This document shows, piece by piece, positions 1 to 64,000 of a stretch of DNA of 64,000 nucleotides. The translations under genes were made by a program, and so were the position numbers. This stretch comes from Glycera tridactyla (taxonomy: Eukaryota): contig OZ286474.1 in the NCBI GenBank assembly GCA_965644265.1, positions 78,058,001-78,122,000 of the forward strand, read 5' to 3'. Position 1 is the first letter of the stretch. Every line of letters starts with the position of its first letter. The notes below the pieces were generated by a model, which saw only the letters and a list, made by a program, of their open reading frames with translations, had not been told where the DNA came from and did no database searches.

Positions 1-1964
1 GCAGGAATGTTTCACCCTTCATCTTTGCTCCTCCTCGGCAGGTGGTCTGATTTAGCCTACTGACGTGCAGAAAATGGACCTAAAACCTTAACATTTAATT
101 TTACCCCACTTCTACGATTGTCAAACTGACTGATTTAGCCCTCCGCTGTTTCCTTCAGTAGGCTGTGACACCAAGAGAAAGGGGACAGCCATTATCGTGT
201 GCCTATGCTGATTTAGAGGGTCCGTATAGAAACCGATATTGGCCAGGGATTGACCAGTACAGCAACACAGACACACGGACTCAGGGGTTTTGCATTAACT
301 ACGAATATCAAATCGGCGCAGATAGCCATGTGATGCTATACGATAACTCAAAAACATTCTCGCAAAGCTCCTTGTGAGAAGAAGTCAAAATAGGTCCAAA
401 AACGCATACAAAGGTAAAGACCAGGAAAAAGTAAGCAGAAATCGAACAGCTGAAGGGATGTACGAATACATGAATCATTATCAATATATTAATAAACAGA
501 TTGATAGAGGAGTGAATACATAGATGAATCTATAAATAATCATTGATGAATAGATAAAGAATAAGAATAAGAATAAGAATCATGTGGAGAGGTCACCTCT
601 GGAGACATAACCAGTAACAGTACAAAGAACAGTGGAACAAATCGTAGATAATACAGATAAATTACTGTCAGGTAATTGCATGAGTAGCGTAAGCAAGAAA
701 CAGTACACTACAGGTAGGATGTAATAAATGGATGGATGAATGAATGAATGATCGGAAGAGTGGATGAATTATTTGATTAGTTACTTATTGATTTGTTCAA
801 TTCCTGATGCCTGAATGGAAGTGGTTCAAACCTGAGGGAGAAAGAGTCGGTGTGGATACGGTAGGGATTATTGGCTGACAAAGATGGCCGGCAAAAAGGC
901 GGTAAATCAGGCCAATCTCGGTGTTGACAAGAGATGTCAGTGTGGACTGTGAAGCGCTGCCTGGCGGCAAATGTGTGCATCGCACTATTTGTCCGAGGTT
1001 TTGTGCCGCGATCGCACAACATTACACTAATGGATGCTTGCTAAACGCCCTCAATCTAGTAAGTAGCTTGCACCTGGTCTAGCACGCCTCAAACACGAAC
1101 TTTACCTGACCACACGGAAGCCTCGGGAAATGGAAGTTACAGTGTAATCGCTGTGATTTGTCAAACCTCTTCACCATCTAATTGGTGCCATCTTTTCCGA
1201 CGGTCGATTGCATGCATTTCTGTATATCGAATATTGCTCTATTCGAGCTCTGTAGATGAGAATGATGGGTATATTTCCATGATTTCCATACATTTTCTCT
1301 TCCTGTTGAGGATCTAGAATGAAGATTCTGGTATTCTTTTCCGGTGTCTTTTGCATGGGCGTTTCATCACCCTCGATATTGTCCTTGTGGTATACACTCA
1401 TGTTATTCGGAAATAAGAAAAACAGTGACGCATCTGTGATTTCCAGACATCTTCACTCCCCCCCCCCCCCCAGTATCATCACTTTGGTGGTCTCTGCATG
1501 GACATTTCAACGTGGCCAATGAAGCCCTCATGGTCCATATTGACGTTCCTGGAGATGATGAGGGCAGTGAGGTATTATTGAATTCACAATATGGAATACT
1601 CATCCGGGCAGGAGACCGTGTATTCCCGATCTATGGCACTCCATGATGTGTCCCCTGCAGGCATCCCTCACACGACTACGAGATGAAGGCAAGCAGACAG
1701 GTTTGTCAGGTGAATGTTGCTGGCACTCCAGGCTCGCGTCTATACATGTCACAAATAGGTGATATCACTACAGATGGTCTAACTACGTATCTAGGTCAAT
1801 ACTGACGCATCCAAGCATGAGGTCGCAAATATGTTTTGTGTTGCGCAATATCTGGCCGGCGCCGGGTTTCATATTTCTGCCTATTGACCACCGAGGAAAG
1901 TGGCGCATCATGGCCATTAGTGCGATATAAACGTCAACGTTCGCTATTTCAGATGATGCTGTAT

Positions 1965-2630
1965 ATGTTGCTACTACTGCACTTGCTACTTGTTGCCACT
2001 ATTTATGCAGCTGCTGCTACTGAAACCATCACGCTCCCGCAGCTGCAACCACTGCCCATGCTGCTATCACTGCCCATGCTGCTACCACTGCCCATGCTCC
2101 TACTATTATTCTTGCTATTGCTACTGCTCATATTGCCACCACTAGTTATGCCGGTGCCACCACCCGTTTTGCTACAACTAGTCTTGCAATTGCTACTACT
2201 CATATAGAAACTACTTTCCATGCTGGTACTACTACCCGAGCTGCTACTGCTATTCTTGCTATCGCTTCTGCTTCACTATACCACTATTTATGCCAGTGTC
2301 ACCAGCCCTGTCGCTACTACTTGTCTTGCTGTTGCTACTGCTCAAATTGCTACTACTATTATGGCCAGTACTACAACCCATGCTGCTCCTCTGAGTATTA
2401 TTGTTGCTACTGCTCACGTCGCTACTACTATTTATGCTGCTACCACCACCCATGTTGCTATGACTAGTCTTGCTATTGCTACTACTCATATTGTTATCAC
2501 TTTCCATGCTGGTACTACTACCCAGGCTGCTACTGCTATTCTTGCTATTACTTCTGCTCATATCGTTATACCACTATTCATGCCGGTGTCACCACCCACG
2601 CTGCTACAACCCATATCGCTACTACTGTTA
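1965..2630. repeat. Degenerate ~72-bp minisatellite built on GCT/ACT triplets
   Basis: Anchor motif C(C/T)ACTA(T/G)TTATGC / ACTACTTTCCATGC at 1996, 2139, 2210, 2281, 2353, 2425, 2496 and 2571. Confidence 0.75.
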
Positions 2631-3159
2631 TTACACCTATTCACACTGTCATCGCCAATGCCGACTTGAAGAGAAGAGACCAATAAGTGTGATGATGATC
2701 ATGGTATGACTTGATTGCTATCGGAGGAGTCGAATGATGCTTCTTTATTTGTTTATGCCTAGCAGGAGAAGCTGAGATGTGGGAGATGGCAATGGCAGTA
2801 ACACGCTGCTGACATAGTCCCCCGGCGGAGGATTAGTGGGGCCCGTATTAAGACCGGATTTAGGTCCACATCAGCAAATAGGTGATGACGTGTCGATGGA
2901 TTAGCTGCAATGGGTCGGCGTAAGCTTGGCCTATATAGATGCTTTCATGGAGACAAATTGACAGTAGATGCCCCACAGGGACAGAATCCACGATCATTTT
3001 CTACTATTTCAAATTGATATATAATCATTCTTCGTTCGGAAAGTGGTCTCTGATCATCGGCGACCGTGAAACCACATTGCCTTCATTTCGTTATGAAAAA
3101 GAACACTCATTTGTCCCGCATTTACGGACGTCGATTCCGTATATGAAATGTATCGCATG

Positions 3160-3270
3160 AATAGTACTAGCAACACAATGAGTCATATTAGCGGCAGTAG
3201 CAGCAGCATGACTAGTGGTAGCAGCATGGAAAGTAGTTCCAGTTACACGAATATGCGTAGTAGCTTGATT
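3160..3270 (-). repeat. Inverted fragment of the 72-bp minisatellite
   Basis: The reverse complement contains AACTACTTTCCATGCTGCTACCACTAGTCATGCTGCTGCTACTGC, matching the units at 2210 and 2496. Confidence 0.6.
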
Positions 3271-3989
3271 TGCTCTCAAAAATCTTCAGATAATCATGAA
3301 AGTCAACCAGCACTCAAAATGATCAGCATGCTTTCATTATGTGTCACATTCACCATGTTGCACTTTGCTTCTTGTTGTCACTGTATATGTTTTATATCTG
3401 GCCTTTTGATATGGAATACGTTTCTTGAGAGTACTATAAGGAATTGAAAAATTCTTCTCGCTTCAAAGAAGAGCGTACTTTCTAATACCGCATGTATAAC
3501 CCTAAATTGTCCATACGTTAAGGAGAATGTCTGATCTCCAAATGATTGATATAGGTGATCAAGATCAGCGTAGCTTGGAATACTTGCGAGGCTGTTCGGA
3601 AGAGGGTACATTCTCACTGACATATCATTATGGATGATTGTTTCGTCATCCATTTAGGAAGGCTTATCTAACCCCGTGACTTACGAATGATAAGTCTCTT
3701 CATCATCTGACATGCAAACAGACTTATGTCTTATCATCCGATCATATATCTAGCGTGTATGTGATCGCCACTTACCTTCCACGTTCGTTGCCGGCACATA
3801 TCCCGAGAACAGATTGCACATGTGGTTGTCTGAAGCTGGACTGAAATCTCTGGTCACGTGATGTGTTTGTGCCAACGCTATTGTGACATATAACAATCAT
3901 TCGCCATTGAGCGATCGAGGTCAAGGGTCAAATGTAGTGCTGTGACGTGAAGTTTGAAGTGACGTGCCTATCATACTTCGGAAGGCCTT

Positions 3990-4280
3990 CAGATGTTGAA
4001 TTTGATTTTTAAAATAGAAATATCAGATGATAAATATAGAATGTCATCCATGCCGCGACGGACAGGCCTACCCGAGGCATGCAAACCCAGTAGATCCAGT
4101 CGGCTCATCCCAGAAATACTCCACAATTGCCCTTTCGGCTTGACGGAATTAACCAATTCAAAATCGGTACATTTGTTCAAAACCATTTTCTCACACAAAC
4201 TAGAGATGATATATGGTTTGGTTAGGATGATATGAGTGCGTTTAGATGCAGATCTACTTTCGATTCTATTCATACAGTCA
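3990..4280 (-). pseudogene. Decayed RTE-clade LINE 3' end
   Basis: Translation ELVNSVKPKGQLWSISGMSRLD...SGRPVRRGMDDI resembles the RTE C-terminus (LL.TVK.RKL.W.GH..R...GRP.RRW.DDI). Similarity judged by eye only. Confidence 0.4.
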
Positions 4281-7200
4281 TTTGATTCAGTCCGTATTTA
4301 CAGATGTATTATGCCACTCACTGACGTGTGATGCTTCTCACTGACATGTGTCGTTCTTACAATCAATTGCAGCTGTCTCTATCATCACAGATTTGGACGT
4401 GTTTCAGACAAAAGGCACGTGTTTTTACTTTCATTGATAATTAGTCGCCTCAGGATATAATTACGCCATCATTGTCGCTGACTTCAGATGAAGAGGACTA
4501 CGCTCCTCCTCCTCCGCATCTCGAGGGAGATGTCATCATCCTTATAAATCGAGCTAGCAGTGAATGAAGGTTGGAAAACAGTCGAATAGCTTGTCATCCC
4601 ATCAAATTGCCAACTGATCGACAGTATTGTGAGAATGTAGGATCATTCTTATGTTGGTGTGACAGAAGCAAATCCGTAATCTGAATTCCTGCATGAAAAT
4701 ATATACAATAGGAGGGAGGTTCTAAGCAAATTGATTCGAGAGCGAACCACCAGCAATCACGACCCATCTAGTGGTGTGAGTCGAGGCGATTTGCCCACCT
4801 TGCATCTATTTGTATATGATATCAATGTAGAACACAGATTTCCAGTTTCATAATAACTGCACTTCAGTACCTAGATGTTGACTCATGAAGAGAATTGGGT
4901 GAACACCATTCAAGCCTGTGGTGAGAAACCCGGATATTCAGCTATATGTTTTCTCAATAGACATGCATTGATATAGTGTCTTTCACCAATAGCAGGGTGA
5001 TGAATCAGGTATTCCCATATCAAACATGGCCAAATAGTGAATTCAGTTATTGTCTCTGAGAGGTTGATAGGCACATTGGTGGAGCATTTCCCGTATCTGA
5101 TAGCATCTCCTTGTTTGAGGTTTCGAACCTCGCTACATGTGTATGCCATCGATTGGTTCAACAGTCGAAAATATTTCGAAAACATTTCTAGTTTTTCATC
5201 ATCTTGAGCTCGGAGTTTGTGAGTATGATGCTTTGTGAGAGGGAATCCGAGCACCTATCCTCGATTGACAAAGAACATGCACGACAAACATAATCCTCTG
5301 GGTCAATATTTGACGATGAACTGTGAATACGTACATGTGTGACAATGTATATGTGCAATATATTCCAGTGAGCCATATGCTCCTGAGCTTTCCCGAATGC
5401 TTTGATTTCCTTTGTTGGGTCTGTTGGTTTGACAGCTTCATTTGTGCCATATCGGGACGCCCATGCGATTAGCCTGAAGGGAATCATTGAACACCCCTCC
5501 TTGTAGGTCCCTAACGCTAACAGAAGGCGAGGATATATCACAATCACAGACAGGCGAGGTGTCATTTCTGGGTTTCCAATAAGTCGCATTTTATCCCCAG
5601 GCACCCACGGGACTACCATGATGATTCCAGGGAATTTCCCGTGAATGCAATACTGGATTTATGAGCCAAATGATAGGTCCCTATACAAACATTGTGGAGC
5701 AGGCAATAATGGCATGATCTTATTTCTGAGTGACATAAACTCATCGTTGAAACAGCCGATTGACTATACATGAAATGCACCATATATCAGATGAAAAGTT
5801 TTTCCATCAAAATTGATTTTTTTTTCTCGGTTAATTCTCTCTGATGATTGCTGCAATCATTGGGAAACAGATGAAAATGGCATACTTTCGGGTAACCATT
5901 GATGCAGTCATATAACTATACTTAATACCGTGAACTGTGAATTTTGTTTGTTTGTTTGACTGGTTGACTGATCTCAGTCCAGTACCACTGTCGGAATCTG
6001 AGGGTTCTGATCTTCCCATTGCTGCTGTTGTCTAGTTATGGGTGATTGGTCTGATCTTGGCTAGGCGCAACCCTCTGCCTGTGATTGAATTTTGAACCTC
6101 CACTCTTGTGCTCGCATGTGTCTGTATGCTGAGGAGGTGTATCAGTGTAGCTGGTTTTTGTAGTCACTCGTTATAGCGCCACTGCTAACCTGGGACCATT
6201 GTTTTCAGATCTCAGGTAGGCGCTAACACCATCACCCAGCCCTGGTGGTGTGTAGCTCATGCTTGTTTCTGTGTTTAGAGCTCAACATTGGGGGGGGGGG
6301 AGACCACTGGTGTAGTCTGTAACTATCAGTGTGATGTATGGCTCACCCATACCAGTACTGCATCCTCACACGCCTGCCGTGGTCACCCATCCCACGACTA
6401 GCTGCAGCCACGGATGTTCTACATTTTGGTTGAGTGTGAAGACACTACCACTACACCACGCAGCTCTCAATTGCGTGGACGATGATGGCAGCCCTCCAAC
6501 TGGTGGCCTGTGTCTGCATCGAGCTAGTATGGTCGGTGGTTGTGAGATTAAAAAAAGGTCCGAGACAAGCCGATCGCATCTCTAATCTTGGCTAGATTAT
6601 TACACACTGCTGATACGCTGGTAGAGATTGTCTTAGATGGATTATGATGATGGGGTCTGACCCTCCTCCCCCTCTTCCACTAGCAACATCAACATCACGG
6701 CCATGACCTCCAACTGATTAAACAGTTTCTCCATCAAGCTGCACCTTTTCGGCTCCTAGATATATTTTAGATCGCCTTGCACTCTCGAACTAAGTATAGG
6801 GTCTCCTGCTAGTTAAAGGACGGGTGACGGCAACAGAAGTTTTAGTTGAGCTAGTCTATATGCAGCAGAATTAATAGACTACGGTCTGATGTCTCACTTT
6901 ACCCTTGTCATTTATTTATTGCAATTTGCTGTCAGCGCCTGGTAACTAAATTATATGTCTATTGTCTATTGTGATTGTACAAGTATGCCTAGGTCGTGAG
7001 CTACATGACAGGATCGGGCCTCCAGTGTTGAGTCCAAAACATGAGGAAAGGCACTAGCCACTCACCATCAGCTCAGTGTGACTGTCTTTCTGGTTGATAT
7101 CCACTCAAAACAACCACAGAGATGATACTCCCGACTACAATGTGGAGTATTCGGCGAGTTGGGGTCGAAATGGGCTTGTCAATGTTCATCCGATATCAGT

Positions 7201-8891
7201 AGATATCCAACTAATAGTACTGGATCTCAACGTACACGTGTTGCAGTCAGGATGATCCTTGCGGGCCACATCTGTGCAAGGAGCCAGATAATTCTCCAGG
7301 TCAATCCATGTCCCTACTGGCCCACTACAGTCAGATTCATCAGCATGATTCAGGTCACGTTGTATCAGGGAAGCAGTCACATTCCCCTCTCGCAGCTTTA
7401 GTCACAACATCCGATTCACTCCGTGAAGAGATTTCACCGAAATCTGTAGTATCCTTCGGCATAGTTGAGAGAACCACAAAAGGCCAGTTTGGGTGAAGAT
7501 TTATGGATGACCTCATATGAGACATCGAACGTGAGAGCTATGATGAATACGTCAATAATGGAAGAAACGTTGAGGCAATGGTAAATGTGGTTTGACATCT
7601 AGATCAAGCAGCGTTATGGTCGCGGATGTCACAATCTCACATCTCCCGCGAATGTCACATGATTGACGTAATCCAGAGGTCCAATACTGCAATAGATTGG
7701 AGAGGCCCCATATTCACCATTCGTGTGTATGCTTGTGAAAGTTTGCATCATGACTAACGGCATTCTCCATGTCTTTTGCGGTTGTTACTCGGCAGGAATG
7801 ACTCACTCGGGATCAGTTCTACTCTAAACGAGAGAAGTACTCAGACCATTTTCTAATTATATTCAAGTTCCATGGTATAAATTCGACAGTAGAGCTAGTA
7901 TGCCTTACAGAGAATCTGTACACTGGTATATCTGTTTGCAGTCTGAGGGCTTGGTCAGATCTAAGCTCTTCGTACTTACCTATCCGGTAATCCAATGGTG
8001 AAAATCACCCAAACTCAATTTTTTTTCAGAAGTCAGAGTAGAAGAGTGTTAAGTCAGGCGATGAAAAAGCAGTCTTGAGTGGGAATACGGATGTGGAAGA
8101 TTATCCAAAAATGAATTTACCCAAAGCATCCTTGAATCGGATGGGTATTGCACCACCCATGGTCGCATTTTGTGCATATAGGTAACTTAGCGGGGTTAAG
8201 TTGAAATATAGTGGAGGGTTAAATCATATTTCCGGTGGCACACATTGGCCAACATAACATGTGAACAAATTTGTAACTAATGAATACATTCAAAATGGTC
8301 TACAAAGGTAACCACCCGTTAGTATAGAACATTGGTAGTAGAAATTGAAAAGTGGGTAGTATGCCCTTGTACAGAGGGTGTTCACTGTGGAGAACATCAT
8401 CGTGGCCCAGGGTGGCGTTTCTGAGTTCGTTTCTGGGTACGTTGCTTTCGTACTGATGATGTCCTCCATGCAATTGCGACTGTATAAACAGATAGAGGGC
8501 GAGAAGAGAGGGAGCAAGTAGCTTAGGTTGGATCGACGTTGGTGTGATAATGATGTCAGTATGATATGTGCACATCTCTGTCTCACCACAGGGGGCATTT
8601 CTATATTAAAACAATCGGCGTCATATAACCCTTCGATAAGCAATCAGTAAATCCCAGAACCCTATCCAGCTGGCCTAATGCACATTCATATATATCTGGG
8701 CATATATTCACTGATCCAATATAGGATTAGCCCGATGGCAATATGATAGGGCAGCGCCTACAGTGAGCAGGGCGACACAAATCCGCTTTGCCTAAACGGG
8801 CCAGGGATTGGGGGTGGATCAGTGGTCGGGATGGGCCAATATCAGTTGACAGGTTGGGCCGGCGTCATCGGCTAGGCAAACCATCAGCCCC

Positions 8892-8893
<2 letters not shown>

Positions 8894-8969
<76 letters not shown>

Positions 8970-8987
8970 ACACATACACACATACAC
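8894..8987. repeat. (CA)n microsatellite
   Basis: Directly visible. Confidence 0.97.
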
Positions 8988-10434
8988 ACTCCTTATCTTC
9001 TCATAGGAATGAATCGTTTATGTCATCCTTGATATTTTTCCAGAACCCGGCATTCCTCATCAGCCACAATCTCCTGCCATCATCCCCATCTTCCTTATTC
9101 TCCCCCTCTATCGTTGATGAATCACTATAGTGTCCCTCTTTATATTTTCCAAGATTCCTACATTTCCTGCCAGCCTGAAACTCCTATCGACTTCGACGAG
9201 AATACTTACCCCATAGTTTTGACATCACAAGTGACCCACGATAGATTGGGAAATGTGGACCGGAGTTTCCCTAGTTGTCGTTCAGTCAGCAGATTGCTGT
9301 TAGATACAGGCCGTGGATGGGGACGTTATGTGCTGAGACGTCGAATCAAATGCCGTCAATGAACGTAATAATGCACCCAACCTTCGACATATCTAGATAC
9401 TGAACCTGTCTGTGAATTTTTCAACTTCACCTCACGCTTGAGAACTGGGAAGAGGAGTTTTGAAAAAACCGACCGATGCTTATTTCATGGACGTGACACA
9501 TTACCACATCTGGTGCTGACATGACTGTGAACCAAAACTGATCAACCAACCCGACCGCCGAACCAAATTGATTGCAATTTTTGCAACGGCACATCATATT
9601 TCTGTGTCAATACTTTATCGTTTGATATGCAGCCTCTTTACTTTTGTCATAGAATGTAATGCAATTATGTACTTTTTAAGAGTGAGAGATGCGTGGGTCG
9701 ATACACCTCCCGTAACAAGAAATATTCAAACGCTTCTGAAAACTGAGACAAAATTAGCGAAATGCTCAAGATAGCATTGAAAGAAACATGTCAAGGGTTG
9801 GTGTAGTGAAGGCGGGATGAGTAGGGTTAAAGTTGCTGGCATGATGCTACAGGAAGATCAAACACTCATCTTGCACGTGCGCTTGTTCCGCTACTGTTTG
9901 CTTTTCTCTGCTCGTGCATACACGAGCGTAGGATTTGTTTTCTGATGTGGCTAAAAAGCCACGTTGTTCTCGGCGGCATCGTGTTTGATGATAAACACAA
10001 ACAGGCGAATATGACTTGTGTTCACATGGCTTGTAAAAACGCAACTAGTTTGTCAGGATTGAATAGCAACAGGAGGCTGCGCATGGAATGGCACAAGATG
10101 GCACTTTCACTGAAGTATGGGTGCCATCAGAATTCCAGATGCCGTTAATTGATATGATGCTCCATACTCGGGGATACGCACCAGTCCGTAACATGCCCAT
10201 CATGGGTAGGACCAATCCCATATCTCTGTATCCTGGATTATCAGAATTGAAAAAGCAGATCAAAGATGCAAAACTCTGCATATGCTTCATGGAGATTTGT
10301 CAAATTTTATTCAGAGAAGTGTATTCGAATGAATCTCCCCTCCTTCTACCATATAATATAACAGAAAGTACATATATGTATGTATGTATGTATGTTCATA
10401 ATATTCCATATATTCATGTATCATTCATTGATTA

Positions 10435-10720
10435 AATCACTGATTAATTATTAAATTATCCAATCATCTATCCTATTCATTTATGCTCTCATTTATCTAT
10501 TCATTCACTGTCCCAATCATTATTTATTTATTCATTCATTCCTTGATTTATTCATTGATCCATTCATTCACTCATTCATGTTTACATTAATTAGTACATT
10601 CATTCACTCATTCATCAGTGGATGATTATTGATCGATTGATTTATTCATTCATTCATTCGTATATTCATTCATTTTTATCATCCATGTACTAATTCATTT
10701 ATTCATCCTTCCGTTCATTC
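10435..10720. repeat. Degenerate (ATTC)n array
   Basis: Directly visible. A similar array lies at ~11540-11680. Confidence 0.8.
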
Positions 10721-13700
10721 ACCGACCGGTCATCCATAATGATCAGGTTCAAAAGGTTACTGTGGAAATGCTTGTCGGCAGTCACTCCACCAATGAAGGT
10801 CTTTGCAAGAAAGAAGAAATACATTAGATCACAACAGTTTGTTTTTATGTGTTTTATATTTGATTCATCTCGAATATAAAAATTCCAATCAGCGAGAGAT
10901 TGGAATTACCAACGTCGGCCTGCTGTCGGCAGCTGAAAAAAAGTTTTGCATGGGATTTATCGCCTGGTGGGTGTTTTCATGTGTTTTATTGTATATGGTG
11001 CTCTAATCCAACAGTGGAATAGTTCTCTGTAGTAGTATCGGTGTTGTATGTGAATGGAAGAAAAAAGTATTGAATGCTATATATCCCGCTCCTGCATTCT
11101 CTCATTCTCGTATTTTGGAGATCATTAGCACTCTCAGATCGCCATCTAGAGATCCATACAGCAACGTATTGGGATGTATATGACAATGATTGACTCTAAG
11201 TCACAATGTGCAGTTATTGATGTAGTACCCAACAAAGGAACAATCAAATACCACCACTGAGACCAAGTCTACCATCTTCACCACCACTTACACCACCTTT
11301 CACTTCGCCTCTCGACTCTTCTTTCACTTTTTTCTTTTTCCTCAACACCACTAATCCAACGGCAACAGCGATAACGGCAACACCGTGGGCATCAACTCAT
11401 AGTAGTCATCATCTACAGGGAGCTACGCGAGGTTTTATTCATATAGGGGTATCATAGGCACATCCTACCACACTCCATAGTATGATATCATATAACCGAT
11501 ATTGCATATATGTATATATGTTCAGAATAGTTCATATAATCATTTATCATTCAATTCATTGATGATAAATTATTTTTTCATTCATTTATGCATTTGTTTA
11601 TGTATTCATCTATTGTTTTTTTTCATCCATCGATTCTTCCATATATTCATTTTTTCATTGATTTCCTTATCCATTGATTCCTCCATTACACCTACACCTC
11701 CGTCATTTTCTGCTTCAGCCCCGGCACCACCCCCCCCCCCCCTCCCCTCCCCCCCCCCATCAACCCCGACACCAGCACCGATAATATGATAATGAGCACG
11801 AGCACAACCATTACCACAACCACCGGCACAAATACCAGTACCAAAACCAGGTATACCATCACACAAGTATTACCACGTCATCCTACCGCACAAACCACCA
11901 ACTCCAGGATCACACCAGTCGAAACCGTCGACATCGATACCCTAACAAATCATTTTCGTTCTCTCATTTCTAGTCATCGACTCCTCCCTGCCCCGACATA
12001 TTCGGTATTGCAGAGGGGAATCAAATTTCTTCACGATAATACAATACAACACAAAACTTTTCATGCAAAGGATTAGAAGAAGAGGCACTCGACAACAACT
12101 GGTCACATTAGGTGTTTTCGCAAACAAACGATGAAATACAAGAATATATGAGCGAATAAATTTCCGTGCAAATTAATTTCGTAGTTTCCTACATATACAC
12201 TTACAGAGCGTTTTTACCGCTGGAATAAAAAAAAACTAGACGTTGGCTTCCAGCATTGGTATATGCCTGACGGTGTGGAATTATTTATACTGAAATGAGT
12301 CATAGAAACGCCAGTCTCCCGTCTGAAGCCATGCATAAGTAAGTGGATTGAGCCTGAACGACGACAAGCCAGAACTACCCCATCTTATATTAACACTGTA
12401 TGTAGAATGATATACGTCTCGCTCGACAGATAATTCAATCTAACAAACGCTGGCCTCTGGCTCTCTCCAACACCACCTGGAGAAGAGTTTAAACTGGATT
12501 ATAAAGCAGACTGCTCACTCGTCTTTCTCCCATTGCTAACGTATNNNNNNNNNNNNNNNNNNNNNNNNNNNNNNNNNNNNNNNNNNNNNNNNNNNNNNNN
12601 NNNNNNNNNNNNNNNNNNNNNNNNNNNNNNNNNNNNNNNNNNNNNNNNNNNNNNNNNNNNNNNNNNNNNNNNNNNNNNNNNNNNNNNNNNNNNNNNNNNN
12701 NNNNNNNNNNNNNNNNNNAATGGATGAAAGTATTTTTTGAAAGTAAAGGATTGACAGAATTGAATTCACAGCAGATTAGAGATGTGTGGTCAAGGCCAAC
12801 ACTATTCTCAGAATCATCTGAACTTCTGATATTGATTCCTTTCTCACTTGTTAGCTAGATGAGCGATGTGGAACAGAATAGATTGAATTCACAACGTCGG
12901 GGTGAGGTAATTTCTCACCATCTTCATACGAGAAATAAGAAAGTAAGAAGTGCCTACACTTAGAATGCCGGGCGCACACAGATAAGCCGAGACATCGTAA
13001 GGCCCGGATATCGTGGTTACGCATATTCTTCAACAGAAACAGGTAACTGAAAAAGGGGAAGTCCTTTCGATCAATTTCACCAGGTACGACTTGTGACTAG
13101 ACTATAGCCAGTGGTGTGAGTTGTTCCAACATGGCAATCAAATGCCTCTAGTAACATCCCCAGCTTTGAAGAGCTATCTGAAATCTGTTGGATATTTTCA
13201 TACAGAATATGTTCAGTTTTCGTCAGTTACTGCAACGACCGCACTTAATCAGAAATTCCGACCTTGAGTTCTGTTAATATAACTAGTATTTCCGGTATAC
13301 TGCCACGGTTATCCATATTATCAGTATACTATCATTATGATCATTATTACCAGTACCATCTAAATCTTCAGTTTTACCAAAAACATCATTTTTTTCAGAT
13401 TTTCGTATCATCTGGATGATTTGGTTGCAGAGTTTCCTCTCCTTTTGAACTAGTATCACCATTATCAATATCCTTAGTATTTTCAGTATGATCGATAACA
13501 CTAGCATTATCAGTATCTAGAGTGAAGTTGAATGACCAGTGATATCAATTTCATCTGTATTACCAGTAGTATTAGTATTGCCATCATTATCAATATCATC
13601 ACACGTATCATCGGCATCACCGATGTCCTAAAGATAGGTTTGAATCATTCTAAACCATGTCTGTGTGATCTTGCATGCCAGATTGAAAAGGTTTATCTTG

Positions 13701-14213
13701 ATGGATAAGGTTGCATTAGGCTGGGACAGTTCACATATCCAGAAGTTGCATAGGCTGCTTGTTGCAGATTCGAGAGCCTTGCAGGTAGTGGGGCCCGACA
13801 GGAAATAGCTGACGCAGAACACAGGCCTACTTTCGAATGCGGAGAGGTGAACACACACTATTAACCACTTCCGTACATCCAAGTCAAATCCCCGGGAATT
13901 TTACGAGTCATGAAATAACAACCTGATGTCAATATCATGATGAGGTACTCTGTCTCGCTAATTTGTGTGACCCTCGGTCTTCATTCTGTGTTCGGTTATT
14001 CGTGCGAGGCTATATCTGTGTTCATTCGCCAAGGGCATGGTTGATTCGCGGCAGGTACGGTATCATGTAGCTGATACCTAATGAATTGACAGAATTGACA
14101 ATTGTGGAAATTCGTACAGTATCTGTGATATATACAATGAGGCCGTGCAGTTACCATACGTGATGTAGAAGGGTAAACTCGTTGTGTTTGAGTGTACATG
14201 GGAGTGTTTTGGC

Positions 14214-14292
14214 TGTATGTGCGTGTGTGTGTGTATGTGTCTGTACGTGTGTGTGTGTGTGTGTGTATGTGTGTGTGTGCGCGCGTGTGTGT
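14214..14292. repeat. (TG)n microsatellite
   Basis: Directly visible, imperfect. Confidence 0.9.
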
Positions 14293-14771
14293 AATTTCGT
14301 GTTGGTTGTGTTAGTTTTGGTTCGTGATGGTGTTTTCATGTGAATGTTTAATTGTGTGGGAGGGACTGTTCGGTCGTGTGTCAGAGAGTATATACGTGAA
14401 TGTTCATGTTGGCGAGTGTGAATGTTACTTAGCATCTAGATAGGTGTGTCTGGGTTTGTGTGTAAGTATGCGGTGAAGTATTTTTATGTCAAAGTGTATG
14501 TTAGCGTATGTGTGCGTGTCTTGAACTGATGTTTGACAACATGTCCACCATGTGACATGACATGAAGTGGCTTCCTCTGAGTCCATGTTTACATTTCGCC
14601 TTCTGGTATGTTGGCATGTTCATCCACCTCATTCCAACATAGACATTCATCTGAGTTCTATATGGTCCAAATAGATGCCATGTCCATATGACCGCTGGTT
14701 TCCGCACACGACTCGCTCATGTCGAGATCTTACATAGTCAGCAAACCTTGACCATATGCGTCGTCTATATA

Positions 14772-15029
14772 GGACCGTATGTCAGGGTCTTATATCGGCA
14801 GTAAACCTTAACTGGATGCGCTGCCAATATAAGGCCAACTGCCAACATAAGACTCTGACAAGCCAGGGTCTTATATGGGCAGCGATCCTAATGTTGGTAG
14901 TCATTCCAGTTAATCATCGCTGCCCATATAAGACCCTGGCTTGTCAGGGTCTTATGTTGGCAGTTGGCCTTATATTGGCAGCGCATCCAGTTAAGGTTTA
15001 CTGCCGATATAAGACCCTGACAACTGTCC
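14772..15029. mobile_element. Foldback/MITE-like palindrome (~107-bp near-perfect arms)
   Basis: The left arm from 14780 is the reverse complement of the right arm ending at 15022 with one mismatch, around a ~29-bp spacer. Imperfect extension to GGAC...GTCC. Internal CTGCC.A.ATAAG.CC subrepeats. No TSD seen. Confidence 0.85.
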
Positions 15030-18000
15030 ACCTCAGAAGACCATCATAAGTCAGAGTTTTGCATGGACAGTGAGGTACATATCTTGTGGAGTGGAGAAGT
15101 GATCATCCATGAATCAATAGGAAATGATTCACATAATCCATGAAATGTTCGGAGGGCGGATTGATGCAGCATTGAGGGATGTGAATTCCCCCTGGAGACA
15201 TGTAGGGTATCACCCTCCATTGCAGTAACGAGCGATGTGAGATGATGGGGTGGGCGTTTTTTCTGTGTTGGCTGCAAATTGCCTACTTCATGGGACCGAC
15301 ATTAGTCCCTGGATAATCATGATCATTTGAATGAGAACATATTCGAGTGGTGGTAGCTGGTGCCTCAATCCTTGATCCTAGACCATGCGCTTGTATCCTA
15401 GGATAGATTGATCTGGATGATGAGCTGTGATTCTAATTGCAATTCTAGGTAAAATATATTCCTGATAAATGAGTTTTTTCTCAACTGTGCAACCCCATTT
15501 TCAATGTTCACGAACCTACGATCTGCGATAAGACTATTAACATTATCCTCTCAATCTTCCATCTGCGAAATGATTTGTTTGAAATAAAATACCGATTAGC
15601 TGTTGAGTTTGTATATTTGAAACTGATGTAATGATGTCGTTGCATTGGTAGGGAGTGAGGGGAATGTTATGGGAGATGTTATGGGTTGGGCAGACAGGTA
15701 TGCAGGTGTTAAGCGCGGAGGTAGACTGGTGCCAGTAATATGTCTCGGCTCCTTCCCTCATATGTCACGTGCCACTCTCGTCTCTAGTATACATTATTGA
15801 TGATCCCACCATGCAAACATCTCAACCCACCCTTAGGTAGATAGCCTTCTCAAGATATATCCCACATTCAGTCTGAAACAAACGGATGGTCACATGAGAG
15901 GCATTAGTCCTGAATATCCCACTCCCCCCTATCAAACAGGATGTGTGATTTCCAGTGATTTTCGGCCCCATCGAAAGATAAAAGAGGCAGATGTGAGCTA
16001 TGGAAAGCCATGCTCTCCGCATTTATTTCTTGCCATATCATCTTAGACAGGAAGGCGGTGAACTTGGATGAATACCCATCTGTATTGACAAAGTATAATC
16101 TTTTCATCAGCGCTATATTAAAGAATAACAATCCGGAATTGTCCCGCAGCAGCAATGGGACAATACAGGCCTCTGAGTGGGCTGGGGGTGGTGGAGTTGA
16201 GAGAACATGTATATTCTATTAGCTGTCTATATTCTGCCTAACAGATGGCTTAACCATCTATATACTCACTCCCTGGACATATGCCTGGCCTCACCTGACC
16301 ACACACTGTAAGCCGACTCTCGGCCTTTGTGCATTGAGGCTTGTGTCCATCCACTTTCTATCGCTGTTTTATCCGGCAGGCAAGATATTCATGCCGACAT
16401 GAAAGTAGGCATTCTTTTTTTATTTATCCGGCTCTGTATGTGCATGCCTACAGCCCATGTCAGGGTCTTTGCTTTATTCATGGATCTGGATGTCTTCTCT
16501 ATTGTGAATGGCTCTAGCCTAGCCCCCGGTGCATGTATTCAATGCACTAAATCACCACATGTTCAGCCTTTTTATTCAGCTAGCCCATCACTAGAAATGT
16601 ATTGCAACCTCTATCGACGCTTCTAATTATGCTCCTTTGCCATCTGGTGGAAGACAGTTCAAATTTGGGATAGAGAGTGTTGGTTGAGATATTGCATGCT
16701 TGGTTCACAGCCGAACTTCCAATATAGTAAACCCAGTGCATGCCAACTGGAGAATCACAGACCGGATTGTGTATATGTGAGACTGTTCCAACATTTATCT
16801 GAATAAAAGAACTGATGTTGTCTTAAGTATAAAGAAAGGGGAACGTCACGTTCAATGGTGCTTTCTATTTCAGTATTTTCAGTCCGATTTAACCCTTTCT
16901 CTCTGAAAGAACACAACCTAACCAACAAGCAAATAAATACAATTTTCATTTCCGATACACGTAGACTCGCGCACATCATTGATACACAACTTGTTTGACA
17001 CAATGATTCCCAACCCTTCATCCATAGCAGACTTGTGTATTCACAGGAACAGATCACACCTAATGGTAGTGGCAAGTCTGATTCGCCTGAGAATTGCTTC
17101 TGTACAGTTTTTGGAGGGTTACACCGGTGAACTCATGGAACCATTATATCAGCTTCGACCTCGCGTTCAAAGACATAATTCGAGATATGGTTGACCTGTT
17201 CAGTATCTCGAGATTGCATTTTCAATAGAATAGTTTAAATTTCATTGATCTCGCGGGATCAAATCCGATCGGAGCAGATACGTGATTCGTCCTCGCAGTG
17301 AGATTCGACAGGTAGTTGACTTTATTGGAGTTTGGATTCCTTGAGACGATGCTGTTTTTCTCCCTGCTGCTTGTCGGCATTATCCGCTCATGGACGGGAA
17401 GCAATTAAAACTACCCAGCACGTAATCCAATTAGAGCAGGCTTCAATTCCTCACATAAACACTGGGACAAGAAGTATCATCCGTCTTCTAAATTTATCGT
17501 GATCAGAAGGAATTGAGCATTTTGAAGAAAAATGGAGAGGGAAAACAAGTTTGACTCCATGCCAAAAATATTTATGAACTTCATGTTTTTCATTCGATGG
17601 CTTCAAAAGGCTTCAAAACGACTTCAAGATTTTATCCTTATCTCTATCTTTATATACAATACATCACGAGGGTCATACACATAATGAAAGATACTTACCT
17701 ATGAACATTGACCGAAAAGTATTTACATACCGTAGACAATATATACAAACAATAGTAAAAATTGAATTTATCATCTGTCACCTCTCCCTCACGTATGATA
17801 CATCTCACTGTAGCTTACTGGCTATTTATCGGCGCTCCTTGTGCTTATCAGGATCATCCAGTGCCATTATTTCTGAAACCGTGGGCCTTGCAGGAATGAC
17901 AGCAATACTGAAACACAAAATTCAATCATGGAATTTTGAGAGAAACTATTTGATTGAAGCTTTCACCATGAAATCGTTACGCCAATTAATAAATTTGCCT

Positions 18001-20255
18001 ACAAGCAATGCATGACGAGGCTCTTCATTTACGCATTCAATTCTATCCAGAGTGTGAATACCCGGTCCATATTAGAAATGTTGGCATCAAGCTATGACTG
18101 CCGATAATGTCTCACTCCTTGGCCTCCAGTCTCTAAATATCCATGGTCCGGTCCCAAACGTTTTTGCATTGATACAGCACTTGGTTGGCATGCTTACTTT
18201 CTGTTTTGAAAAAAATCTTATATTTGACCGTTTTTATGTGACAGATCTCAAACCACAGGCATTAATTGACTTTGATATTATAGGCCAGCTCTTCACGAAA
18301 TGGTATTTTCATATGCTCAACATTGGTTCTGACTATCCATGATGATTCTTCTCTTCATTCAGTCATGCAACAGTTCGATGATCATTGGGATATCTGCTTC
18401 TATGTATATCGTGATTGTTTATGCAATAATCCACCATTTGCACGAGCCTCACCAACCACTCATTCATCATCCCCCTTCTCATATCTATATTATCATATGC
18501 TTCGAACACAACAGAAATTTGGGAAACATCTTGTGTGCCGTGATTCTTACACCACAGCACCTTTCACTAGAGGCCCTAAGGGGTGTGATCAGACTGATCT
18601 TTTTGCTGCCTATCGATTGGTCGATACAATATAGTCTAGCCTGTACCCATGATACCTGAAATAATCATTGACTCAACCAACATAAATAAGGTCTCAAAAA
18701 GACATTTGACGAATATTCTCAACTGAGATTTCCTGAAGGAACACTGGCTTTTGGGTGGCTGAGCCCATAGCCCCCAGAACCGTCACCTGCATTAATAATG
18801 CCCAGCAATCTGACATTCATATCAACACTGCCACAGTCTAGATTCGTGTTGTCATGCCCCAGCATCATTCATCAGCATCTCATATACGCTGGACATCATT
18901 ATCATTCTGGGAAGCATTTATACTCAGCATCCCTGTCATCTAGTATTCACATATACGTCAGATGCCACCTGTGTATGTCCGAATGTGCAAACTAATCATA
19001 AGAGAACATCACAACATCTCCTAATACTCTCATTAGGTTCCTGCTCCACGTGCACAGCATAAAATACGCCTGAGATAGCTGGGTGAAAATTACCGGTCTT
19101 TTCCCAATGCTGACGTTGACCAAATAGGAGGAAAATTTAGTATGGCTTGCACGTATGAGAGGATGCATTGGTGTCTCGGCCTGACTCCTTAGGTCCTGAA
19201 GTTTGGGACTTCTGCAACTGAGTCGAGAAAAGGTTTCTAATATTCATTCTTGGGGATACATATCATGCTGCCTGTAATGTCTTTTGAAGGTCATGAAGGA
19301 CTCGAGCTCACGCCTGGCTAGGCTGCCATGAGGACGGTCCCACGTCGTATTTTTGTGCCACTGATATCGGAATCTGGCCCTGTTTTGGGCCACTCCCATA
19401 CACTGCCTCTCGTATTCATGCGCCCAATGTGAACCGCATACAAGCACAGCATGATTGATATGAAGATAGCGAAGATGTAACTACGGTTCGTGTATGATGT
19501 CAAAAGATACCACCAGGAACAAGTCATTCCCTCATACCCTGATGTATGATGGATCTCCAATTCGCTTGAAGGAGTCCGTTAACAACCAGACAAAAATGTC
19601 CATTAGTGTGAATTGAAGTAGATTTGATCAGACCTTGCACTTCTTCGGTCGTTACTGGTCCCGGCAACACAATAAAAGATTCAATAAATGGAATGAAAGT
19701 ATATTGCATTGAGTCAAATTACTCGTTTCAACCTCAACTCCACTAGATTTCCATCACAATTACGAATCCCATATCACCCCAATTATCGATTACCATTATA
19801 CATGAAGGGAAACATTGATACCACTGTTGTCTTCGGCCATGGCCTGAGTAACGATGAATCTGCTCAGATTTGGTGATAGAAAATTGTGTATTTATATTAG
19901 GAATAAGAGACGGTATTTATGGAGTTGGAAATGAGAGGGGTAAAAACGTATTGTCGCGCCACTTGTGTGGGTTGCCTGGTAGCATATGGAAATGGACATC
20001 ACATACGGGTAGCGTATAACGGTAGCTATGGCCGCCGCCAGTGTTTCATTTCATGGCGCATTCGATTCCAGTCACGAAGTCATTGCCGCCCAGAGAATGG
20101 ACCCAACGTCTACTTGGCTCAACAAAGATCTGACTGCCGGCTTCTCCCCTGTGTCACTCATTTTGTGTATTTGTCAACTGTTTCACTGTCAACGATAGAG
20201 AAATACCTTCGAAAGATAACAAGTCAACCATACTGATTCATTTGATGGTCCAATG

Positions 20256-20304
<49 letters not shown>
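20256..20304. repeat. (CAT)n microsatellite
   Basis: Directly visible. Confidence 0.97.
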
Positions 20305-23300
20305 GTCGTACCTGGGGGCAGTTCTGTTGTGGTAGATCCTTAAGTAGCACGGACCGAAACGGGCGATATACCTTCAATCTTCAATGGAAAATTGTTCTCA
20401 TGTAGAGTGCAGTATCCCTGTGTTATCGCTGGAAAGGTTATGGCATACCATTTCATCGGCGTCGCTTCATTCCTGACATGCCTAGTAGTATAGGTATCCA
20501 GCGATGATATGGTTCTTTCATCTGGGAGGGCTACAATGAATAATCAAGCCCAATTTCAGACTTCATCCATGGTGTAAAATATAAATAGGATGGAGGAATA
20601 GCATTCATGGTGACCATCCTGAGAGATGGAGGAGGGAGGGGAAGACGGTGAATGACAGATGGCTGACTCCAGGGAATGGAGCATCACTCACTTCAGTCTG
20701 TCAAAAAGATGAATGGCCCTTCAATCTCGACATTGCTTGGGCCAGGTCCATTCCATTCGTGAGTCATCGGCAAATTCCTGACCTCAACGATTCTAAACTT
20801 TTGATCAGAATTTTGTTCAGAATCGAGAATCTCAACAAAACAATGACATTGTGTAATCGACAATATCTTTCGCATAACTTCGATTTTCTGAGATAATAGA
20901 TGGAAAGCCATGTTTTTCATTACATGATGATACATCATTGATATTCAAGCATATTCAGGTGTTCAATTCGATCTTGACAGAACTTCAAGGTACTGTATGA
21001 ATATAAGAATTTGCATGAAAAGCTAATTTGAACTTTCATCACCTCTCTGAATGAATTATGCTCGCTGCATGCCACTTTCGATACCATGCTAATTCGTTTC
21101 GAGATCATCGCATGAAATCATGATGACGTCTTCATGATTCTGATTATTTCCAAAATCATGAAGACGCAATCACTTGTATTGGTGTATTTCCATCCAATGT
21201 CAAATGAACTGACATTCCTGGTCGGGTCGTTCCATGGTTGTGATATCTGGGGGATTTTCGACTCAGTGTTGAATTCAGTGAGACAGTCAATTAGCGGACT
21301 ACTCACAATGTATGCTTTAGTTAGCCACTAGGTGAGCATCTCATAGTTCACGCTCAAATTAGGTATTAGATCAGGTGATTCCTCCAGATTGAGAGTGTGT
21401 TCAGAATAGTTGTGAGATCTATTTGTGATGTGCTTGAAAACCATATACAGAAGTCCAAACTTGTAAGGAGCCACACTTTAGAGAAATGTGTCCCCGATGA
21501 GTATTGCCACCTAATCTAGCACGTGTTGGAAATCAGGCGCAAGGGATGCTGGGTCGGTCTATTATTCATCCGTTCAACACTCTTGTGATTGAACATGAAA
21601 GGCGAGCCTCACGTGCTCACTGCATGTCCATGGGCCTTTTTTCAGGCGCGATAAGACCTGACTCTTCAAGGTTCCATAAGGGCATCATATTGATGGAGAT
21701 CAGATGTGACATCTCCTCCCCTTAGAGAGAAAAAAAACTATTGCTATACATGTCAAATATCAGACTTAGTCTTACCGAAATTATTGCTTGTGGATTTGCC
21801 TGTTTATTTGTNNNNNNNNNNNNNNNNNNNNNNNNNNNNNNNNNNNNNNNNNNNNNNNNNNNNNNNNNNNNNNNNNNNNNNNNNNNNNNNNNNNNNNNNN
21901 NNNNNNNNNNNNNNNNNNNNNNNNNNNNNNNNNNNNNNNNNNNNNNNNNNNNNNNNNNNNNNNNNNNNNNNNNNNNNNNNNNNNNNNNNNNNNNNNNNNN
22001 NNNNNNNNNNNNNNNNNNNNNNNNNNNNNNNNNNNNNNNNNNNNNNNNNNNNNNNNNNNNNNNNNNNNNNNNNNNNNNNNNTAAAAAACTCTATTTACCC
22101 TCGTACAAAAATATATACAAATGTGCATCCAGCCCAAACTTGGCTTTATCAATCACACATATGGCAACACGAACTCGATAACATACATACAATGTGCCAG
22201 CAATAGGTAATCAGTCAGAAGTAGTAGCTTTTTACTCGAGTATAGTCATATAGATTCAGGCTCTTATTCGTCATTCATGCTCTCTCACATTCTTCTGATT
22301 TTATTACTTTCAACATCATGGCATCATCATATGCAACAGTTGTCAGTCAATACGTGGTTGCTATGTCGCTTGGTATGAATAGAGCTGTATAAATAGAGCT
22401 ATATACAGGAAAAAACAGTCAGTCAGTCAATCTGTCTCTGTCACTTTCTCTGTCTCTCGTTTCTCTCTTTTTTCAGTTGCATTATTTTAATTCTTACTTC
22501 ATGTAGTTATCTTTCTCATCTCTCTCTATCGCCCTTTGGGAAAGTAAAGGTCGCACTGGTGAGGAACCCTTATGTAGTGAAGAGAAGACCGGATAAATAT
22601 AGACAGATGATTAGATGTGAGTGCCGCTGGTAGTCAGCCAATGTTTAATTCTATAGAGTTTAATCAGAAAAGGCAACATGGAGGCGGTGAGGCAGCGTGT
22701 CGAAAGTTTATCTTAGGTACGTGAGCGGCTTGCAGGCCCGTGAGCACAACTTTCGATGGCACTCAGTATGCATCATGTCGCTAGTCCTTCGACTTAACAA
22801 GATATGCACACAGAAATAAATCACCATGAGATGTCTGATCACTAAATGGGATGTTGATTCAATGCTGATCAAATAACAAGTGCTATAGCTCATGAGTTCA
22901 TACTCCAGCCTCCTGCATTCAATCAAGGAATGATGAACAAGCTCAGAGAAAGATTATTTGATTCGATTTGATTATGGGTTTTGTACAACTCACCAAGGTC
23001 ACATGAAATAACACCTATGTGTAGGAGGGATAGTTCTACTTTCTCCCTGATGACCAAGAACGGGGAGTATATCACAGCAATGGTTGACTTGTCTGCTAAA
23101 CTTACTTTGGAAATTTCGCACTCAATCGGCGTAATTTGGCCCAGTGCTATCGGTTACCGTTGAGTTCTGGTGCATCCGGGTCCTAATATTTTCATCGCAG
23201 CATGTTGCTGTTCCTGTTACAGCCCACGGGCGCTAGACTTTTGTAACTTCTAGGATACATCCAAATTGAACAATTTCTGGTATGCCATTTGGCGGGGAGC

Positions 23301-24045
23301 TTGCTGCTCAAAGGCCTTACAATCTGCTCTTTTCCGAAATCAGAACGTTATCAACGAGTTGGAATATATCCTAATGCATTCAACGGAGGGTGTGCAATCC
23401 ATTCATCATTTCATTCATCAGTTCAGAGATAAAGTATGAATATCTCACTTGTAATTCCGAAAAGGGGTGATGCATGAACCTTTCGATGTCAGGCGAGGTG
23501 AGATTAGGCATGAACATAAGATGATATATTGAATGGATCTCATACATGTCAGTTTTGCTCAAAGCATGCATGATAATGAGCCGATGATATAGATATGACG
23601 TATCCCATGAATCCCACACATGTTAGTGAAGGGCAGATTATCTATGAGAGATGCTGTATCACAATTTCCTTCATCATGTCACGCTTGATCATAGATATAT
23701 GAACATTCCCATCGGTGAAGAAATGGTCGTAAATTTCCTGAGCTGATTCCAGAAGTCCGAAGCGATCAAACATCTTTGCAAAGATTCAAGAATCATCATA
23801 TCCATGCCTCATGATGACCCCGCACACTATCTTTTATGGGTAATATTTGAGTCTCCTTATTGCCATTTATTTTGTCAGTGATGGGTATGACATGAGTCCG
23901 AATAATGCTTGTCCTTTGGCGATAAATTGTGATTATATGGGAGACATGTGACAATGATTGAATCCTACATTGGGGTGTCTGGGAATTATAGTATTGGAGA
24001 TTTTTGGTGAAATAAACCAAATTACGAACAAACGAAAGGGGAGGA

Positions 24046-24050
<5 letters not shown>

Positions 24051-24109
<59 letters not shown>
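24051..24109. repeat. (GA)n microsatellite
   Basis: Directly visible. Confidence 0.97.
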
Positions 24110-24113
<4 letters not shown>

Positions 24114-24328
24114 TGGTGCGGTTGGTAGTGGTGTGGAGTGTATCACCTTGTCTAACACATAGTAGATAGTGACAGGAATGTGTCCCAGGCGGCTCATAGT
24201 GAGCTTGCCTCACTGGACACATGAGGTTGTAAACCCCGTGTAGGCTAGCAAGTTTAGGCTAGTGGGACACTTACCTTCATTATCTCTACACATCAATTAT
24301 TCCTGCTAACGGGGCAAGTGGATCTGAC

Positions 24329-24366
24329 TGGGCCAGTGATGGGCCAGTGATGGGCCAGTGATGGGC
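24329..24366. repeat. 11-bp tandem repeat (TGGGCCAGTGA)x3.5
   Basis: Directly visible. Confidence 0.9.
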
Positions 24367-25329
24367 TAGCCAGCGCTGGAGATTCCATCCACATCCCGCT
24401 ATTGTTCCAGTCACGTGGGACGCCTCGTTGTGATGCATGATTGCATAATTACCGGTGGTTGTATCATTAACAACTTCGAGTTAATCAACTGTGGACGGCG
24501 ATCATAATTAAATTATCATTTCTGTCCCATGTGCCATATATATCAACCCTAAGGGCAATAGCTTTCACGAATGAATGCCAAGATTTAGTTACATTACGCA
24601 CCTTAGCTCCCTATCCAGTATAAATGTTGTCCCTAATTTAACGATATCGTCTTTCAAATAAGTCCTTTTCTATCACCGGAAATACATTGCCTGGTAGGTC
24701 TGATCATGTCAGACTCCAAGTAACCTACCCAGGGAAATACATTTCAGAAAATAGTGGTGTATTCAATGGTAATGACTTCAGAATCACTGCAGTGACTTTC
24801 AGCCAATTTATTATCACACCTGTTCTCAGAAGCGATCCGACCCGTATCTCAAGCATCCAGCATCACAGGACTATGATCATAACATGAAGAGCCGCTAGTT
24901 CTTTAGAATTGGTTCATCTGGTTTGATCTTATAGATCAGGTTACCGCTTGAAAAAGGTATGAAGAATGCCTCAGGCATTTGGAACGACGTTTATTTATAT
25001 TCCAAGGCCTATCACTTCTGTCTGATTTCCCAACATCAAAGAAATCTGACAAAGTCTCACACGTTCGGTGTGTTCATGGCACTCCTTTGAAGTGTGATTC
25101 TTACTGCTATTCTGTCATGCATCATCAACTAGATACCAGTCTAGCGAAGGGTTGAAGCGGAACGACCATCACAACATCACCTTAGATAGGGTTCAGAGTG
25201 TGTTTCTTCAAGATGCGTCTAATCAAACTGGAAAGATGATAGCCTTGCTCTCCTATCTGATTTTGGATTTCTTTGTTGAACATCTCACACGGCTGTCACA
25301 GAGCATCATTGATACGGTTTGGAAAAATA

Positions 25330-25463
25330 TACCAGCTCAGTGTAGTCGTTGTGGTAAAGATGGTATAAGGTATGATAGCAGTGGTGCTGTTAGTAGTAGT
25401 ACTGGTAGAAGCCTTGGTAAAAGTAGTACTAGTGAACGTGAGAGTGGTAGTAGAAGTAGTAGT
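25330..25463. repeat. Degenerate (GTA)n array
   Basis: Directly visible; abuts the LINE 3' tail. Confidence 0.85.
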
Positions 25464-25962
25464 AAAAAACAGTAAAACAGTAAAACAGTAAAACAGTAGT
25501 TTATTTCCGTGACAAGCACAATACAAACGACAAATACAAACATTCATTAAACGTATTCCAACATCTGGTCAGTATAATTGTAGATGAAGTAGTATATACA
25601 TGCCCGCCCCACATGCGGGGCTATTTGTCACTGGTATAGGAAAAAAGTTCTTATGGTTGTCGTCACTTGCCTTCCAATGATATTGGTAATGGTTGAATAC
25701 CATTATCAAAGAATGGGTTACAAAAAGGTGATCTCCTCGGATCCACTCGCGTACGATAGTACGTTTGGTTTTGGTGTTGATAGAAATAACTAATGGTAAT
25801 AGTAATAGAGGTGTACAATGAAAAATAGTACGTCAACTTCGTTTGTTAACGTGTTCGCCTGTGTGTGCACTAGCGTATCTGTGGTTACTTCTCAGTATAG
25901 CAGGGTCACACATACGTTATTATAGTAGAGTTCACATTCTCAGTATACATAGGTTGGATTGT

Positions 25963-28900
25963 TCAGTTGTACATTAAAGCTTTCCTACGATCCATCATTT
26001 TGCTGATATGGTAGGCGGTGATTTTCACTAGTTTGGCTTAATAACATGTTAACACAGTTTGGGTCTTCACTCGACAATTCTGGTTCAATTTGATGTATCT
26101 CTCTCCACATGTCTTCTCTCTCATTCTTCAGACTTTCACAGTGTAACAAAAAGTGCATTTCGTCTTCTACTTGCCCAGCGGGGCATATCTGGCATACTCG
26201 TTCATCAACTGGAATACCCTTGAAGCGACCTGTCTCTATGAGTAGCGGAAGCACCCCACATTTAAACTTAATGATCGTACTTCTTGCTTGTCTGTCCAAA
26301 TTCTGGGATACAATTACTTTGTTCTGTTCCGTATTGTGAATTTTGACGAAAGTTCTTAGTTTGGGTTTGCTTATTGCTTCATTCCATAGATGTTCTTTTC
26401 TAAGCCTCAATAGTCTCGCTTCAAGGATTTCCAGGTCATACACTCTCCATGTTTCCTTGTTGTTACACAAGTTACAAACATGTAAGATATGCTTGATTTC
26501 TGAGGCCCAGCAATCTTTCGATAACCATCTCTCCCACTTGTACATGATGACAGGTAATCTATTTGGGTCCATTTTAATTATACGGTTGTGCAATCTAATC
26601 ATTTCCACCCATCTAGTATCCCTGGCATCTAGCCAACCCATCTCAATTTGGGTGGCACACACTGGCGTGAATTTATGTACCCCGAGATAGAATCTTTGAA
26701 CCCTGTTCTGGAGCACCCTGGGTTCTTGGTAGTCTTTAAAACCCCAAACCCCACTGCCATAATTCTGTATGGGGAGAACGTAGGTGTTGAATAGTGTGTG
26801 GTAGCTGGCATTGCCCATGTTCTTCATGTTTTTGAACAGCGATACTACCCGTCCAAATGATCTGGTAGCGGCAGTTGTGAGTGTCTCTATGGCGTGTTTG
26901 AATGAGCAGTGTTCGTGGAAATGTACACCCAGGTATTTATAAATGCTCACATATTCAAGGTTGTGATTACAGCATTTCAAGACAGTAGAGGAGGGGGGCG
27001 TTGGTGCTTTCTCACATGTAGAACTTGACTTTTTTTCTGATTGATAGACATCTTCCATTTCTGACACCATTTCGTCATAGTATTTAATTGTTGTTGTGCT
27101 TGTTCAACAGTATTTGATATAAGCACGATGTCATCAGCATAAAGTAGTAAACCAATTTGGGTTCCACCCACCATCACCCCAGCTTGGAGATCATTTATCA
27201 TGGGCACAAGGTCATTGATATAGGTTGCGAATAAGAGGGGACTCAATGAATCGCCCTGTCTGACTCCAGATGTGATGGGGAACCAGCCCGTTAACCGTCC
27301 TTCCAACTGTACACAGCTGAGAGGGTGCTCATATATTTTCTTAATGGCATTGAGGATGGGTCCGTTGATGTTGTTATTGAGTAGCTTGTGGAATAGTAAT
27401 TCATGGGTAACATAATCGAAGGCCTTCGAGAAATCAATAAAGGTTAGAAAGGTTTCTTGTTTCATCTCAATTCTATTTTTGCAAATGCAGTGTAGGGTGT
27501 ATATATGGTCTAGACATGATCTTTTACTGCGGAAGCCATTCTGTTCATTAGCCAGTAAATTGTTATCTTCCATGTATTTGGACAGACGACTGGATATGGC
27601 AGCTGGGTACAGTTTACTTGCTACAGTTAACAGGCTGATCCCCCTGTAATTCAGTGGGACCCTGGGGTCTGCAGTTCTGCATTTGGGGATTGGGCTTATG
27701 ACACCATAAGACCAAGCGCTCGGTAGAACCTTATTAAACATACATGCATTGAATAATTCGGAGAGTAAAGTGATAGACAGTTCATTTTTGAAGATCTCAG
27801 CAGGCAGACCGTCTATACCTGAAGCTTTACCTGATTTTGCCTTCATAACAATTTTCTCAACTTCTTCAAAAGTGAATCTCTCATTGATCGCTTGGTTGTA
27901 TTGGCCATCTGCATCGTACATCTCACATAGCTTATCATTTTGTACTTTGACATTCATTTCAAAGGCAATTTGATCAGGGTCCGTACAAGGTGGTGGTGTC
28001 AACAGTGAATGAAACTCATGTTTCCATTTATTCAGAACAGTTTCGATATTGCTGGTAATCTCACCCTCATCGTCGTATACCTCTATGGGTAATTTGGTAG
28101 ACTTCCTGGGGCCCAGTTTCAAGATCTGATTCCAGAATTCCGTAGGGTTAGAGGTGTTAGCCTTTTCCAATTCAAAAACCCGATTTCGGTTATATTTCCG
28201 TTTATGCTGTTTTAATGTTTTATCAAACTTACTCTGGGCGTCCAAGAAGTCTTTTCTGGCATTCATCAATGTAGGTCCATTCCTTTTGGATTTGAGATAG
28301 ATTCTCTCCATTGCATGCATGTTATCCCACAACTCTTGTAAATCATCACACCAATAAGGGAACGGTTTGTGTTTGTACCTTTTTGCCGAGCTTGGAGCGT
28401 TACTAACCTTTTTCCAATGATGGGACATTATACCATGGTAGTATTCACAAACATTGTCATATATGCAGTCTATTCTTTCTTGATTCATATTCTCGGATGT
28501 GATATCGTCAATGTACTTCAGGATTTGTTCTGCATTCTCGGTGCTTAGTAAATGTGTAGGGAGAGGTTTCCTTCTATATCGTACAGGTGGGCTGGAATAT
28601 TTCCCTTTATTCCGGCTAGCATTCGTCGCTCCATCTGTGCGGTCAGTTTGTGAACTAGTGTTTTCTTCCACTGCCGTCTCAGGGTCAGCAGGTCGAAGCC
28701 GGACTCGCGCCATGAGAAGGGCGTGGTCCGATATCTTTCCTGCGCATTCACCTATACAACCTGTTTCTTCCATCATTTCAGAGGGTGTAATGATCTTGAA
28801 GTATTTGATAGATTTGACAATATCATGTGGGACAATCATGTAATCCACTACAGCCTTTCCTTTGTGGCTTATAGAGGTAAAATTATCATTCAATGGGAAA

Positions 28901-29514
28901 ACTCGTCCGTTCACAATACATGTATTTGATTGTACCAGAAAGTTGATAAGTGATGTACCTTGATCATTCACCATTTCATCTATTACCACTCTTTCTGGTA
29001 TATCATCAACTCCGTCCAGGTAATCGAGTTTTTTCCCCACCCTGGCATTGAAATCCCCACCCACCACCGTGAGGTCATCTTCTTCACATGCATACAGAGC
29101 TGTTGTCAAATACTCAAAGACACCCTCAGAACCTGTAGCGTGAACGCTATTCTCCGGAGGGAGATAGACTCCCATTACTGAGATGGTTTGGTATGACTGC
29201 TTGTTTGTGAAATGAATACGTATTATACCCTCAATGTCATCGTCAACTCTGCTGATCAGGTACTCATTATACACTCTTTTGTGAACCAAAATTGCTACTC
29301 CCCCTGATCCTCTAGCACTTTTTCTGTTGTTAGATTTCCTGCAGTGGATAAACGTATGATACATATCAACAACAATAGATTCATTGGGTTTCGTCCAGGT
29401 TTCACAGATAATATAGACATCAGCATCGTAATGATGCAACACCCTCTCTTTGAAGCATTCATTCGCTCCCCTCCAGCCATTTGAGTTCCATGTGCAAATT
29501 GTCAGATTCGTCAT
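25963..29514 (-). pseudogene. LINE ORF2 (APE endonuclease - reverse transcriptase - Cys/His domain), frameshifted
   Basis: ORF 29514-26977 has APE motifs WNSNG, ICETW, GGVAIL, YLPP, GDFNAR, VVDY and RT motifs KASGIDG, YRGISLL, QNGFR, FIDFSKAFD, GVRQGDSLSPLLF, LLYADD. It continues in ORF 27070-25985 (YKYLG...CQIC...HFLLHC) after a 1-bp indel in the G6 run at 26993-26998. A probable second shift near 26035 gives the end LVKITAYHISKMMDRRKALMYN* at 25963. Confidence 0.92.
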
Positions 29515-29535
29515 GCTAGGTGAATCAGGAAACCC

Positions 29536-29946
29536 CTAATAGTTACTGGAGCGTAGGCTATTCTTTCTACTATCATGCTGCGGTGAGTGTCTTCCTCTCT
29601 CAGATCGACTTGGTTGGCGCCCGGAGCGGCCTCTTCCTTGGCCTCTACGTTCAACTTCGTTCCACGGTTGGTAGTCATCGCGGTCGAATCCGGTGTCTTC
29701 ATCGTCTGTTCGGTTCTGCTCATGCTGGCTTCGGTTAGGTCCGTCTTGTTTACCTCCACTGTCTCTCCTATTATCGCTCACTTCGAGATTACGTGTTCCT
29801 GATCCGGGCCTGCCTCCTTCATCCACCGCCCCGGTGTCGCGCCTATCGTGACTGCGATTATTTCGTTTCTCCAAGTCTGATTTTGCGAGGATGACTCCAT
29901 TTGCTGTGACTATAAGGCGTTTCTCACTATCTACCAGTTTCAGCAC
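29536..29946 (-). CDS. C-terminal fragment of LINE ORF1 (R/G/D-rich, 5'-truncated)
   Basis: 136-aa open frame ending about 20 bp upstream of the ORF2 ATG in the same orientation. Basic, low-complexity tail as in LINE ORF1 proteins. It starts abruptly at the (CTA)n array. Confidence 0.65.
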   Translation of the reverse strand: MLKLVDSEKRLIVTANGVILAKSDLEKRNNRSHDRRDTGAVDEGGRPGSGTRNLEVSDNRRDSGGKQDGPNRSQHEQNRTDDEDTGFDRDDYQPWNEVERRGQGRGRSGRQPSRSERGRHSPQHDSRKNSLRSSNY

Positions 29947-29980
<34 letters not shown>

Positions 29981-30007
29981 TCAGTTGTAGCAACATCAGT
30001 AGTAGAA

Positions 30008-30059
<52 letters not shown>

Positions 30060-30440
30060 TATGATAGTGGTAGCAGTGGTAGTAGTGGTAGTGGTGTTAG
30101 TAGTAGTAGTACTAGTAGTAATACCAGTAGCAGTAGTGATAATGGTGGAAGTGATGGTAGTGGTAGAGGTAGCATCTGAACTCAAATTAGGAGCAGTGGT
30201 ATCAATAGTGGTTGTAGCACTCGTAGTAATACCATTGGATGTTGTAGCAGTGCTGGTGTTAGCAGGAGTGGTTGAAGTAGCATTTAAATCGTTAAAATAA
30301 TGGTGGAACCATCCTCGATAGTTTTTATGGTGGTGGTGGTCGAGGAAGTAGTGATTGTTGTATCGGTTGTAGTGTGAGTAGCAGTGGTGGTGGTGATGAT
30401 TCTTGTGTGATGCAATCGCATTGATTGCAGTATTTTGGTA
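29947..30440. repeat. (GTA)n microsatellite core (29947-30060) with degenerate triplet flank
   Basis: Directly visible; abuts the LINE 5' truncation point. Confidence 0.95.
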
Positions 30441-31941
30441 GTAGGGACCATACGCTTGATGATACCACTAATTGTACATAAGTACTTTCCCTATACTAAA
30501 TAATATTGCTACAGCTGGTCCGGGTACTCTTATGATGCCAATGTAGTCTATGATAAGTAGATGCACTGCTTTCATAACACATTGCCATCTCATAGAAGGC
30601 CTGGCTGAGGTTTGTGAAAGGCAAATAGTGGGTCATTGTTCTGACGTCGGTGTGACGTGGGTATTGTTTACACAGTGGGCAGCTTGCCGTCTTTTATGTA
30701 AATCATGCCGACTAACAGATGGCCATAAGACGCCTGACGTGCGTCCTCTACTAGTTGCCCTGCTGGCCTAATCAACTGACAGCTAGCACCACCATTCACA
30801 CCCCACATGCGAGCACCCATTCATATCATTTATCATCTATGAACCTAGAACAAATTACAATGAGCGTGCTTAACAAAATATTGAGAGCTTCACAATATTC
30901 ATCAAATACTAGCTGTATCTACAACATAGTATTTGATGCTCCAAGATTTGACGTGAGTAAATCGATTCTTGGATGAAGATGGATGTGTGAATAGGGAGGT
31001 CGGTGAGCAGGCAGCGTGCTGACGGGTAGTATGAGGCTATCAAGTATGCTAAATACTCTGGCCTGTTGCTTCCCATCATGATGTGAGACTCACTTTTCTT
31101 CTTCAACGTCATTTATTCTTGAAGCAGAGTTCACTGACTCACACTCCCCCTCCAATCACAATAATAGTTTGGCTATGCGATACATGATATGCGCTATGAT
31201 TAACATTATTGGTGATATCTTGTGCTTTTTTCTCAAATGTTGTATCCACAAACACTCTCAACAACTAATTTTGAACGTCTCTCATTCAAATTACAATAAA
31301 ATTCACAATGCACGTGCCACTAGATATTTTCTCCAATGATCGACAGTGCCCTTTACACATATCGGAAATCTGAAAATATGAGTATTATTTCTATCATATA
31401 AACATAATTTTTTTTTGCTATGCTGTCGTGAATCACTCCCCAAAAAAACATTTTATATTTTTGATGCCAAAAATTGATTGTTTTGATGAATTGAGTTTCT
31501 TTGGTTATTATTGATGCTAATATTGGTGATAACAATGATGATATCGATCAATGTGATTGTATTGGAAATTATCGAGAGCATGACAAGTGAGCTGAAGTTT
31601 GTCGAGGACGTTATCTATATCATTGGTAACGATGAGAACAACGATTATATTAGTATTTATAACAATAATACCATCGATATCAATGACGCTAATGATTATT
31701 TCCATAATGTTGATAATGCCAATAATGATATCAAGAGGAATTTCTGCTGAAATAACTCATACCACTTGAATCACACTAGATGAAGTCCTAGATATTGTGG
31801 ATCACGACGACGGATATGTTTCATCGTGAACAAGCTTGCATGTGGATATATTGAAATTCAGATCTGAAAATCTATCTCTGAAGGATTCTTTCCTGAATGT
31901 CCGTGAATACTCGTGGAAATTATAGCTGAACGATTGTGGGT

Positions 31942-31996
31942 GTGTCTGTGACTGTGTCTGTGTCTGTGCCTGTGTCTGTGTCTGTGTCTGTGTCTG
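31942..31996. repeat. (TGTGTC)n microsatellite
   Basis: Directly visible. Confidence 0.9.
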
Positions 31997-32091
31997 AATT
32001 TCACTTCTCAAGTCCGAGCAGATCCGTTTCCTTCCACGAGTCAGTACTTCATTGAGTAATGTCCAAGCTAGAATAAAGGAAGGGTCTCGGT

Positions 32092-32134
32092 ACACATTGG
32101 TTTATGACGTCACACATTGGTTTATGACGTCACA
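32092..32134. repeat. 20-bp tandem duplication ACACATTGGTTTATGACGTC
   Basis: Two exact copies plus ACA. Confidence 0.9.
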
Positions 32135-35100
32135 TAGCACATGGAGTAGAGCGGACTAATCAATCTCATGTCGTAGTTCGTATCAGAGGTAGAGGTACTT
32201 ATATAGTCTTGAATAACGGGAGGTTACAGACATTACATCTCTGCTCATCTATTTTTCAGGGACTGGCCATAGCATTCATTGGCACAAGTGAAATATATGG
32301 GATGAATCCATAATATGTGGAATGTCTGTGTGTATTCCCGAGATGCCCGGCTATCAAGGGTGAATAATGAGCGAGCACCTCGCAACCCCGCTCCAGTCGG
32401 CAATTCGTGATAGTGGCAATAATACTCAGTCTAGCGGTATGTGTTGATAGTCGCCTTTATCCGGGCACCTAAGGTGCATATTTAGTCCTATTCACCTGCC
32501 ACATATGACCCCGTATTCATCTGGTGTCAGCGACCGTCAACTAACTGGATATACAAGGTTTTTTCTGTTCCAGTGATGTGATATGTCACCATTTTCCATG
32601 GTCATCTGTTGTCCAGCGGGGCTGCCAACCTTGACATATCTATTCGTTATGCTCGTATCATTCATACAATAATATTGGCAATGTGTATCTCATGACTCCG
32701 TGGCTCACAAAATTTATGTATGTGCACGCAATTATGAAGAACACCAATCTTAACGACAGCCATTTCGAACCTATAGATGTCAGCCATTCACCGAAAAGCT
32801 CCCCACATAAATAAGTTATCATACATGAGACCTCAGCACTTCCAACTCATCTTCCACGATTCTATCGAATATTCCCTTCAGCTGCTGAACTTATAAAGAG
32901 TGTAACTATACTCCTAATTCAATGTGGATCTTGCATTGGAATTCTCAAAAATGTCATTTACATCAAATGCCAGTGTGTTATCTGATCTGTCGCCGGCGGA
33001 GTTATGTAATCAAACATCCACCGAATGGGATAAGTCATAGATATTCACACAAGATACACATCATATAGGGCAGACTTCTTCAATTAGAAATGAATATTGG
33101 ATTATGAAGACATTCGGTCTTCTCTGAATCAGGTTGAAGGATGAGTATATCCGATTCAGAATAGAAAAGGTGGATTTCGTGCGTGATTTCGGGTGAGGGT
33201 CTTGTTTCAAAAGGTTGTCACAAGGTCCTTCTCAATGTAGAATATACTCATCCGCTTCGTCCGTGTTCGTCGTCCAAATCCGAAATGAACACGTCCAATT
33301 CCGAGAAATAGACAGACCTCTAGCATGGTGAAGTCGAGTACTGGAGCCGGATGATTTCGAGCTTGATTAATTCGCCGATAGATGGCAGTGTATGATGTTG
33401 TGGAGGCGATAGATGGCGCTGTATGAAGTCGCAGATTCGAGCATGTATGAAAGGCAGGAGAGGGAAATTAACCACATGATAATCTAACCTGCTTAGATGA
33501 ATAGACCATTGATGTGTAGCTCTGGAACAATCCGTGTTACTTCCAATAGGTCATATGGCAGAGAATTGGACGCCAATTGAACATGGACATTGCATTAGTG
33601 AAACAATTATCAACACTTATTTCGCTCTGAATAGCAACATGGTTGAGGTGTACATTCGATGACGACGTGATCAAACGTCAATCCGGAGGATACCATCGGT
33701 CGTAATCAGCATTTGAGTCAGTTTATTGATTTTGCGATAATTATTGTTGAAATGTGAAACCTCAGATGAGTAGGTTGAAAGTTGCATTCGATTTCATAAC
33801 CTATGTTCGCATGACAAGAGACTTGTATATGAACGTATTTCTCATATATTTCGGTTGAATATAGAAAAATTATGAATTCTAGGAAACATATTTACCGGCT
33901 TGATCATGATATCTCCCTTCAGTACCACTGGATACTAACAATCCACTATCATACTCTGCCAGCCGGGGCCCGGGCCCGTTTTACTAAGAATTCGGTGCAC
34001 TTTTCAATAGGTGCTCTCACTGGTGCTCTAACTAGAAGCACTGGCAATTTTGTAAGTGCAGTGCCCTCCTTGCATTTCACTCGAGGTGCTCTCACGAGAT
34101 ACACGACATGGAATGGCATGATAAAATGTGATGTTTATGTCCAGTAACCTGTTCGAACTGCTCCACCTTGTGGTTGAATAAAAACAGGCAACCACCATAT
34201 AAGCGGGATACATACTGTTAGATGATGGTAATTAGCATCCCCTCGTATACAAATATCATCATCATCATCGTGTCGCCTATTATCATTCGTCCTTTATACG
34301 AATTCAAATGCACATCCGACGGCATATCCATCCGCACACATTATCATCAGTATTATAATTGCTGTAATCTGACGAACGGATCATGTCGAATCAAGGCTCA
34401 CATAGCTTTTGTGTGAATCAGGCCATATTCTATTCGAGAATCTCCAAAATTGGTGAACCGATTCATGGTTGAATGTTGGAAAAAAAAATGCATAGAATCC
34501 ATAAAAAAACTTCTTGCCACCAAAATCTGATTGTTCAAATCTTACGTTTCCAATTGTGAGCATTTGTCACAAGTTTATATTTGTTTGAAGTGACTGAACA
34601 TTTGAGAACATTATTTTCCGACCATTTGTTCACAGGTGAAATGTTCGACTGTTTTTACTGATAGATCAAATTTTGATGGGGCGCGGCCTTAAACCTGTGA
34701 TTTACATATTTGTGTAAGCTGTGGAGCGGCATCGTTGTGGAAGCTTTAGTATCACTTATTATGGCAACTTCACTAGCCTACGATTAATGTTTTCAGATCC
34801 CAAAAACTGCACTTACCATCAAACCATAGCATGATAACAATGATACAAAAACAAATGTGCTCAATAACACTGTGATAGCACTGGAAACAAATGATTGACA
34901 ATATTTTGATTGAACTGGCTGTTCAACTCTAGGATGAAATAATTATATAGGAGTTAAGGGAATGGACTCGACCTGGAGAAGAGGCAGGCATGTGACCACG
35001 TCTTCCGCGAAGATGAGCACTGATCTTATAGGCAATTCAAATTTAATTAACACCTCTCTATTGTTCACAAGCATCATCTATCAAAATTCTAGTTAAATTA

Positions 35101-38100
35101 ACATTTGTTACCTATTCGAAATTAGGATGGATGTCTGCAATTACGGTCGTTTACCTCGACTAATTTCAAAGTGACTTATGAAGTCTGCCAAATTCAAACC
35201 TGAGAGTACACTTCAGCGATTTTCCCCAAACGCTTCCGAAATGTACCGCTCATATCGCAATGTGCTGTGAGGAAAGTGAATCGAAATGAAACATTTCATT
35301 TTGCTCCGTCCGAACACAACAATAATTGCTAAATGCACGGAGCTTTCCAGCTACAGATGAAAATGCTCAAGTCTAAATTAACACCGTATATTCACAATAG
35401 GGGGCTGAGCGGATGGTTTATATAATTTGGTGACCCATCGATTCAACCAGTTATGACTGCTGATGTTGGATATACGGCTTATTAATGCAATGCCAAGAAA
35501 GCATATCCACCCAAAAATATGCTGTCTCTATCAAACCTGGTTCATTAAGAGCCATTCATACTATTGCCACTCGTATAAGTGGATCATGGTGCAGGTGTCG
35601 GACAAATATATGCGTTTGGATTCGGCATTCTTCAAGGACAACATTTGTGGGCTGTGTTTATGAGACTACCTATAGGACAGTGACGGATTCTGGGCCACGT
35701 GGGAGGCACATGACACCGTTGGCATTGTGTATTTATTGCCTGTCTCCGTCAAGATGTCTCGGCGGACTTTAATAGAGACTCCAATTTGCATTTCAGATCA
35801 CTACATTACCGGTGCAATATTAATGGACATGAGGATCCTTGTATACCATACGACCAGATCGTGACGTCATCCTCAGCAACCCGTCTCCACCACACACACT
35901 CCTCATAGCCAAGGTGAGTATTATCTAAACTCTGTCAAATCCACATGTGGTGAGTACGTTTCACCACTGTTCGTCTGATCTGAGTTTTAATTGTATGGAT
36001 GTATTGCATAGACTTTCCGGCAATTACTGAACCTGATTTCAGGCAATCTACATGTTTTTGAGAGGATATGCAATCATTTTATCACACTTTTTTTGAAGAA
36101 ACCACCGGCATCATCAGCGAATATTTGTATGTGGGACAGTGGAGATACAGCCGCCGCTTTCGCGGCCCTCGCGAAACCAGCGTGAAATCGACATATTCGG
36201 AGCTTCAAGGAGAAATATACAAGGGAACCTCAACAACATCACATTCCTAGTCGCCGGAGATGTAGACATAGTCTGTCATTGAGTCACAATCCAATCGGTT
36301 GCGAATTTGTGATGCTTGAGTGAAAAAGTTACTCACCACGATTGAATTTGACAGACTGCCGACATCCTAACTACAGTCGTCTCGCTCTCTATTGTTGCAC
36401 ATTTGCATGCTGATACTTCATCGGAATGTGCACCCAAGCGTGAAGGATGAATGTCACAACTCCGGCTGGATATTGCCGCTCACATACCTCCTCGAATTCC
36501 ACCAATCCCGGATTGGTTTATTGCCATGATGCAACAGTTAAATGTGCGACGCTCTCAGTTGACCTTTGACCTCGATTATGACTTCATGACGCATCCTCCA
36601 TGTGACAGCGCCGACATGCACGCGTCGTATAAACAAACCTCAACAAACTCATTGGGATTTCGTGGTGGATTCGACTATTCATTGTGTCGAAAGAAGTTAT
36701 CCGTGTTAGATTCTTTCTTCGTCAATAACAACATTTAATAATGTTCCTGAATAAACATTAACATAGCTACTCCGAGAGAATAACTCGCAGAGACAGGGAT
36801 ACAAAAAAAAAGGGAACTGATTGTCTGATGTATGTAGGATACTCTATAGATTGGTATTCTCTCATTAGGTCTAATCTGTATGTTCTAGGCCACTGGCAGT
36901 CTGTTTGTGTGTTCCCGTTTAACGTCCTTTATAAGATTTGGTTGATATCGGACTGAAAAACTTAAAATGCGGACGAACTGAGGCACTACTGCCGAGAGCA
37001 ATTTCCTACTCTCTGCGAAGGACAATAGTGGTACTTCTACGTGAAAACGGGATTCGACATGCACTGTGACAGCGGTAGTAGAAACCCGGTGAAGGGGGTG
37101 ACAGGTAACATGTAATACTCAATTTCATCATTGAGTTTTGCTGTACAGAACTCACATATAGACATATAACACCAATAACTGTGTAATCTGACATCCTCCT
37201 CCTCTTCAGGTTGCTCAGGATCATAATTTCCGTTACAATTATCACCTTCTACAAATGCAATGAACCACAATACAATGAACATATAACGTTCACCACGACA
37301 GATGCAATATTGCCACCCATGTTGCGATAAAAATGTAAGCGATTAAAATCGGAACATTTCGAAATTCGCGAGTCAAAAATTCGGTATTCAAGCGGAGTAG
37401 GCTTCTTATTCACTCAGAATCCTCGCTGTGTTCTATCGAGTGAACGTGTGGCAATTTCTTCGACGTCGCCATGACGCTGCCTGAGATGCGGGATGAGGAT
37501 GGCGTGTATAGCGGTCATAGCATCTTGAGAATGGCCTTCATTAGAGATGCTATCATCTTGACTCTTATCACCCAGCAGGCTCCCGTGTGGCGTGTGCACC
37601 CACCATTCCCACAAAAGCCAATATAGTTTACGGTGGGCTTTTATTGGCCCAGTTTCACGCCATTTGTCTTGTGCCAGATCTGTTTTATCTCACCCTGGTT
37701 GCCGCCCGTTCTTCTCCATTTGCCCGATTTAGACCCTTGTTGAGCCCAAACCCCTTTCACTCTTTCCATATATCTTTTCTTTCTGTCTTTTCTGGCCCTA
37801 CCCCCCCCCCCTTCCTCATCCTTTCAATCTCTCCTATTCATTCCCTCGCTCCTCTTCTCCTGATTTCCTCTCTCTATCCTTCCTTATCTCCTCACCACTC
37901 TCTCTTCAGATCTATCTCTTTCTTATACATAACCAATGTGCTCAATTATGCGCCGTTGACTTCGAGCCAACTTCAAAATGACGGTTGCTTCATGTTTGCA
38001 ATTCAATCCCATCAGACTTCAAAGTAGCTCTTGGAAGAACATCTATTTCCAAGGTTCACCCCCTTCAAACTCATCTTGAACAAATCTATCCTATAGATTG

Positions 38101-40670
38101 CAGTCATTGAATTATTACAGCCTTTAAGATCATTATTGTACACAGAAAACGAGTGATGACGCTGTGTAATAGAGATCATGAATGCAGATGACGAGAATGA
38201 TACCTTGCATTCCTATGGAATCCATAACTCTTCACCTCTCGTTGTGAGTTCATTACATGGGTATATCAATACGAGGGGTGTATAATTACCAAACAAGCAA
38301 CCACGAAATATGGATGCAGACTTGCAATACGTAAAGCACAATATCAAAAAAACAAGAGTTTCATTCGAATAGTAATAATGTATGGATGGATACAGTACGA
38401 TATATTCTGCCAGAGGTGAGTGTCTCACTAAGCTAAGAAATACAACACGAGCCTATTCATGGTGAATATTGGAGTCACTCAAGGGATGCGTTTCAAGATT
38501 CATTATGTTCTATCTGGTAGTTGCAATATACTGAGGGTAACAGCTTTCAGAAAGATCTCAATGAAGGGCTTTGTTCACGATGACATCTACTCACATATCA
38601 GATCCAGAGGCTTATATGTCGACTCCACGCTGATTTCATGTCGGGGTAGTGTCCCCTGTGTTTGATGGAGGTCATTTTGGCCTAATGCACAATAGGCATC
38701 TTTCACTAAGGCGTCTCGAAGGGGTTGCCTTATCTCTATTTCAACCTTCATGAGACCCGACCTGGACATATTTAGTATGGAATCACTTTGAAGCTGATCC
38801 TGAAACTGGTATGATGATTGTCCTTCGTGGTTATCTCTTGATATGATCCCGTAACTGGATCGAAATGTACTCAATAAGAGACGTGAGTGGGGATCACCCC
38901 ATCTTCAATTTCGGGTACCACGGCGCCCTTACATCGATTGCAGTTGCCTGTGTGCAGTAGTAATGAAACCAAAGGTGCCAACTCAAAAGTTTCTAATATA
39001 TTGCTGGGAGATGCGGAGGAGGCAGATCCCTCTAGGGCAAACCACCCGGGAGATGCAGGTGTTAAAAGGTGTCTTGGGATGTGTATGGTTGAATGGGAGC
39101 GCTGGCTGGCGGTAATGGCCAATCGAGTGCATTGTCTTTCATTCAATCACGGCGCTAACAGATTGTCTAGAAGAGTTAGAAAGCTTAGAGCCTCTCCTAA
39201 TGAGCTATTCACCACCTGCAAATCACTTACCTCTTTAAATAAAAGACGCGCCTAATGACTAGACCACAATCGATGGCAACAACGACGGCCAGGACTTCAG
39301 ATATAGCCAACACCAACCCTGCGACGGACTCCATGTTGGATTTCTGTCCACCAGCAAATAGATGTGTGAACATGTGAACACTAGATTTCCATGGCGAGCA
39401 TGATGACAACGATTATGTTGATAATNNNNNNNNNNNNNNNNNNNNNNNNNNNNNNNNNNNNNNNNNNNNNNNNNNNNNNNNNNNNNNNNNNNNNNNNNNN
39501 NNNNNNNNNNNNNNNNNNNNNNNNNNNNNNNNNNNNNNNNNNNNNNNNNNNNNNNNNNNNNNNNNNNNNNNNNNNNNNNNNNNCTGAAGAAGTGCAAGCT
39601 TGAGTCAAGTGTAGTGGAGAGGCAATCTCTCTGGTGGCTCCCTAGGTGCCCGGGTAAGCTTGACAAGGGGGCTGACAAGCTGTCATATTTGTATGCATTA
39701 TAGACGAGTTGATCGCATTATTTGTCATGCCGATTTCAGGCGCATACACGCCAGTCAGCTGCTGCCAGCTCCGCCCAACCGCACCAATACATCTCACCAA
39801 TCAACCAACACACACTGACCAAATACCGCTTTGCTGTCTTGACTCCTACATAACCTAAGTTCAATGAAAAGATCCCCCTCTCGGCCTAGGATATTATCCA
39901 TTCGATCTGTTGTTTCAGTATCCTTCACTTGGAGACTAAGAAGCTCTTTCCCATGGATTGAATCTACCCTGTTATATATTCACGACAATTACTAGGCTTG
40001 TGACTGGGAAAGTACACTGATTGATCAGAGCTGTGTCCTCTCATCTCGCTCGTACACTGATTAATATTGTTGAAACGTCGATGATAGACAGATAAATAGA
40101 CAGACAGACATACAGGTAGGTGGATGAATGGATGGATAGCTAGCTAGCAAAAAGCCACTGCAGCAGCATCGGTGGTACCACAACCATCACTATCGACAAT
40201 GACGATATTGAGACACCCACCACTTTCGCCGTCTCTGATATCACCACTACCTCCACTAACATCCAACGCAAAACCACCAAAAGCACTACCACAACCAAAG
40301 GTATGATGTTTACCATCACCAACACAACTATGATCACCATAATTACCACCATCACCACCACCACCGCCACCGCCACCAATTCCACGGCCATATGCAATTT
40401 CGCTACTACCATTACTACATCAACTGCCTCATTAGATACATCACCATGAATAGCATCTCCACCATTAAATCCATCTTCATCATCACCAGCATCACTACCA
40501 TCACTTTGCCAAAGCCGAAATTACATGAACAGCTTGCCTCAACAGAGCAAGATCAACTGCGATTGCACTGATGTTAGCACTATGTTTGAATGACAGCTTA
40601 TTCGAATTTCGAATTTTACTAATGTTTTGTGTGGAACAAACAGGTCCGTGCATCTGAGATTAGGCTAGGG

Positions 40671-40920
40671 TGTGTAGGCAGTACGCGAGTGCCTATGGCT
40701 CAGTGATATTTGCGAGCGTGTATGTGTATTCTATTTGGTGGAGTGTAATTGTTTGGTGGCGAGCTGGTCCCAGGGGTCAAGCATCTGTCCACGTGAATCA
40801 CTGGCCACATTTACTTGGCTGGTGTCGTTACTCATGCGATTTACTCCGTGTTGACTGCTGGCTCACCCTCATCTCGACATGCTTAAACTTGGCACAACTC
40901 CCCTACCCCTCCCCTCACCA
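40671..40920 (+). repeat. LTR-like segment (~250 bp) upstream of pol, different from the 3' LTR
   Basis: TG...CA ends. It shares only the terminal TAAAC(T)TGGC.CAA(C)TCCCCT...CACCA motif with the 3' LTR. Its last 109 bp (40812-40920) recur at 45441-45550 and 45641-45750. Confidence 0.5.
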
Positions 40921-40952
40921 AAAGCGAGACGATCTTTTGGCAAACTGGACAA

Positions 40953-43900
40953 TATGATTAAGCTGTCGTGTGCCAGAGATTTGGGATTGGAGATTAAGAA
41001 AAGTTCACAGTCGGCTCATCAGGCAGATGGCAGGTCTCCTTTGAAGGTCGTCGGGGAGACTCAACTCCAGTTGTCGCGGGATGAAAAAGTCTTCACCCTA
41101 GATGCTCTTGTGGTGGAGAACCTTGACGTTGACTTGCTCGCTGGGACACCCTTCCTTGAAGCTAATGATATAAGTGTGCGGCCTGCCAGACGTCAGATCA
41201 TTCTTAGTGATGGAACTGTGTATGAATATGGCTCCGCAAGTATGTACGAAGGATCAGGATCTCATACTGTACGTCGTGCACATGTCCTACGTGCTCCATC
41301 AAGTATGACTGTCTGGCCAGGAGAGTATGTGGAACTTCAACTACCAGAGGTCTTCAAATCACATGATGCTACTTATGCGCTCGAGCCACGTAGAGATAGC
41401 CCAGCAATAAGCCCATCTTACAAGCCAACATCATCCTGTCATCAATGGCCACCATTGAGTCTCGTGACCAGTGTTGCGGGTAGAGTTCGAATCCCCAATT
41501 TGACAGATGAGGTCCAGGTGATCAAACGCCATGCTCATTTCTGTCAGGTGCGTCCTGCCTACATTCCATTACAAGCTGATGACAGTGATGATATCGTCAG
41601 TAGTGATCCCGATTTGGCAAGAGCTTGTACAGCAGAGTTACATTATAATGGCAATGTGCGACATTCATCATCCGTGCGTGTTGATCCCGATAATATGCTA
41701 CCGGGCGATGTCACAAACAAGTTCCGTGCTGTGTTAAACCAATAAGATGATGTGTTTGACCCGAAAATCACTGGCTACAATGGGGCCCTGGGTCCTTTCA
41801 AGGCAGTCGTGAATATGGGCCCAGTCCAACCTCCCCAGAGAAAAGGCAGGTTACCACAGTATTCAAGGGATAGGCTAGTCGAGCTCCAGCAGAAGTTCTC
41901 AGAGTTGGAAAAAATGGGTGTATTTGTCAAACCTGAGGATGTTGGTGTATCAGTTGAGTACTTGAATCCATCTTTTCTTGTGAAAAAAACGAGTGGTGGG
42001 TTTCGCTTGGTGACGGCCTTTGCAGATGTTGGTCGTTATAGTAAACCCCAACCGTCATTGATGCCAGATGTTGATTCTACTCTCAGGTGTATCGCACGGT
42101 GGAAATTTATCACGGTATCTGATCTCACAAAGGCATTTTACCAAATCCCATTGGCACATGATTCCATGAAGTACTGTGGTGTAGTCACCCCATTCCGGGG
42201 CACACGGGTTTATGCCAGATCTGCCATGGGAATGCCTGGATCTGAGACAGCTCTCGAAGAGCTGATGTGTAGGGTTCTAGGTGATTTACTGGAAGAGGGA
42301 GTGGTGGCAAAAATTGCTGATGACTTGTACTGTGGCGGCGATACGCCAGACGATCTTTTGGCAAACTGGACAAGAGTTCTACAGGCATTGGAAAAGTGTA
42401 ATCTCAAGCTCTCTGCATCAAAAACAGTCATGTGTCCAAAATCTACTTCTATCCTGGGGTGGGTCTGGTGTGATGGTTCATTACAGGCTAGCCCTCACAG
42501 AATATCTGCTCTGGCTACATGTGCCCCTCCAGTGAATGTCAAGGGTATGAGGTCATTTGTTGGTGCCTATAAAGTTCTGGCGCGTGTGATACCTGGCTGC
42601 GCACATGTTTTGACCCCATTAGATGCAGCTACAGCTGGTCGACAATCACAGGATTGTATCCACTGGACAGATGAATTAAGATGTGCATTTAAAGCTGCAC
42701 AGGCAGCTCTCGAATCACATCGATCCATAACACTACCTCGCCCAAATGATCAGTTGTGGATCGTAACTGATGGTGCTGTCAAAACCCCAGGCATGGGAGC
42801 AACCCTGTATGTCACTAGAGATGGAAAACCACGAGTTGCTGGATTTTTCAGTGCAAAATTGAGAGGTCGCCAGCTAACATGGATCCCGTGTGAAGTTGAG
42901 GCAATTGCGATTGCAACTGCAACCAAGCACTTTGGTCCATACATAATACAGTCAAAACATCGAACATGTATTCTCACAGACAGCAAGCCCTGTGTACAAG
43001 CGTATGAAAAACTATGTCGTGGGGAATTTTCTGCTAGTCCCAGGGTATCAACCTTTCTGTCACATGTGAGTCGATTCCAGGCTTCTGTGATGCATCTTTC
43101 TGGATCAGCAAACTTACCCAGTGATTTTGCCAGTCGGAATGCCCCAGATTGTTCTGATCCCAAATGTCAAGTCTGCTCATTCATATTCCGTACTGAAGAT
43201 TCAGCCGTACTTGGTGTGTCAATCCAAGAAATTATGCATGGCCGTTGTAAACTTCCCTTTACTACACGTTCATCTTGGTTGAGTATTCAGTCTGACTGCC
43301 CTGATCTTAGAAGAACTCGTGCGCATTTGTCTCAGGGAACACGTCCATCAAAAAAGTTGACTAACATTAAAGATGTGAAGCGGTATCTTACCAAGGTGTC
43401 CATAGCCAAAGACAACCTGCTGATTGTTCATCGCAATGAGCCTCTTGTTTCGCCCAGGGAATGCATAGTCGTGCCCCGACATGTACTACATGGTCTCCTC
43501 ACATCGTTGCACATCAAACTAGCACATCCATCTTGTCATCAATTAAAGATGGTCACCCGAAGTTATTTCTTCGCGTTAGACATGGAAAGTGCTATTGAGA
43601 CTGTTTCAGCCAGTTGTCATCAATGTGCAGCTATCCGCACTGCTCCAAAATTCGCTATGGAACAGACCTCTCAATTACCACCTGATACAGTTGGTGTGTC
43701 ATTCGCTGCGGATGTCATAAAACGAGCACGTCAACTTATTCTTGTCGTTAGAGAGACAGTAACATCTTACACCGTAACCATGTTCATTGATAATGAACAG
43801 CGTGACACTTTGCGTGATGCACTTATCAGATTATGCATCGAACTCCGTCCGCATGATGGACCACCAGCTGTTATAAGGACAGACCCTGCTCCTGCTTTTC

Positions 43901-44814
43901 AGGCTCTGGCAAAGGATGATGTTCTTAATGGTTATCGACTCCAGATTGAAATTGGTCGTATCAAGAATACAAATAAGAATCCAGTGGCTGACAAAGCCAT
44001 TCAAGAGCTTGAAAAAGAAATGCTACTCATGGACCCGCTCGGTGGTCCCTTCACAGACTTGACTCTTGCTGTAGCTACCGCAAGAGTGAACTCGAGACTT
44101 CGATCAAGGGGTTTGTCCAGTCGGGAGATGTGGACTCAGCGTGATCAATTTACCTGCACTCAATTGCCCATCACTGATCATCACCTCATCTTGGACCAAC
44201 AGTCCCAACGCATTACCAATCATTCCCATAGTGAAAAGTCTAAAGCTCCAAATAGCCAACGAGCCTCCCAGATCAACATTTGTTGTGGTGACCTTGTATA
44301 CCTACATGCTGATCTCAACAAGTCCAAATCACGTGATCGGTACCTAGTGGTGTCTTCTGAGGGTGATTGGTGTAATATCAAGAAATTTGTTGGCTCACAG
44401 CTCCGTGATACATCATATCGTGTAAAGAAATCCGAGTGTTATATTGTGCCATCTAACATGGAGTCATTGTCTCAATCTGAGAGAGAGCGTTGTGAAGATT
44501 CTCCAGATGATGAAGAGACGAGTTCTGATATCCTTGCACCTCCAACAATTCCTACAGAAATATCCAGGCCGATTGAGCCTACCTTGTCGACTGGTTCAAT
44601 GCCTTGCGATGATCTCCCTTCAGGTGCAGGCGATCCCTCTGAGTCTGTCCATGTTCAGATTGATCCTAATGAGTGTGACAGTTCATCTGATACTGGGGAA
44701 GTTTGTGGCACTGAGCTGCCTGAATCTGAGTCCATGCCTCCTACAGGTCCACGACGGTCAGGCCGGGTGCGCAAGAAACCATGCTGGTATTCTGAATATG
44801 TGACAGATTTCTGA
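40953..44814 (+). pseudogene. pol: Gypsy pol polyprotein (partial protease, RT, RNase H, integrase) with one in-frame stop
   Basis: Retropepsin C-half (..DALVVENLDVDLLAGTPFLEANDI); in-frame TAA at 41743-41745 (NQ*DDVFDP); RT ([22 protein letters not shown]); RNase H (TDGA, CEVEA, TDSKP, DFASR); integrase HHCC (HIKLAH..CHQC) and core (ADV, RTDPAP, NPVADKA). The downstream open part, 41752-44814, is 1020 aa. Confidence 0.93.
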
Positions 44815-45034
44815 TCGGTCAAACCAAATGGCAATACTCGTTATGTAGTTTTACATCAATCATTTGGGGACAGTTTATTGTATTTGGACCATTTATTCCT
44901 TGGTATGTTTGTGAATATCTTTGTCTATATGTGATGACATTGTTGATATTTGATGGCAGACTGATATTATCAGTGAGACTTTTGAGCAGTATGGAAGCAG
45001 CTTATTTGAGCACTTCAAGGTATATTGCCTCTTC

Positions 45035-45061
45035 AAAGGGGACAGAGAGAGAAGAAAGAGA
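45035..45061 (+). other. Polypurine tract (PPT)
   Basis: AAAGGGGACAGAGAGAGAAGAAAGAGA, ~220 bp after the pol stop and immediately before TGTCAC. Confidence 0.8.
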
Positions 45062-45346
45062 TGTCACGCCAGTATTGTGTATATAATGTGGATTGTGGCA
45101 TGCCATAGCAGCCTGCAGAGCTGAGTGAGTGTACATAGGTGTTTGACTGGCACCCTACCAGTATGTTGTATGTGTGTGTATATATATATGTAATTCACCT
45201 GGGGACCAGTCTAATTGTTTTCCCTCCACCTCTGTTGTGCTCTGGCTGTGTTTGAGTGTGGAGTTACTTTGCTGTGTGTCTTTGGCATTATCCTGCAAGT
45301 TGGAAGAGTTGAGCCTTCTACCTAAACTGGCGCAATCCCCTCACCA
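45062..45346 (+). repeat. Putative 3' LTR (~285 bp)
   Basis: Starts TGT directly after the PPT and ends ...CCCCTCACCA where (CTGT)n begins. The 3' boundary is inferred because there is no matching 5' LTR. Confidence 0.6.
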
Positions 45347-46160
45347 CTGTCTGTCTGTCTGTCTGTCTGTGTGTCGATCTGTGAGTCTGTGAGTATGTCT
45401 GTAAGTCTGTCTGTCTGTCTGTGTGTCTGTGTGATAGTGGTACTTGCCTGGTGTCGTTACTCATGCGACTTACTCCGTGTTGACTGCTGGCTCACCCTCA
45501 TCTCGACATGCTTAAACCAGGCACAGCTCAACTACCCTATCCTAACATCACTGTCTGTCTGTCAGTCCGTGAGTCTGTCTATGAGTCTGTGAGTATGTCT
45601 GTTAGTCTGTCTGTCTGCCTGTGTGTCTGTGTGATAGTGGTACTTGGCTGGTGTCGTTACTCATGTGACTTACTCCGTGTTGACTGCTGGCTCACCTCCA
45701 TCTCGACACGCTTGAACCAGGCACAGCTCCCCTACCCCATCCTCTCACCACTGGCAATCTGTATTTATGTCTGTGTATGTGTGTCTGTCTGTGTGTCTGT
45801 GTGTCTATCTGTCTGTGTGTCTGTTAGTCTGTCTGTCTGTGTGTCTGTCTGTGTGTTTATTGGTCTGTGTGTCTGTGTGATTGTCTTTTTGTGTGTCTGT
45901 CAGGCTCATCATCATCTCTACAAAGGAACAACTCCCCTACCTATCCTCCCATCACTGTCTATCTATCTGTCTGTCTGTCTAAGTCTGTTCGTCTGTCTGT
46001 GTGTGTCTATTTGTCTGTGTCTGTTTGTCTGTGTGTCTGTCTGTATGTCTGTGTGTATGTCTGTGTGTCCGTCTGTGTATCTGTTTGACCCTCTGTCTGT
46101 TTGTCCGTCTGTCTATCTGTGTGTATGTTTGTGTGTCTGTCTGTGTGTCTGTCTGATTTC
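45347..46160 (+). repeat. ~200-204-bp tandem array: (TGTC)n-rich spacer + 110-bp LTR-like core, decaying into (TGTC/TG)n
   Basis: Cores at 45441-45550 and 45641-45750, and a degenerate core ending at 45954. Unit ends fall at 45346, 45550, 45750 and 45954. Confidence 0.85.
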
Positions 46161-46721
46161 TTACAGCTTCTTAAGATATTACACAGATATCACATACAAT
46201 AATTCATGAGTATAGCCATATTTATCGAATGTTGCGCTATCCGTGGTGAGAGGGCCCTCTTCAAATTATAAAAGAATCCCAGCTCTAACGACTTATATCA
46301 TGCCAGAATGTAGTGAATAATGGATCTGACACACATCTAGAATGTGCTCACTCGGCAGCCTGCCATCAAGCTTGTATAAGATTCTCCGCATTATATATAC
46401 CCAACCTCCCACCCAACCACAGTGTGGAATAATAGAACAGCACGCACTCATTATGACCATACTGAGATCTGATGACGTCACCATGCTCTGACATCTACCC
46501 GGCCAGAATTATATGAGCCTCATTTCCCACAAATCTTGTCTCCAAAATGAAAATACTTGAGGAAAACCGCCTACAATGTTTGAGGAAGATGAAGACGTTG
46601 TAGATGAGGAACGTCCACTCCGATATCATTAATTCAAAGATGAGTTGGAGAGTTGAACAGGGAACATCATAATGATATGTTGGGATAGTGCAATTGAAGT
46701 AGAATAATGTAGAATAATTCC

Positions 46722-46800
<79 letters not shown>
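46722..46800. repeat. (CTGT)n microsatellite
   Basis: Directly visible. Confidence 0.97.
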
Positions 46801-46804
<4 letters not shown>

Positions 46805-49800
46805 GTGTCTTTGGGTCTGTCTGTCTGTCCGTCTGTCTATATCTCTATCAATCCATCGATCCATTCATCGATCGATTCATCCAATACATATGAATCTCCT
46901 AATATATCCATCAACTTCTCATGCGCTCACATACAAACACACACACAGAACACAACCACACACATAAACGCAGACTCTCACCCACATGTCAAACAAGCTA
47001 GTGGCGTCGACAGAATGTGTACAAGCGTCTACAGGAATATAGAAGCTTAAAGTTCCACATTGAAATGGATGGCAGCCACCGGAGCATCCTTCCCACAAAT
47101 CGTGTGCCGTCCCGACAAGAAGATCCCACTGAAATCGATTAGCTTCTATTTTTTCTTTCAGTCTGCCGTCTCCGATATGATATATGATGGCCAGGATATA
47201 AGCCATCACTGGAGACGGTCTTCGAATAAGAATAGCGTCTACTCTCAGTTAAACACATTATAATACTGTGAACATCATATTAATGTGATTCGACAAGTAT
47301 GCCGAATATCCTAGCAATTTATCACTCTCCCCTCATGCTAATTCCCCCAGCTGGCTTATAGAGACATTTGATTTATATTTGGCGCCAGTGATAGTCTAGA
47401 TTACAAATTCATAAGAAATAAATACGATGGTTGGAAAAGCTCACATTCTATTAGAGCACCATCAATTATCATCAATGCATATGCTTGGGAGTAAGGGAAA
47501 TAGAAGGGAGGTGGTTGATGGATGGTCTGATCATATTGGTTACCGTGTTTGCAGCTCTTGGGGTGAAGTTGATTGAACTTTGTTTTTGTTGTTGTTTCCT
47601 GCCACTGGCTTCCGTGTCGTCGGTTTTTGTTGACCTCCTAATCTTCCTCGAATCGCGAATGTCCTTGTATATTGAGCTCATCTTTCTCTCTCCAGTGTGA
47701 ATAAAGGAGATGAAGAGAGGATGAGGGAATGCAGTGCTTTAAGAGACTTGTCTAAGAAGTTTTTGCGGAGAGAGGTGATGGAGAATCTGTACAGATACAG
47801 AAACATCTGAGAATCACTAGCGTTACCAGGAAATTCTCTTCAAGACCTGATATTATACTGCCTGTACTGAGCGCTCTACAGCCAAGCTCCATATCCAGAT
47901 TGAGGCATCAGTTTGATGTATGACTGTCACCTAAACACGACGAGATTAGTCTCATGTACTTGTCATAGTTAATGTCTCTGTATTGCTGTCACTTCTATGA
48001 TATGCTTTTGTCTCGGCGAGCTGGCTGTTGGAGGCCTATGAATTTTCTTTGGATACCGGGCCCCGTTGTCGTTTGCATATCGCAGGAACAAGGCTCAGGC
48101 TCCAGTAAGAACTGTGTTGATAGAAACTACCACATGTATCATTTTATTCCATGGCTCCACATCAAACAACTTGCTTGGATCAGATCACGCTGAGCTGTGA
48201 TTTTACTGAGAGGTGTAAGCGCAGTATCTGTATACTATTGTGTATCGCACATGTACTGTCTTGCGTATATTCTACAGATATTTGCCCTTTAAGTATTATC
48301 TGCTCGAGTTTCATTGTTTTTTCATGATAACAGTGGCTAGATACTCCTCTGCCTTGATTCTGTATCAGATTCAGCTCCGTGAACGTCCATCAATCCAGTT
48401 TAATTACAACATGAAGAAAACGTCTCAACAGAGTACTCTTTTCATTGGTTCACCCGTCGTCCTAATACTGGAGCCTAGGGAGGTAAACCTGCAAACTACT
48501 TTTTTCCCCGTGATGAAAGGATCGTCTGTCTGACTGTCTGTCTGTCTGACTGTCTGACTATTGGCTTTCATCTCCATGTACTTGTTCCTTTTGAATATCA
48601 CTTTGGATATGATCATGACATTTAATTCTGTTTACAATCATTGACGATGACGTCTGGTTTACAGATTGATGACGTTACCTCAACACCTAAACAAATCTCA
48701 TTACAGCTGTCTTTCATACTATGTATATGACGTCCACCTAGATTTGATGACCTCTCTCCTTTGCGTTGTAAAATGATGAGACGGTGTGTCTGGTGGAGTT
48801 CGCCGCAGGCACGCGCGGGCACACACGTGCTCAGACGGGATTCACAGCCGGCTAGAAGCCTAATTGTGTTTCCTGTCCGGGATCCCGTGGGCAAGTAGCC
48901 GCGATGGGATGTCTGAAGAAGGCCAGCTAGCCCAGCTATGATGGCAAGTGTTATATCATCTGGGGATTCCGTCTCTATCACTGCCAAATCTTCTCCATAT
49001 CTGATTCCTGCACTGCATCCAGCCACAAAGCTCGGATCTCCCGCCTTCGCCCCATCACTCTTTGCGTGCTGATTCTGAAATGTCATCATGAATCTGCCTT
49101 CTCAACTCGCAACACTATACAGCTATACTACTAGCGCTTCAAGCTTAACTGTATGCTAGGCTCAACGGTGATGAAAAGTATTTGAAAATATCGCTTTTAC
49201 CGAGATACTCAGTGGAATACTTCGAGGAATAAATAAGATGCCAACTGATGTGATATACTCGTCAACCTATTAGGATAATATTATCATAACTGGGACTATC
49301 GGAGGTTGTACAAAAAGTGGTTCTACTACAACAAATGACACTCTGTCTCGTACATTTGCACCATCTCGGTGACCAAGAGCGAAGGCACTTGAATGATCCC
49401 GCCTGTGCCCTTCGTAGGGGCACCTCAGTATAGCCCTGTGGTGCTCAGGTGACGTGAAAAACCGACAACCCACTCGGCAACTGAACAAACCAACTGCGTC
49501 ATAATTTAAATGTCTCCAGTATCAATAAACTTGAACACAGCAGAACCATCACATGTGAACAAAGATGATCGCACACAATACCCTGGTTTTCAGAGACATT
49601 GAATGGTGTATTCTTGTATTGATCAACATGCCCATGACCTTAATCGACAAATGCAAGGAGGTTTTATTTTCATTGCGAGTCAATCTATCTCTTCAACATG
49701 TAGTCCGGAGAATCTGCGGATTTGTTAGGCGTCTCTAAAATTACTTTGAGCGTAGCCAGAGGCAATTGAATCATCTCTCATCCATCCTCACAACTCGGTG

Positions 49801-51135
49801 AGTGTTGGAGAATCACATGTATGTCGAAATTCTATCGTGGATGTATCGTACGTTTCTGGTTGAGTTGGATTACGATTCACCCAATATGCGAAAGAAAGCC
49901 TACTCATCCCAGGGATGAGTGAGCGGGGAAGGGGGGGGGGGTAGCACCCAAGGTGCGGGAGATTTATCACTGGGATGGAGGGGAATTCATTTCTGAATAG
50001 AAGCAAGAACTTAAAGATGGTATGAAAATGAAAATATTGAATATTGGTAAAAAGGAGCTCAAGACGTGTGAAGGATCCATCCACATGGATGAGAAATCCA
50101 CAACTTTTTCGCATAACTGCCCATCCCCGCAATCAGGCATGTAGCGCTGATGATGGGAAAGATTTCAGTGAGAATAGGTTAAGGCTGGGAATATATGATT
50201 AAATATGCAGGCGTGAGATAACGTCAGATAGGATTACGTCACGCCGACGTCATTTATTGATTATATCTCCGTAGCTACAGCCGAGTATAAATTGACATAT
50301 GGAAATCAATATATTAACTAGAACTTATGCTATTTGAGATGGAGTTGGGAGATCGCCCGCTGAGATTCTCGCAGTATGTTGAACTCGCTCAACCAGGCGA
50401 TCCGAACCTACATGTCAAAATACCATGCGGTGGAAGACCCGACTTTCGTCGGGAGTGAGTCTTTAGGTTTACCCGTGAACTAAATTCGAACTCAGTTTGA
50501 ATCAATAAATATAAAAAAATGATAAGTTGGGCATACGATTGAGTGACATTGAACCTTGCTGACATTGATAATAGGACTAATGAATTAGAATCAAATCCAG
50601 TTGGTGGTGTATTGCTACGAATGATCTGAAAAGGATATACGCAAACCCGAATATAGACATATATTCATGAATATGCCTGGTGGTAATATCAGAATCATAG
50701 TAGTAGCATTGCAAAAGTGAAATTTAATTTCGTGTCATATTCATTATAATGGTTACATAATCAACACCTGGAGTAGTGGCAGTTGTTGAGTGGTAGCAGC
50801 AGTGCTGGCGGTGGTAGTGTTAGTACAGCTGTCAAGCCTAGCCGACTGAGTCCTTTTCCAAGCCTGGTTAGAATTGAGCCTACCACGGCGTTATATGACC
50901 AAATAGATAGAGCCGAGTGCTTCTAGTCGCCACAGCGGGATTCCTACATAACACAGATTAAGAGGTTCATGATCCTTCAGCCACTCAACTAATGTATCGA
51001 TCTTTTTCTTTGCCTAGGTGAGTCACGCCAGATTATCATCAAATATGAGTATTGTGAGTATGCATGTTTTCCTGTGTTCTGGTGAGCTTGTGATTTTACT
51101 TTGACTGAGAACTGGTAGGGTGGGAATTGTGGTCA

Positions 51136-51313
51136 CAGTCGAACCTGCTCTAAAGACCACCTCTCTATAAAGACCACCTGCCTATAAAGACAACCCTGAG
51201 CTGCGACCGTGAGAGTATTCTCAACAGTAAAAGACCTCTCTATAAAGACCACCTGCCAGTAAAGACCACTTTCTGGTGCGACCGAAGGTGGTCTTTATAG
51301 ACAGGCTCGACTG
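51136..51313. mobile_element. Tc1/mariner-type MITE (178 bp)
   Basis: ~27-bp TIRs CAGTCGAACCTGCTCTAAAGACCACCT / AGGTGGTCTTTATAGACAGGCTCGACTG. The right flank is TA and the left is CA (a mutated TA is inferred). Internal TAAAGACCAC subrepeats. Confidence 0.8.

Positions 51314-64000: not shown

What the first reader, a model, noticed from the sequence alone, without database searches (positions are those of the whole stretch)
25330..30060. Candidate (CTA)n-microsatellite-targeting LINE with an APE endonuclease (RTEX-like)
Seen: (CTA)n (element sense) lies at both ends. It follows the 3' tail and also directly abuts the 5' truncation point inside ORF1. A tail made by reverse transcription explains only the 3' side, so a 5' flank at an arbitrary truncation point implies insertion into a pre-existing (CTA)n array. 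Established: microsatellite-specific LINEs exist in other clades (Dong/R4 in TAA repeats, Waldo/R1 in AC repeats, Tx1-clade Kibi/Koshi). Inference: this may be a CTA-specific lineage in an RTE/RTEX-like clade. I do not know whether it is already described.
Basis: partly seen in the sequence, partly recalled or inferred. Interest (0 to 1): 0.75.

Follow-up and report, generated by a model that had tools for sequence, protein, structure and literature searches.

The report
LINE family that inserts into (ACT)n microsatellites
A young jumping gene (a LINE retrotransposon) in this animal genome lands almost only inside ACT-trinucleotide repeats and always in the same orientation, which adds a new repeat target to the few known microsatellite-specific LINEs.

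Summary
The window copy lies on the minus strand at 25466-29946. It is a 5'-truncated LINE with an APE endonuclease, a reverse transcriptase and one frameshift.

Its real 3' tail is four copies of ACTGTTTT, not (CTA)n. The ACT/CTA repeat lies outside the element on both sides.

- **Copies:** 15 genomic copies at 88% identity or more have 15 different 5' ends (two full length, 13 truncated). All 15 abut ACT repeats on the sense strand, and all 15 tails run in phase into ACTACT.
- **Pre-existing target:** in one copy (L033) both flanks carry the same complex higher-order repeat, so the array was there before the insertion.
- **Other lineages:** a diverged member in this window (60446-60980) and two lineages about 50% identical in protein at another locus sit in ACT repeats too. 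One metagenome relative also has its 5' end against an ACT array.
- **Exceptions:** three relatives from other sources (35-57% identical) end in unique DNA.

The RTE/RTEX assignment could not be tested. RTE proper is unlikely, because there is a real ORF1.

(ACT)n is not among the LINE targets listed in the papers I could search. I file this as a new member of a known kind.

Other first readers flagged similar (ACT)n/(CTA)n LINEs elsewhere in this genome.

The parts
29947..30137 (-). 5' flanking target repeat: (ACT)n on the element's sense strand, (AGT)n on the + strand. It abuts the 5' truncation point.
   Evidence: pure runs of 11, 17 and 4 units. A degenerate ACT-like repeat continues to about 30440.
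29536..29946 (-). Remnant of ORF1 (C-terminal part, about 136 codons). The copy is truncated at position 871 of the full-length element.
   Evidence: No Pfam family. Full-length ORF1 in L030 is 290 aa with an N-terminal coiled coil.
26977..29514 (-). ORF2, first piece (845 codons): APE endonuclease plus reverse transcriptase.
28723..29496 (-). APE-type endonuclease domain (residues 7-264 of the ORF2 piece).
   Evidence: Pfam PF03372, E 5.4e-09.
27016..27654 (-). Reverse transcriptase domain (residues 621-833 of the ORF2 piece).
   Evidence: Pfam PF00078, E 2.3e-38. PDB matches to L1 ORF2p and R2 reverse transcriptases at about 1e-24.
26985..27005 (-). Single frameshift that splits ORF2 in this copy: a 1-nt length difference from copy L030 near 26993, in a homopolymer run.
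25985..27070 (-). ORF2, second piece (361 codons): C-terminal domain with a CX2CX9HX4C Cys/His motif.
   Evidence: The motif aligns with the same motif in outgroup P0052.
25499..25984 (-). 3' UTR (486 bp). It holds a conserved GTGAC box (25627-25631), an adjacent GC-rich hairpin, a terminal GTCAC box (25509-25513) and an AATAAA-like signal just before the tail.
   Evidence: The two boxes can pair, and their flanking pairs covary across lineages.
25466..25498 (-). The element's own 3' tail, four ACTGTTTT units ((AAAACAGT)n on the + strand).
   Evidence: 4.1 copies, 100%. Other copies carry 2-6 units.
25330..25465 (-). 3' flanking target repeat: a degenerate (ACT)n that starts in phase (ACTACTACT...) right after the tail.
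60446..60980 (-). Second, diverged, heavily 5'-truncated family member (about 390 bp). Its tail is two ACAGTTTT units, with (ACT)25 after the tail and (ACT)n before the 5' end.
   Evidence: First noted as earlier finding s1-328266.

Best explanation
This is a copy of a young, low-copy LINE family. The full-length element is about 5.3 kb. ORF1 has a coiled coil. ORF2 has an APE endonuclease, a reverse transcriptase and a C-terminal Cys/His motif. The 3' UTR is structured and ends in an (ACTGTTTT)n tail.

Shown: both junctions of essentially every copy lie in ACT repeats. The repeat always reads ACT on the element's sense strand. The tail always joins the repeat in the same phase (...GTTTT|ACTACT). 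The 5' ends differ from copy to copy. At least one target was a pre-existing complex repeat array.

Inferred mechanism: the endonuclease nicks the (AGT)n bottom strand. The freed ...AGT-3' end pairs with an ACU at the start of a tail unit, or with read-through (ACU)n. Reverse transcription starts there (target-primed reverse transcription), which explains the variable number of 8-mer units. It often stops early. The cDNA end is then joined to the upstream half of the same array, often using a few bases of ACT-like microhomology.

Not resolved: whether specificity comes mainly from the endonuclease, from RNA-target pairing, or from both.
For: - The element has APE and RT domains.
- The genome holds 56 matches to the 3' end motif and none to the reversed control. 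Copies are 95-98% identical to the window copy at the 3' end.
- All roughly 20 3' ends have 2-6 ACTGTTTT units followed directly by ACT repeats.
- Fifteen copies at 88% identity or more have 5' ends at positions 1, 5, 46, 788, 871, 1001, 1662, 1747, 2237, 2253, 2550, 3699, 3794, 3804 and 4340 of the full-length copy. All 15 abut ACT-phase repeats on the sense strand, with a median array of about 60 bp and a maximum of 258 bp.
- In 15 of 15 copies the tail runs in phase into ACTA.
- In L033 the same distinctive higher-order repeat unit lies on both sides. A copy's own flanks resemble each other more than flanks of different copies do (Jaccard 0.064 against 0.046, permutation p about 0.017).
- ACT arrays are rare in the background: 0.32% of the window, all at the two members. 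There are four other array loci in about 87 kb of surveyed flanks, two of them showing no LINE tail in the 45-bp flanks printed.
- Diverged lineages share the habit. The window's second member has an ACAGTTTT tail. At L034 three elements are stacked: a member 51% identical in protein, and a (CACGTCTT)n-tailed lineage 46-59% identical, each bounded by ACT repeats.
- A 5'-truncated metagenome relative starts right after an (ACT)14 run.
- 5' junctions show 0-5 nt of microhomology. Two independent copies (L031, L043) appear to stop at the same internal CTACT site, allowing for a 10-nt shift in the L043 alignment.
Against: - No empty (uninterrupted) site was seen, because no sequencing runs were listed.
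- Three of the 15 5' flanks have another LINE's 3' tail just upstream of the ACT array (L031, L034, L029). Some targets may therefore be arrays that came with earlier insertions.
- In this window every ACT array is next to a family member, so elements may also create arrays.
- Three relatives from other sources end in unique DNA after their tails: L059 at 57% identity, L052 at 45% and L058 at 35%. The trait is not universal in the wider lineage.
- Three older copies have only one or two ACT units after the tail.
- No biochemical evidence exists for endonuclease specificity.
Confidence: 0.85

Rival explanations
1. Self-nesting only. The ACT repeat is made by the element's own reverse transcriptase as an extension of its tail, and new copies insert into the tails of older copies. 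The family would then target its own by-product, not genomic microsatellites.
For: Three of 15 5' flanks carry another LINE's tail immediately upstream of the ACT array. Three elements are stacked at L034. All ACT arrays in the window are next to family members. A distant relative (L072, 27% identical) appears to use (ACT)5 as its own tail.
Against: The other 12 5' arrays showed no LINE tail in the flank read: those examined closely are bounded upstream by unique DNA or by other microsatellites such as (ATC)n. L033 splits a complex higher-order repeat that a tail extension would not produce. Two of the four array loci surveyed show no LINE tail in their printed 45-bp flanks. Relatives elsewhere go straight from tail to unique DNA.
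Confidence: 0.08
2. Only a weak site preference. The element nicks at a short ACT/AGT-containing site, and the repeats on both sides grew afterwards by slippage from duplicated target bases.
For: Three older copies have only 1-2 ACT units after the tail (L013, L018, L027). Three 5' junctions have only 2-5 units (L034, L043, L036).
Against: The youngest copies (95-98% identical) have the longest arrays and the oldest have the shortest. That is the opposite of growth after insertion. The L033 flanks share complex structure. Arrays reach 258 bp at a copy 97% identical to the full-length copy L030.
Confidence: 0.05
3. Assembly artefact or passive accumulation. The junctions are mis-joins across microsatellites, or copies merely survive better in repeat-rich, low-recombination DNA.
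For: Microsatellites are hard to assemble, and no reads could be laid on the junctions. Passive accumulation near CA repeats has been proposed for Drosophila Waldo-A and Waldo-B (PMC3812793).
Against: Fifteen loci on 11 different contigs show the same base-precise, in-phase and strand-specific junctions. Passive accumulation predicts neither exact abutment at both ends nor a fixed orientation.
Confidence: 0.02

Closest known systems
Waldo and Mino (R1 clade; targets (ACAY)n and (AC)n) and Kibi and Koshi (Tx1 clade; targets (TC)n and (TTC)n): microsatellite-specific APE-type LINEs (PMC3812793, citing Kojima and Fujiwara 2003 and 2004)
   Same: An APE endonuclease plus RT element whose copies are flanked on both sides by one microsatellite in a fixed orientation, with variable 5' truncation.
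   Different: The target is (ACT)n, which is not in the lists I could read. No gag-like CCHC ORF1 was found. From memory only, that type of ORF1 is the R1-clade pattern. The tail is an 8-nt tandem repeat preceded by a structured 3' UTR. The nearest outgroups have esterase-type ORF1s. Clade membership was not tested by RT phylogeny.
Dong (R4 clade; (TAA)n), Togen (NeSL-related; (TG)n) and some HERO families: microsatellite-specific LINEs with a restriction-like endonuclease (PMC4640811, PMC3812793)
   Same: Trinucleotide or dinucleotide microsatellites serve as dedicated insertion sites.
   Different: Those elements carry a restriction-like endonuclease downstream of the RT. This one has an N-terminal APE endonuclease.
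CR1/L2-type 'stringent' LINEs (for example chicken CR1, eel UnaL2). Their features are recalled from my own knowledge and were not checked in papers here.
   Same: A 3' end made of short tandem repeats instead of poly(A), preceded by a conserved 3' UTR stem that the RT is thought to recognise. The variable unit number fits slippage during priming.
   Different: Those families are not known to me as restricted to one microsatellite. This lineage's ORF1 has no esterase or PHD domain. Membership was not tested.
RTE / RTEX clades
   Same: APE plus RT. RTEX, unlike RTE, has substantial ORF1s, and some carry an esterase (PMC3905857), as do this lineage's nearest outgroups.
   Different: RTE proper has rudimentary ORF1s or none (PMC3905857), whereas this element has an ORF1 of about 290 aa. 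No RT phylogeny against reference sets was possible.

Membership tests
Microsatellite-specific APE-type LINE (functional kind) | Encodes an APE endonuclease and a reverse transcriptase | tested here: met
   Pfam PF03372 at 5.4e-09 and PF00078 at 2.3e-38.
Microsatellite-specific APE-type LINE (functional kind) | Most copies have the same microsatellite at both the 5' and 3' junctions, despite different 5' truncation points | tested here: met
   15 of 15 copies with 15 different 5' ends. Also the second window member and two further lineages at L034.
Microsatellite-specific APE-type LINE (functional kind) | Fixed orientation of the element relative to the repeat strand | tested here: met
   ACT is on the sense strand in all 15 main-family copies, in the second window member, in two other elements at L034 and in the metagenome relative L136.
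Microsatellite-specific APE-type LINE (functional kind) | The target existed before insertion (empty sites, or one array split in two) | tested here: inconclusive
   The L033 flanks share one higher-order repeat, and own-versus-other flank similarity gives p about 0.017. No true empty site could be examined, because no runs were listed.
Microsatellite-specific APE-type LINE (functional kind) | The endonuclease nicks the repeat sequence specifically | not testable with these tools
   Needs an in vitro nicking assay.
RTE clade | ORF1 absent or rudimentary (PMC3905857) | tested here: not met
   The full-length copy L030 has a 290-aa ORF1 with a coiled coil. Relatives have ORF1s of 248-385 aa.
RTE / RTEX clades | The RT domain groups with reference RTE or RTEX sequences in a phylogeny | not testable with these tools
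   No Repbase or Dfam reference proteins were available. Database hits are unnamed. PDB reverse transcriptases from L1 and R2 are equally distant.
RTEX / CR1-group | Esterase (SGNH/GDSL) domain in ORF1 of some members (PMC3905857) | tested here: inconclusive
   This lineage's ORF1 has no esterase. The nearest outgroups, P0050 and P0052, have neighbouring ORF1s with weak GDSL-lipase hits.
R1 clade (Waldo, Mino) | ORF1 with gag-like CCHC zinc knuckles (from my own knowledge) | tested here: not met
   ORF1 gave no zinc-knuckle family in Pfam even at E up to 1.
CR1/L2-type stringent LINE | 3' end of short tandem repeats plus a conserved 3' UTR stem | tested here: met
   The tail is (ACTGTTTT)2-6. 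The GTGAC and GTCAC boxes pair, and flanking pairs covary across lineages (L059 read by eye). This is a resemblance in how it works, not proof of clade membership.

The most novel reading that the evidence does not exclude
This would be the first microsatellite-dedicated LINE lineage outside the R1 and Tx1 clades among APE-type elements, sitting in a CR1/L2- or RTEX-like group with tandem-repeat tails. Specificity would come largely from pairing between the RNA's ACU-initiated tail and the nicked (AGT)n strand rather than from the endonuclease alone. The lineage would both use and spread (ACT)n arrays, so it would shape this genome's trinucleotide-repeat landscape, and several diverged lineages would compete for the same arrays.
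Probability: 0.25. Interest if true: 0.7.

Novelty: new member of a known kind. Interest (0 to 1): 0.5.

Why it matters
Target-specific LINEs show how a selfish element limits damage to its host. They are also being developed as site-specific insertion tools, as recent R2 work shows.

Only a handful of microsatellite targets are listed for LINEs in the papers I could read: ACAY, AC, TC, TTC, TAA and TG. A family specific for (ACT)n would add a new target. It has strict orientation and phase, young copies, and sister lineages with different tail units. It may also add a new clade context.

The family offers a natural series for asking whether the endonuclease or RNA-target pairing sets LINE specificity. 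It would also help explain where ACT-type microsatellites in this genome come from, and why they are interrupted.

Tried and rejected
- **Reads:** The look-up of sequencing runs listed no run, so read laying could not be used. Neither the junctions nor empty alleles were checked.
- **Clade assignment:** unnamed database hits, the protein atlas and the PDB gave no clade. The paper that defined RTEX is not held.
- **Idea that the flanks are a Thr-rich coding exon:** rejected. The repeat changes frame through indels, and there is no long ORF.
- **Whole-3'-UTR consensus folding:** few compensatory pairs within the close subfamilies. Only the GTGAC/GTCAC helix gained support across distant lineages.
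- **First metagenome scan with a single protein:** nothing found. The second scan, with an alignment, gave 80 loci.
- **Literature:** searches for an ACT/CTA/TAC-specific non-LTR element found nothing. That shows absence from the held library, not from Repbase or Dfam.
Full report
**1. What is in the window**

The element lies on the minus strand. In its own sense direction it reads as follows:

- It starts at 29946 with the last 136 or so codons of ORF1.
- ORF2 follows at 29514-26977, with an APE endonuclease (PF03372, 5.4e-09) and a reverse transcriptase (PF00078, 2.3e-38).
- One frameshift near 26993 splits ORF2.
- The C-terminal part of ORF2 follows at 27070-25985. It carries a CX2CX9HX4C motif.
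- A 486-bp 3' UTR ends in an AATAAA-like signal.
- The tail is four ACTGTTTT units at 25498-25466.

On the + strand, (AGT)n at 29947-30137 touches the 5' end. A degenerate ACT-type repeat at 25465-25330 follows the tail.

The tail made by reverse transcription is the 8-mer repeat, and the ACT/CTA repeat lies outside the element on both sides.

**2. The family in this genome**

The window is part of a 2.04-Gb, 207-contig assembly.

- The 3' end motif occurs 56 times within two mismatches. The reversed control occurs 0 times.
- Seven copies are 95-100% identical to the window copy over the 3' end, and others range down to 74%.
- Only two copies reach the common 5' end and a third starts 46 bp in.
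- Full length is about 5.3 kb (L030). ORF1 is 290 aa, with a coiled coil and no Pfam family, zinc knuckle or esterase.
- Every copy examined has its own lesions.

**3.

I fetched 19 whole copies with flanks.

- **3' ends.** All 3' ends have 2-6 ACTGTTTT units followed directly by ACT repeats. In the 15 copies at 88% identity or more, the flank begins in phase with ACTA in 15 of 15.
- **5' ends.** Those 15 copies have 15 different 5' ends: positions 1, 5, 46, 788, 871 (this window), 1001, 1662, 1747, 2237, 2253, 2550, 3699, 3794, 3804 and 4340.
- **5' flanks.** All 15 abut ACT-phase repeats on the sense strand. Twelve have arrays of 30-258 bp and three have 2-5 units.
- **Background.** ACT-class arrays cover 0.32% of the window, all at the two family members there. 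About 87 kb of other flanking DNA holds only four further array loci.

Chance cannot produce this pattern, and the constant orientation rules out mere proximity.

**4. Were the arrays there first?**

- In L033 both flanks carry the same distinctive higher-order unit, about 40 nt of ACT, ATC and ACC triplets ending in ACTTCC. The insertion sits in the pure ACT run of one unit.
- Across copies, a copy's own two flanks share more non-pure 6-mers than flanks of different copies (0.064 against 0.046, permutation p about 0.017).
- Several 5' arrays grade upstream into other microsatellites, such as (ATC)n, or into unique DNA.
- Young copies have long arrays and the oldest have the shortest. That argues against repeats growing after insertion.
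- No true empty site could be examined.

**5. Other lineages**

- **Second window member.** The element at 60446-60980 has two ACAGTTTT tail units, (ACT)25 after the tail and ACT repeats before its 5' end.
- **Stack at L034.** Three elements are stacked in ACT repeats: a member 51% identical in protein, a (CACGTCTT)n-tailed lineage 46-59% identical, and the main family.
- **Tree.** These lineages form a well-supported clade (SH-aLRT 100) with the metagenome proteins P0001 and P0002.
- **Outside this genome, for the habit.** A 5'-truncated relative (L136) begins right after an (ACT)14 run.
- **Outside this genome, against.** L059 (57% identical, CAAGTTTT tail), L052 (45%, CATGTTTT tail) and L058 (35%, TCGTA tail) pass from the tail into unique DNA.

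The habit is therefore shared by several old lineages here but is not universal in the wider group.

**6. Mechanism**

The following points are shown:

- The ACT repeat is strand-specific at both junctions.
- The tail-to-repeat junction is always in the same phase.
- The number of 8-mer units varies, as does the length of the T run.
- 5' junctions show 0-5 nt of ACT-like microhomology. L031 and L043 appear to stop at the same internal CTACT site, allowing for a 10-nt shift in the L043 alignment.

The mechanism itself is inferred. The endonuclease nicks the (AGT)n strand. The ...AGT-3' end pairs with the ACU that opens a tail unit, or with read-through (ACU)n. Target-primed reverse transcription proceeds from there. 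The 5' end is then joined to the upstream half of the array.

The 3' UTR has a GTGAC box next to a GC-rich hairpin, and a GTCAC box just before the AATAAA signal. The two boxes can pair. The pairs flanking them covary among lineages 35-57% identical (C-G, A-T and T-A in turn, and L059 and L064 by eye). This suggests an RT-recognition structure like those of 'stringent' LINEs. Whether the endonuclease or RNA pairing sets the specificity is open.

**7. Comparison with known families**

- **Known targets.** The papers I could read list these LINE microsatellite targets: (ACAY)n, (AC)n, (TC)n, (TTC)n, (TAA)n, (TG)n and some HERO families (PMC3812793, PMC4640811).
- **Literature search.** Searches for an ACT/CTA/TAC-specific element found nothing. 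Repbase and Dfam could not be consulted.
- **RTE and RTEX.** RTE proper is unlikely, because it lacks a real ORF1 (PMC3905857). RTEX and a CR1/L2-type group both remain possible, since the nearest outgroups have esterase-type ORF1s.
- **No phylogeny.** No reference phylogeny could be run.

**8. Earlier notes of this scan**

First readers flagged the window's second member (s1-328266) and similar (ACT)n/(CTA)n LINEs on other pieces of this genome (s1-347602, s1-318354). I tested the first directly and saw the same kind of stacking at a different locus. None of these notes had a follow-up.

**9. Limits**

- No reads were available.
- No further genome fetches were possible.
- The clade is unresolved.
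- The census rests on 15 main-family copies plus five other elements.

**Verdict:** this is a real, strongly supported (ACT)n-specific LINE family. It is a new member of a known kind.

Noticed in passing
window 60446-60980 (minus strand): A second, diverged and heavily 5'-truncated member of the same lineage. Its tail is two ACAGTTTT units. (ACT)25 follows the tail and ACT repeats precede the 5' end.
   Followed up: yes
window 25509-25513 and 25627-25631; also L048, L052, L057, L058, L059, L064: A conserved 3' UTR architecture. A GTGAC box next to a GC-rich hairpin can pair with a GTCAC box just before the AATAAA signal and the tail. The base pairs flanking the invariant cores covary among lineages only 35-57% identical in protein. 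It may be the RT recognition structure.
   Followed up: partly
L034:1-7700: Three related LINE lineages are stacked head to tail in ACT repeats: a 51%-identical member, a (CACGTCTT)n-tailed lineage and the main family. This suggests repeated use of the same arrays. L031 and L029 also have another LINE tail just upstream of the 5' array.
   Followed up: partly
L072:5060-5100 (metagenome contig RCNA010001482.1): A distant relative (27% identical) seems to end in AATAAACCAT followed by (ACT)5 and then unique DNA, so ACT repeats may be its own tail. This could hint at how the target and the tail are related.
   Followed up: no
L048, L050, L051, L052, L054, L055, L057, L058, L059, L064: Tail units differ between related lineages: CACTGTTTT, ACAA, CTGT, CATGTTTT, a 12-mer, ATTCT, ATAC, TCGTA, CAAGTTTT and GTCATT. 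An AATAAA-like signal just before the tail is seen in the lineages whose 3' ends I inspected.
   Followed up: no
window 12545-12718, 21812-22081, 39426-39583, 52144-52490, 53312-53806, 55104-55685, 58909-59045: Nine runs of N (1,925 bases in all).
   Followed up: no
L031:1180-1218 and 3649-3786 (element-sense coordinates): (AGT)n arrays in the opposite orientation, with no LINE tail in the 45-bp flanks printed. They may be unoccupied targets.
   Followed up: no
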